Source of the DNA: Acidobacteriota bacterium
GTDB taxonomy: Bacteria > Acidobacteriota > Thermoanaerobaculia > UBA5066
Length of the DNA stretch: 44,571 nt
Direction: 5' to 3'
Assembly (NCBI GenBank): GCA_039930645.1
Contig: JBDTTJ010000002.1
Coordinates: forward strand, 1 to 44,571
Below the pieces are notes generated by a model, which had not been told where the DNA came from, did no database searches, and saw only the letters and a program-made list of their open reading frames with translations. Position numbers and translations under genes: made by a program. Of this stretch, positions 1 through 44,571 are shown in pieces (the first letter of the stretch is position 1; each line of letters begins with the position of its first letter).

Positions 1-135
1 TCCGGCGAGGTCCGAAAAGCCGCACCGAGCTTGAGCGCCATCTCGGCCGTGACAGCGCATCGTCGGCCAGAGCCTTCCCGGGGGAAATCCTCCGCGAGGA
101 GTTCCTCGTTCCTCTCGGTCTCCCATCGTCATGCT
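1..135. pseudogene. HigA/XRE-family antitoxin-like gene fragments; no intact ORF within the window
   Basis: The + strand 75-122 translates FPGEILREEFLVPLGL, a HigA N-terminal signature. The - strand 56-1 translates AVTAEMALKLGAAFRTSP, a HigA HTH C-terminal signature that runs off the window edge. Neither piece has an ATG/GTG/TTG start. The - frame is closed by an in-frame TGA at 131-129. Confidence 0.35.
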
Positions 136-181
136 CCGAAAGGGCCGAGGGGGGACCCGTTGCCGGATCCCCCCTCGAGGG

Positions 182-542
182 TGGTGGAGGCGGGGGGAGT
201 CGAACCCCCGTCCGAAGCGCCCGAACGTCGAGATTCTCCACGCTCAGTCCGGACTTGTTTTTTTAGCCACCGCGCATTCAGGTCCGGACAACCGGGCGCG
301 GCAGCGAACCTGACACTCTCGGGTCACCTCTTCAGATGGCGGAGGCGACCCCAGCCCGGATTTCGCGTCAAACGCCGAGGCGCCCCGGACAGGCTCCCCG
401 GCGCCCGTCGTGGCTAATTAAGCCGCGAGAGCGTAGTCGCTGGTGTTGGCAGCTAGTTGTTGACCGTCGTTTTTACGAGCGAACGGCCGTGCTCGGCGTG
501 CTCCTCGATCGCTGAATGCCCCGTCGAAACCGGGACGCCCCC
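182..542 (-). ncRNA. ssrA: tmRNA (SsrA), one-piece
   Basis: The minus-strand 5' end is GGGGGCGTCCCGGTTTCGACGGGGCATTCAGC. The 3' end is GGGGGTTCGACTCCCCCCGCCTCCACCA, a tRNA-like T-arm and acceptor with encoded CCA. The internal tag frame reads ...KNDGQQLAANTSDYALAA and ends at TAA (420-418). Length is 361 nt. Confidence 0.93.
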
Positions 543-611
543 AATCGTGACCGTTGAGGATAACAGGTCGGCCCCCGCGCGGAAAAGCCCGGGAGTCGCC
601 ATAATTCGCGG

Positions 612-2135
612 GTGACGCACGCGACGGCCCGGTTCCTCGTTCTTCTCGCCGCCGCCGGATTCTCCTTCCTGTCCGGCGCCGGCTCGGTCGAGGCCCAGGA
701 CGCGGCACTCGCGCGGGACGGCAAGCCGCCCGCGCCGATCCGTGCCGAAGACCGCGACGGGCGGACGTTCCTTCTCGTGAACGACGCCGTAGCCGCCCTC
801 GACGGGACGATCGCGTGGGACGAACGCACGCGCTCGTACGAGGTGAAGGTCAAGGGCCGCACGGCCGTCTTCGGCGCCGAGTCGCCGATCGCGGTCGTGG
901 ACACGAAGGTCGTGAACCTCGCGTCGCCCGTGCGCGCGTCGAGCCTCGGCGCGTGGGCCGAGCCGGAATTCTTCGTCAGGGTCCTCGGTCCGCTCACGGG
1001 CCAGGCGCTCGGGTGGGACAAGGGGACACGGACGCTCTCGGCGAAGAAGTCGGATTTCGTCGACGTCGGCGTGGAGCCCTCCGTCGCGGAGCTGGGCGAC
1101 GTGACGAAGATCGTCCTCCGATTCTCGCAGTCGCCGTCGTACGCGGTGGAGATGACGCCGGAACAGGTCGTCCTGCATTTTCCGGGCACGCGCCTCACCG
1201 CGCCGTCGCCCGAGCGCGTCCTCGACTCGCCGCGCGTCGCGCGGCTCCTCGTGCGCGGCGGCGAGGTGACGATCGTCTTCCGCGAAAAGGGCCTCGTCGC
1301 GAACGTCTATGCGCTCGGGACGCCGCCCCGCCTCGTCGTGGACGTCGCGCGCAAGGCCGGAACCGCGCCCGCCGCCGCGCCCGCCGTGCCAGCCGCGCCA
1401 GCCGCCGTGAAGAACATGAAGACGATCGTCGTCGACCCCGGCCACGGCGGGACGGAGGAAGGGGCGAAGGGACCGGGCGGCTCCCTCGAGAAGGACGCGA
1501 CGCTCGCGCTCGGCAAGACGGTCGCCGAGACGCTCCAGCGCCGCGGGTACCGCGTCCTCCTGACCCGGACGACGGACGCGACGGTGGGGCTCGACGACCG
1601 CGCCGCCGCCGCGAATGCCGCGAAGGCGGACGTCTTCCTCTCCATCCACTGCAACGCGTCGCGCGCGGCCTCCGCGCACGGGACCGAGGTCTATTACCTC
1701 TCGCTCGACGCGTCGGACCGCGCGGCGGCCGCGCTCGCCGAGAGCGAAAACCGCGCCGCGCCCGGGACACCCAGCGCGGAGAAGAACGCCGCGGTGCGCG
1801 ACCTCGATCTCATCCTGTGGGATCTCGCGCAGAACCAGCACCTCGGCGCGTCCGCGCGCCTCGCCGAGATCGTGCAGGCCGACTTCAACCGCCTGCTCGG
1901 GATCACGACGCGCGGCGTGAAGCAGGCGCCCTTTCGCGTCCTCATCGGCGTGAACGCGCCGGCCGTGCTCGTCGAGGTCTCGTTCATCACGAACCCCGAC
2001 GAGGAGAAGAAGATCAATTCCGAGGAGTTCCGCCGGCAGGTCGCGGACACGCTCGCGGGCAGTCTCGAGACGTACTTCCGGTCCGCTGACGGCGCCGCTC
2101 CCGTGCCGTACGCGCCGAAGAACGGCAAGAGCTGA
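612..2135 (+). CDS. N-acetylmuramoyl-L-alanine amidase (AmiA/B/C family), exported
   Basis: 507-aa ORF with a GTG start. Signal peptide is LVLLAAAGFSFLSGAGSVEAQ. Amidase_3 motifs in the C-terminal half: IVVDPGHGG, SIHCNAS, GTEVYYLS, VLVEVSFITNPDEE. Confidence 0.9.
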   Translation: MTHATARFLVLLAAAGFSFLSGAGSVEAQDAALARDGKPPAPIRAEDRDGRTFLLVNDAVAALDGTIAWDERTRSYEVKVKGRTAVFGAESPIAVVDTKVVNLASPVRASSLGAWAEPEFFVRVLGPLTGQALGWDKGTRTLSAKKSDFVDVGVEPSVAELGDVTKIVLRFSQSPSYAVEMTPEQVVLHFPGTRLTAPSPERVLDSPRVARLLVRGGEVTIVFREKGLVANVYALGTPPRLVVDVARKAGTAPAAAPAVPAAPAAVKNMKTIVVDPGHGGTEEGAKGPGGSLEKDATLALGKTVAETLQRRGYRVLLTRTTDATVGLDDRAAAANAAKADVFLSIHCNASRAASAHGTEVYYLSLDASDRAAAALAESENRAAPGTPSAEKNAAVRDLDLILWDLAQNQHLGASARLAEIVQADFNRLLGITTRGVKQAPFRVLIGVNAPAVLVEVSFITNPDEEKKINSEEFRRQVADTLAGSLETYFRSADGAAPVPYAPKNGKS

Positions 2136-2140
2136 GTCCC

Positions 2141-2857
2141 GTGGCCCGCCGCTTCGCGCTCGCGCTCGTCGCGATCCTCGCCTTGCTCCTCGGTGCGTTC
2201 GTCGTGATGCGGAGCGTCAGGAAGCCGAAGGCCGGCGCGCCGCCCCCTCCCGCGCCGCGCCCGACGGCCGTCGTGCCGCCGACGCCGATCCCCGCGCGCA
2301 ACGTGACGCTCTTCTTCGAGTCGAAGGAGGGCGATGGCGTTCTGCACCCCGAGGCGCGCGACGTGCCCGTGGCGGCGGACGACGTGGCATTCCTGCGGTC
2401 GGTGGCGGCCGGCGTCGTCGAGGGGCCGCGCAGCGCCGACCTCGTCAAGCCCTTTCCCGAGGGCTGGACTCTGCGCGGGGCGTACCTCCTGCGCGACGGC
2501 GTGGCCGTCCTCGACGTCGCGCCGCCCGCTCTCGGGAAATGGCAGGCTGGCGCGCACGAGGAAGACGCCGCCATGCAGGCGCTCGCCGTTTCGGTCGGCA
2601 GGAACATGACGAGCGTGACGCGCGTCGTCTTCCTCGTGGCGGGGGAGCCCGCCGAAACGCTCGCGGGGCACGTGGACCTCGCGCACCCGATCGCGCCGGA
2701 TTTCACGCGCGCCGCCGCGGAGACGCCGCGCCCCGCGCAGCCGCCGCCGGCGGCCACGCCGACGCCGGCTCCGACGCCCACGGCGACGTCGACGCCGGCG
2801 CCGCGGCCGCCAAAGCCGGCGAAGCAGCCCGCGAGGCCGAAGGGGGAAACGACGTGA
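2141..2857 (+). CDS. GerMN-domain membrane-anchored protein with Pro/Thr/Ala-rich C-terminal tail
   Basis: 238-aa ORF with an N-terminal TM helix. GerMN-like core: VTLFFESKEG...FLRSVAAGVVEGPRS...AYLLRDGVAVLDV. The position between an amidase and murI is typical for this family. Family assignment is from memory. Confidence 0.6.
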   Translation: MARRFALALVAILALLLGAFVVMRSVRKPKAGAPPPPAPRPTAVVPPTPIPARNVTLFFESKEGDGVLHPEARDVPVAADDVAFLRSVAAGVVEGPRSADLVKPFPEGWTLRGAYLLRDGVAVLDVAPPALGKWQAGAHEEDAAMQALAVSVGRNMTSVTRVVFLVAGEPAETLAGHVDLAHPIAPDFTRAAAETPRPAQPPPAATPTPAPTPTATSTPAPRPPKPAKQPARPKGETT

Positions 2858-3681
2858 GCGACGACCGGCCCATCGGCCTCTTCGACTCGGGCGTGGGCGG
2901 GCTGACCGTTCTCGACGCGATCGCGCGCCGGCTCCCGCACGAGCGGCTCCTCTATCTCGGCGACACGGCGCGCCTTCCGTACGGGACGAAGTCCGCCGAG
3001 ACCGTCCGTCGCTACGCCCGGCGCGCGATCGGTTTCCTGCTCGACCACGGCGTGAAGGCCGTCGTCGTCGCCTGCAACACGGCCTCGGCGCTCGCGCTCG
3101 ACGCGATCGTCGAGATGTCGCCCGTGCCCGTGATCGGCGTCGTGGCTCCCGGTGCTGTCGCCGCCGTCGCCGCGGCGCGGGCGCGCGAGGCGGCGGGGGA
3201 GCCGCGCGGGCCGATTGCCGTCCTCGCGACCGAGGCGACCGTGGCGTCCGACGCCTACGGCCGCGCGATCCGGGCGCTGGATCCGGAGCGCGAAGTTCTG
3301 CACACGGCGTGCCCGCTCTTCGTGCCTCTGGCCGAGGAGGGCTGGACGGACAACGAGGTCGCCCGCGCGGCCGCGGCGCGGTACCTCGGGCCCGTGGGAT
3401 CCTCGGGTGCGCGCGTCGTCGTCCTCGGCTGCACGCACTACCCGCTCCTCGCGGGGACGATCGCGGCGGCGCTCCCGCCCGGAAGGGAGCTCGTCGACTC
3501 GGCGCACGCCGCGGCGGACGCGCTCGAAGCGGCGCTCCCGCCGGCCGCCCGCCGCGAGGGGAACGAGCCTGGCGAGACGCGCATTCTCGTCACGGACGCG
3601 TCGGACCGGCTCCGTCGCGTCGCGGGCCGCTTCCTCGGCCGGCCCGCGGCGGATCTCGCGCTCGTCGACCTGCCCATGTGA
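2854..3681 (+). CDS. murI: glutamate racemase
   Basis: Motifs IGLFDSGVGGLTVL, YLGDTARLPYG, VVVACNTASA, VVLGCTHYPLL. The GTG start overlaps the upstream TGA (GTGA at 2854-2857). Confidence 0.93.
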   Translation: MSDDRPIGLFDSGVGGLTVLDAIARRLPHERLLYLGDTARLPYGTKSAETVRRYARRAIGFLLDHGVKAVVVACNTASALALDAIVEMSPVPVIGVVAPGAVAAVAAARAREAAGEPRGPIAVLATEATVASDAYGRAIRALDPEREVLHTACPLFVPLAEEGWTDNEVARAAAARYLGPVGSSGARVVVLGCTHYPLLAGTIAAALPPGRELVDSAHAAADALEAALPPAARREGNEPGETRILVTDASDRLRRVAGRFLGRPAADLALVDLPM

Positions 3682-3704
3682 TCGCCGGCGGGGCACGCGG
3701 GGCG

Positions 3705-4574
3705 ATGGAGGACAATCCTCGCGTGAAGAATCCCAACGCCCTCTCCCGTGCCGGCGGCCGCGCCGCGCTTTCGCTGCGTCCCGTCTCGATCGTCTGCGAC
3801 GCCGTGCCCCACGCGGAGGGCTCGTGCCTCATCACGCAGGGCAAAACCCAGGTGCTCGTCACGGCGTCCGTCGAGGCGAAGGTCCCGCCCTTCCTCCAGA
3901 AGACCGGCCTCGGCTGGATCACGGCCGAGTACGGAATGCTCCCGCGCGCGACGCACGAGCGGACGGCGCGCGAGGCCGCGCGCGGCAAGCAGACGGGCCG
4001 CACGCTCGAGATCCAACGCCTCATCGGGCGCGCGCTGCGCGGCGTCGCGGACCGCTCGATCCTCGCGGACCGGACGATCACGCTCGACTGCGACGTCCTC
4101 GTGGCCGACGCGGGGACGCGCTGTGCGTCCGTGACGGGCGCCTACGTCGCCCTGATGCTCGCCGCCGGCGCGCTCTTCAAGGCGCGGACGATCCGCGGGA
4201 ACCCGCTCCGCGAGGCCGTCGCGGGGATCTCCCTCGGCGTGACGGCCGGGATTGAACCGGATTCGCGCGAGATCCTCCTCGACCTCGACTACTCCGAGGA
4301 CTCGACCGCCGAGGTCGACCTGAACGTCGTCGGGACGTCGTCGGGACGCTTCGTCGAGATCCAGGGCACCGCGGAGAAGGAGCCGTTCGACGAGGCGATG
4401 CTCGGCCAGCTTCTCGCCGCCGCGCGGCGCGGCCTGTCCGAGCTCTTCCGCGTCCAGTGCGCGGCGCTCGAAGGGCGCGTGCCGGACGCGTGGCTGCCGG
4501 ACCTGCCTCAGGCCCGCGCGAAGAACCCGCGCAAGACCTCGGCCAGCCGGCCCGGTTCCTCCAGAAGGGCGTAG
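3705..4574 (+). CDS. rph: ribonuclease PH
   Basis: Matches the RNase PH pattern: HAEGSCLITQGKTQVLVTASVE, GWITAEYGMLPRATHERTAREAARGKQTGRTLEIQRLIGRALR, ITLDCDVLVADAGTRCASVTGAYVAL. The start is uncertain (ATG 3705 or GTG 3720). About 32 aa at the C-terminus lie beyond the recognisable homology. Confidence 0.9.
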   Translation: MEDNPRVKNPNALSRAGGRAALSLRPVSIVCDAVPHAEGSCLITQGKTQVLVTASVEAKVPPFLQKTGLGWITAEYGMLPRATHERTAREAARGKQTGRTLEIQRLIGRALRGVADRSILADRTITLDCDVLVADAGTRCASVTGAYVALMLAAGALFKARTIRGNPLREAVAGISLGVTAGIEPDSREILLDLDYSEDSTAEVDLNVVGTSSGRFVEIQGTAEKEPFDEAMLGQLLAAARRGLSELFRVQCAALEGRVPDAWLPDLPQARAKNPRKTSASRPGSSRRA

Positions 4575-5269
4575 TGCCCGCGGCCCGGGAGCTCGAGGAA
4601 CGTCGCGTCCGGCCGGGCCTTCAGGATCGCCTTCGCGTCCTTCGGCGGCACGAGCGGGTCCCGCTCGCCGGTCGCGACGAGGAGCGGCATGGCCGTCCCC
4701 TTGAGGCGCTCGGCGAGGGGCGGGGCGGCGAGAATGCCGTCGACGGACTTCTCGGTCGCGAAGGCGACGTCCTTGCCGGACGGGCCGGTCTGCGCCGCGA
4801 CCGCGCGCGCGACGAACGCCTTCCTGCCGGGCGCGTCGCCCTCGAACCCGTAGGCGGCGGCGCTCCTCAGCGACGACTCGGAGACGCTCTCGAGGACGGC
4901 GCGGCGCGACATCGCCTTCCACTTGAGCGTGTCCGTGAACCCGTAGGACGCGGCCCCGAGCGGCGACACGAGCGCGAGGGCGGCGACGCGGCCGGGAGCG
5001 AGCGCCGCGATCTCGCCGGCGACGCGTCCCCCGAGCGAGTGGCCGGCGAGGAAGACGGGCTCCCGCGTCAGGACGCCGAGGACCCATCGGGCGAGCGCGC
5101 CCGGGTCGTATCCCTCCGGGGACTTGGGGCCCTTCAGGGATCCGGGCAGGTCCAGCGCCTGGATCGCGAAGTGCTTCGCGAGCAGGACTCCGGCATCGGC
5201 CCAGTCGGCGGCGCCCCCGCCGAGCCCGTGCAGGAGGACGAGGGTCGGTTTCGACTTCTTGGCTGCCAT
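4508..5269 (-). CDS. alpha/beta-fold hydrolase
   Basis: 253 aa. Motifs LVLLHGLGGG, nucleophile elbow GHSLGG, C-terminal GRGHYALLEEP. Confidence 0.8.
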   Translation of the reverse strand: MAAKKSKPTLVLLHGLGGGAADWADAGVLLAKHFAIQALDLPGSLKGPKSPEGYDPGALARWVLGVLTREPVFLAGHSLGGRVAGEIAALAPGRVAALALVSPLGAASYGFTDTLKWKAMSRRAVLESVSESSLRSAAAYGFEGDAPGRKAFVARAVAAQTGPSGKDVAFATEKSVDGILAAPPLAERLKGTAMPLLVATGERDPLVPPKDAKAILKARPDATFLELPGRGHYALLEEPGRLAEVLRGFFARA

Positions 5270-5290
5270 CGCGGAGAATGCTAACGGAAT

Positions 5291-5365
5291 CGGGGCGTAG
5301 CGCAGCGGTAGCGCGGCTGCTTTGGGAGCAACAGGTCGCCGGTTCGACCCCGGCCGCCCCGACCA
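5291..5365 (+). tRNA. tRNA-Pro (anticodon UGG)
   Basis: Cloverleaf read by hand. Acceptor CGGGGCG/CGCCCCG; D arm GCGC-AGCGGTA-GCGC; anticodon loop TTTGGGA (UGG, G37); T arm GCCGG-TTCGACC-CCGGC; discriminator A and encoded CCA. Confidence 0.93.
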
Positions 5366-5392
5366 ACTGACTCGAGGAGAGACACAGGAAAC

Positions 5393-6559
5393 GTGCCGAT
5401 ACGCCGGGGGATCTTCCGCGGCCTCGTGATCGCCGCGCTCGCCATCGTCGCGAGTGCGGCCGTCGCGGCCCTCGCCGTCCGCGACCTGTTCGCGGCCGCC
5501 GTCGCGGGTGCGGCGCTCGGCCTCCTGGCGCTGACGTGGGCCCAGTTCGTGCGCGAGCGGCGCGCGCACCGGCAGGCCGAGAAGGAGCTCCGCTCGAGCG
5601 AGGCCCGCTTCCGGGGGCTCGTACGCGACGTCCCCGTCGGCGTCCTCGTGCAGGGGGCGAACGCGCAGTTCGCCCTCGCGAATCCGAAGGCGCTCGAGCT
5701 GCTCGGCCTCACGGAGGACCAGATGCTCGGCAGGACGTCCTACGACCCGGCGTGGAACGTCGTGGACGAGGCGGGCCGCGTCCTCGCGCCAGACGAGTTC
5801 CCGGTGAACCGGGCGATCGCAGAGCGGCGCGCCGTGCGGGACGCTGTGATCGGGGTCCAGAGGCCCGGGGCGGCCGAGCGTGTCTGGCTCCTCGTGAACG
5901 CCGATCCCGAGGTCGCCGAGGACGGCGCGCTCGTCCAGGTCCTCATGACGTTCCACGACATCAGCGAGCGCAAGGCGGCCGAGCTGCGCCTCCGGCAGGC
6001 GAACGCGGCCCTGCAGAGGCTCTCGCTCGTGGACTCGATGACGGACGTCGCGAACCGGCGCCAATTCGACCGCGCGCTCGCCGACGAATGGGCGCGCGCG
6101 ATCCGCGTGGGAACCTCGATCGCGCTCGTGCTCGTGGACGTCGACCACTTCAAGCCCTATAACGACCGCTACGGCCACCCCGCCGGGGACGACTGCCTGC
6201 GCCGAATCGCGGCGGTGCTCGGGCGGACGCTGCTCCGGGCCGGGGACGTCGTCGCGCGCTACGGCGGCGAGGAGTTCGGCGCGATCCTCCCGCTCACGGA
6301 CGCCGACGCCGCGACGGCGATCGCCGAGCGCATGCGCAAGAGCGTGGAGGCCCTCGGGATGCCGCACGGCGCCGTGCCGCTCGGCATCGTGACGATCAGC
6401 GGCGGCGTCGCGTCCAGCCGGCCCGAGATGGACTCGGATCCGCTCGACCTCGTCGCCCGCGCGGACGCAGCGCTCTACGAGGCCAAGGCGGCCGGCCGCA
6501 ACCGGATCGTGACGGCGGACGACGCGGGCGCCGCGCCGGTCAGGCCTTCAGGAGGCTGA
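5393..6559 (+). CDS. membrane-anchored PAS/GGDEF diguanylate cyclase
   Basis: Two N-terminal TM helices. PAS region: SEARFRGLVRDVPVGVLV...MTFHDISERK. GGDEF domain: DHFKPYNDRYGHPAGD, active site GGEEF, and an RxxD I-site (RAGD) 5 residues upstream. Confidence 0.9.
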   Translation: MPIRRGIFRGLVIAALAIVASAAVAALAVRDLFAAAVAGAALGLLALTWAQFVRERRAHRQAEKELRSSEARFRGLVRDVPVGVLVQGANAQFALANPKALELLGLTEDQMLGRTSYDPAWNVVDEAGRVLAPDEFPVNRAIAERRAVRDAVIGVQRPGAAERVWLLVNADPEVAEDGALVQVLMTFHDISERKAAELRLRQANAALQRLSLVDSMTDVANRRQFDRALADEWARAIRVGTSIALVLVDVDHFKPYNDRYGHPAGDDCLRRIAAVLGRTLLRAGDVVARYGGEEFGAILPLTDADAATAIAERMRKSVEALGMPHGAVPLGIVTISGGVASSRPEMDSDPLDLVARADAALYEAKAAGRNRIVTADDAGAAPVRPSGG

Positions 6560-7316
6560 GCGGCGCCGCGGCGCCCGTGACCTCGCGGATCGCGGGGCCG
6601 ACGACGGACACGTCGTCGCTGATCACGCTGGCGGCGCCGAGCCGCGCGAGCTGCGCGGCGAACGCCGGGTCGTTCACGGTCCAGCAGTGGACCCCGAGAC
6701 CCTCGGCCTTCGCGCGGGCGAAGAGCTCGTCCGTGGCGACGCCGGCCTGCGGGCCGATCGCGCGGCAACCCTTCGGAAGATCGGGCCAGAGAGCGCCGTC
6801 GGGACGGCGCGCCGTCGCGTCGTAGTTGAGGCACGTCTCGATGCGCGGCTCGATCTCGCGGATCTTCCGGAGCATGTCGCCCGAGAAGGAGAGCACGAGC
6901 GCGCGGTCGAAGAGGTGCATCTGGGCGACGAGGGCCGCCACGCGGAACTCGAGGAGGCCTGGCCGCGGCGACGGGCCCGCCTTGAGCTCGACGAGATACC
7001 GGCCGGTCGAGCCGTAGCGCAGGAAGAGGTCGCGGAGCGTCGGGACGAAGCCCCGGAATCCGCCGCGTTCGACGGGCAGCTCGGTGAGCTCGGGGATCGT
7101 GACGGTCGCCAGCGGGACGCGGCGCCCGAGAAAGACGATCTCCGGGTCGTGCTGGACGACGGCCTCTCCGTCCAGCGTGAGGCGTACGTCGAGCTCGAAG
7201 CCGTCGGCGCCGTCCGCCTCGGCCCGGTCGAAGCTTTCGAAGGTGTTTTCGAGCGCTTTCGTCGGGGAGCCGCGGTGCCCGACGACGCGCGTGACGCCGC
7301 TCGCGAAGAAGTTCAT
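6540..7316 (-). CDS. glycerophosphodiester phosphodiesterase family protein
   Basis: Motifs VVGHRGSPTKALENT, GFELDVRLTLDGEAVVQHD, VHCWTVND. Confidence 0.88.
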   Translation of the reverse strand: MNFFASGVTRVVGHRGSPTKALENTFESFDRAEADGADGFELDVRLTLDGEAVVQHDPEIVFLGRRVPLATVTIPELTELPVERGGFRGFVPTLRDLFLRYGSTGRYLVELKAGPSPRPGLLEFRVAALVAQMHLFDRALVLSFSGDMLRKIREIEPRIETCLNYDATARRPDGALWPDLPKGCRAIGPQAGVATDELFARAKAEGLGVHCWTVNDPAFAAQLARLGAASVISDDVSVVGPAIREVTGAAAPLSLLKA

Positions 7317-7339
7317 CGGAGGGATTATCCTCGCCTCCC

Positions 7340-8317
7340 ATGTCTCGCGCTGCGCGTCCTCCCGCCGAGGGTCCGTTCCCGGTCCCGCTCGCGACGATCG
7401 ACTGGCTCGTCTCGCGCGAGAACCCGGGCGTGAGGGCCGTTGCGCTGCGCGACCTGCTCGGGCGCCCGCCCAGGGATCCCGACCTCCGGCGCGCCCGCCA
7501 GGCGGCCGTCCGCGACCCGTTCCTGCGCGATCTCCTCGCGCTCGTCCGCGCGCGCCTCGTGCCGGCGCCGCAGGTCCCGCTCGAGCGGCGGTACGACGGC
7601 GGGATGTGGCTCGCGCTCTTTCTCACGGAGTTCGGCGTGGACGAGGCGCAGCCCGCGCTCAAGCACGCGGCCGACGTCCTGCTCGCGCGGTGGGAGAAGG
7701 CCTTCGTCGAGATCGAGCGCGGCGGCCGGACCGCCGACCTCGACGTCCCGCTGTTTGCGGCGGCGCTCCGCGTCCTGGCGCGAACCGGCCGGGGCGGCGA
7801 CCCGCGCGTCGTGGGCGGGGCCGAGGAGATCGCCCGGCGCTCGCGGGCCGGCAAGGGCCGCACCGTGAAGGACCTTCTCCTTCTCGGAGAGCTGCCCGAG
7901 AAGGCGCGGACGGACGTGATCAGGGGCGCGATCGCGTTCCTCGAGACGCGGCTCGTCGAGGCGGAGATTCCCGCCGCGCTCGCCGCGGGCGCGACGCCCG
8001 AGATCCTCAAGGCGGGCTACCCGTGCGCGGACGAGACGGACCTCTTCGAGATGCTTGCGGCCCTGAAGGCCGTGCGCCCTGCGGGAAGGCCCATCGAGCC
8101 GAACGTCGCGCGCGCCCTCGCGGAGCTGGCCTCCCAGGCGGACCACCGCGCGCGCTGGAAGCTGGAGCGCCCGCGGCCCGAGCGGCTGCCGCTTGCTCCC
8201 GAGCGCACGGGCGACCCGTCGCGCTGGGTCACGCTGCGCGCGCTCACGATCCTCCAGCACTTTCGCGGGCTTGCCGTCCCCAGCACGGCTCCCGCCCGGA
8301 GGGCCACGTCGAAATGA
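7340..8317 (+). CDS. hypothetical protein (function unknown)
   Basis: 325-aa ORF filling the gap between flanking genes. Its stop overlaps the next start (ATGA at 8314-8317). I could not assign a confident family motif. Confidence 0.55.
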   Translation: MSRAARPPAEGPFPVPLATIDWLVSRENPGVRAVALRDLLGRPPRDPDLRRARQAAVRDPFLRDLLALVRARLVPAPQVPLERRYDGGMWLALFLTEFGVDEAQPALKHAADVLLARWEKAFVEIERGGRTADLDVPLFAAALRVLARTGRGGDPRVVGGAEEIARRSRAGKGRTVKDLLLLGELPEKARTDVIRGAIAFLETRLVEAEIPAALAAGATPEILKAGYPCADETDLFEMLAALKAVRPAGRPIEPNVARALAELASQADHRARWKLERPRPERLPLAPERTGDPSRWVTLRALTILQHFRGLAVPSTAPARRATSK

Positions 8318-8943
8318 GACGTTCCGCTTCCGCGCGTCTCGCCGCCTGCTGCGCCGTGGCGACGCTCGCCGTTCTCGCCGGCTGCTCGTCCGATCCTCTC
8401 CCCGGTCCCCCGCGCGCCGCGACCCACGGCTACCGCGCCCGCGTCACGTTCAAGACGGACGGGCTCGAGACGGCTTCGTACGAGATCGCCGTGCGCGGAG
8501 GCCTGAGGCGCAAGGGCCTCGGCGACGGACCCGCGCTGATCCTCGACACGGAGGCGAAGAAGGCGTGGCGCGTCGCCGCCGGCGGGAAGAGCGCGTCGCC
8601 GGTGGAGTTCTCCGAGGCGGAAAAGGAGATGCCCGCCGGCATCCCCCTCACGACCGGCTTCGACGAGAAGAAGGAAGCGGCCCGCCGGAACCTGACCCTC
8701 TACCACCGCGAGGGCGACGAGGTGTTCGCGGGACACGTGTGCGCGATCTGGCGTTTCGACGACGACCCTTCCGCGCTGAACTCGCCGACGACGACGTACT
8801 GGGCCGCGAACGACCTCGACGGTCTCGTCGTCCGGTGGGAGCGGGAGCTCCCGTCGCCGGGCGGTAAGGGGACGAAGTTGGTGATCAACCTCACGGACGT
8901 GCGCGTCGGGGCTCCGCCGAAGCTCTTTACCCCGCCTTCCTGA
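8314..8943 (+). CDS. lipoprotein, function unknown
   Basis: Lipobox LAVLAGC near the N-terminus. Translationally coupled to the upstream ORF. Confidence 0.7.
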   Translation: MRRSASARLAACCAVATLAVLAGCSSDPLPGPPRAATHGYRARVTFKTDGLETASYEIAVRGGLRRKGLGDGPALILDTEAKKAWRVAAGGKSASPVEFSEAEKEMPAGIPLTTGFDEKKEAARRNLTLYHREGDEVFAGHVCAIWRFDDDPSALNSPTTTYWAANDLDGLVVRWERELPSPGGKGTKLVINLTDVRVGAPPKLFTPPS

Positions 8944-9017
8944 GACACAGGCTCGGCGTCGCTGCTATGCTCCGCGCCCTCCGGCGCGCCGGAGGATTCT
9001 CCAGAGGAGTGTTCCCA

Positions 9018-9872
9018 ATGCAGCTGGTCCGAAACCTCGCGGCCGCCTTCACCCTCCTGGCGCTCGCCGTCCCGGCGTCCGCCGAGACGCCCAAGGACCC
9101 GAAGTCGCCGATCGCCGGGGTCCCCGACGGACGCGGACCTTCGGGGCCGGTCACGCTCAAGATCCTGTCGCCGAAGGCGGACGACGTGATCGCGATCCCG
9201 CCCGCCGAGGCCGGCCAGCCCGCGGCGACGGGCGCGCCCGTCGAGGTGAAGATCGAGCTCACGGGTTACGAGACGTTCCAGGATCCTGCGACGAAGCAGG
9301 GTCAGTACGTCGCCCTCATGCTCGACAACTTCGCGACCGTCTTCGCCTACTACGACGTCGCGAAGCCGTGGCTCTTCAAGAAGATTCCGAAGGGCACGCA
9401 CACGCTCCGCGCGTTCCCGATGCGCCCGTGGGGCGAGTCCATCAAGGGCGACGCCGCCTTCGCGACCGTCACGTTCTCGGTTGGCGAGAAGGACGGCAAG
9501 AACGTGAACGAGCCCGGCGGGCCGATTCTCACGGTCGTCTCGCCGCGCGGCAAGGTCAAGGGCGAGACGGGCAGGGTTCTCCTCGACTTCCTCGTCACGG
9601 GCTGCCCGATTGCCGAGAAGGCCGCCGCCCCCGACAGCTGCCGCGTGCGCTACAAGGTCGACACGGAAAAGGAAGTCACGCTCGGGAAGGAAGAAGCCGT
9701 GTGGCTCGAGAACGTCGCCCCCGGCAAGCACGCGTACGTCGTCGGGATCACGAAGGACGACAAGATCGTGCCCGGGGCGTTCACGCTCGTGCAGGGCTCC
9801 TTCGATCTCGAGGCTCCGGGAAACCCTGCCGCGCCCGCCGCGGCGCCGCAGGGGAAGGCCGCGGGCCAGTAA
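9018..9872 (+). CDS. secreted protein with two tandem beta-sandwich-like repeats, function unknown
   Basis: AGAGGAG lies 8 nt upstream of ATG 9018. Signal peptide ends ...LALAVPASAE. Two roughly 110-aa repeats each end in a PKGTHTL / PGKHAYV-type motif. Confidence 0.7.
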   Translation: MQLVRNLAAAFTLLALAVPASAETPKDPKSPIAGVPDGRGPSGPVTLKILSPKADDVIAIPPAEAGQPAATGAPVEVKIELTGYETFQDPATKQGQYVALMLDNFATVFAYYDVAKPWLFKKIPKGTHTLRAFPMRPWGESIKGDAAFATVTFSVGEKDGKNVNEPGGPILTVVSPRGKVKGETGRVLLDFLVTGCPIAEKAAAPDSCRVRYKVDTEKEVTLGKEEAVWLENVAPGKHAYVVGITKDDKIVPGAFTLVQGSFDLEAPGNPAAPAAAPQGKAAGQ

Positions 9873-9882
9873 AATCCCCCGG

Positions 9883-10893
9883 ATGAGCCTCGTGTACGGC
9901 GGCGCGGGGACGCGTCCCTGCGCCGTCGATCCCCCCCTCGTCCTCGCGCCCATGGCGGGGATCACGGACATGACGTACCGGCTGCTCCTGCGCCGGATCG
10001 GAGGGGTGGGCCTCGTCACGATGGAGTTCGTCTCGTCCGAGGGGCTCACGCGCGGCAACAAGCGGACGGAGCGCCTCCTCCGCTGGGACCCCGCCGAGCG
10101 GCCGCTCTCGGTCCAGATCTACGGAGCGGACGCCGAACGGATGGCGGTCGCCGCGGCCCGCGTCGAGGAGATGCAGGTCGACGTCTGCGACATCAACATG
10201 GGCTGCCCCGCGAACAAGATCCTGAAGGGCTGTTCCGGGGCCGGCCTCATGCGCGACCTCGGCAAGGCGCGCGCGATCATCGAGGCGTGCGTCAAGGCGC
10301 TCCCGACGACGCCGCTGACCGTGAAGTTCCGGCTCGGGTTGAGCGACCAGACGGAGAACTATCTCGAGCTCGCGCGCATCTGCGAGGGCGAGGGCGTCGC
10401 GGCCGTCGCGCTCCACGCGCGCACGGCGAAGCAGATGTACACGGGCCGCGCGGACTGGTCGAAGATCGCGCGCCTCAAGGAAGCCGTCTCGATCCCCGTC
10501 GTCGGGAACGGCGACGTGAACACGGCCGACGACGTCCTCGCGATGTTCCGCCAGACGGGCTGCGACGCCGTGATGTGCGGCCGCGCGACGATGAAGAACC
10601 CGTGGATCTTCAAGCAGGCCGCCGAACTCCTCGCCGGCCGGCCGTGCCGCGAGGCGACGCTCGCCGAGCGGCGCGAGGTCATCCTCGAGCACTTCGGCCT
10701 CATCCAGAAGGACCAGTCCGACGCGCCGAAGGCGATGATGTCGAAGCTCCGCACGTTCACGTCGTGGTACACGCACGGCCTGCCGAACGGCTCGGAGCTG
10801 CGCCGGCGCATCGCGAGCCTCGACGGACCACAGGCCTTCCTCGACGCCGTCGAGCACTTCTTCGAGACGCACGCGGCGAGAGTCGCGGCCTGA
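9883..10893 (+). CDS. dus: tRNA-dihydrouridine synthase
   Basis: Motifs LAPMAGITD, DINMGCPANK, catalytic-region GAGLM, ALHARTAKQMYTGRADW, PVVGNGDV, MCGRATMKNPWIF. Confidence 0.9.
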   Translation: MSLVYGGAGTRPCAVDPPLVLAPMAGITDMTYRLLLRRIGGVGLVTMEFVSSEGLTRGNKRTERLLRWDPAERPLSVQIYGADAERMAVAAARVEEMQVDVCDINMGCPANKILKGCSGAGLMRDLGKARAIIEACVKALPTTPLTVKFRLGLSDQTENYLELARICEGEGVAAVALHARTAKQMYTGRADWSKIARLKEAVSIPVVGNGDVNTADDVLAMFRQTGCDAVMCGRATMKNPWIFKQAAELLAGRPCREATLAERREVILEHFGLIQKDQSDAPKAMMSKLRTFTSWYTHGLPNGSELRRRIASLDGPQAFLDAVEHFFETHAARVAA

Positions 10894-10918
10894 GGACTCG
10901 CGCGCGGCGGCGTGAGCT

Positions 10919-12340
10919 TCAGTACGTCTTCGGCTTCGCGTCCGGGGCGAGCGGCGTGACGTAGGGCTTGCCGGCCGTCGCCTTCGCGAACTCGGCTTTC
11001 GCCCTGGCAACCGACTCGGCATCCCTGAGCAGGTCGACCATCGACGCCCCGAGGACTTTCGCGGCGACGAGCATTCCCTTGACGCCCATCGGGCTCGCGG
11101 CGCAGGACGCAACGTTCCAGTGGTGCCACGGCGCGCCGGTCGGCGCCGTCTGGACGCCGAGCTCGATGAGCGGGTAGGCGGCGCTCACCTCGCCCGTGTC
11201 GGACGACGCGGAGGCGCCGCGCCCTTTCGCCCACGGGAGGACCTCGGCCGAGAGCCCCTTTTCCGGGATCCCGACTTCTTTCTGGATCGCCTTCGCGAGC
11301 GCCTCGTCCGCCGCGTCCCACTTCGGGGCGCCGACGCGCTCGAGCTGCTTTTGGACCAGCTTCGAAAGCGTCTCGTTGTAGAGCGGCTCGCGCGTCGTGG
11401 CGAGGAGAGTCACCTTCGCCGTCGTCTCGGTCGCGAGGCCGGCGCCCTCCGCGGCCTTTCTCAGCCGGCCGACCATCTCGTTCATGCGCTCGCCGTTCGT
11501 GTCCCGGACGAACCACTGCACGCGCGCGTAGTCCGGGATGATGTTCGCGGCGAGGCCGCCGTCCTTCACGACGCGGTGAAGGCGGGCCGTGGGGAGCACG
11601 TGCTCGCGCATGAGCGACATCGCGTGCTCGAAGACCTCGAGTGCGTCCAGCGAGCTGCGGCCGAGCCACGGATTCGCGGCGGCGTGCGCCGTCTTCCCGA
11701 AGAACTCGACGTCCAGCGCCGTGATCGCGAGGCGCCCGCCGGAGTAGACGTAGTTCTCGGCCTCGGGGTGCCACGCGAGGACGACGTCGGTTCCTGCGAA
11801 CGCCCCGTCCCGCAGCATGAACGTCTTGCCGAGAATCTGCTCCTCGGCGGGCGTTCCGTAGACCCGAATCGTCCCGGGGAGCCTCTGCGCGACGCGCTCG
11901 CGGTTCGCGGCGACGGCGGCGGCCACGGCGGCGGTCCCGAGGAGGTTATGCCCGCACCCCTGGCCCGGCGCTCCGGCGACTGCGGGGGACTTCCTGGCCT
12001 CGCCGGCCTTCTGCGAGAGGCCGGGGAGAGCGTCGTACTCGGCGAGGATCGCGACGACGGGCGCGCCGGATCCCGCGGTCGCGACGAACGCGGTCGGCAT
12101 CCCGGCGACGCCGCGCGTCACGGCGAAGCCTTCCTTCTCGAGGACCTCTTCGAGCAGGGCCGCGGATTTCGTCTCGGCGAGCGCGGTCTCGGAGTAGTCC
12201 CAGATCTTCCGGGACACGTCTTCCCAGCGCGCCGCCGTGGAGTCCAGGTACGCGTCGGTCCCGGCAGGCGCAGCCGCCAGAGAGAAGCCGAGAGTCAAGC
12301 CGAGCGCGAGGGCGGCGGGGCCGCGGAAGGGAACTTGCAT
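10919..12340 (-). CDS. M20-family amidohydrolase (AbgB-like), exported
   Basis: GGAGG lies 7 nt upstream of ATG 12340, and a signal peptide is present. Motifs: AGMPTAFVATAGSGAPVVAILAEYDALPGLSQ, GCGHNLLG, YGTPAEE, GKTAHAA. Confidence 0.85.
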   Translation of the reverse strand: MQVPFRGPAALALGLTLGFSLAAAPAGTDAYLDSTAARWEDVSRKIWDYSETALAETKSAALLEEVLEKEGFAVTRGVAGMPTAFVATAGSGAPVVAILAEYDALPGLSQKAGEARKSPAVAGAPGQGCGHNLLGTAAVAAAVAANRERVAQRLPGTIRVYGTPAEEQILGKTFMLRDGAFAGTDVVLAWHPEAENYVYSGGRLAITALDVEFFGKTAHAAANPWLGRSSLDALEVFEHAMSLMREHVLPTARLHRVVKDGGLAANIIPDYARVQWFVRDTNGERMNEMVGRLRKAAEGAGLATETTAKVTLLATTREPLYNETLSKLVQKQLERVGAPKWDAADEALAKAIQKEVGIPEKGLSAEVLPWAKGRGASASSDTGEVSAAYPLIELGVQTAPTGAPWHHWNVASCAASPMGVKGMLVAAKVLGASMVDLLRDAESVARAKAEFAKATAGKPYVTPLAPDAKPKTY

Positions 12341-12396
12341 CGGGAGCCTCCGAACGGGGGATGTGTCGCTTGAGGAAGACAGCATACGATGGGGGA

Positions 12397-14304
12397 ATGC
12401 GAAAGAGTCTCGCGCTGGCGCCGGTCCTGCTCGCTTGCACGGCAGCCGCTTTCGGCCAGCCGGCACCTCCGGCGGATGCCCAGAAGAGCCGGATCGACGC
12501 CCCCGGGGTGTCCATTCCCCTCGACGTGCGCGAGCAGTACCTCGGGAAGACCGGGTCGAAGACGGCCGTCAAGTTCATCCTGTCGGTCGCGCGCGGCGAC
12601 CTCCGGGGGCCCGCGAGCTCGCCGCGCGTCGTCTCGTTCACGCTGTCCGGGGTCGTGAGCGACCCGAAGGGCGCGAACGTGGACGCCTTCCGGATCCCGG
12701 CCGACGTCGACCTCGGGGCCGACGCCGGCAAGCCCGTTTCGATCACGTTCCTCAGGCCGCTGCCGCCGGGAACGTACGAGATCCAGTTCCGCCTCGAAGG
12801 CGCCGCCGGCCGCGCGGTCGCGACGCGCGCCGTGACGATCGCCGTGCCGGAAATGACCGCCGAATTCCGTGCCGAGGACGCCGGCACGGACGCCGGCGGC
12901 CTGCCGAGCGCGGCGGCGGTCGTCCTCGAGTCCGAGAACCGCCCGGCCGTGCCGCCGAACGCGGGCAACCTCGTGAAGATCCTCGCGCCCCCCCAGGAAG
13001 TTCCCGTCGGCCTCCTGAGGGTCGGCTGCGAGGTGAAGCCGCCCGTCACGCGTGTGGAGTTCTGGCTCGAGGAGAAGAAGATCCTCATCAAGAACCGCCC
13101 GCCCTACGAGGTCGAGCTGGACCTCGGAAAGGTTCCGAAGAAGCAGACGCTCAAGGCGCTCGGCTTCGACGCGCAGGGCAACTTCCTCGACGCCGATGCG
13201 TGGGCGATCAACGAGAAGGACGCGCGGCTGTCCGTGCGTCTCTTCGAGCTCCCGAAGCAGAAGACGGCGGGCGACACCGTCGAGCTCAAGGTCGCCGTCC
13301 AGTCCATGGCGGGCGGCGTCGTGAAGAAGCTCGAGCTGTATCTCGACGACCGGAAGGTCAAGGAGTGGGCCCAGCCGCCGTACGTCGTGACGGTTCCCGT
13401 CGCCGAGATCCAGAAAGCGACGCTCATGCGGGCGACGGCGACGGACGAAGACGGGAAGGAATTCACGGACATCAAGCTTCTCAAGGGCGAGTCGCGCTTC
13501 ATGTCGAAGGTGGAAGTCGACCTCGTCGAGCTGCCGGTCTCGGTCACCGACGGAGAGGGCCGCCTCGTGAAGACCCTCGCCAGGGAGGACTTCACGGTGA
13601 CGGAGGATGCGGTGAAGCAGGATCTCACGAGCTTCGAGTTCGCCGAGTCGCTCCCGCTCTCCCTCGGGATCGTGATCGACGGCTCGGGCTCGATGAAGGA
13701 CGCGATGCCGATCGTCCACCAGGCGGCGTCCGAGTTCGTCCAGAAGCTCGTCTCCAAGGAGAAGGACCAGGGCTTCGTGATCGAATTCCGCGAGCGCCCC
13801 GCCCTTCTCGCCCCGATGACGCACCGCGCGACGGATCTCGAGCGCGCGATCGCCGAGACGCACGCGAACGGTGCGACCGCCCTCTTCGACTCGGTCGTCA
13901 TGGCGCTCTACCAGTTCCGGGCGACGCCGGGCCGCAAGGCGGTCGTCGTGCTGACGGACGGCGACGACAACCACTCCTGGAGCGACTACGCGACGCTCCG
14001 GCGCTACGCGCGCTCGGCGGGCGTCCCGATCTACTTCATCGGGTTGAACCTCTCGTTCCTCGACACGGGAATCAAGGGGCGGATGAACGAGCTCGCCGCG
14101 GACACGGGCGCCGAGGCGTTCTTCATCGGAAAGGCCTCGGCCCTGCCGGAGGTCTACCGGAAGATCGAGACGGAGCTGCGCTCGCAGTACTTCCTCAGAT
14201 ACCTCACGAACTCCACGAAGGGCGAGAACCAGTTCCGCGCGATCGAGGTGAAGCTCAAGGACCCGAAGCTGCGCGCCAAGACGATCCGGGGCTACTTCCC
14301 GTAG
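12397..14304 (+). CDS. VWA-domain protein of the VWFA-related acidobacterial-domain type
   Basis: Signal peptide present. Motifs: VEVDLVELPVSVTD..GRLVKTL..EDFTVTEDAV.Q; MIDAS-type GIVIDGSGSM; VVLTDGDDN; C-terminal YRKIETELRSQYFLRY. Confidence 0.88.
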   Translation: MRKSLALAPVLLACTAAAFGQPAPPADAQKSRIDAPGVSIPLDVREQYLGKTGSKTAVKFILSVARGDLRGPASSPRVVSFTLSGVVSDPKGANVDAFRIPADVDLGADAGKPVSITFLRPLPPGTYEIQFRLEGAAGRAVATRAVTIAVPEMTAEFRAEDAGTDAGGLPSAAAVVLESENRPAVPPNAGNLVKILAPPQEVPVGLLRVGCEVKPPVTRVEFWLEEKKILIKNRPPYEVELDLGKVPKKQTLKALGFDAQGNFLDADAWAINEKDARLSVRLFELPKQKTAGDTVELKVAVQSMAGGVVKKLELYLDDRKVKEWAQPPYVVTVPVAEIQKATLMRATATDEDGKEFTDIKLLKGESRFMSKVEVDLVELPVSVTDGEGRLVKTLAREDFTVTEDAVKQDLTSFEFAESLPLSLGIVIDGSGSMKDAMPIVHQAASEFVQKLVSKEKDQGFVIEFRERPALLAPMTHRATDLERAIAETHANGATALFDSVVMALYQFRATPGRKAVVVLTDGDDNHSWSDYATLRRYARSAGVPIYFIGLNLSFLDTGIKGRMNELAADTGAEAFFIGKASALPEVYRKIETELRSQYFLRYLTNSTKGENQFRAIEVKLKDPKLRAKTIRGYFP

Positions 14305-15155
14305 ATCAGCCGGGCGAGGGCGGCCGTGTGCGCGGCGGTCGTCCCGCAGCAGCCGCCCACGAGCCGCGCGCCGAGGCGGACCCATTCGCCCGCGAGCGCC
14401 GCGTAGTCCCCCGGTGCGATGGGAGCGCCGAACGTGTTTCCGTACGCCGCGAGGGGGACGCCGGGCGCGGCCGCCGCGAGGCGCGCGAGGTCGCCGGCGA
14501 GCGAGCGCGCGGCAACGCAATTGACGCCGAGGGCGTCGGGCGGCGCGGGAAGCGAAAGCAGAGCGCGCGCGAAGTCCTCGACCGGCTCTCCGGAGAGGAG
14601 GCGCCCGTCTCCGTCCGTGACGCAGGAGACGACGAAGGGCAGCCCCGTGGCCGCCGCCGCGCGCGCGGTGGCGGCGGCCTCGCGGACCGTGTTCATCGTC
14701 TCGATGAGGATGAGGTCGACGCCCGCGGCGGCGAGAGCCGCCGCCATCTCGGCGTGCTCGGAGAAGAGAATATTTTCTTGCTTCGGAACGAGATCAGGCC
14801 GGTAGCAGTCCTCCAGGGGGGCGAGGGACCCAGCTATCCAAAGGCCGTCGAAGATTTTCTTAGAAGGGTGTGTGGCGGCTACCGCTCGAGCGATGAGCTC
14901 CCGGTTTGATCCTCCTGCGTTTCTCCGATGCAGGCGGAAGCTCGCGATCGTGAGCACGTCCGCCCCCGCCTTCGCGTTCTCGCGGTGAATCGTCTCGACG
15001 AGCTCCGGCGCGTCGAGGAGGGCCCGCGCGCTCCAGAGCGGCGCGGCGAGAAGGGCGCCGCGGGCGAGGAGGTCCGTGCCCATCGCCGCATCGAGAACGA
15101 GCGGCGGCCGGCGGCGCAGACTCGCGCGGAAATCCGGGGCGGGCGGCACGGGCAC
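14292..15155 (-). CDS. homocysteine S-methyltransferase family protein
   Basis: Motifs VLDAAMGTDL, LETMN-like LILIETMNTV, GVNCV, C-terminal GGCCGTT zinc motif. The start is GTG at 15155 or 15149, because no ATG lies upstream of the conserved AMGT. Confidence 0.85.
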   Translation of the reverse strand: MPVPPAPDFRASLRRRPPLVLDAAMGTDLLARGALLAAPLWSARALLDAPELVETIHRENAKAGADVLTIASFRLHRRNAGGSNRELIARAVAATHPSKKIFDGLWIAGSLAPLEDCYRPDLVPKQENILFSEHAEMAAALAAAGVDLILIETMNTVREAAATARAAAATGLPFVVSCVTDGDGRLLSGEPVEDFARALLSLPAPPDALGVNCVAARSLAGDLARLAAAAPGVPLAAYGNTFGAPIAPGDYAALAGEWVRLGARLVGGCCGTTAAHTAALARLIYGK

Positions 15156-15206
15156 GGCGGTCTCCCGGGACGAGGATAACGGGGCGGGCCTGCTAGCATC
15201 CGGCCC

Positions 15207-16004
15207 ATGGCAAACCGCTCGTGGGCCCTCGTTCTCGGGGCCTCCTCCGGATTCGGGGAAGGCACGTCGCTCGCCCTCGCCCGCGCGGGTCGGAACGTCT
15301 TCGGCGTCCACCTCGACCGCAAGTCGACGCAGCCCAACGTCGAGCGCATCACGGGGGAGATCACGGCCGCCGGATCGCGGGCGCTCTTCTTCAACATGAA
15401 CGCCGCCGACGACGAGAAGCGCGCCGAAGCCATCGCCGAGATGACGAAGGTCCTCGACGCCGAAGGGCGCCGGGCCGGAATCGACGTCGTGCTTCACTCG
15501 CTCGCGTTCGGGACGCTGAAGCCGTTCCTCGCGGACGCGCCCGCCGACCGGATCGTGCGGGCCCAGATGGACATGACGCTCGACGTCATGGCTCATTCGC
15601 TCGTCTATTGGGTGCAGGACCTTCTCGCGGGGGGCCTGCTCGCCGAGGGCGGCCACGTATTCGCGATGACCTCCTCCGGCGGGCACCGCATCTGGAAATC
15701 CTACGGCGCGGTCTCGGCCGCGAAAGCCGCCCTCGAAAGCCACTGCCGCCAGCTCGCGGTAGAGCTCGTGACGCGGAAGATCGCCGTCAACGCGATCCGC
15801 GCGGGCGTCACGGACACGCCGGCCCTCCGAAAGATCCCCGACAACGCCGCGATGATCGAGCGCTGCCTCGCCATCCACCCGGCCGGCCGGCTCACGACGC
15901 CCGACGACGTCGCGCGCGTGATCGTCGCCCTCTCGAAGCCCGAGACCGTCTGGCTGTCGGGCAACGTACTGGGCGTGGACGGCACGGAAGACGTCATCGG
16001 CTGA
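15207..16004 (+). CDS. SDR-family oxidoreductase
   Basis: Motifs LVLGASSGFG and YGAVSAAK (YxxxK), plus the typical C-terminal GNVLGVDG. Confidence 0.85.
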   Translation: MANRSWALVLGASSGFGEGTSLALARAGRNVFGVHLDRKSTQPNVERITGEITAAGSRALFFNMNAADDEKRAEAIAEMTKVLDAEGRRAGIDVVLHSLAFGTLKPFLADAPADRIVRAQMDMTLDVMAHSLVYWVQDLLAGGLLAEGGHVFAMTSSGGHRIWKSYGAVSAAKAALESHCRQLAVELVTRKIAVNAIRAGVTDTPALRKIPDNAAMIERCLAIHPAGRLTTPDDVARVIVALSKPETVWLSGNVLGVDGTEDVIG

Positions 16005-16011
16005 CGCCGCG

Positions 16012-16833
16012 ATGAAGGACGCACGCTTCCTGACCGCGGCCGCCTGCACGGCGCTGTCTCTCGCGCTTATGGGCGCCTCCTGCGAGACCGTGCGCCCGAA
16101 CGTGAAGGCGCAGTCGGACGTGCCGTCGGCCGGGAAGTTCCCGAACGCGATCTTCGGCCGCTTCCTCGAGAAGGTCGTCCAGGACGGGCTCGTCAACTAT
16201 GCGGCGGCGTCCCTCGAGGAAGCCACCCTCCAGGAATATCTCGCCGAGGTCGCGCGCGTCTCGCCGGAGACGCACCCGCACCTCTTCCCGACGGAGCCGG
16301 ACCGGCTCGCGTACTGGATCAACGCCTACAACGCCTGCGCGATCCGAGGCGTTCTGCGCTTCAACCGCCCCCAGAGCCTGAGGGAGATCGGGCACAAGTT
16401 CGACTCCGAGACGAAGTACGTCTTCGGCGGGCGCGAGCTCTCCCTGAACCAGGTTTCGTCGCTCGCGTGGAAACGTTTCACCGACGCGCGCATCCACTTT
16501 GCGCTCGTGAAGGCGCGGCGCGGCGGGCCGCCGCTCGCGAAGGACGCGTGGGACGCGGCGGACCTCGAGGACCGCCTCGAGGCCGCTGCGAGGGCGTTCG
16601 TCGCCGACCCGCGCAACGTCGACTGGAAGGCGCCGTCGCTGAAGGCCGGGCTCTCGCACGTGATCCTCGATTTCCGCGACGACTTCGAGCGCGAGGTCCC
16701 ATCGACGGTGTCCGGGGATCCGCGCCTCATCGGGTCGATCAACCGGTGGCGCCCTCGCACGGAAAAGGTCACGGCCACGTCGATCTATCCGATCCCTCTC
16801 GACGAACGCCTGAACGACGCCGCGAACCGCTGA
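16012..16833 (+). CDS. DUF547-domain protein, exported
   Basis: Hallmark AYWINAYNA, followed by RIHFALV and GGPPL motifs. An N-terminal signal sequence is present. Confidence 0.8.
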   Translation: MKDARFLTAAACTALSLALMGASCETVRPNVKAQSDVPSAGKFPNAIFGRFLEKVVQDGLVNYAAASLEEATLQEYLAEVARVSPETHPHLFPTEPDRLAYWINAYNACAIRGVLRFNRPQSLREIGHKFDSETKYVFGGRELSLNQVSSLAWKRFTDARIHFALVKARRGGPPLAKDAWDAADLEDRLEAAARAFVADPRNVDWKAPSLKAGLSHVILDFRDDFEREVPSTVSGDPRLIGSINRWRPRTEKVTATSIYPIPLDERLNDAANR

Positions 16834-16837
16834 GCCG

Positions 16838-17734
16838 ATGCGCTTGCCGCGCCGCGTCGCCCCGGCCCTTTTCGCGGCCGTCGTCGTGGCTGCGTGCGGG
16901 AAGCCGCCCACGCGCGAGGCGACGGCTCCGCCCTCGGCTCCCGCCGTCCTGGAGGGCGGCATCCCGCTGGCACCCGGCCTCGAGTTGACGCTCGTCCCGA
17001 ACCTGCCGGGCGTCGACGGCGGGGACGCGCCCGACCTCGCGCGGCGCGAAGTGGAGGTCCTCGCGATCGACAGGGGGAGGCTCCGCCTGAGTTGGACGGG
17101 GCGGGTGCGCGTCGAGAAGGCCGAGTCCGCGCGCCGGCGCGAGGACTGGGCGCGGGCGAGGGCCAACGCGCCGCGCGGCGCGCCGTCCGAGCCGGCGATC
17201 CAGGCCGTCTACGAGACCCGCGAGGTCGGAGGCACGCTGTCCTTCCCCGACTTCGGGACCGCGACGGAGCTGCTCCTGCCCGGCCTCTGGCCCGAGGGCA
17301 ACGCGACGATCCCAGGGTCCACCGCGCTCTGGATCTCCGCGAACGCCCGCGCCGAGCTCAAGGGCGCCGGCAGCGCCTCGGTGCCGCTCGCGGCCTCCGC
17401 GGTCTCGCTGCGCGAGCCCGGCGCGACGCTTCTGCGCCGCGCGATCGACCTTTCCGTGGGCGGCTCGGGCCGTCCGGGGGTCTGGACGGCCGGGCCGCCC
17501 GCCCCGTTCGCCCTGCGCGTCGACGGCGAGGACGTCGCGGTGCCCGCGCTCGTCGCGCGCGACTGGTTCGCGGCGTACGTCGTCCTCGACGGGAGCTCTC
17601 CCGCGCTCGTCCTCGCGGCGCTGCCGCAGCCGGCCTCCTCGCCGCCGGCGGACGTCTTCGCCCCCGCGCACGCGATGCGGAGCCTGCTCGGCTACCGCGT
17701 CTCCGAGGTCGTGCGCCCGAAGGAAAGGAAGTGA
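16838..17734 (+). CDS. lipoprotein, function unknown
   Basis: Lipobox AVVVAAC. The stop overlaps the next start (GTGA at 17731-17734). Confidence 0.6.
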   Translation: MRLPRRVAPALFAAVVVAACGKPPTREATAPPSAPAVLEGGIPLAPGLELTLVPNLPGVDGGDAPDLARREVEVLAIDRGRLRLSWTGRVRVEKAESARRREDWARARANAPRGAPSEPAIQAVYETREVGGTLSFPDFGTATELLLPGLWPEGNATIPGSTALWISANARAELKGAGSASVPLAASAVSLREPGATLLRRAIDLSVGGSGRPGVWTAGPPAPFALRVDGEDVAVPALVARDWFAAYVVLDGSSPALVLAALPQPASSPPADVFAPAHAMRSLLGYRVSEVVRPKERK

Positions 17735-18522
17735 AGGACGCCGGCCTCGCCGTCGTCACGGGCGCGTCCTCCGGAATCGGCGCCGCGTTCGCGCGAGAGC
17801 TCGCGGCCGAGGGCCGGCCGGTCCTGCTCGTCTCCCGCTCGGGGGACAGGCTGGAGGCGCTCGCGACCGTGCTGAACGCCGGGCGTGAGGGTCGCGCGGA
17901 GGTCCTCGCGGCCGACCTTTCGACGCCGGAAGGGCGCGACGCCGTGTGGAACGCGACAGAGGGCGCGGGGAGGAGGGTCGCGCTCCTCGTGAACAACGCG
18001 GGATTCGGCCTGAACGGACCCGAGACCGATCTGCCGTTCGAGAGAGTGCATGCGCTCCTCGAGCTGAACGTCGTCGCGACGGCGGAGCTCACGCATCGCT
18101 TTCTCGTCGCGATGAAGGCGCGGGGCGCGGGCGCGATCCTGAACGTCTCCTCGACATCGGCCTTCTACCCGACGCCGTATTTCTCGCTCTACGGCGCGAG
18201 CAAGGCGTTCATCCTGAACTTCACGCACGCGCTGCACGAAGAGGCGAAGCCGTTCGGCGTGACCGTGACGTGCCTCTGCCCGGGATTCACGAAGACGAAC
18301 TTCGCCGCCGTCGCGGGGATGAAGGGCGCCGAAGCGACGCCGTTTCCCGAGATGACGCCCGAGGCGGTCGCGAAGATCGGCCTCGAGGCCGTGCGGAAGA
18401 AGAAAGCGGTCGTCGTGACGCACCCGCTCGACCGCGCCTGGATCGCCGCCGGAAGGCTTGTCCCGCGCTGGGTGCCCGCGAAGCTCGGGGCGCGTTTCTT
18501 CAAGAAGACGAAGATTTCTTAG
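17731..18522 (+). CDS. SDR-family NAD(P)-dependent oxidoreductase
   Basis: Motifs VVTGASSGIG, LVNNAG, SSTSAF...YGASKAF. Confidence 0.88.
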   Translation: MKDAGLAVVTGASSGIGAAFARELAAEGRPVLLVSRSGDRLEALATVLNAGREGRAEVLAADLSTPEGRDAVWNATEGAGRRVALLVNNAGFGLNGPETDLPFERVHALLELNVVATAELTHRFLVAMKARGAGAILNVSSTSAFYPTPYFSLYGASKAFILNFTHALHEEAKPFGVTVTCLCPGFTKTNFAAVAGMKGAEATPFPEMTPEAVAKIGLEAVRKKKAVVVTHPLDRAWIAAGRLVPRWVPAKLGARFFKKTKIS

Positions 18523-19160
18523 TGGCTGCCGGCCTTGTCGCCCCACAGCTGCTTGAGGCGCGAGTCGCGGCCGCAGCCGGAGCGGTAGAAGTTGTACCGG
18601 ACCGGGTTCTTCTTGTAATAGCTCTGGTGATACTCCTCGGCCTTCCAGAAGGGCGCCGCCTTCACGATCTCGGTCACGATCGGCGCTTTCAGCACCTTCG
18701 AGGCCTCGAGCGCCTTCATGGAGGTCTCGGCGGCAGCCCGCTGCGCGTCGTCGTGGACGAAGATCGCGGTCGTGTACGAGAAGCCCGAGTCGCAGAACTG
18801 GCCGCCCGCGTAGGTGGGGTCGACGTTGTGCCAGAAGACGTCGAGGAGCTTTTCGTACGACACCTTCTTCGGGTCGTAGACGACCTCGATCGCCTCGCGG
18901 TGACCCGTGCCGCCTGCCCCGACCTCGTGGTAGGTCGCGCCAGCCTTCTTGCCTCCGGTGTAGCCCACGGTCGTAGAAACGACGCCGGGGAGGGCGTCGT
19001 AGGGTCCCTGCATGCACCAGAAGCAGCCTCCGGCGAACGTCGCCTTCGCGAGGCCCGCCGGCGCGGGCGGGGTGGCCTGGGTGGGCTCGTCCGCGCGGAC
19101 GAGAGCCGAGAAGAGGACGAGGGCGAAGAGGGGCAGGAGGAATCGGGCGTTGCGGCGCAT
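18519..19160 (-). CDS. msrA: peptide-methionine (S)-S-oxide reductase MsrA with N-terminal signal peptide
   Basis: Catalytic motif GGCFWC, then GYTGG, HREAIEVVYDP and EEYHQSYY. The N-terminus MRRNARFLLPLFALVLFSALVRADEP looks like a Sec signal. Confidence 0.92.
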   Translation of the reverse strand: MRRNARFLLPLFALVLFSALVRADEPTQATPPAPAGLAKATFAGGCFWCMQGPYDALPGVVSTTVGYTGGKKAGATYHEVGAGGTGHREAIEVVYDPKKVSYEKLLDVFWHNVDPTYAGGQFCDSGFSYTTAIFVHDDAQRAAAETSMKALEASKVLKAPIVTEIVKAAPFWKAEEYHQSYYKKNPVRYNFYRSGCGRDSRLKQLWGDKAGSH

Positions 19161-19228
19161 CGTGTCTCCAGAAGGGATACGCGGGGTCTCCCCTCCGTGG
19201 ATGCCGGAAGGGCGCCCGACCATTCCCT

Positions 19229-19804
19229 TCAGAGAACGTACGGACGAAGGAAGAGTTTCGTCAGGGCGTCGGCGACCGACTGGAAGGCGAGGTCGAGGCC
19301 GGCGGCCTCCTCGGGCGTGAACCAGCCGACCTCCAGCGTCTCGTCGCCCGCGTGCGGCTCGCGGCTCCCGGGCGCGAGGAGCCCGCGGTAGACCGCCACG
19401 ACGACGGGCCGGCCCGGATACGAGAAGAGGCCGAGGAGCCCGTCGAGGTCGGCGATCGCGCCGCACTCCTCCAGCGTCTCGCGGAGCGCCGCCTCCTCGA
19501 CGGTCTCACCCCGGTCCACATGGCCGCCCGGGAACGTCCATTTGCCGTAGCCGGGCTCGATCGCGCGCTTGACGAGGAGGACGCGCTCGTCGCGGACGAT
19601 CAGGACGCCCGCGGCGACCTTCGGGTCGATCCAGTGCACGGCGCCGCAGGCCGGGCACACCGGCACGCTGCGCCCCGGGCCCAGCTCCTTCGATTCGAGC
19701 CTTCGCGCGCACTGCGTGCAGAAGACCGGCAGCTCGTACACCGGCGTCAGGCTATCGCGTTTTGGCGGCCCTTGACGGATCACGAGGACGTAACCAGAAT
19801 CCAC
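19229..19804 (-). CDS. NUDIX hydrolase with N-terminal zinc-ribbon
   Basis: Nudix box GGHVDRGETVEEAALRETLEECG. CxxC...CxxC motif (CTQC...CPAC). Start uncertain. Confidence 0.85.
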   Translation of the reverse strand: MDSGYVLVIRQGPPKRDSLTPVYELPVFCTQCARRLESKELGPGRSVPVCPACGAVHWIDPKVAAGVLIVRDERVLLVKRAIEPGYGKWTFPGGHVDRGETVEEAALRETLEECGAIADLDGLLGLFSYPGRPVVVAVYRGLLAPGSREPHAGDETLEVGWFTPEEAAGLDLAFQSVADALTKLFLRPYVL

Positions 19805-19842
19805 CGTCCTTGCGGGCCTTGGCCCGCTTCCCCGGAGGGCCC

Positions 19843-20526
19843 TTGACCAACAAAAGCAAGTGGACCGAAGACGACGCCCGGTGGCTCAAGGCCAACTTCG
19901 GGCGCATGGACTCCCAGACGCTCTCTCGCAAGCTGGGCCTCTCGCTCGAGGATCTCGAGAAGAAGGTCAAGCTGCTCAAGCTCGTCGCACACGAGCCCGA
20001 CAAGACGCGCAAGGCGCCGGCATCGCTCAAGGAAGCGGTGCGTGAGTCGTCCGCGACGCGCAAGGAGTACGAGAAGGCCATCGATCTCTTCCACAAGCGG
20101 CACTTCGACGAAGCGGCCCGGAAGTTCGAGGACCTCATCGTGAAGCACCCCGACGAGAAGGAATTCCTCGACCGCGCGCGCATGTACCTGACGGCGTGCC
20201 GGAACGGGAAGAAGGGCAAGGCCGCCTCGGGGGACAGCCCGGAGGAGATCTACCACGCCGCCGTGTTCGAGAAGAACCGCGGCAACGTCGAGAAGGCCCT
20301 CGAGCTGCTCAAGAAGAACGCGGGCAAGAAGGACGGGGACGGGCGCGGCCATTACCTCGCGGCGTGCTGCTTCGCGCTCCAGGGGGACGCCGAGCAGGCG
20401 CTCCAGGCGCTTCGGAAGGCGATTGCGGCCGACGACCAGAATCGCATCCAGGCGCGCCTCGAAGCGGACCTCGCGGTCCTGCGCGGCACGCAGGGGTTCA
20501 CGGAGCTCGTCGCGGGAGGCGTGTGA
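19843..20526 (+). CDS. TPR-like helical-repeat protein, function unknown
   Basis: The ORF is open from 19762. I prefer the TTG at 19843, which is preceded by GGAGGG and does not overlap the divergent NUDIX gene. The sequence is helical and Lys/Glu-rich with a TPR-like C-terminus. Confidence 0.55.
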   Translation: MTNKSKWTEDDARWLKANFGRMDSQTLSRKLGLSLEDLEKKVKLLKLVAHEPDKTRKAPASLKEAVRESSATRKEYEKAIDLFHKRHFDEAARKFEDLIVKHPDEKEFLDRARMYLTACRNGKKGKAASGDSPEEIYHAAVFEKNRGNVEKALELLKKNAGKKDGDGRGHYLAACCFALQGDAEQALQALRKAIAADDQNRIQARLEADLAVLRGTQGFTELVAGGV

Positions 20527-21923
20527 CCTCCGTCGTCCTCCTGGCCGCGGGCCGCGGCGTGAGGATGAAGTCGTCGCGGCCGAAGGTGCTCCACCAGGCG
20601 GCGGGCCGGCCGCTCCTCGACCGCGCGCTCGACACGGCGTTCGCCGTCGCGGGCGATCCCGCGAACGTCGTCGTCGTGATTTCGAAGAAAGACTCGGAGA
20701 CGGTCGGTCGCCACCTGAGTGCGAACCATCCGCGCGTTCGTGTCGCCGTCCAGGATCTCCCGCGCGGCACGGGCGACGCGGTGCGCGCCGCGGCCGCCGC
20801 CGGCGCGTTCGGCAAGGCGAAGATCGTCGTCGTCCTCTCGGGCGACGTGCCGCTCCTCGAGGCAGGCGCGGTGAAAGCGCTCGTCGACGCGCTCGCCAAG
20901 GACAAGAAGGCCGCGGTCGCCGTTCTGACGGCGACGCTCGCGAACCCCACGGGCTACGGCCGGATCGTGCGGGACAAGAAGAAGTCCTTTGTTCGGATAA
21001 GAGAAGAAAAAGACTCTTCTGCGAATGAGAAGAAGATCGCGGAGATCAACACCGGGACTTATGCCTTCGATCGGGCCTTTCTCGATCGGTCCCTTCCCCT
21101 CCTCACTTCCAGGAATTCCCAGTCCGAGTTCTACCTGACCGACGTCCTTTCCCTCGCGCTGAAGGCGAAGCGCAAGGTGGTCACGGTCTCCGGCGATCCC
21201 GCCGCGGCGCTGGGGGTCAACTCCCGCGAGGACCTTGCCGTCGTGGACCGGCTCCTCCGCGAGCGGGCCGTCGTCGCGGCGATGCGCGGCGGGGCGACGA
21301 TCCTGCGTCCCGAGACGGTCACGCTGGACGAGACCGTCGTCCTCGAGCCGGACACGACGATCGAGCCGTTCGTGACGCTTCTCGGGAAGACGGTCGTCGG
21401 AAGCGGCACGACGATCGGCCAGGGATGCGTCGTGAGGAACGCCGTCTTCGGGAAGAACGTCACGGTCAAGCCTTACTGCGTCATCGAATCTGCGGTCGTC
21501 GGCGACGGCTGCGTCGTGGGGCCCTTCGCCCGCCTGCGCGAGGGGACCGACCTTTCCGCGGGCGTCCACGTCGGGAACTTCGTCGAGACGAAGAAGGCGA
21601 AGCTCCACGAGGGCGCCAAGGCGAACCACCTGACGTACCTGGGCGACACGGAGATCGGCCCGCGCACGAACGTCGGCGCGGGCGTCATCACGTGCAACTA
21701 CGACGGCTTCGCCAAGCACCGGACGACGATCGGCGCGGACGTGTTCGTCGGGTCGGACGTGCAGCTTGTCGCGCCCGTGACGGTCGGCGACGGCGCGATC
21801 ATCGGGGCCGGTACGACGGTCACGGAGGACGTCCCGAAGGACGGCCTCGCCGTCTCCCGCGTGCCGCAGAGGAACCTCGAGGGCGGCGGCGCGGCCTACC
21901 GGGCGCGGAAGAAGAAGAGCTGA
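20523..21923 (+). CDS. glmU: bifunctional UDP-N-acetylglucosamine pyrophosphorylase / glucosamine-1-phosphate N-acetyltransferase
   Basis: Motifs LAAGRGVRMKSSRPKVLH and EINTGTYAF, plus C-terminal hexapeptide repeats and NYDG. The GTG start overlaps the upstream TGA. Confidence 0.93.
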   Translation: MTSVVLLAAGRGVRMKSSRPKVLHQAAGRPLLDRALDTAFAVAGDPANVVVVISKKDSETVGRHLSANHPRVRVAVQDLPRGTGDAVRAAAAAGAFGKAKIVVVLSGDVPLLEAGAVKALVDALAKDKKAAVAVLTATLANPTGYGRIVRDKKKSFVRIREEKDSSANEKKIAEINTGTYAFDRAFLDRSLPLLTSRNSQSEFYLTDVLSLALKAKRKVVTVSGDPAAALGVNSREDLAVVDRLLRERAVVAAMRGGATILRPETVTLDETVVLEPDTTIEPFVTLLGKTVVGSGTTIGQGCVVRNAVFGKNVTVKPYCVIESAVVGDGCVVGPFARLREGTDLSAGVHVGNFVETKKAKLHEGAKANHLTYLGDTEIGPRTNVGAGVITCNYDGFAKHRTTIGADVFVGSDVQLVAPVTVGDGAIIGAGTTVTEDVPKDGLAVSRVPQRNLEGGGAAYRARKKKS

Positions 21924-21927
21924 CGCG

Positions 21928-23781
<1,854 letters not shown>

Positions 23782-23820
23782 ACGCGCGCGGCGCGCGCGC
23801 GTGCGCTACCATCGCGCCCC

Positions 23821-26205
23821 TTGGTCGCCCGCCCGGAAGATCTCCTCGAAGGCCTCAATCCCGAACAGGCCGCCGCCGTCTCGCACGGCGAAGGGCCGCT
23901 TCTCGTCCTCGCAGGGGCCGGCTCGGGGAAGACGCGCGTCCTGACGCGCCGGCTCGCGTGGCTCGTCGCGCACGGCGTCCCGCAGGAGGCGATCGTCGCC
24001 GTCACGTTCACGAACAAGGCCGCCGGCGAGATGAAGGAACGCGTCGCGAACCTCCTCGGCACCGAGCGCCCCCGCTCGTACGTCGGGACGTTCCACTCCT
24101 GGGGCGTGCGCCTCCTACGCCGCTTCGCGGACGAGGCGGGCCTCCCTCGGGGGTTCGTCGTCTTCGACTCGGACGACCAGCTCGCGGTCGTCAAGCGCGT
24201 CATGAAGGAGGTCGCGATCCCCGAGAAGTCCGCGACCCCGCGCCAGATCCAGTCGAAGATCTCCACGGCCAAGAACGAGGGCATCTCGCCCGACGACTTC
24301 CCGCGCCGCTTCGGCGACTTCCTCGGCTCGCGCCTCGCGGACGTGGCGCGCCGCTACGAGAAAACGCTCCGGGCGTCACAGGCCCTCGACTTCGACGACC
24401 TCCTCGTCCTCTCGGCCAAGCTCGTGGGCACGAACGAGAAGGTGCGCGATCTCCTCCGCCGCAGCATCCGCCACCTGCTCGTCGACGAGTACCAGGACAC
24501 GAACCGCGTGCAGGCGAAGCTCGTGAAGCTCGTGACGGGCGAGGCCGGCAACCTCTTCGTCGTGGGCGACGAGGACCAGTCCATCTACCGCTGGCGCGGG
24601 GCGGACGTGTCGAACATCCTGGAGTTCACGCGCGACTTTCCGACCGCGAAGACGGTCCGCCTCGAGCGCAACTACCGCTCGACGGCGCCGATCCTGAAGG
24701 CCGCGGGCGCGGTCGTCGCCGAGAACAGGCGCCGCCTCGGCAAGACGCTCAAGGCCACGAAGACGGGCGGGGAAAAGGTGCGGCTCGTCGCGTTCGACGA
24801 GGAGCGCGACGAGGCCCGCGAGATCATCCAGCGCGTTGCCGCGGCGCGGCGCGCCCGGCCGCAGGGCGAAGTGGCGGTCCTCTTTCGCACGAACGCGCAG
24901 TCCCGGCCCTTCGAAGACGAGCTCCTGCGCGGGAACCTGCCGTACATCCTCGTCGGCGGGACGAAGTTCTACGAGCGGGCCGAGATCAAGGACCTCCTCG
25001 CCTACCTGCGCCTCGCGCGGAACCCGGCGGATGGCGTGTCGTTCCGGCGGGTCGTCAACGTCCCCGCGCGGGGCGTGGGCGCCGCGACGCTGGAGGCGCT
25101 CGAGGCCCATGCGGTGGAGAAGGACCTTTCTCTCCTCGCGGCCCTCGACGAACTGCCCTCCGGAATGACGGAGCGGGCGCGGAAGGCCCTGACCGAGTTC
25201 CGGGACCTCGTGAAGCGCCTCGCGGACTTCGGTTCGACGGAGAACGCCGGCGCGGCCTCGCCGAACGGCGCGGCGGCGGTCATGGCGTTCGCGCTGGAGG
25301 AAACGGGCCTCGCGAAGCTCTACGAGAACACCCTCGACCCGCAGGACGAGGCCCGCCGCGAGAACCTCGACGAGCTGCTCGCGGCGGCGCGCGAACACGA
25401 GCGTGCCGCGTCCTACGGCGCCGAGGGCGACGACCCGACGATCGCGGGCTTCCTCGACGCGGTGACGCTGCGCGCGGACGCCGACGAGGCCGACGAGAAG
25501 AAGGGCATCCTCCTCATCACGCTGCACGCCGCCAAGGGCCTGGAGTTCGACGACGTCTTCCTGGCGGGCGCCGAGGACGGCTCGCTGCCGCACGCCTCAT
25601 CGCGCGACGACGACGACGCGTTCGAGGAAGAGCGCCGCCTCGCGTACGTCGGGATGACGCGCGCCAAGGAGCGCCTCACGATCTCGTGGGTCCGGCGCCG
25701 GATGGTGCGCGGAGAGTGGATGAGCCGCGACCGGTCGCCGTTCCTCGACGCGATCCCGGGCGAGGTCGTCGCCTACGAGGACATGACTTCTGGGTTCGGA
25801 GGAAGAACCGGGGAGCTTTTAGGGGGAGGGAGAAGAGGGGATTTCCTAGAAGGTGGAAGAAGCTGGTCGCGCGGCGAGGCGAGGTTCGCCTCGGGCGGCT
25901 CTCTGTTCCCCGACTACGAGAACGAATCCCAGGAACCCTCCCCCTCTTCACCTTCGAAGAAATCCCTCTTCGGCCGTCCCCCGATGCGGAACATCACCCC
26001 CGTCAGGGGGGTGATGAAGCGGACGCCGCCGCCGCCGACCGCCTCAGGCTTCCGGCGCGGGTCGAAGGTGCTGCATCCCGAGTACGGAGTCGGGGTGGTC
26101 CTTACGGTGGAAGGCTCCGGCGACGCGGAGAAGCTGGTCGTCTACTTCGACCGGGCCGGCCGCAAGAAGTTCGTCGCGAAGTTCGCGAACCTGTCGCCGG
26201 CCTAG
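23821..26205 (+). CDS. uvrD: ATP-dependent DNA helicase, UvrD/PcrA family
   Basis: Motifs LNPEQAAAV, AGAGSGKT, VTFTNKAA, DEYQDTN, YRS, TLHAAKGLEF, VGMTRA, plus a C-terminal Tudor-like VLHPEYGVGVV. The only in-frame start after the glmS stop is TTG at 23821. Confidence 0.92.
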   Translation: MVARPEDLLEGLNPEQAAAVSHGEGPLLVLAGAGSGKTRVLTRRLAWLVAHGVPQEAIVAVTFTNKAAGEMKERVANLLGTERPRSYVGTFHSWGVRLLRRFADEAGLPRGFVVFDSDDQLAVVKRVMKEVAIPEKSATPRQIQSKISTAKNEGISPDDFPRRFGDFLGSRLADVARRYEKTLRASQALDFDDLLVLSAKLVGTNEKVRDLLRRSIRHLLVDEYQDTNRVQAKLVKLVTGEAGNLFVVGDEDQSIYRWRGADVSNILEFTRDFPTAKTVRLERNYRSTAPILKAAGAVVAENRRRLGKTLKATKTGGEKVRLVAFDEERDEAREIIQRVAAARRARPQGEVAVLFRTNAQSRPFEDELLRGNLPYILVGGTKFYERAEIKDLLAYLRLARNPADGVSFRRVVNVPARGVGAATLEALEAHAVEKDLSLLAALDELPSGMTERARKALTEFRDLVKRLADFGSTENAGAASPNGAAAVMAFALEETGLAKLYENTLDPQDEARRENLDELLAAAREHERAASYGAEGDDPTIAGFLDAVTLRADADEADEKKGILLITLHAAKGLEFDDVFLAGAEDGSLPHASSRDDDDAFEEERRLAYVGMTRAKERLTISWVRRRMVRGEWMSRDRSPFLDAIPGEVVAYEDMTSGFGGRTGELLGGGRRGDFLEGGRSWSRGEARFASGGSLFPDYENESQEPSPSSPSKKSLFGRPPMRNITPVRGVMKRTPPPPTASGFRRGSKVLHPEYGVGVVLTVEGSGDAEKLVVYFDRAGRKKFVAKFANLSPA

Positions 26206-27881
26206 CCGGGATCTTTCGCCAGCGCCGCGACCGCCCTGCGGAGCTTGCCGTGCGCGTCGAAGAGGCGGACGAAGTCGGACTCGCGCCGTCCGCCCTTGGC
26301 CCGGATGACGGCCGCGAGAGCGCGCCTCTCCGCCGCCGACCAGGCCCTTACGCCCGGCAGGACCGAGACGAGCGGCGCCCAGCGCCGGAAGGCGAGGCGC
26401 TCGGCACCCGTCCAGCCGCCCATCCGCGCGCCGAGCAGGCGCGCCGCCTCCGCGGTCAGGACCGCCTCCGCCCTCTCGCGATCCGACCCGAAACGCGCGG
26501 CCACCATGTCGACGACGCGGAGTCCGACGTTCGGCAGCTCGACGAGGCCGATCGCGTCGCTGCGCTCCCGTCCGCCGAACCAGTAGAGGTTCTCCGAGGC
26601 GAGGATCTTGAGGTCCGGGAGGGAGGTGCGGTGCTTCGGGTCCGCGGCCATCCGCCGCTCTTCCTCGTGCATGAGCGCCACGGCGCGGGGAGCCCGGGGC
26701 GCAAAACCGAGCTTGCGGTAGAACCACCACGCGCCCGATTGAAGCGCCTCGGGGTTGCCGTAGCCGCCGAGCTGGTACGGAAAGATCGTGAAGACGTCCG
26801 AGCCGAAGAGGGCGCGCGACATCGAGAGAACCTTGCCGTAGACGAGGCCCGACTCGCCGCCGCGGAACGACTCGAAGACGTTGTAGGCGATCTCGGAGGA
26901 GCCGAAGAGAGCGCTCGTGAGGACGTAACCGATCGGGGCGCCGTTTTTCAGCGTCAGGAACCCGTAGACCGACTCGAGGAGCAGCCGGCGCTCGGGAACG
27001 ACGCCTATCGCGGCGAAGGCGAGTCCATCCGGGTACGTCACGAGGCGGACGTCCTCCGGGTCGCCCCACTGGAACGCGTCGAGGTCCCGCGCCCGCGCGA
27101 CCATCGCTTCCTTCGCGAGGTCGAGATAGCGCTCGGCATCCCGGCGGGGGACGGCCTCGACGGAGAGCGGCGGCCGGGCGATCTCGCGGCGGACGTCGGG
27201 GCGTCCGCGGTCGAGGGGCGTGGTCTGGAAGACGACGGGCGCCGTCCGGATGCATGCGTTGGTGCGGGCCGGAGTGCCGGGGCCGGGCTCGAGGACGAGC
27301 GGCAGCTCGAGTCCCTCCCAGGACCACTCCTTCTCGAACGTCCCCTTGCCGAGCGTCGCGAACCTCCGGACGAGAAACGCGGCGTCGGTCTCCTTCGAGC
27401 CCTTGAGGCGCTTCACCCAGGCGCGTATCCCGAGATCGAGCTCGTCGAGGGCAGGCGTCTCGGCCCAGAGCGTGACGAGGGGGAGGAGGCGCTCGAGAGC
27501 GGCGCCCTTTTCGAACCGCCGCCAGTCCACGCGGAGATGTTTGCCCCAGCGCGCGGCGAGCCAGCGCGCGGTGCCGGCAAAGAAGGGGAAGCGTGTCTTC
27601 GTGCCCGCGATGCCGCTGTCCTCCAGCGCGGTGCGGTGACGCTTCAGGTCGGGCCGCCGGGCGAAGCGCGCGAGGAGAACCTCGGTGCGCGCGAGCACGG
27701 CCGCGTCGTCCGGATAAGCGCGCAGGAAGCACAGCGTCTCGTGCAGCCGCTCGACGTCTCTCGCGGTGCCGAGCCGGGCGCGCGCGACGACGTCCAGCGC
27801 CGCGAGCCGCCGGGCGGCTGCCGAGGGGCCTCGCTCGGTCCGCGCCGCCTCGAGGACGCGGAGGGCCTCGCGGGCGGTCAC
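26202..27881 (-). CDS. hypothetical 559-aa protein with a central GNAT-like segment, co-operonic with padR
   Basis: The GTG start overlaps the padR stop (GTGA at 27881-27878). The central region GFLTLKNGAPIGYV...FRGGESG...GAWWFYRKLGF resembles an acyl-CoA N-acyltransferase fold. The rest is unassigned. Confidence 0.6.
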   Translation of the reverse strand: MTAREALRVLEAARTERGPSAAARRLAALDVVARARLGTARDVERLHETLCFLRAYPDDAAVLARTEVLLARFARRPDLKRHRTALEDSGIAGTKTRFPFFAGTARWLAARWGKHLRVDWRRFEKGAALERLLPLVTLWAETPALDELDLGIRAWVKRLKGSKETDAAFLVRRFATLGKGTFEKEWSWEGLELPLVLEPGPGTPARTNACIRTAPVVFQTTPLDRGRPDVRREIARPPLSVEAVPRRDAERYLDLAKEAMVARARDLDAFQWGDPEDVRLVTYPDGLAFAAIGVVPERRLLLESVYGFLTLKNGAPIGYVLTSALFGSSEIAYNVFESFRGGESGLVYGKVLSMSRALFGSDVFTIFPYQLGGYGNPEALQSGAWWFYRKLGFAPRAPRAVALMHEEERRMAADPKHRTSLPDLKILASENLYWFGGRERSDAIGLVELPNVGLRVVDMVAARFGSDRERAEAVLTAEAARLLGARMGGWTGAERLAFRRWAPLVSVLPGVRAWSAAERRALAAVIRAKGGRRESDFVRLFDAHGKLRRAVAALAKDPG

Positions 27882-28396
27882 GGGCGCTCCTTCGCGGCGG
27901 GGCCGAGCGAGCGGCCCGCGAGGAGCGCGGCCGACTCCGCGTCGGCCCACGCGAGCTCCGTCTCGAGCAGGACGCGTCGTCGGCGCCGCGCGGCGGTCGT
28001 GCCGGTCGCAGCGCGCTGGAGCTCGTCGGCGAGGAGGCCGCGATATTCCTGCAGGCGCCGCATGCGGTCGGGCGGAAGGCCGCGCTCGAGGAGGGCGAGC
28101 CTCGCGAGAGTCGCGTCGTGCGGGCGGGGGAGCGCGTAGGGCTCGGCGAGCCAGTCCTTCAGCTCACGGCGGCCGGACGGCGTCACGCGGTACTCCCGCC
28201 GCGGAGGTCCCTGCGGCGAGCGCCGCCGCTTGAGGGAGACGAATCCGCCGCGCAGGAGACGGCGCAAAGCCGGGTAGATCTGGGAGAGATCCGCGTCCCA
28301 TCCACGCGCGGGATCCTCGGAGAGCCTCCGCTTGAGATCCCATCCGCTGGCCGGAGCGGTCGAGAGAAGGCCGAGCAGGACGTGCGAGAGCGACAT
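27878..28396 (-). CDS. PadR-family transcriptional regulator
   Basis: N-terminal winged-helix pattern LLGLL...SGWDLKRRL......IYPALRRLLRGGFV...Y.VT..GR.EL..WL. Confidence 0.88.
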   Translation of the reverse strand: MSLSHVLLGLLSTAPASGWDLKRRLSEDPARGWDADLSQIYPALRRLLRGGFVSLKRRRSPQGPPRREYRVTPSGRRELKDWLAEPYALPRPHDATLARLALLERGLPPDRMRRLQEYRGLLADELQRAATGTTAARRRRRVLLETELAWADAESAALLAGRSLGPAAKERP

Positions 28397-28402
28397 GCCG
28401 TG

Positions 28403-28433
28403 AGTATATGAGACTTCACATACCGCCGTGCAA
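28403..28433 (-). promoter_or_regulatory. candidate padR promoter (leaderless) with overlapping imperfect inverted repeat
   Basis: On the minus strand, TTGCAC (28433-28428) is followed by a 19-nt spacer and TATACT (28408-28403). Only 6 nt separate the -10 from the ATG at 28396, and there is no SD. The inverted repeat GTATATGAGA/CTTCACATAC (28404-28423, 7 of 10 positions pair) lies between the -35 and -10. Confidence 0.35.
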
Positions 28434-28493
28434 AACCCGAGGAATACGCTGTGGAAATCTCAGGGTCCGGGGAACGCCAGGATGGCGCCCGGA

Positions 28494-28523
28494 CAAAAAA
28501 ATAAGGGGGCTGGTGTAGCCCCC
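28494..28523 (-). terminator. intrinsic terminator downstream of the micro-ORF
   Basis: The minus strand reads GGGGGC-UACACCA-GCCCCC followed by UUAUUUUUUUUG. Confidence 0.7.
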
Positions 28524-28568
28524 GAATCCCGGAAATACCTTGAATTGGAATGGTTTGAAGTAACTAAG

Positions 28569-28631
28569 TTACTTCTTACCCTTCTTCGCCTTCTTGGTGC
28601 TCTTCTTAGCAGCTTTCTTCTTGGCCGGCAT
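28569..28631 (-). CDS. 20-aa lysine-rich micro-protein MPAKKKAAKKSTKKAKKGKK (not in the ORF track)
   Basis: ATG at 28631 and TAA at 28571-28569. Extended SD TAAGGAGGTGA at 28650-28640. AAG:AAA = 11:1 and GC3 is about 79% inside an island of about 51% GC. It has its own promoter and terminator. Confidence 0.6.
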   Translation of the reverse strand: MPAKKKAAKKSTKKAKKGKK

Positions 28632-28663
28632 GGTTTCTGTCACCTCCTTACTGGCAGGTTTCG

Positions 28664-28693
28664 TTGACAGTGCCGGAAGCTGCATGCTAGGTT
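28664..28693 (+). promoter_or_regulatory. candidate sigma70-type promoter for an antisense RNA
   Basis: Consensus -35 TTGACA (28664-28669), an 18-nt spacer, then -10 TAGGTT (28688-28693). Confidence 0.45.
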
Positions 28694-28699
28694 GTCCGC

Positions 28700-28834
28700 C
28701 CCTCGAAGGACGGGGACTAGCGCTTCCGGATTCTGTCGACTGCCCTGAGTCACTTGAGAGAGTCGATCGATTTCAAAAGATCTGGTTCCCGTGAGACGGC
28801 ATCGTGAATCGATCACGGTGCCGTCTCTTTTTTT
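28700..28834 (+). ncRNA. candidate ~135-nt antisense sRNA, complementary to the micro-ORF leader
   Basis: Bounded by the promoter above and the strong terminator at 28793-28834. An A/U-rich single-stranded stretch (AUUUCAAAAGAUCU) precedes the terminator. The nearest upstream + strand gene ends at 26205. Confidence 0.45.
28793..28834 (+). terminator. strong intrinsic terminator with no upstream + strand CDS
   Basis: GAGACGGCAUCGUGA-AUCGA-UCACGGUGCCGUCUC forms a 15-bp stem with one G-U pair, followed by UUUUUUU. Confidence 0.75.
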
Positions 28835-28845
28835 CTGCTGAGTGA

Positions 28846-28875
28846 ATTGTATAGAGCCTCGACGGCACGAATCAA
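28846..28875 (-). promoter_or_regulatory. candidate sigma70-type promoter of the micro-ORF transcript
   Basis: On the minus strand, TTGATT (28875-28870) is followed by 18 nt and TACAAT (28851-28846). The alternative is TATACA with a 16-nt spacer. An A-tract (AAGAAAAAAATTC) sits immediately upstream. The predicted TSS is near 28839. Confidence 0.5.
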
Positions 28876-28986
28876 GAATTTTTTTCTTGACGGGCGAAGT
28901 TTTTTCACCCGCTCGTTCGCCACCTCGCGGGGGGTCTCGCGCGCATCCGGGCTAGGATCGCGCGCGGAGAGAATCGGAGATCTCAC

Positions 28987-29835
28987 ATGACGGACGCACT
29001 CGTTCTCGCTCACTCGCCCGACTCCGACGACGCGTTCATGTTCTACGGACTGCGCGCGAACGCCGTGGACACGGAGGGCGTCACCTACACGCACACGCTC
29101 GCCGACATCGAGACGCTCAACCGGCGCGCGCTCTCGGGCGAGCTCGCGATCACGGCCGTGTCGTTCCACGCGTACGCCTACCTCGCGGACCGCTACGTGC
29201 TCCTCCCGCACGGCGCGTCGTTCGGCGACGGTTACGGCCCCTGCGTCGTGGCGCGCCGCGAGGGCGGGCCGCGCACGCTCGCCGACCTGGCCGGAAAGCG
29301 CGTGGCGGTTCCGGGAAAGCTCACGTCCGCCGCGATGTGCCTCTCGCTCTACGCGAAGGATGCGACGCCCGTCGTCATGGCCTTCGACGAGGTCGGCGAC
29401 GCCGTGAACGCCGGCACCGTGGACGCGGGCGTCGTGATCCACGAGGGCCAGCTCACCTGGAAGGACGAGGGGTTTCACCTCGTGGCGGACTTCGGCGTCG
29501 TCTGGAAGGAGGAGACGGGGCTCCCGCTACCCCTCGGCGGCAACGCCGTCCGCCGCGACCTGGGGCCCGAGCTCATCGCGCGGGTGTCGCGCGCCCTCGG
29601 CCGCTCGATCGAGTACGCCCTCGCGCACCGCGAGGATGCCCTCACGGACGCGATGCGCTTCGCGCGCGGCCTCCCCCGCGAGAAGGCCGACCGCTTCGTC
29701 GGGATGTACGTGAACGACTGGACCCGCTCCTACGGGCCGAAGGGCCGGCAAGCCGTTCGCCTCTTCCTGAGAAGGGGGGTCGAAGCCGGCATTCTCCCGA
29801 AGCTCGTCGAGCCGGAGTGGGTGGCGGAGGGTTGA
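28987..29835 (+). CDS. MqnA/MqnD-family (futalosine-pathway menaquinone biosynthesis, periplasmic-binding-protein fold) protein
   Basis: Motifs LAHSPDSDDAFMFYGL, DIETLNRRAL.GEL..TAVS.HAY and GDGYGP. GGAGA lies 7 nt upstream of the ATG. I cannot decide between MqnA and MqnD. Confidence 0.78.
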   Translation: MTDALVLAHSPDSDDAFMFYGLRANAVDTEGVTYTHTLADIETLNRRALSGELAITAVSFHAYAYLADRYVLLPHGASFGDGYGPCVVARREGGPRTLADLAGKRVAVPGKLTSAAMCLSLYAKDATPVVMAFDEVGDAVNAGTVDAGVVIHEGQLTWKDEGFHLVADFGVVWKEETGLPLPLGGNAVRRDLGPELIARVSRALGRSIEYALAHREDALTDAMRFARGLPREKADRFVGMYVNDWTRSYGPKGRQAVRLFLRRGVEAGILPKLVEPEWVAEG

Positions 29836-29839
29836 GGGC

Positions 29840-30340
29840 GTGACGAAACGGATGCGAGTCCTCGCCGGCGGCTTTCTCTTCCTGGCCGCCCTCTGGTGCG
29901 GGACGCTCGTGTTCTTCGGCGCGTTCGGCGCCCGGGTCGTCCTCGAGACGTCGCCGAGCCGCCACGCGGCGGGCGCCGTGAACAAGGTTCTCCTCGACGT
30001 TCTCGACGCTGCGACCCTGGGCTTCGCGCTTCTGCTCGGGTTCGTCCTCGTCCTGTGGAACCGCGCGCGGCCCTGGAGCGCGCGTGCCAGGGGCTATGCC
30101 CTCCGCTTCCTCGCGATCGCGGCGGTCGCGGCCGCGGCGTCGCTCTTCGTCGTGACGCCCGAGATGATGGAGCGGCGCGCCCGCATGGGCCCGATCGACC
30201 TCGTCTCGAAGGAAGATCCCCTGCGCAAGGCGTGGGGCCGGCTTCACGGGGTGTCGTCGCTCACGCTCCTCGTGCGGATACTCGCCTCGGCCGGCGTCTT
30301 CGCCGCGGGCTTCGGGCAGCTCCCGAAGGGCGACACCTGA
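29840..30340 (+). CDS. four-TM membrane protein (DUF4149-like)
   Basis: Hydrophobicity pattern suggests four helices. It lies 4 nt downstream of the mqn-family gene. Family assignment is tentative. Confidence 0.55.
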   Translation: MTKRMRVLAGGFLFLAALWCGTLVFFGAFGARVVLETSPSRHAAGAVNKVLLDVLDAATLGFALLLGFVLVLWNRARPWSARARGYALRFLAIAAVAAAASLFVVTPEMMERRARMGPIDLVSKEDPLRKAWGRLHGVSSLTLLVRILASAGVFAAGFGQLPKGDT

Positions 30341-30344
30341 CGCC

Positions 30345-31223
30345 CTAAGGAACGTTCCTGAGGAAGAACTCCGTCCAACGGCGCTCGTACTCGACCGGCG
30401 CGACGGCCTGCGGCTCGTCCGCGTGGTGGCAGTGCCCGCACGCGGGGACGCGCCAGAACGTCTTCGGCCCGGCGAGCGCCTCGTAGAGGCGCGGCGAGAA
30501 GCGGATCGGCACGAGCTCGTCCGTCTCGCCGTGGACGATCGTCGTCGGGCACGTCACGCGCCGGGCCGCCGCGACGGGGTCGGCCCGCGAGAGGTCGAGC
30601 TTCTCCGTCTTCTCGATCCGGCGGACGAGGAGGCGCACGGGCCCCTCGAGAAGGACGCGCGGCAGGCCGGTCGCGCGGTGCAGGTAGTGGACGGCCATGG
30701 CGCGCAGGTCGCCGAACGGGGACTGCAGCCACAGGGCGGCGGGCGTCCGCGCCGCCGCGAGCTGGAGCGCGAGGAGGGACCCCATCGAGCAGCCGTCGAT
30801 CCCGAGGCGCGCGGCCTCGACGCCGAATCGCGCGCGGGCGAGGTCGAGGAGGAGCAGGAGGTCGTTCGTCTCGCGGATGCCGCACGTGATCCGCGCCCCG
30901 GTCGACGGCGGGTGGCCGCGCAGCTCGGGAACGAGGACGTTGAACCCGAGCCGGAGCGACCGCACGGCGTCCTTCGTCCACTCGGCTCCGCCGCCGCCCT
31001 TGCCGTGCAGGAAGAGGAGCGTCGGGCGCGTCTCGGGCCGCCCGGGCGAGGCGAAGAGCGTCACGAGGCGGGCGGGCTCCTCCGGGTCGCCGTCGTGGAC
31101 GAGCGTCTCCATGCTGCCGGCGTCGCCCGCGGCGGCGGCAACGGCCATGCGGAACGCCTCCGTCGACGCGGTGACGGGCGCGAGGCCCACGGGCGAGAGG
31201 AGGATCTCCGCGAGCGAACGCAT
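30345..31223 (-). CDS. alpha/beta-fold hydrolase
   Basis: Motifs LLFLHGKGGG, nucleophile elbow GCSMGS, HGETDELVP, GHCHH. Confidence 0.8.
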   Translation of the reverse strand: MRSLAEILLSPVGLAPVTASTEAFRMAVAAAAGDAGSMETLVHDGDPEEPARLVTLFASPGRPETRPTLLFLHGKGGGGAEWTKDAVRSLRLGFNVLVPELRGHPPSTGARITCGIRETNDLLLLLDLARARFGVEAARLGIDGCSMGSLLALQLAAARTPAALWLQSPFGDLRAMAVHYLHRATGLPRVLLEGPVRLLVRRIEKTEKLDLSRADPVAAARRVTCPTTIVHGETDELVPIRFSPRLYEALAGPKTFWRVPACGHCHHADEPQAVAPVEYERRWTEFFLRNVP

Positions 31224-31240
31224 GCCAGGGAGGCGAAGGT

Positions 31241-32578
31241 TCAGGAAGCCTTCGCGGGCTTCTTCTTCGCGCCGGTCTCCGCGCCGGCGCGGTACTCGGC
31301 GTTCTGCGGGTCGAGCTCGGCGGCGCGCTTCCACGCGGAGGAGGAGCCGGCGGCGTCGCCCGAAGCGCGGAGCGCCTGCGCGAGCGCGGCCTGCGCGGGG
31401 GCGTCCTCGCCCTGCGTGAGCTCGACGGCGCGCCGGGCCTGCTTGACGGCCTCTCCGGAGTCCTTCAGCGCGAGCGCGGCGCGCGAGGCGCGCGTCGAAA
31501 GGCCCGCGTCCATCGCCCCGGCGGCGAGCTCGAGCGCGGAGGCCCAGGCCTTCTTCGCCTCGGCGGGGCGGCCCGCCGCGGTGTTCGCCTCCACGAGGTC
31601 GAGCTGGCGCTCGACGCGAACGCCCGGCGCGGCCCCGCTCTTCGCGGCGGCGTCGGCCGCGCGCTGGAAAGCCGCGAGGGCCTCGGCCGAACGGCCGGCC
31701 TTCTTCTCGGCGCCGCCGAGAGCAGCGAGGACGTCGGCGTTGTAGGGCCCGCCCTCGCCGACGGCGGCGAGCGTCTCGCCGGCGACGGAGCGGGCCGTCG
31801 CGACGTCGCCGCGCTTGCCGAGCGCCGTGATGTACGCGGCCGCGAAGAAGCCGCGGCGCGGGTCGGCGCCGAGGCGCGGGAGGAACGTCGCGATGAGGTC
31901 GCCGGTCTCGGGCGAGAAGTCGTCGTCGAGCGTCTCGATGGCGACGAGCTGCGCGAAGAGCTGGAAGACCTCCGGGCGCGAGAGCTCGCCCTCCTCCGAG
32001 ACGACCCGGAGCGCGATCGGGCGCAGCCGCGCGCGGTCGCGCCTGAGCGCGAGGGCGCCGCCGAGGCGGATCCCTTCCTCGTGATCCCACTTCGCCTTGA
32101 GCTTCGCGAGGCCCTCGAGGAGCGGCGTCTTCCCGCCGAGGACGGCCTCGCCGCCGCGCTGGAAGTCCCCGGCCTGGTAGGCGCCGACGAGCCGGTCGAT
32201 CTCGTTTCCGTCGCCGTCGAGGAACACGATGGTGGGGAAGGAGAAGGCCTGGTAGCGGGCGGAGACTTTCCGGCCCTCGCCCTTCTCGGCGTCGACGCGG
32301 GCGGGGACGACGGACTTCTTCGACCACGCGACGACGCTCGCGTCCGCGAACGTCGTCTTGTCCATGATCTTGCACGGGCCGCACCACGCGGCGACGACGT
32401 CGAGCATGACGGGCTTGCCTTCGGCCTTCGCGCGCTTCAGGACCTCGGCGAACGGTTTGCCTTCGACGAAGGGAACGTGGACACCGGCGGGCTTCGCGGT
32501 CTCGGCGCCGGCCAGCCGCAGCGGGGCAGCGAGCGCGGCGGCGAAGACGGGGGCGAGGAGGAACGAGGCAGGTCTCAC
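31241..32578 (-). CDS. exported thioredoxin-fold protein with C-terminal TPR repeats
   Basis: GTG start at 32578. Signal peptide FLLAPVFAAALAAPLRLAGAE. Active site WCGPC. The Ala-rich helical repeats fit TPR. Confidence 0.8.
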   Translation of the reverse strand: MRPASFLLAPVFAAALAAPLRLAGAETAKPAGVHVPFVEGKPFAEVLKRAKAEGKPVMLDVVAAWCGPCKIMDKTTFADASVVAWSKKSVVPARVDAEKGEGRKVSARYQAFSFPTIVFLDGDGNEIDRLVGAYQAGDFQRGGEAVLGGKTPLLEGLAKLKAKWDHEEGIRLGGALALRRDRARLRPIALRVVSEEGELSRPEVFQLFAQLVAIETLDDDFSPETGDLIATFLPRLGADPRRGFFAAAYITALGKRGDVATARSVAGETLAAVGEGGPYNADVLAALGGAEKKAGRSAEALAAFQRAADAAAKSGAAPGVRVERQLDLVEANTAAGRPAEAKKAWASALELAAGAMDAGLSTRASRAALALKDSGEAVKQARRAVELTQGEDAPAQAALAQALRASGDAAGSSSAWKRAAELDPQNAEYRAGAETGAKKKPAKAS

Positions 32579-32592
32579 CCGCGGATTCTGCC

Positions 32593-33396
32593 TCAGAAGC
32601 CGGGGCGGAAGGGGTCGATGGGCGGCGGCGGGGGATCCCCCGGGTACGTGACGGACTCGAGGAAGAGACCGGACGGCGGCGACGTCCACGCGGCGCTCTT
32701 CGCCGTTCGCGTGGTCAGCATTTCCTTCACGTCCTTGACGCCGAGCCGTCCCGTGCCGACCTCCACGAGCGTTCCCGTCAGGCGGCGCACCATCTTCCAG
32801 AGGAAGTGCGACGCGCCGATCCGGAAGATCAGGAGGTCCGGCGCCTCGGGAGGCGTCTCGAGGCGGGCGAACGCGACCTCGACGAGCGTCGAGTCGTGCC
32901 CCTCGGCGTTCTCGCAGAAGCTCCCGAAGTCGTGGCGGCCGGGGAAGAGGTCGGCGGCGGCCTGCATCGCCTTCGCATCGAGCCGGTCCTTGATCCACCA
33001 GACGTAGCGCTTGCCGAACGCGGTGCGCCGCCGCGAGATGCGATAGCGGTAGATGCGCTCTCCGGCGTCGTGGCGCGCGTGGAACGTGCGCCCGGCGGGC
33101 TGGAGGTTCAGGAGGTGGATGTCCGGCGGGAGGCGGTCGTTGAGAGCCTGCCGCGTGCGGCCAAGATCGGCGGCGGGAACCCGGAAGGCTCCGTGGAGCG
33201 AGGCGACCTGCGCGAACGCGTGGACGCCGGCGTCCGTGCGGCCCGCGCCGTTCACCTTGACGTCCTTGCCGAGGACGTCGCGGCAGGCGGCGAAGAGCTC
33301 CCCCTGCACCGTGCGGGCGTTCACCTGCGACTGCCAGCCGCGGTAGCGCCCGCCGTCGTATTCGAGGGTCGCGCGGAGGACGTTGGGAGCGGTCAC
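32593..33396 (-). CDS. truA: tRNA pseudouridine(38-40) synthase
   Basis: Motifs LEYDGGRYRGWQ.Q, AGRTDAGVHA, HARH, SFLWKMVR. Confidence 0.93.
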   Translation of the reverse strand: MTAPNVLRATLEYDGGRYRGWQSQVNARTVQGELFAACRDVLGKDVKVNGAGRTDAGVHAFAQVASLHGAFRVPAADLGRTRQALNDRLPPDIHLLNLQPAGRTFHARHDAGERIYRYRISRRRTAFGKRYVWWIKDRLDAKAMQAAADLFPGRHDFGSFCENAEGHDSTLVEVAFARLETPPEAPDLLIFRIGASHFLWKMVRRLTGTLVEVGTGRLGVKDVKEMLTTRTAKSAAWTSPPSGLFLESVTYPGDPPPPPIDPFRPGF

Positions 33397-33431
33397 GCCC
33401 CCATTGTCGCCTCGAACCCGTTATCCTGCCG

Positions 33432-34628
33432 GTGCTCGTGACGAGCGAGACGCTGGAAGCCGCCCGCCCCTTCACGCGTGCCCGCGACGCCGGCGCCGAA
33501 GCGCGCGCGGCCGCGAGCCTGAGGGCGCTTGTCTCCGCCCTGAAGGACGCCGCCGGAGACGCGTGGGCCGGAGCCGCGCTCGGCGGGGCGCTGGGCCGCG
33601 GCGAGGGAGCGACGCTGGTCGGGCGCGACGGGAGCGGCCATCCGGCCGACCCGTTCGAAATCCTCGCCGTCCTCGACGCGCCGGTGCGCGAGGTGCCCGC
33701 GATCTCCCGCCGCCTCGCGAAGGCTGCCGGCGACGCCGCGCGCGCCCGGAAGATCCAGGTCTCCGTCGACGCCGTCGCGCGGCGCGCCCTCACGCTCCTC
33801 CCGCCGACGCTCGGGAACATGGAGCTTCTCGCCGCGCGCCGCGTCGTGGACGGCCCCGAGGACCTCGTGCCGCCGTTCGCGGACGTTTTCCGCGGCGGGC
33901 CCGACCGCTTCGAAGGCCTGCGCCTCCTCGCGCGGACAGGCGCTCACCTGCTCGCGGCCGAGCGCCTCGTGGACCGCTCGGCCACCGGAGCGCGCGCACG
34001 GGAAGCGCTGCGTTTCGTGCAGAGCGCGGACCTCGCGTGCGGCGAGGCTGTCCTGATTTCCGCGGCGCGCTGGGCGCCGGGCGTCGCGGCGCGCGAGGCC
34101 GAGCTTCGGTCGCTCGGCGCCGAGTCGCCGGACGGGCCGCGCCGCCCCGGCTTCCACGTGAAGATGAGCTGGACGCGGTTCAAGGATCTCGTCGAGAGGC
34201 ACCGTGCCGCGGCGGCCGCGCTGGAGGCGCCCGCGGGCCCCGAGAACGTCGACGCCCGCCGCCAGGTCGCGCGCGCCGGGGACCGTTTCATGGAAGTGCT
34301 GCGCCTCTACGAGGAGGAGCGTCTCGGCGCCGACCTTCCGAACTGGACGGAGTACGCGATCGCGCTCGCGCGGCGGAGGAGCGGCGCCGCCGTCTCGGAG
34401 CTCTTCGGCGAGGACGAGGCGATCGAAGACGCCGTGGGCGCGGGACGCGTCGCGCGCAAGTCGGCGCGCACGTGGCCGCTCGCCGAGCGCGTCGCGCCGG
34501 CCGCGGCGGCGCTCGTCGACTGGGACCCGGGCGACCTCCCGATCGTGCCCGTCCTGCTGGACCTCCCCGACACGGCCTCGCGCGACGCGCTTCGCCAGCG
34601 CGCGATCGCGTGGGGGGAGACAGCCTGA
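33432..34628 (+). CDS. hypothetical protein, possible nucleotidyltransferase-fold N-terminus
   Basis: 398-aa ORF divergent from truA. GGALGRGEG...DPFEILAVLD loosely resembles the Pol-beta NTase G[SG]..RGE...D.[DE] pattern. The rest is Ala/Arg-rich and helical. Confidence 0.5.
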   Translation: MLVTSETLEAARPFTRARDAGAEARAAASLRALVSALKDAAGDAWAGAALGGALGRGEGATLVGRDGSGHPADPFEILAVLDAPVREVPAISRRLAKAAGDAARARKIQVSVDAVARRALTLLPPTLGNMELLAARRVVDGPEDLVPPFADVFRGGPDRFEGLRLLARTGAHLLAAERLVDRSATGARAREALRFVQSADLACGEAVLISAARWAPGVAAREAELRSLGAESPDGPRRPGFHVKMSWTRFKDLVERHRAAAAALEAPAGPENVDARRQVARAGDRFMEVLRLYEEERLGADLPNWTEYAIALARRRSGAAVSELFGEDEAIEDAVGAGRVARKSARTWPLAERVAPAAAALVDWDPGDLPIVPVLLDLPDTASRDALRQRAIAWGETA

Positions 34629-34631
34629 CGC

Positions 34632-35408
34632 CTAGAGCCGAGAGCGTCCGCGCGTGAGCGCGAGCGAGAAGTCCAGCAGCGTGTTCGTGCCGCGGACGGC
34701 GACGCGCTTCAGGCGGAAGGGGTCGGAGAGATCCGGCGGGATGCCGCCGCGGATGACCGTGGCTGCGCGGTAGCCGGCCGCGCGAACGGCCTCGACGCAG
34801 CGGTCGTCGAATGCGCCATACGGGTAACAGAAGGAGACGACGGGCGCGCCGATCACGGCCTCGAGCGCCGCCTTGCTCCCGGCGACCTCGGCCGCGAGGT
34901 CGGAGTCGGAGAGCTGCGGCAGGGCCCGGTGCGCGGCGCCGTGAGAGCCGATCTCGATTCCGGCCGCGTGGAGCGCGCGCACGTCGTCGGCCGAGAGGAG
35001 CGCGTCGCCGGGCGTCTCGCCGTCCCAGTCGTTGACGGCGCCGAGCTTTCCCGAGACGACGAAGACCGTGGCCGAGAAGCCGTGGGCCCCGAGGAGCGGG
35101 AGGGCGCGCGAGAGGACGCCCGCGTAGCCGTCGTCGAACGTGAGGACCGCGCGCTTTCCGTCCGCCGAGGGTCGGTCGAGGAGGTCGCACAGCGCGACGC
35201 CGCGATATCCGCGCCGCGCGAGATGGGCGAGCTGGCGCGCGAAGTCTTCCGGGAGGACGCGCCAGTGGTTGAGCTTCGAGTCCCCCCGGTGCGGTCCGAC
35301 CTCGTGGTACATGAGGATGGGCGTGCCGGGGCGTTTCGGGCGCCACCAGTTGAAGCGCAGCGACAGGCCGATCCCGGCGGCGAGCAGGGCGGCCAGAGCG
35401 CCGGCCAT
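34632..35408 (-). CDS. polysaccharide deacetylase (NodB family), N-terminally membrane-anchored
   Basis: Motifs LTFDDGYAG, GSHGAAH, FCYPYG. The ATG overlaps the stop of the upstream GT2 gene (TGATG). Confidence 0.88.
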   Translation of the reverse strand: MAGALAALLAAGIGLSLRFNWWRPKRPGTPILMYHEVGPHRGDSKLNHWRVLPEDFARQLAHLARRGYRGVALCDLLDRPSADGKRAVLTFDDGYAGVLSRALPLLGAHGFSATVFVVSGKLGAVNDWDGETPGDALLSADDVRALHAAGIEIGSHGAAHRALPQLSDSDLAAEVAGSKAALEAVIGAPVVSFCYPYGAFDDRCVEAVRAAGYRAATVIRGGIPPDLSDPFRLKRVAVRGTNTLLDFSLALTRGRSRL

Positions 35409-36268
35409 CAGCGGAACCGCATGAGCGCCCGGATGCGCAGGACGGCCGTGTCCTCGGCGCGGGCGTTCGCGGGGGGCAGGCGCTCGCCGCGCGCGATCGC
35501 TTTCTCGAGCTCGCGGAGCTTGAGGTACTTGACCAGCGTGTTCGCGGACGAGAGTGCGGCGAACGTGAGGCCCGCCGTACCGTCGAGGACGCCGAGCCGC
35601 AGAATCGCGCGGTCGAAAAACTCCCAGACGACGCGCACGGGAAGGAAGGGCATGCCGCCCTTGCGGGCCGCCCACTTCGCCTCCGCCGCGAGCGTCGTGT
35701 AGCGGTCGAGCTTCTCGAGGTAATGCGCGAGGTCGCGGTACGAGCGGTGGAGGATGGACTCGTCGAGGGCCTCGACGGGGCCCTGCGCGACGACCTTCTC
35801 GTGGACCGGGTCCTCGGAAAAGCGCGCGCGCGTGCGGTCGTAGAGGCGCGCCGGTCTCACGACCGTATCGCGCCCGAAGTGGAGCTCGCGCCCGAGAAAC
35901 TCGAGCCGAATCGGGATCCGGAACGCGGCCGGCGGGCTCGTCTCCAAGACCGTGGCCGCAAGGCGCGAGCGGATCTCGAGGGCGAGGGCGGGCGAGACGA
36001 CCTCGTCGGCGTCGATCGAGAGGACCCAGCGGTGCGTCGCGAGCGCGGCGGCCGCGTTCTTCTGCGTCCCGAAGCCGTCGAACGCGCGGACGAGGACGTG
36101 CGCGCCGGCCGCCTCCGCGATCTCGGCGGTCTTGTCCGTCGTCGCTGAGTCGACGACGACGACGATCTCCTCGGCGAACGCCACGGCGGCGAGCGCCTCG
36201 GGGAGGCGGTCCTCCTCGTCGCGTGCGATCAGCGTCACCGTGAGGGGCGGGCCGGCCGGCTCGGACAT
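35408..36268 (-). CDS. family 2 glycosyltransferase
   Basis: Motifs VTLIARDEEDRLPEAL, VVVDSATTD and SIDADE (DxD). The C-terminal LDGTAGLTFAALSSANTLVKYLKL is typical of WaaE/KdtX-like LPS-core GT2 enzymes. Confidence 0.88.
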   Translation of the reverse strand: MSEPAGPPLTVTLIARDEEDRLPEALAAVAFAEEIVVVVDSATTDKTAEIAEAAGAHVLVRAFDGFGTQKNAAAALATHRWVLSIDADEVVSPALALEIRSRLAATVLETSPPAAFRIPIRLEFLGRELHFGRDTVVRPARLYDRTRARFSEDPVHEKVVAQGPVEALDESILHRSYRDLAHYLEKLDRYTTLAAEAKWAARKGGMPFLPVRVVWEFFDRAILRLGVLDGTAGLTFAALSSANTLVKYLKLRELEKAIARGERLPPANARAEDTAVLRIRALMRFR

Positions 36269-36280
36269 CGGGGAAAGAGT

Positions 36281-37903
36281 ATGGACCGGGGCGCTGGCGG
36301 GTTCACGCGCGCCGGCGTCCGTATACTCCGCCTCGTGTCCGCCGGGCGTCCGTCCGAAGATCCCGCAGCGTCCGGCCGCCTCCTCTTCGCGGCGGCGCTC
36401 GCGGCCGGGGCCCTGCTGAGGCTGATCCTCCTCGGGCGGCCGGACCTCTTCGCCGCCGACGAGGGCCGCTGGGCGGTCGGCGCGCGCAATGTCCTCGAGG
36501 GCGGCGCGCAGGTGCTCGCGCCGGGTACGACGCCGCTCGGGGACCCGGCCGGCACGCCGATCCTCTTCCCGTGGCTGCTCTCCGGGATGGTGCGCGTCTT
36601 CGGCGCCGAGGAGTGGGCCGTGCGGTTCCCGTCGGCGATCCTCGGCCTCCTCGCGGCCTTCGTCGTGGAGCGGATCGTGCGGCGCGGCTGGGGGCAGCCG
36701 GCGGGCCACCTCGCGGGCGCGTTCGTCGCGCTGTTCCCGCCTCTCGTCGCGGCCTCGCGCGTCGCGACCGTCGAGCCGGCGCTCGTGACGCTCGGTTTTG
36801 CGGGGATCATCTTCGGCCTGCGCGCGTTCGAGGAGGACATCCCGTGGGAGGGCGCGCTCTCCGGCGTCTTCTTCGGCCTCGGCTTTCTCGCGAAGGGCTA
36901 CGCGGTCGGCCTCTTCCTCCTCCCGCTTCTCCTCGCGCTGGCCGCGCGTCCGCGCCTCTTCGCGCTCGGGCGGACGAAGCGCTCGCTGCTGTTCCTCCTG
37001 GCGGCGTTCGTGGCCGTGGGCGGGTCGCACCTTCTCGCCGTCCTTCTCCTGCGCCCCGATACGTTCGGGTTCCAGCTCGCCACCGCCTTCGGGGCCTCCG
37101 AGGCCGCGGCCCGCACGGCGGCGCTCCCAACGGCGTTCTCCGCCGATCTCCTGTCGATCCTGAGGCCGGTCTTCTGGTTCCTGCCGGTTACGCTCCTCGG
37201 CGTCGCCTTCCTTTGGCGCGACGTCGGCGAGAACGAAATTGCCTCGGGCGCGACGGGCGGGGACCGCCGGCTCGCGCACGGCCTGCTCTGGGGCGCTTAC
37301 TTCGTCGAGCTCGTGGTCGTCGTCGCGGTCGCGGGGCGCTACCGCCTCTCGTCGATTCCCGTCCTGCCGGCCATCGCGACGCTCACCGGCCTCGGGGCGA
37401 CGGCGGTCGTCGTCTCGGCGCGCGCGCGCGCCTCGCGGACGACGCAGCGCGTCGCGGCGGGAGCGATGGCCGCCCTTCTCGTCCTCGGAGGCGTCGAGGC
37501 GGCGCGCCGGATCCGGCACGACCTCCTGACGCACCGCACGGGCGCCCGCGAACTCGCCGCGCAGATCGCGCCGGCCGTCGCGCCGCTTTCCCCGCGCGCC
37601 GTCGCATTCCGCGCTCCCGAGCCCGACGCGATCGCGTTCCGGCTCTTCCGGACGGGCCTCGCGTGGGACGGGGCCGAGACGCCCGCCTCCCTCCAAGCCG
37701 AGGCGCGGAACGGCGTGCGCTGCTGGGCGTGGCGCGAGACGGACACCGGGACCGCGGCCCCCTCCATCGAGGCGAAGTCATGGCTGGCCGGGCACGCGCG
37801 AGACGTGACGGCCGACGTGAACGCCCGAGCGGGGCGGACGACGGGCCTCGCCGTTTACGTCCCGGAGGCCGCCGCTCCCGCCCCGGGCGCCTCCCGGCCA
37901 TAA
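36281..37903 (+). CDS. ArnT/PMT-like GT-C membrane glycosyltransferase (family 39/83 type)
   Basis: About 10-12 predicted TM helices. The first-loop FAADEGRW carries the DE motif. Overall the protein is PMT_2-like. The exact start is uncertain. Confidence 0.8.
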   Translation: MDRGAGGFTRAGVRILRLVSAGRPSEDPAASGRLLFAAALAAGALLRLILLGRPDLFAADEGRWAVGARNVLEGGAQVLAPGTTPLGDPAGTPILFPWLLSGMVRVFGAEEWAVRFPSAILGLLAAFVVERIVRRGWGQPAGHLAGAFVALFPPLVAASRVATVEPALVTLGFAGIIFGLRAFEEDIPWEGALSGVFFGLGFLAKGYAVGLFLLPLLLALAARPRLFALGRTKRSLLFLLAAFVAVGGSHLLAVLLLRPDTFGFQLATAFGASEAAARTAALPTAFSADLLSILRPVFWFLPVTLLGVAFLWRDVGENEIASGATGGDRRLAHGLLWGAYFVELVVVVAVAGRYRLSSIPVLPAIATLTGLGATAVVVSARARASRTTQRVAAGAMAALLVLGGVEAARRIRHDLLTHRTGARELAAQIAPAVAPLSPRAVAFRAPEPDAIAFRLFRTGLAWDGAETPASLQAEARNGVRCWAWRETDTGTAAPSIEAKSWLAGHARDVTADVNARAGRTTGLAVYVPEAAAPAPGASRP

Positions 37904-37913
37904 TCGGCCCCCC

Positions 37914-39257
37914 ATGACGACCGTCCTTCTCGCCGACCGCGACGGCACGGCATTCGGGCCGCTCGCTTCACGCGTCGTGCCCGCCCTCCTGCCGCTCGCG
38001 GGCGTCCCGCTTCTCGAGCGCGCGCTGGAAGCCCTCGTCGCCGCCGGCAGGCGGTCGGCGCTTCTCGTCGTAGGCCCGCGCGCGGGCGAGGTCGAGCGCC
38101 GGTTCGGGAAGGGCATCCGCTGGGGCATCGCCCTCGAGATCGTCCGGCGCGAGGACGGGGAGAGCACGGGCGACGTCCTGCGCCGGCTCGAGCACCGCCT
38201 CGACGGCGAGACCATCGTCGTGCGCGGCGACGTCGGCGTCCACGCCGCCATCGGAGAGTTCCTCCACAAGGTGGAAGACGCGCGCGGCCCGGTCGTGGAG
38301 GCGACGATCGGCGGCCGCCCCGCGGGGATGTGGCGCATTCTGCCGGGAGCCCTCAAGAAGAAGGACTTCCTGCGCGAGCCGGGCGCGGCTGAGTGGGTGC
38401 ACGACCGGGATTTCGCGGACCTGCCGCTCACGGCCGCGCCCGTCCTCGTCGACTCCGTCGCGGCCTACCGCCGCGCGGACGCCGAGCACGCGAACGGACG
38501 AACGGCTTTCTCCGAGCGCGCGCGCGCCGACGGCGGAGCGCGGCTGGAGGGCTCGACGACGGTCGGCGAGGAAGCGGCGGTCTTTTCGGGCGCGCGCCTC
38601 GTCAACACGAGCGTCCTGCCGAAGACCGCGATTCCGCCCGGCGTCACGCTGGAGAACGCGGTCGTCTCGGGAAACCTCGTCGTCGACGCCGCGACGGGAC
38701 AGGCGAGCCTCCTGACCGACCAGCTCCCGGCCGCCGCGGGGACGCACGGGAGCGGCCGCGCGCTGGGCGTCGCGGCGCTCGCGCTGTCCCTGCCGCTCTG
38801 GCCGGTCGCGGCCGCGTGGAGCGCGATCGCGAACGCGGGCCACGCGACGGGGCCCGTCACGCTGGCCGGGAACGCGCCCGGCGGCGGGCGGGCGCCGTTC
38901 ACGACGTTCCGCTTCGAGACGGCCGTGCCGGTGCTCCGCGACCTGCCGCTCCTTCTCGCGGTCGTCAGGGGCCGCCTGGCGCTGATGGGCGTCACGCCGC
39001 TGACGCCGGCGGAGGAGGCCGCGCTGGCCGAGCCCTGGGAAAAGGTCCGCACCGAGGCGCCGGCCGGCCTCGTGTCGCTCGCGCGCCTCGCGGTCCCCGC
39101 CTCGGCGCCCTCGGAGGTCTCCCGCGTCGTCGACGCGTTCGAGGCCCGGCGCCCGTCGGCGCTTCTCGGCCGCGCCCTCGGGGCGCTCTTCTCGGCGCGG
39201 GCGTGGACAGCCCCGAAGGGTTGGAACCCGGACGAGCTCCGGGACGAAAAGTCGTGA
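37914..39257 (+). CDS. fusion protein: NTP-transferase-like N-domain, hexapeptide (LbH) repeats, TM segment and bacterial sugar-transferase-like C-domain, with degenerate catalytic motifs
   Basis: N-terminus LLADRDGTAFGPL...PALLPLAGVPLLE compares with the LAGGxGTRLxPLT consensus. The middle has LbH repeats (VGEEAAVFSGARLVNTSVLPKTAI). The C-terminus FTTFRFETA...LRDLPLLLAVVRGRLALMGVTP...PAGLVSLARL compares with the YKFRTM...LDELPQL.NVL.G.MSLVGPRP...PG.TG consensus. Confidence 0.65.
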   Translation: MTTVLLADRDGTAFGPLASRVVPALLPLAGVPLLERALEALVAAGRRSALLVVGPRAGEVERRFGKGIRWGIALEIVRREDGESTGDVLRRLEHRLDGETIVVRGDVGVHAAIGEFLHKVEDARGPVVEATIGGRPAGMWRILPGALKKKDFLREPGAAEWVHDRDFADLPLTAAPVLVDSVAAYRRADAEHANGRTAFSERARADGGARLEGSTTVGEEAAVFSGARLVNTSVLPKTAIPPGVTLENAVVSGNLVVDAATGQASLLTDQLPAAAGTHGSGRALGVAALALSLPLWPVAAAWSAIANAGHATGPVTLAGNAPGGGRAPFTTFRFETAVPVLRDLPLLLAVVRGRLALMGVTPLTPAEEAALAEPWEKVRTEAPAGLVSLARLAVPASAPSEVSRVVDAFEARRPSALLGRALGALFSARAWTAPKGWNPDELRDEKS

Positions 39258-40627
39258 GCGATCTCGTCGTTCGCGCCCCATTCGACGGCGCGGAGATCGC
39301 GCGCGTGCCACGCCCGTCGGCGGCGGAAGTCGACGCGGCCGTCGCGAAGGCCGTCGCCGTCTTCGCGGAGACGCGCGCGCTCCCGACGTACGAGCGCGTC
39401 GCGATCCTCCGGCGCGTGGCCGCGGCCCTCGAGGCGCGGCGGGACGAGCTGGGCGCCGTGATCGCGCGCGAGGCCGGCAAACCGCTGAAGGCCGCGCGCA
39501 CGGAGGTCGAGCGCGCCGCCGCGACGTTCTCGGCGGCGGCGGCGGCGCTCGAGGCTTGGAAGGGCGAGATGTTGCCGCTGGACGTGAACGCGGCGTCGGT
39601 CGCGCGCTGGGGTGTCGTCAAACGCGTGCCCCTCGGACCCGTTCTCGCGATCACGCCCTTCAACTTCCCGCTCAACCTCACGGCGCACAAGGTGGCGCCC
39701 GCGATCGCCGTCGGCGCGCCCGTCGTCCAGAAGCCCGCGTCGCAGACGCCGCTCTCGGCCCTGGCGCTTCAGGCGATCGTCCGCGAGGCCGGCTGGCCCG
39801 TGGATGCGTACGCGGTTCTCGCGATCTCGGGTCGCGAGGCCGAAGCACTGGCCACCGACCCGCGGCTTCCCGTCGTCTCGTTCACGGGCTCCGGGGCCGT
39901 CGGCTGGCGCCTCCGCGAGATTGCGCCCCGAAAGCGCGTCAGCCTCGAGCTCGGCGGCAACGCGGCCGTGGTCGTCCACTCGGACGCGGATCTCGACGAC
40001 GCGGCGTCCCGCGTCGCAGCGGGCGCGTTCGGCTTCGCGGGGCAGTCGTGCATTTCCGTCCAGCGCGCGCTCGTCCACAAGGACGTCTTCGAGGCGTTCC
40101 GCGCGAAGCTCCTCGCGAAGACGGCGGCGCTCGCCGTCGGGGACCCGCTCGACGCGAAGACGGACGTGGGGCCGATGATCGCGCCCGAGGAGGCCGCGCG
40201 CGCGGCCGCGTGGATCGAGGAGGCGGTTGCGGGCGGCGCACGCGTCCTCGCGGGCGGAACTTGGACCGGCTCGGTCGTTCTTCCCACGATCCTCGCGGGC
40301 ACGACGCGGGACATGAAAGTCGAGGCGCAGGAAGTCTTCGCGCCGGTCGTGACGCTTTCGTCCTACGAAACGTGGGAGGAGGCGCTCCGGCGCGCCAACG
40401 ACTCGAAGTACGGTTTGCAGGCCGGCGTCTTCACGAACGACCTCTCCCGCATCCAGCAGGCGTGGGACGTCCTCGAGGTCGGGGCCGTGCTCGTCAACGA
40501 CGTCCCGACGTGGCGCGCCGACCGCATGCCCTACGGCGGCGTCAAGGAATCGGGCGTCGGGCGCGAGGGCCCCGCGTACGCGATGGAAGAGTTCACGGAG
40601 CCGCGGCTCCTCGTGCTCCGGCCCTGA
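39254..40627 (+). CDS. NAD(P)-dependent aldehyde dehydrogenase
   Basis: Motifs ITPFNFP, FTGS, LELGGNA, FGFAGQSCIS (catalytic Cys), PYGGVKESGVGREG. The GTG start overlaps the upstream TGA. Confidence 0.92.
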   Translation: MSDLVVRAPFDGAEIARVPRPSAAEVDAAVAKAVAVFAETRALPTYERVAILRRVAAALEARRDELGAVIAREAGKPLKAARTEVERAAATFSAAAAALEAWKGEMLPLDVNAASVARWGVVKRVPLGPVLAITPFNFPLNLTAHKVAPAIAVGAPVVQKPASQTPLSALALQAIVREAGWPVDAYAVLAISGREAEALATDPRLPVVSFTGSGAVGWRLREIAPRKRVSLELGGNAAVVVHSDADLDDAASRVAAGAFGFAGQSCISVQRALVHKDVFEAFRAKLLAKTAALAVGDPLDAKTDVGPMIAPEEAARAAAWIEEAVAGGARVLAGGTWTGSVVLPTILAGTTRDMKVEAQEVFAPVVTLSSYETWEEALRRANDSKYGLQAGVFTNDLSRIQQAWDVLEVGAVLVNDVPTWRADRMPYGGVKESGVGREGPAYAMEEFTEPRLLVLRP

Positions 40628-40645
40628 CGGCCCGAAAGGACACCC

Positions 40646-41089
40646 ATGGAAGGCGTCACGACGTTCTCGATCTCCGCGTCATGGGACACCTCGGCGAAAG
40701 AGGGCCGCCTCGCGAACGCCGATGGCTCGTTCGCGGCCGTGCACACGGGCGCCCCGGCCCTCGACGGGAAGGGGGGCACGGCAAACCCCGAGGAGCTGCT
40801 CCTCGCCGCGGTCTCGGCGTGCTTTCTCCAGACGTGGGCGATCTTCGTCGAGAAGCTGAAGCTGCCGATCGCGGCGCCGCGCCTCGACGCGACGTGCGCG
40901 CTCGAAAAAGACCCGGCGGGCGGATTCCACGTCACGCGGATCGACCTCTTCGCGCACGTCCCGGCCGCGCTCCTCGACGAGCGCAAGGCCGACGTCGACA
41001 AGACGCTGTCCCTCGCGGAGAAGTACTGCATCGTCTCGAAGGCGGTGAAGGGCTCGATCCCGATCACCGTGACGCCGAAACCGGCCTGA
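40646..41089 (+). CDS. OsmC/Ohr-family peroxiredoxin-like protein
   Basis: Motifs NPEELLLAAVSACF and EKYCIVS (the two conserved Cys). Length is 147 aa. Confidence 0.88.
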   Translation: MEGVTTFSISASWDTSAKEGRLANADGSFAAVHTGAPALDGKGGTANPEELLLAAVSACFLQTWAIFVEKLKLPIAAPRLDATCALEKDPAGGFHVTRIDLFAHVPAALLDERKADVDKTLSLAEKYCIVSKAVKGSIPITVTPKPA

Positions 41090-41142
41090 CGGGCGCTCAA
41101 TCCCGGTCCCACGCCGGCCCCGCGCGCCACCGAAAGACGAAG

Positions 41143-41316
41143 CGTGTTCGCAGTCTCTTCGACGCCATTGCTCCTTGGGTAGGGGTCGCGACCGGTGGAC
41201 CGCCGGACCTCTCCGAGAAGACGGGCGAGCGGTTCCAGGCTGCGCTGCTCGCCCGCGAGAAAGAGGTTGCGGGGAGCGGCGCCGCGCCGCGCCCCCGGCG
41301 AAAGAAGGCCCGGTGA
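41143..41316 (+). pseudogene. remnant of a VapB-type antitoxin (C-terminal toxin-binding half only)
   Basis: The frame ending at TGA 41314-41316 reads ...RSLFDAIAPWVGVATGGPPDLSEKTGERFQAALLAREKE.... There is no ATG/GTG/TTG after the osmC stop. The DNA-binding N-half would have to lie inside osmC. Confidence 0.35.
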
Positions 41317-41716
41317 TCCTTACGGACGCCGGGCCTCTCGTCGCGCTCGTCCACGCCGGCGATCGCAACCACGGACGGTGTGTTGCGGCCGCCCGGTCGC
41401 TGCAGGGCCCGATGGCCACCGTCTGGCCGGCCCTTGCGGAGGCGATGTACCTGCTCCGTTTCTCCTGGCCGGCCCAGCGCGCGCTCTGGTCGATGCTCGA
41501 GGAGGTGCGCTGAAGTTGCTTCCCCTCGACGAGTCCGACGCCCCCCGGATCGGGGAGCTGATGCGGAAGTATCGCGATCTGCCCATGGACCTTGGCGACG
41601 CCGCTCTCGTTCGCGTCGCGGAGAGAGAGAAGCTCCGGCGCGTCTTCACGCTGGACCGGCGCGACTTTTCTCTCTATCGGCCGCTCCGCCTGGGGCGCTT
41701 CTTCATCGTGCCCTAG
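41313..41716 (+). pseudogene. vapC: PIN-domain (VapC-type) toxin gene interrupted by a 1-nt frameshift
   Basis: The N-half, in the frame of GTG 41313, reads ILTDAGPLVALV...ALAEAMYLL...SMLEEVR and hits TGA at 41511-41513. The C-half, in the -1 frame, reads ALKLLPLDESD...LGDAALVRVAERE...VFTLDRRDF. The 404-nt length is one short of a multiple of 3. All four acidic PIN residues are still encoded. Confidence 0.7.
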
Positions 41717-43827
41717 AGGTTCTGCTCGAACCACTCCACGAGGCGCTGGTTGCGGTAGAGAAGGGCCTCGCCGCGCGGGCCGTGCGCCTGGCGGGGGAGC
41801 GGCACGAAAACGAAGTCCTTGCGCGCCTTCACGAGCTCGTCGATGAACCTCATCGTGTTCTGCATGTGGACGTTGTCGTCCGACGTCCCGTGGAAGATCA
41901 CGAGCTTCGTCCCGAGGTCCTTCGCGGCGAGGAGTGGCGACGACGCCTTGTACCCGTCGGGGTTCTCCTTCGGCGTTTTCATGTAGCGCTCGGTGTAGAT
42001 CGAGTCGTAGAGCGTCCAGTCCACGACGGGCGCGCCCGCGGCCGCGCACTTGAACGCCCAACCCGCGTGCGTCGCGGCATAGAGCGTCATGTACCCGCCG
42101 TACGACCAGCCCGTGATCCCGATCCGCGCGCCGTCGACGTACGGCCTCTTCTTGAGCTCGGCGACGCCCTCGAGCTGGTCCTTCAGCTCCCGGGCGCCCA
42201 TGTTCTTCAGGAGCGGCGTCTCGAACGCATGCCCGCGCCCCCACGAGCCGCGGTTGTCCATCGTCCAGACGAGAAAACCCTTCGAGGCGAGGTAGCGGTC
42301 GAATCCCCCCGTCCATGCGTTCTGGACGAGCTGCGTGTGCGGGCCGCCGTACACGTTGACGACGACGGGGTATCTCTTCGCGGCGTCGAAGCTCGACGGC
42401 TTCACGAGGCGCGTGTAGAAAAGGGTCCCGTCGGCGCCGGTGAACGAGCCGAGCTCGACGCTCCCGAGGTCGTAGTCCGCGAGCGGGTGCGGCTTGTCGT
42501 CGAGTGTCGCGATGACGGCGCCCGAGACCGAACGGACGACGCTTCTCGGCAGAGAGGTGGCGCTCGAGAACGTGTCCACGAAGGACGCAAGACCCGGTGC
42601 GAAGACGGGCGCGTGCACGCCCGTCTCGGCGGTGACGCGCACCATGGACGAGCCGTCCAGCTTCACGACGAAGACCTGGCGCTCGCGCGGATCCGCGGTC
42701 GACGCGACGAACCAGACCGTGCCCGCGGCCTCGTCGACCCTCCACGGAACGTCCAGCCTCGCGGCATCCACCATCCACGGGCCCTTCGTGATCGCGTTCT
42801 TCACGGAGCCGTCGGCGGCGTGGCGGTAGAGGTGCAGGAAGCCGCTTCTCTCCGACAGGAAGACGAGCGAGCCGTCCTTCAGGAAGTGCGGGGGCGAGAT
42901 GGCGTTGATCCACGCGGCGTCGCTCTCTTCGAGGAGCTTCGTCGGCGTGCCGCCCGCGCGTGGCAGGAGCCAGGCGCCGAGGTGAGTTTGCGGCCGGTCG
43001 AGAAGGAGGAAGCAGATGTCCTTCCCGTCCTGCGTCCACGCCATCTCCGGCGCGACGTAGACGTCGTCCGGCGTCGGCGCGAAGGAGGCCGTCTCGTTCC
43101 CGGCGAGGTCCGTGACGTGGACGGACGGGGCGGAGTTCGGATCGCCCGCCTTCGGATAGCGCTGCGAATCGAGCTTTGCGTTCAGGGGCGAGTAGTCGAC
43201 GATCGGGTACGTCGGGACGCGCGTCTGGTCGAGCGCGAGGTACGCGATCGCTGTCGAGTCGGGTGACCAGAAGTGCGAGCGGCCGCCGCGGCGGTTGGCG
43301 AGCTCCTCGCCATACACCCAGTCGAGCGACCCGTTGAGGACGCCGTCCGAGCCGCTCTTCGTCAGGCGCGTCTCCTTGCCCGTCGCCGCCTCGAGAACGA
43401 AGACGTCGTGCTTCTTGACATACGCGAGGCGCGTTCCGTCCGGCGACCACGCGGGCAGCGTCTCGTCGTCCGCGTCGTTCGTCAGGCGCTTCGCCTCGCC
43501 GGCTGCCGTCACGAGCCAGAGGTCGTTGTCGGAAGTGACCGCGAACGCGTCGCCCTTCGGCGTCCACGCCGCGCCGCGCAGGGAGAGCTTCTTCTCCTTG
43601 CCGTCACGGGCCGTCACGGCGGGCGCGTCGAAGAGCTTCGCCTTCTTCCCCGTGGCCGCGTCGGCCTGCCAGAGCGCGGCGGGCGCATCGGATCCGCCGG
43701 GTCCGCCGCCCTCGACCCACACGACGCGCGTCGCGTCGCGCCACGTGTACGCGATCGGCATGCGCATCTCGGAGACCTTCTCGAGCGTGAGGGCCTGGGC
43801 GGCCAGAACGGCGGCGAGAAGGATCAC
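41713..43827 (-). CDS. S9B-family serine peptidase (dipeptidyl-peptidase IV-like)
   Basis: N-terminal beta-propeller (WSPDG, DWVYGEE). C-terminal catalytic GWSYGG, GTSDDNVH and QAHG. The GTG start overlaps the upstream TGA. Confidence 0.9.
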   Translation of the reverse strand: MILLAAVLAAQALTLEKVSEMRMPIAYTWRDATRVVWVEGGGPGGSDAPAALWQADAATGKKAKLFDAPAVTARDGKEKKLSLRGAAWTPKGDAFAVTSDNDLWLVTAAGEAKRLTNDADDETLPAWSPDGTRLAYVKKHDVFVLEAATGKETRLTKSGSDGVLNGSLDWVYGEELANRRGGRSHFWSPDSTAIAYLALDQTRVPTYPIVDYSPLNAKLDSQRYPKAGDPNSAPSVHVTDLAGNETASFAPTPDDVYVAPEMAWTQDGKDICFLLLDRPQTHLGAWLLPRAGGTPTKLLEESDAAWINAISPPHFLKDGSLVFLSERSGFLHLYRHAADGSVKNAITKGPWMVDAARLDVPWRVDEAAGTVWFVASTADPRERQVFVVKLDGSSMVRVTAETGVHAPVFAPGLASFVDTFSSATSLPRSVVRSVSGAVIATLDDKPHPLADYDLGSVELGSFTGADGTLFYTRLVKPSSFDAAKRYPVVVNVYGGPHTQLVQNAWTGGFDRYLASKGFLVWTMDNRGSWGRGHAFETPLLKNMGARELKDQLEGVAELKKRPYVDGARIGITGWSYGGYMTLYAATHAGWAFKCAAAGAPVVDWTLYDSIYTERYMKTPKENPDGYKASSPLLAAKDLGTKLVIFHGTSDDNVHMQNTMRFIDELVKARKDFVFVPLPRQAHGPRGEALLYRNQRLVEWFEQNL

Positions 43828-44571
43828 TTCTTCTCCTGCATCGTGAGCGGGTCGCGCAGGGGAAGCTGGACGAGCTTGCCGCCGGTGAGATTCTGGAACT
43901 GCACGGGATGCTTCGGGTCGGGGTTCAGGAGCTCGGACTTGCGGCCGACGACGAGAATCGTCGCGGCCTCGGGCTTCAGGAGGCGCTTGGCGGCGCGCGA
44001 GACGTCCGCCTTCGTCACCTTCTCGACCTTCGCCTGGTACGTGGCCCACCAGCCCGGGTCGGACGCGTAGCGGCCGGTGAACTCCTCGTCCGCGAGCCCG
44101 TCGACGACCTGCACGGGTGTCGCGAAGCGGCGGGGGAGCGTGTCCACGAAGGCGCGCCTCGCGGTCTCGAGCTCCTCGTCCGAGACCTCGCCGTCGCGCA
44201 GCTTCTTCATCTCCTGGAGGACGATCTCGGACGCGTACGCGGACGTCCGCACCTTCGACTGGAAGGCGGCGCCGAAGCGCCCGGGGTACCAGACGCCGCC
44301 CACGAGGGCGGAGCCGGCCGAGTACGCGAGGCCCTCGTCGGAGCGGACGCGGTTCGTGATGCGGCTCGTGAACCCGCCGCCCCCGAGGATGTCGTTCATG
44401 ACGGAGGCGGGAATGAAGTCCGGGTCCGTCCGCATGAGCCCGGGAAGGAGGATCGAGACGCGGCCCTGGTTCACGTCCTTGTCGACGAGGAAGGTCCCGG
44501 GCGCGAGCGCGTGCGACGGCTTCGGAACGGGCGGCGCCGCCTCGCCCTTGAACGGCCAGTTCGCGAGGAGC
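43824..44571 (-). CDS. M16 (pitrilysin/insulinase) family peptidase, C-terminal part; the gene continues beyond the window
   Basis: Motifs ILGGGGFTSRI.NRVR.DEGLAYS and EVSDEELETAR. The ORF is open to the window edge. Confidence 0.85.
   Translation of the reverse strand, partial: LLANWPFKGEAAPPVPKPSHALAPGTFLVDKDVNQGRVSILLPGLMRTDPDFIPASVMNDILGGGGFTSRITNRVRSDEGLAYSAGSALVGGVWYPGRFGAAFQSKVRTSAYASEIVLQEMKKLRDGEVSDEELETARRAFVDTLPRRFATPVQVVDGLADEEFTGRYASDPGWWATYQAKVEKVTKADVSRAAKRLLKPEAATILVVGRKSELLNPDPKHPVQFQNLTGGKLVQLPLRDPLTMQEKK

Follow-up and report, generated by a model that had tools for sequence, protein, structure and literature searches.

Organization of the cassette

The window analyzed here, a stretch of 44,571 nucleotides, has an overall GC content of 0.715, and positions 28251–29150 form the only region in which 400-nt windows fall below 0.60 GC (minimum 0.505). 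The initial annotation had likewise described a single AT-rich island, with an estimate of about 51% GC over 28501–28920, for which 0.507 was computed. All features described below lie on the minus strand. The island carries a micro-ORF of 20 codons (28631–28569; ATG CCG GCC AAG AAG AAA GCT GCT AAG AAG AGC ACC AAG AAG GCG AAG AAG GGT AAG AAG TAA), whose TAA stop codon occupies 28571–28569. The encoded peptide, MPAKKKAAKKSTKKAKKGKK, contains 11 lysines among its 20 amino acids and has a pI of 11.0 and a net charge of about +10.5. This reading agrees with the 20-aa poly-lysine ORF first proposed at this position, as does the GC3 (computed 0.80, earlier about 79%), and recounting corrected the earlier figures of 12 lysines and an AAG:AAA ratio of 11:1 to 11 and 10:1, respectively. 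The peptide is a predicted unstructured polycation in which KK dyads are split by one or two small residues.

A predicted sigma-70-type promoter (28846–28875) precedes the micro-ORF, with a −35 element TTGATT at 28875–28870, an 18-nt spacer, and a −10 element TACAAT at 28851–28846. This promoter had already been picked out in the initial annotation, and it is the sole promoter-like match in 28000–29400, where shuffling gave a mean of 0.2. Directly upstream of the −35 element, an A-tract read from the sequence (AAGAAAAAAA, 28879–28888) may act as an UP element; the equivalent region is also A-rich in the members of clade A, the window's clade, in alignment A3. A second, more distant clade, clade B, whose peptides begin with MATKKK, has a matching TTGTTG...TAnAAT promoter in the same place. 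Transcription would start at about 28839, and the predicted mRNA would measure approximately 345 nt in the window and approximately 300 nt on average in the family.

The Shine-Dalgarno (SD) sequence, TAAGGAGGTGA (28640–28650), described earlier as an 11-nt match to the anti-SD, ends 8 nt ahead of the ATG. GGAGGTGA occurs once in the 44.5-kb window on both strands and is invariant in 76 representatives. Both the ATG and the SD-to-ATG spacing are invariant in the family. At the other end of the ORF, a hairpin (GAAGUAAC-UUA-GUUACUUC, 28557–28575) spans the last lysine codon and the stop codon. Its clade B counterpart (GUAAGUC...GACUUAC) covaries, with one pair being GC in 31, AU in 19, and GU in 7 sequences, and the hairpin is absent in locus L012. 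An intrinsic terminator, GGGGGCUACACCAGCCCCC followed by UUAUUUUUUU (28494–28523), comprises a stem at 28523–28505 and a T-run, located 45 nt past the stop codon as first described. Its stem pairs with a probability of about 0.93, regardless of the modelled ribosome position, and each of the 107 unique family sequences has a terminator-like hairpin with a T-run.

The micro-ORF had been described as unannotated, which is nearly true, although not strictly so: a longer, 38-aa reading was predicted by gene callers on at least 23 metagenome contigs, and in locus L213 the JGI annotation includes a homologue of 24 aa. The 38-aa reading was rejected, as its upstream ATG lacks an SD, has no equivalent in clade B, and is ACG in locus L013; given this loss, the conserved ORF is the 20-aa one behind the SD. 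A GTG within GGAGGTGAC was also considered as a start and discarded, since its Arg-rich out-of-frame products were artefacts. Every member of the family is bounded by an SD-backed ATG and a stop codon, and the in-frame upstream extension is not conserved. A search of both strands of related high-GC loci, approximately 975 kb in all, found SD-preceded ORFs of 12–45 aa with at least 45% lysine only among the members of this family.

A conserved structured leader

The putative transcript carries at its 5′ end a GC-rich 15-bp hairpin, GAGACGGCACCGUGAUCGAUUCACGAUGCCGUCUC (28793–28827), which may stabilize the mRNA. In clade B, a hairpin of other sequence (AUCGCCGGAUGGG...CCCAUCCGGCGAU) occupies the same 5′ position, with GC-to-AU double changes. 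Further downstream, a conserved structured leader domain (28653–28744) ends 2 nt ahead of the SD. Its outer helix consists of two parts, GGCAG (28744–28740) paired with CUGCC (28657–28653) and GACAG (28737–28733) paired with CUGUC (28670–28666), while the inner helix pairs CCGGAAGC (28729–28722) with GCUUCCGG (28680–28673). The domain also includes a GC hairpin (CCGUCCU-UCGA-GGGGCGG) and an invariant bulge (AA..UAGCA).

RNAalifold, run clade by clade, gave the same leader architecture in both clades. The signal was weak on the mixed-clade alignment because MAFFT had put the clades out of register, and the between-clade helices were tabulated from anchors. In the leader, 92% of cells were paired, compared with 42–49% when the partners were slid. 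The inner helix and the GC hairpin differ in sequence by lineage while their pairing is kept, and the differences between clades are compensatory. Nine pairs showed double changes, a number reached by none of 500 shuffles; the overall covariation score was not above the shuffles, and the modest covariation can be attributed to the high conservation of the leader sequence itself. Rfam 15 gave no match at the gathering score in the island, and in the rest of the window only tmRNA and tRNA were matched. Permissive Rfam scans of the window island and of loci L019 and L212 returned nothing near the gathering score.

Structured leaders of ribosomal-protein and small-protein mRNAs, as well as riboswitches, likewise have a conserved folded domain immediately ahead of a short ORF's SD. 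The glutamine-binding "Downstream-peptide" motif, for instance, is a riboswitch found upstream of short ORFs in cyanobacteria. As in such systems, the SD of the cassette could be sequestered in a predicted alternative fold. In clade B, a CACCUC:GAGGUG pairing would sequester it with a probability of about 1. At least four SD bases were paired in 76% of the sequences, compared with 54% in a shuffled-upstream control, and the cost of opening the SD was 6.5 kcal/mol, the same as in that control. An SD-sequestering switch in the leader is kept here as a weak hypothesis only, because the predicted switch is barely above the shuffled control; this, along with the lack of an Rfam match, distinguishes the cassette leader from the known ones.

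The column identity of the leader domain (0.86, with 30 of 86 columns invariant) is close to that of the ORF (0.88), and among close relatives the leader is fully invariant. Additionally, the predicted transcript folds strongly (z = −5.8) and has discrete predicted promoter and terminator boundaries. These features would also suit a non-coding or dual-function small RNA of approximately 300–345 nt, in which the ORF is incidental or its translation modulates the RNA, with SgrS/SgrT and RNAIII/hld as known dual-function examples. Such an RNA might, for instance, base-pair with targets or titrate a protein.

Family survey and selection on the peptide

A metagenome pattern scan keyed on the leader alone, and not on the ORF, yielded 131 intact Lys-rich ORFs, 4 copies cut at contig ends, and 2 matches representing one chance locus. 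These two odd matches (L099 and L192) belong to one homologous unrelated locus, with about one chance match expected, and a wider RNA motif ahead of other genes was rejected. The ORFs of this pattern-selected set measure 60, 63, 66, 69, or 72 nt, and their 72 nucleotide versions encode 29 peptides. Three further loci, selected through PadR and not matching the leader pattern, carry the cassette too, with ORFs of 66, 72, and 75 nt.

The initial annotation had named a broken frame between conserved flanks as the observation that would speak against translation. All 136 cassette copies covering the ORF region, one per locus, are intact, and the differences in ORF length are all multiples of three, as expected from frame-preserving indels. 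AAG repeats can slip in threes, which makes such indels weak evidence by themselves; the argument rests on the codon-level tests. Along a minimum spanning tree, 131 codon changes were synonymous and 75 nonsynonymous, whereas neutrality would give a synonymous fraction of 0.20 (P = 6e-42). The nucleotide changes favored third positions (57, 52, and 168 at codon positions 1, 2, and 3, respectively). Alanine is encoded by all four GCN codons, and serine swaps between AGC and TCN yet remains serine. None of the 75 replacements left the set K/A/G/S/T/P/R, compared with 61% expected, and no stops arose.

Summed across its distinct nucleotide versions, the ORF encodes 824 K, 310 A, 122 T, 92 G, 38 S, 14 P, and 1 R, with the initiator Met as the only other residue. 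The 32 distinct peptides, 19–24 aa in length, are composed only of K, A, G, S, T, and P with a single R, and each of them contains exactly 11 basic residues. The comparative analysis demonstrates, at the level of sequence, that the micro-ORF is a genuine protein-coding micro-gene, separately transcribed according to the predicted transcript. It supports the earlier proposal that the micro-ORF is translated, is selected in this frame, and comes with a promoter and terminator of its own, a long leader, and a strong SD. By the same comparisons, selection acts on composition and on exactly 11 positive side chains rather than on the precise sequence.

These results weigh against the small RNA introduced above. 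Protein-level selection, the switches between serine codon families, the limited replacements, and the fixed number of basic residues would be absent from an incidental ORF, and the start codon stands at an invariant distance from the SD. We therefore consider a small RNA with an incidental or modulating ORF rather improbable. An extra RNA-level function may nevertheless exist besides coding.

Genomic context and relationship to padR

The cassette is always located between mqnA and padR, and cassette and padR occur together at all 112 loci. Among 80 species representatives retrieved via mqnA, with approximately 6 kb examined on each side of this gene, 5 carry the cassette, and only in these 5 does padR lie beside mqnA. 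In the genomes examined around mqnA, the cassette was seen in two related Acidobacteriota clades only, always in one genomic slot; a wider distribution might be expected of a component at the core of the ribosome or nucleoid. A search for distant PadR homologues, made to see whether the peptide accompanies padR beyond this lineage, returned only relatives with at least 64% identity. Downstream of padR, the window's clade has an uncharacterized 582-aa gene, which is absent in clade B and in loci L212 and L216.

The padR gene encodes a PadR-family regulator on the same strand as the micro-ORF and starts 98 nt past the terminator. At the padR boundary (28394–28423), outside the cassette, lies a palindrome, GTATGTGAAGTCTCATATAC (28423–28404), which overlaps a −10-like TATACT box (28408–28403) ending 6 nt ahead of the padR ATG (28396). 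The conserved palindrome, which reads CTATATC-N6-GATATAG in clade B, invariably stops 6–7 nt ahead of the start codon, and an SD was found ahead of none of 68 padR starts. This arrangement suggests that padR would be transcribed from a leaderless-type, autoregulated promoter with its own operator.

The proximity of padR raises the question of whether the micro-ORF is a lysine-sensing leader peptide, in which the progress of the ribosome over the 11 lysine codons would decide terminator formation and, hence, padR transcription. Lysine accounts for 11 of the 20 codons, and in length the ORF matches classical leader peptides. The his, phe, thr, and trp leader peptides similarly combine a short ORF of one main codon type with a nearby terminator and a downstream gene on the same strand; here, too, the terminator follows 45 nt after the stop codon with padR beyond it, and cassette and padR co-occur without exception. 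In L019, 1:2, 2:3, and 3:4 complementarities were spotted by eye. However, in the modelled folds of 75 representatives, the probability of the terminator stem was 0.94 without a ribosome, 0.92 when one sat at the stop codon, and 0.96 when one was stalled mid-ORF, and no ribosome-dependent antiterminator was found. Unlike the classical leader peptides, the cassette lacks an alternative antiterminator, and the regulator downstream has a promoter-like site of its own and no SD. Furthermore, leader peptides are unselected for composition beyond their regulatory codons, whereas this peptide is under protein-level selection, with replacements by small residues only and 11 basic residues fixed. Classical attenuators also lack a conserved structured 5′ leader of 170–210 nt, and padR is unrelated to lysine. 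The ribosome-independent terminator and the promoter-like and operator-like site of padR led us to rule out this candidate, which we regard as extremely improbable.

Comparison with known basic peptides

Tiny, very basic ribosome-bound proteins have been described, including bL37 (24 aa, pI 12.0), which is unannotated in M. tuberculosis, and bS22 (33 aa, pI 12.75) (PMC10081302). With 19–24 aa and a pI of 11.0, the peptide falls within the range of this group (below about 35 residues, very high pI). It shares with bL37, bS22, and bTHX a length of about 20–30 aa, extreme positive charge, encoding by a small gene of its own that pipelines miss, and presumed binding of RNA phosphates through lysine salt bridges (PMC10081302). 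The peptide could accordingly be regarded as a candidate lineage-specific structural ribosomal protein of this type, in which case the leader would mimic its rRNA site for autoregulation. Its size, pI, and very strong predicted expression signals would fit, the invariant 11 charges suggest a binding site of defined size, and the examples of bL37 and bS22 establish that peptides of this kind occur and go unannotated. A structured, conserved leader beside the SD is, moreover, typical of ribosomal-protein autoregulation.

On the other side, the peptide has no sequence similarity to these proteins. Searches against Pfam and NCBIfam gave 0 families at E ≤ 10, with filters that make short low-complexity queries insensitive, and neither the peptide profile nor a 24-mer had any match at E ≤ 10 among PDB sequences, where composition filters likewise lower sensitivity. 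An exact-sequence look-up of the peptide returned nothing. The peptide is of low complexity, composed of lysine and small residues with no aromatic residue or His and, but for the single R noted above, no Arg; length and lysine placement vary around a constant count of 11, in contrast to the sequence-specific conservation of the known proteins. Sequence variability and repeat-like changes in length are likewise unlike the known tiny ribosomal proteins. Given also that the cassette was seen only in two clades, a structural ribosomal protein is a possible but fairly unlikely identity.

A second resemblance concerns lysine-repeat tails, which are disordered and bind DNA by charge (PMC5676037, PMC2932737, PMC3553676, PMC5974015, PMC7398561). 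The PAKKA/KKAA tails of HupB/MDP1, mycobacterial Ku, actinobacterial TopA, and histone H1 contain KK with A/P/T/G spacers, a repeat pattern shared by peptides of the family such as MATKKAAKKAAKKPAKKAAKKGK, and the micro-peptide, like them, is free of hydrophobic and acidic residues. These tails are, however, fused to folded DNA-binding domains, are much longer, and vary in charge, whereas the micro-peptide is free-standing, 19–24 aa long, and fixed in charge, with its own predicted promoter, structured leader, and terminator.

Another candidate was a polycationic peptide that is exported, as an antimicrobial or to the cell surface, or that serves as a precursor modified by neighboring genes. 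Oligolysines and epsilon-poly-lysine are reported to have antimicrobial and membrane-crossing activity (PMC9606270), and the 582-aa gene after padR in the window's clade might be such a neighbor. The peptide nevertheless has no signal peptide and no hydrophobic residue, and it lacks the leader/core organization of modified peptides. Its neighborhood contains no conserved transporter or modification enzyme, and the 582-aa gene is itself missing from clade B, L212, and L216. Export or modification is, in our view, very improbable. The toxin-like role listed as an option in the initial annotation is also unlikely because the peptide is without any hydrophobic residue; type I toxins combine a hydrophobic membrane-inserting segment with an antisense RNA, whereas this peptide has no such segment and no plus-strand promoter-like site was found in 28000–29400.

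Proposed role and significance

Taken as a whole, the micro-gene is probably a separately transcribed protein-coding unit whose peptide acts by charge on a polyanion, with the leader setting its amount. The most likely role, judged from composition alone, is that of a fixed-charge polycation binding RNA, ribosomes, or DNA. The mRNA would comprise, in order, a stable hairpin, a folded domain, an unusually long SD, an ORF of 19–24 codons, and a strong intrinsic terminator. Through its charge, the peptide would bind a polyanion of defined size, most likely RNA or the ribosome and otherwise nucleoid DNA, in a manner similar to the tiny basic ribosomal proteins or to the lysine repeats in the tails of HupB and histone H1, yet as a free-standing peptide. 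The leader domain would set the amount of peptide, maybe by competing with the SD-sequestering fold, and the peptide itself could possibly feed back on the leader.

More speculatively, and with low likelihood, the cassette could be a homeostatic "encoded polyamine" module, in which a riboswitch-like or peptide-sensing leader controls an 11-charge oligolysine made for one nucleic-acid site, for example about one turn of a ribosomal RNA helix. The leader would then open the SD when the polycation is needed or close it as free peptide builds up. If true, the module would introduce two new classes at once, one of cis-regulatory RNAs and one of charge-counted micro-proteins.

Annotation systematically overlooks very small proteins, and for few of them is the evidence of selection strong. 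Here, more than 100 independent variants from soil and sediment metagenomes show protein-level selection on a micro-protein. Its sequence, length, and lysine positions drift while the charge count stays at 11, and the idea of a binding site with a defined size is thereby sharply testable, using a peptide that can easily be synthesized. The undescribed structured leader could, in addition, be a new translational control element. Acidobacteriota are an abundant and poorly cultured soil phylum, and if the peptide proves to be associated with the ribosome or the nucleoid, it would be a new component of their basic cell biology.

Lysine-rich micro-gene and its expression signals

The minus strand of the window contains a micro-ORF, running from an ATG at 28631 to a TAA at 28569, that encodes the lysine-rich peptide MPAKKKAAKKSTKKAKKGKK. 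Upstream of the ATG lies the Shine-Dalgarno (SD) site TAAGGAGGTGA (28650–28640, minus strand), and GGAGGTGA occurs only once in the whole window, both strands included. The promoter scan revealed one sigma-70-like site in 28000–29400, TTGATT-18-TACAAT (28875–28846, minus strand), against a shuffle mean of 0.2, and the same scan identified an intrinsic terminator stem followed by a T-run (28523–28505, minus strand). All four elements lie where the initial annotation had placed them. Its description of the locus as the only AT-rich island was also borne out, since 400-nt windows fall below 60% GC exclusively within 28251–29150 (minimum 50.5%; whole window 71.5%). The peptide contains 11 lysines instead of the 12 first counted, and AAG:AAA is 10:1, not 11:1; the AAG preference itself stands and just matches general host usage (414 AAG versus 29 AAA in the long ORFs of the window).

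The predicted micro-gene transcript folds at -130 kcal/mol (z = -5.8). Read antisense, its 5' hairpin precedes a TTTTTTT run and is scored as a terminator on the plus strand (28793–28837), upstream of which neither a plus-strand promoter nor a gene was found. The A-rich 5' end probably creates this site incidentally, an antisense transcript being a possible alternative. At gathering score, Rfam detected in the window only a tmRNA (182–542, minus strand, 166 bits, tag peptide ANTSDYALAA) and a tRNA-Pro (TGG; 5291–5365, plus strand), in concordance with ARAGORN. Permissive Rfam scans, run on the island and on its counterparts at two loci from other genomes, returned solely terminator- or hairpin-driven matches, far under gathering scores.

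Distribution and annotation of the cassette

The closest genomes were Thermoanaerobaculia/Acidobacteriota MAGs. Contigs of many metagenomes carried genes 90–94% identical to those of the window and the island at 95–97%, so the intergenic island is slightly better conserved than its neighbours. Among close relatives, just two substitutions were observed inside the micro-ORF, both synonymous at third positions. Using nhmmer, the cassette (promoter, leader, SD, micro-ORF and terminator) was found at the equivalent position in three MAGs of Acidobacteriota (L016, L019 and L022), which form a more distant clade B with MqnA about 63% identical and MATKKKAAKK(A)(T)KKGGKKKK-type peptides of 19–20 aa.

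Metagenome contigs were scanned with a pattern keyed on the leader only, ending at GGAGG and including no part of the ORF (at least 120 stretches). Among the matches listed (n = 137, all loci), 131 were followed by an intact ATG-initiated Lys-rich ORF, four were truncated at contig ends and two represented a single unrelated locus. A profile search of 1.64 Mb identified one cassette copy per locus, with the frame intact, as had been predicted, in 136/136 copies spanning the ORF region. The cassette was also present in three loci selected through PadR similarity and lying outside the leader pattern, with peptides of 21–24 aa such as MATKKAAKKAAKKPAKKAAKKGK. Across approximately 975 kb of related DNA, no SD-preceded Lys-rich micro-ORF was observed beyond family members. 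The unrelated locus comprises the mutually homologous stretches L099 3180–3248 and L192 ~1540–1605, which match GGGCGG..AA..TAGCA...CTGTCAA...GGAGG and adjoin a gene beginning MPELKLGTKFECYNCGTKFYDL; lacking a Lys ORF, they were judged a single chance match and rejected as cassette members.

The initial label "unannotated" is essentially correct, but not strictly so. A 24-aa homologue (MATKKAAKKTAKKAAKKPAKKASK) is called as a gene in the JGI annotation of one contig (L213, 2228–2302), and gene callers also report a spurious 38-aa extension, in no fewer than 23 contigs belonging to the window's clade. The 38-aa ORF was rejected as the conserved unit because its upstream ATG is replaced by ACG in the homologous locus L013. 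The family is therefore sporadic and inconsistent in public gene calls.

Coding evidence and fixed charge

The micro-ORF was recovered in 72 nucleotide versions encoding 29 peptides. Its length is 60, 63, 66, 69 or 72 nt among pattern-selected members and 66, 72 or 75 nt at the three loci reached through PadR. Indels thus preserve the frame as anticipated, but this was set aside as evidence because AAG repeats can slip in threes. All four GCN codons are used for Ala, and Ser alternates between AGC and TCN. Codon changes were counted along a minimum spanning tree, which approximates independent events. The expected synonymous bias was evident, with 131 synonymous versus 75 nonsynonymous changes against a neutral expectation of 20% synonymous (P = 6e-42), and with 57, 52 and 168 nucleotide changes at codon positions 1, 2 and 3. 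None of the 75 replacements left the set K/A/G/S/T/P/R, compared with 61% expected at random, and no stop codon arose along the tree. The comparative data support the main interpretation of a selected, translated micro-gene with its own expression signals, and we regard translation and selection as a protein as very likely.

The most striking result is the fixed number of basic residues, which is exactly 11 in 32/32 distinct peptides of 19–24 aa. Lys positions shift and small residues are inserted, and the basic count remains constant (pI 11.0, net charge about +10.5).

Structured leader

Mean column identity across 76 representatives below 93% identity was 0.83 for the 5' hairpin, 0.86 for the leader domain (28653–28744, minus strand; 30/86 columns invariant), 0.89 from SD to ATG, 0.88 for the ORF and 0.87 for the terminator, with 0.65 for the 3' UTR and 0.60 and 0.51 for the upstream and downstream flanks. 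Clade-wise RNAalifold analysis revealed the same leader architecture in the window's own clade A and in clade B: an outer helix (GGCAG/CUGCC-type plus GACAG/CUGUC) surrounds both an inner helix and a GC hairpin. The domain contains an invariant bulge, AA..UAGCA, and ends just upstream of the SD. Among 96 unique sequences, pairing was retained while helix sequences differed, both in the inner helix (GGCGA/UCGCC, CGCG/CGCG, CCGGAAGC/GCUUCCGG) and in the GC hairpin (CGCCCCU/GGGGGCG, CCGUCCU/GGGGCGG, CCGUCCU/GGGACGG). Pair counting indicated 92% of cells paired versus 42–49% with partners slid, and nine pairs with double changes, a number reached by 0/500 shuffles. The overall covariation score did not exceed shuffles because most columns hardly vary. 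In clade B, the stop-codon hairpin covaries, with one pair being GC in 31, AU in 19 and GU in 7 sequences. The terminator was present in 107/107 unique sequences.

The SD is mostly paired in the predicted ensemble (unpaired probability 0.23): its partner in clade B is the invariant CACCUC that lies shortly downstream of the bulge, and in clade A it is the outer helix's 3' strand. Forcing SD and AUG open yields the consensus domain as best fold and costs about 6.5 kcal/mol. Shuffled upstream sequence gave an equal opening cost, with the SD paired in 54% versus 76% for real sequences. As this control lies near the real values, a two-state translational switch at the SD is possible, though poorly supported by the modelling.

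Genomic neighbourhood and padR

The micro-gene lies between a PadR-family regulator gene (padR) on its own strand and a divergent plus-strand gene of the mqnA family (PF02621), beyond which comes a DUF4149 gene. The order mqnA, cassette, padR was observed in 97/97 loci with enough upstream and 112/112 with enough downstream sequence. Of 80 species representatives obtained by way of mqnA, only five had padR next to mqnA, all of them cassette bearers. This constant pairing may reflect either a functional link or shared ancestry. A 582-aa minus-strand ORF without a Pfam domain (26202–27950) overlaps the padR end and is kept only in the window's own clade (identity at least 59%); clade B, L212 and L216 lack it, and there a convergent uvrD-type helicase gene directly follows padR. 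Opposite both genes, a 2069-aa GTG-initiated plus-strand ORF (21930–28139) has an Arg/Gly/Pro-rich translation and is therefore an artefact of high GC content, not a gene.

Before padR, the palindrome GTATGTGAAGTCTCATATAC with a -10-like TATACT (28394–28423, minus strand) is conserved among homologues, taking the form CTATATC-N6-GATATAG in clade B. It contains TATAGT or TATACT and ends 6–7 nt upstream of the start codon (ATG in 32, GTG in 32 and TTG in 4 of 68 homologues), and an SD precedes padR in 0/68. From its sequence, this layout appears to be that of an autoregulated leaderless mRNA. Attenuation of padR by the micro-ORF was considered and rejected: the terminator stem has a probability of 0.92–0.96 at every modelled ribosome position, and padR carries its own promoter-like layout. 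On this evidence, the micro-gene constitutes a separate transcription unit.

Relatives in kind and proposed function

The peptide had no matches in Pfam, NCBIfam or PDB, and, in line with the initial impression that no such family had been described, the literature searches returned no description of such a peptide. In kind, it most resembles two known groups. One consists of tiny basic ribosomal proteins, represented by bL37 (24 aa; unannotated in M. tuberculosis, PMC10081302) and bS22 (33 aa), from which the peptide differs in its low-complexity, variable sequence. The other comprises Lys-repeat tails with charge-mediated DNA binding, found on HupB/MDP1, Ku, TopA and histone H1; by contrast, the present peptide is free-standing and short, with a fixed charge. 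The micro-gene is real, conserved and essentially unannotated, and it has an undescribed structured leader. We favour, with moderate confidence, a reading in which this real micro-gene would supply a polycation of fixed charge, its binding target being RNA, ribosomes or DNA, and in which the leader would tune expression.

Follow-up and report, generated by a model that had tools for sequence, protein, structure and literature searches.

A predicted small RNA gene, conserved in Acidobacteriota, lies antisense within the leader of a polylysine microprotein gene

When analyzing a contig of an Acidobacteriota bacterium (Thermoanaerobaculia; GenBank assembly GCA_039930645.1, contig JBDTTJ010000002.1, positions 1 to 44,571, a stretch of 44,571 nucleotides referred to here as the window), we examined the segment between padR and mqnD, where the local G+C content is ~70%. 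padR (28396-27878, minus strand) encodes a protein with the Pfam PadR domain and is followed farther downstream on the same strand by an unannotated gene for a 582-aa protein. mqnD (VitK2_biosynth) starts at 28987 on the plus strand and forms an operon with a DUF4149 gene. As the preliminary description had stated, no plus-strand CDS lies between position 26205 and the terminator region described below, and in fact none is found before 28987; the interval is occupied by minus-strand genes, namely those for the 582-aa protein and PadR and a micro-ORF. The micro-ORF (28569..28631, minus strand; MPAKKKAAKKSTKKAKKGKK, 20 aa plus stop) is preceded by a strong Shine-Dalgarno sequence (SD; GGAGGUGA, 28647-28640), with a CUGCC element upstream of it at 28657-28653. 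Its transcript has a predicted terminator upstream of padR (28495..28523, minus strand; GGGGGCUACACCAGCCCCC followed by a U-run), which is conserved among the relatives described below, with a different stem sequence in clade F. By inspection, padR has a -10 element of its own, positioned for a leaderless start. Because of this terminator and the separate padR -10, the micro-ORF is taken to be a transcription unit of its own. On the opposite strand, a predicted small RNA (sRNA) of ~135 to 137 nt (28698..28834, plus strand) has its own promoter and terminator. The whole system is compact, at <400 bp.

We collected relatives of the locus by seeding on mqnD, with one genome per species and 80 genomes in all. 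Two close relatives, Thermoanaerobaculia and Acidobacteriota metagenome-assembled genomes, showed 93-94% identity, and three farther relatives, with ~63% identity in MqnD and ~50% in PadR, carry the same module. The sRNA and the micro-ORF were present in exactly 5 of the 80 genomes, which are those with padR beside mqnD, and the module was absent from the other 75, including four Thermoanaerobaculia. A metagenome scan with a promoter-derived pattern (gap N{14,18}, CCGCCCC required) yielded 26 loci from the window's own clade, a subset biased toward the window type by a pattern that left out a clade with a 17-nt spacer and clades B to E. A search for PadR homologues and further contigs were added, which countered this bias in part. 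In total, 37 distinct sequences were obtained from about six clades of Thermoanaerobaculia-like Acidobacteriota from soil and sediment. The gene order is the same in every complete locus: padR, micro-ORF, plus-strand promoter, structured region, plus-strand terminator, minus-strand promoter, and mqnD. The micro-ORF and the sRNA occur together in every complete locus, including eight PadR-seeded loci that were found without use of the RNA sequence, six of which fall outside the window's clade. The position between padR and mqnD is fixed across clades, down to ~50% PadR identity. A literature search returned nothing matching the sRNA or the peptide.

The micro-ORF occurs in 26 distinct DNA versions encoding 19 to 25 aa. 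Every peptide variant has 11 to 12 lysines, no arginine, and no hydrophobic residue (the window peptide has 11 lysines in 20 aa), and I, L, V, F, W, and C are absent from all 15 full-length variants. When the 20-codon versions are compared in pairs, differences number 160 at the first codon position, 184 at the second, and 598 at the third, and from this third-position bias the micro-ORF looks translated. It is single-copy in the window, and comparison of the peptide with PDB chains and NCBIfam gave no match. An association of the peptide with ribosomes would be pure speculation. Gene callers either miss the micro-ORF or report only a longer ORF with an upstream start. The use of lysine with no arginine is striking against surroundings of ~70% G+C.

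The predicted fold of the micro-ORF leader places the SD in a hairpin, paired to ACCUGCC and closed by CUGUCA/UGACAG. All clades share the conserved sequences GTCACCTCC and G(G/A/T)CAG, and in each of them the SD lies in a predicted local hairpin, with differing partners; such a hairpin would be compatible with a leader that needs activation. We also considered a lysine-sensing attenuation of padR by a leader peptide. By inspection this was rejected: the sequence offers no alternative pairing, padR has a promoter of its own, and no complement to the terminator arms lies in or near the purine-rich micro-ORF.

The predicted sRNA promoter (28664..28693, plus strand) is of the sigma-70 type and has a -35 TTGACA at 28664-28669, an 18-nt spacer, and a -10 TAGGTT at 28688-28693. 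These elements lie where the preliminary description had placed them, and we additionally found that the hexamer is preceded by a TGC extended -10 (TGC-TAGGTT, 28685-28693). The pattern TTGACA-N16-18-TANNNT matches only once when both strands of the window (44.5 kb) are counted, whereas shuffled sequences lead one to expect 0.01 matches. Loss of these elements was sought in relatives that keep the micro-ORF and was seen in none of them: the -35 TTGACA and the TGC extension are present in all 37 distinct sequences from about six clades, the PadR-found loci included. The -10 is TAnnnT throughout (TAGGTT, TAGCTT, TACGTT, TAATTT, and others), and the spacer is 18 nt long in 34 sequences and 17 nt in 3, its sequence being free to vary. 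Constant elements over a varying spacer are the signature of a selected promoter, whose activity we predict from this pattern. A sigma-54 reading of TGGCAG-N-TTGAC was ruled out by the wrong spacing.

The sRNA ends at an intrinsic terminator (28793..28834, plus strand), with a 15-bp stem at 28793-28827 (9 G-C pairs and one U.G pair), a 5-nt loop, and T7 at 28828-28834. A terminator scan bore out this earlier assignment and ranked the site as the strongest on the plus strand within 20 kb. Taken together, terminator-like sites are no more frequent in the same 20 kb than expected (8 found versus 8.8 expected), so the site is notable for its quality rather than for its mere presence; the only long clean terminators there are this one and a minus-strand terminator at 28523-28505. 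Among the 37 relatives that keep the micro-ORF, nearly all complete loci have the plus-strand terminator. The hairpin sequence turns over between clades, and a T-run follows the hairpin on the plus strand in all of them; in the distant clade F, an unrelated hairpin occupies this place and runs into UUUGAUUUU or UUUUCAUUUU. Covariation was assessed on the aligned relatives (cross-clade alignment A3, 26 sequences), where 10 of the 13 terminator stem pairs show changes on both sides. On this alignment, 94.7% of terminator cells are paired, compared with 84.3% in shuffles, and the covariation score is 0.465, compared with 0.269; none of 500 shuffles equaled any of the observed measures. As a control, sliding the 3' partner lowered the pairing to ~50%. 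By this comparative measure, the terminator pairing is maintained by compensatory change.

The predicted transcription start site (TSS) of the sRNA is a conserved G 5 nt past the -10, and the 3' end is placed in the T-run. The fold energy of the sRNA is -63.9 kcal/mol (z = -5.9), and in the predicted fold a small hairpin at the 5' end is followed by an extended central hairpin (P1 to P3) and then by the terminator, a three-part plan common to all clades. The 5' element (GCCCCUCGAAGGACGGGG, 28698..28715, plus strand) is a C-run/G-run hairpin with a conserved loop, UCGAAGGAC; it is nearly invariant across clades A to E, and clade F has a perfect CGCCCC/GGGGCG hairpin. Its G-run has an alternative partner in the 3' strand of P1. 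In the window's clade, it is the minus strand that forms the better 5' hairpin, with 7 bp of which two are U.G; on the plus strand these two become C.A mismatches. P1 is formed by ACGGGGACUAG (28710..28720, plus strand) and CUGGUUCCCGU (28782..28792, plus strand), and 95.5% of its cells are paired. The most conserved sRNA element is a 12-mer, CUGUCGACUGCC (28733..28744, plus strand), with invariant columns in alignment A3. It reads CUGYCGACUGCC in clades A to E and CUGUCGCUGYCG in clade F, and in per-clade folds it makes up the 5' strand and the start of the loop of the apical hairpin P3 (CGACU/AGUCG).

Comparison of the two strands shows which of them the helices fit. On alignment A2, 608 of 616 helix cells are canonical on the plus strand and 541 of 616 on the minus strand. 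The plus strand has 68 G.U cells, 59 of which fall in P1 and the terminator, and 1 A.C cell. Many of the P1 cells are G.U (32 on A2 for P1 alone). Read on the minus strand, these would be A.C mismatches, and the bias recurs on the cross-clade alignment A3; P1 would therefore be unable to form on the minus strand in most sequences. By this pattern of substitutions, the helices fit the plus strand. The minus strand also folds well (z = -5.3), with helices of its own, and the sRNA and the minus-strand leader are probably both under structural selection.

Three blocks of the sRNA are invariant or nearly so in clades A to E: the 5' GYCCCUCGAAGGACGGG, the 12-mer CUGYCGACUGCC, and part of UUUCAAAGA. 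They are conserved beyond what antisense complementarity needs, which indicates an additional function; they could be sites of protein or ligand contact, recognition loops, a seed for pairing in trans, or the imprint of a leader constraint on the other strand. The sequence basis for reading the molecule as an Hfq-type sRNA is weak. It has a U7 tail and an A/U-rich stretch, UUUCAAAAGA, 15-30 nt before the terminator; in the predicted fold, part of this stretch is base-paired, and only about half of the clades retain it, with clades B, E, and F lacking it. In a scan of the window against Rfam 15 (gathering cut-offs; E <= 10), no family covered the sRNA, and a match to frnS over the terminator hairpin and the region downstream reached 19.9 bits (E 0.67) against a cut-off of 60. 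A scan of eight relatives at E <= 1 gave no match overlapping the sRNA. The sRNA is single-copy in the window, with one copy per locus. The comparison of relatives thus lends strong support to the earlier proposal that the plus strand encodes a discrete RNA of ~135 nt, equipped with a promoter and a terminator of its own and running antisense to the leader of the micro-ORF. Conservation, covariation, and the asymmetry between the strands all speak for it, and we regard it as almost certainly a real, conserved small-RNA gene.

The micro-ORF mRNA has a predicted promoter on the other side of the sRNA gene (28846..28875, minus strand), with a -35 TTGATT at 28875-28870, an 18-nt spacer, and a -10 TACAAT at 28851-28846. 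The predicted minus-strand TSS is near 28839, 5 nt beyond the T-run of the sRNA. In the relatives, the -10 is TACAAT or TAGAAT, with a weak GAAAAT in one locus (L011), the -35 is TTGNNN where readable, and the spacer is 16 to 18 nt. Directly upstream of the -35 are two UP-element-like A-tracts (GTGAAAAAACTTCGCCCGTCAAGAAAAAAATTC, 28876..28905, minus strand), of which at least the proximal one is conserved in clades A to E. We infer from their sequence and position that they act as an UP element, and the A-tract-flanked promoter suggests high constitutive expression of the microprotein.

The terminator scan found no minus-strand terminator between this promoter and the micro-ORF, so the micro-ORF leader, starting where the promoter places it, would overlap the entire sRNA. 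From the promoter positions, the leader should be ~208 nt long, with its upstream two-thirds the exact complement of the sRNA, in agreement with the preliminary description, which had also put the TSS at about 28839. The two convergent promoters are ~140 bp apart. The sRNA ends ~50 nt short of the SD and does not cover it. In nearly all clades, the predicted minus-strand start falls within a few nucleotides of the sRNA T-run, and in the distant clade the minus-strand -10 overlaps the T-run. This fixed abutment of both units suggests that the overlap itself is selected.

We consider it somewhat better than an even chance that positions 28698-28834 of the plus strand are an independent, conserved sRNA gene placed cis-antisense within the microprotein leader, acting by transcriptional interference and duplex formation. 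A polymerase starting at the microprotein promoter would cross the sRNA gene head-on and then pass the plus-strand promoter before reaching the ORF. Because this passage is forced, activity of the plus-strand promoter would gate transcription of the microprotein gene by collision or occlusion; we infer such interference from the promoter geometry. The two RNAs could also form a perfect ~135-bp duplex upstream of the ribosome-binding site, which would be open to double-strand-specific cleavage and would alter leader stability. This duplex-dependent processing is proposed from general knowledge of cis-antisense RNAs. As the sRNA leaves the SD uncovered, it would not act by blocking the ribosome-binding site directly. 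Of the possible effects of the sRNA on the microprotein, repression is the more likely.

An indirect effect on translation was also considered. In this candidate model, the leader sequence GGCAGUCGACAG would pair with CUGUC...CUGCC beside the SD, and the sRNA would release the pairing. It was rejected, as the SD-proximal hairpin is independent in equilibrium folding, and the model also fails in clade F, where a mismatch rather than covariation is found. Blocking the sRNA-complementary region left the predicted SD accessibility unchanged in 25 sequences, so no translational mechanism is evident.

Other explanations of the locus have to be weighed against this reading. The preliminary description had compared it to a type I toxin-antitoxin module, in which the polylysine peptide would be the toxin and the plus-strand RNA the antitoxin. 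The layout recalls such modules in its small ORF, its long leader with a predicted SD-sequestering hairpin, and its fully overlapping antisense RNA, which has its own promoter and terminator and is complementary to the leader over ~135 nt. Type I modules are usually patchy in distribution and often multi-copy or linked to mobile elements, whereas the locus described here is single-copy in the window and holds one syntenic position between padR and mqnD across clades, which is the behavior of a core gene rather than of an addiction module. Moreover, hydrophobic residues are missing from all 15 full-length variants of the peptide, which would be unable to span a membrane, and the A-tract-flanked promoter points to high constitutive expression. 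We therefore regard a toxin-antitoxin module as very unlikely and drop that framing, while the part of the earlier interpretation that sees an antisense-controlled microprotein locus stands. Less likely still, and the least probable of the readings considered, is that no functional plus-strand transcript exists and that the segment is a cis element of the microprotein mRNA leader, with the hairpin serving only as a 5' stabilizer. The good folding of the minus strand and the 7-bp hairpin of the window's clade, specific to that strand through two U.G pairs that are A.C on the plus strand, speak for it, and it is plausible that so basic a peptide binds the leader of its own mRNA, for example at an autoregulatory site. 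Such an element would not account for the invariant -35 and extended -10 over a varying spacer, nor for the plus-strand T-run that follows the hairpin in every clade despite the turnover of the hairpin sequence. The 32 G.U cells of P1 on alignment A2, which become A.C on the minus strand, and the same bias on A3 also argue against it.

It is also quite unlikely, in our estimate, that the plus-strand RNA is mainly the terminated form of an attenuating leader, riboswitch-like or protein-controlled, of the mqnD-DUF4149 operon. The RNA lies on the same strand as mqnD and upstream of it in every locus, its invariant blocks are set between stems of varying length, and in one subgroup (L081) a 5' motif, AAGGACGGGG, can pair with the 3' arm of the terminator over 9 positions in a masked fold (10 by manual count). 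L081 and a further locus, L123, also have no -10-like TAnnAT motif close to mqnD, so that mqnD might there be fed by read-through. In most clades, however, a GGG(C)TAnnAT motif is kept 7 to 35 nt before the mqnD start, with TAGGAT at 28953-28958 in the window, and the terminator is separated from the mqnD ATG by 153 nt and the convergent promoter. For each of the 26 sequences, masking the terminator's 5' arm costs 16 to 26 kcal/mol, and across clades no consistent alternative partner exists for the 3' arm, so that no conserved antiterminator is seen. Against an mqnD leader also stand the 75 of 80 mqnD loci that have no such leader, the four Thermoanaerobaculia among them, and the lack of a match to any Rfam family. 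A trans-acting sRNA with its main targets elsewhere, for which the overlap with the micro-ORF leader would be secondary, is unlikely too, though we rate it the least improbable of these alternatives. The invariant 12-mer CUGYCGACUGCC and the 5' loop resemble seed or protein-contact elements, and the terminator is strong with a long U tail. The RNA is nevertheless strictly linked to the micro-ORF, with the minus-strand promoter exactly positioned at its 3' end in nearly all clades, and sites complementary to the 12-mer are not enriched in the 44.5-kb window, a sample smaller than whole genomes (6 found versus 15 expected). A bolder variant, which we hold to be improbable to about the same degree as the mqnD leader, is that the peptide is a soluble polycation of 11 to 12 lysines that acts on nucleic acids or ribosomes and would be harmful unless gated by the sRNA, or that the sRNA core senses a ligand or protein and attenuates mqnD. 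If the former were true, the pair would be an RNA-controlled module of a new kind, one that follows the logic of type I toxin-antitoxin systems without a membrane-active product and is fixed beside a PadR regulator in the core genome.

Acidobacteriota are an abundant soil phylum whose regulatory RNAs are poorly known. The cis-antisense reading preferred here would give this phylum a comparatively validated sRNA locus, with two promoters and two terminators mapped by sequence and a covarying structure. The locus is compact enough to be rebuilt in a heterologous host, where interference could be separated from RNA pairing. It also offers a handle on the function of a polylysine microprotein, and no existing concept is overturned by it.

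Among known systems, the locus resembles the MtlS/mtlA pair of Vibrio cholerae, in which a discrete sRNA of ~120 to 140 nt with its own promoter is antisense to a single 5' leader with full complementarity; that pair, too, is chromosomal, single-copy, and not a toxin system. Here, in contrast, the target is the mRNA of a polylysine microprotein of 20 aa, the sRNA stops short of the ribosome-binding site, its terminator lies directly beside the promoter of the sense transcript, and the two systems have no sequence or Rfam relationship. With the type I systems ldr/rdl, tisB/istR-1, and hok/sok, it has in common that a small ORF follows a long, structured leader in which the SD is sequestered, and that an antisense RNA pairs with the leader ahead of the ribosome-binding site. 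It differs from them in a hydrophilic peptide with 11 to 12 lysines and no transmembrane segment and in its syntenic, single-copy occurrence. The prgQ/prgX locus of the Enterococcus plasmid pCF10 is similar in its face-to-face promoters 140 to 220 bp apart, in an overlap transcribed both ways, and in a short terminated RNA from one side, whereas the present locus is chromosomal, has no known signaling input, and has a short RNA that ends at a classical terminator and not by processing. In size and charge, the peptide is comparable to the tiny basic ribosomal proteins bL37, bS22, bTHX, and eL41, and its strong SD and A-tract promoter suggest that it is abundant, but it is basic through lysine only, with no arginine and no aromatic residue. 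That antisense RNAs control small ORFs in cis is well known, and on the strength of the sequence comparisons the locus is a new small-RNA family together with a new microprotein in a known regulatory layout, with a function proposed from that layout.

Comparing the microprotein encoded by the micro-ORF (28569-28631, minus strand) with its homologues in the related loci L001 to L123, we found that its length varies from 19 to 25 residues, yet the number of lysines stays constant at 11 to 12. It has no arginine, aromatic, or aliphatic residues, and the DNA around the micro-ORF is about 70% G+C, a composition that would favor arginine codons. Judged from these sequences, the constant charge of the microprotein appears to be under selection.

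On the minus strand, a pair of phased A-tracts (28876-28905) precedes the predicted micro-ORF promoter, located immediately upstream of the -35 element and with a composition that is atypical of this genome. Clades A to E keep at least the proximal one. The tracts look like an UP element and point to a promoter that is probably strong. At the other end of the micro-ORF, the stop codon lies inside a perfect 8-bp hairpin, GAAGUAAC-UUA-GUUACUUC (28557-28575, minus strand), which is found in the closest relatives of the window and is absent from the other clades. Two related loci, L081 and L123, have only about 45 nt from the minus promoter to the mqnD start, and they lack the GGGCTAnnAT motif upstream of mqnD that the other clades keep.

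In the predicted small RNA antisense to the micro-ORF leader, the G-run GGACGGGG (28698-28720 region, plus strand) can pair with the 5' C-run, giving a short 5' hairpin, or alternatively with the 3' UUCCCGU strand (28782-28792, plus strand), giving helix P1. Both pairings are possible in all clades and may constitute a conformational switch inside the small RNA.

Several independent assemblies (L118, L119, L120, L122, L126, and L127) stop within or beside the micro-ORF/small-RNA region, at a distance of 180 to 290 nt on the upstream side of padR. These breaks could stem from the AAG-repeat ORF, from homopolymer runs, or from variation among strains. Other RNA features are a minus-strand tmRNA gene with the tag ANTSDYALAA (182-542) and a plus-strand tRNA-Pro(UGG) gene (5291-5365) in the window, and, in the related locus L108, a long hairpin (2993-3106) between convergent padR and uvrD-like genes. 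Both strands of this hairpin score with an animal microRNA model, far under the threshold, and it is probably a bidirectional terminator.

The padR transcript appears to be leaderless, as in the 28396-28440 region a minus-strand TATACT (28408-28403) stands 6 nt ahead of the padR ATG (28396). The padR -10 element is overlapped by an imperfect palindrome, GTATGTGA-AGTC-TCATATAC (28423-28404, minus strand), and comparable palindromes occur in L108, L110, and L112, which suggests that PadR could regulate its own gene through this putative operator. One type of PadR operator known from the literature is ATGT-N8-ACAT, and the palindrome resembles it.
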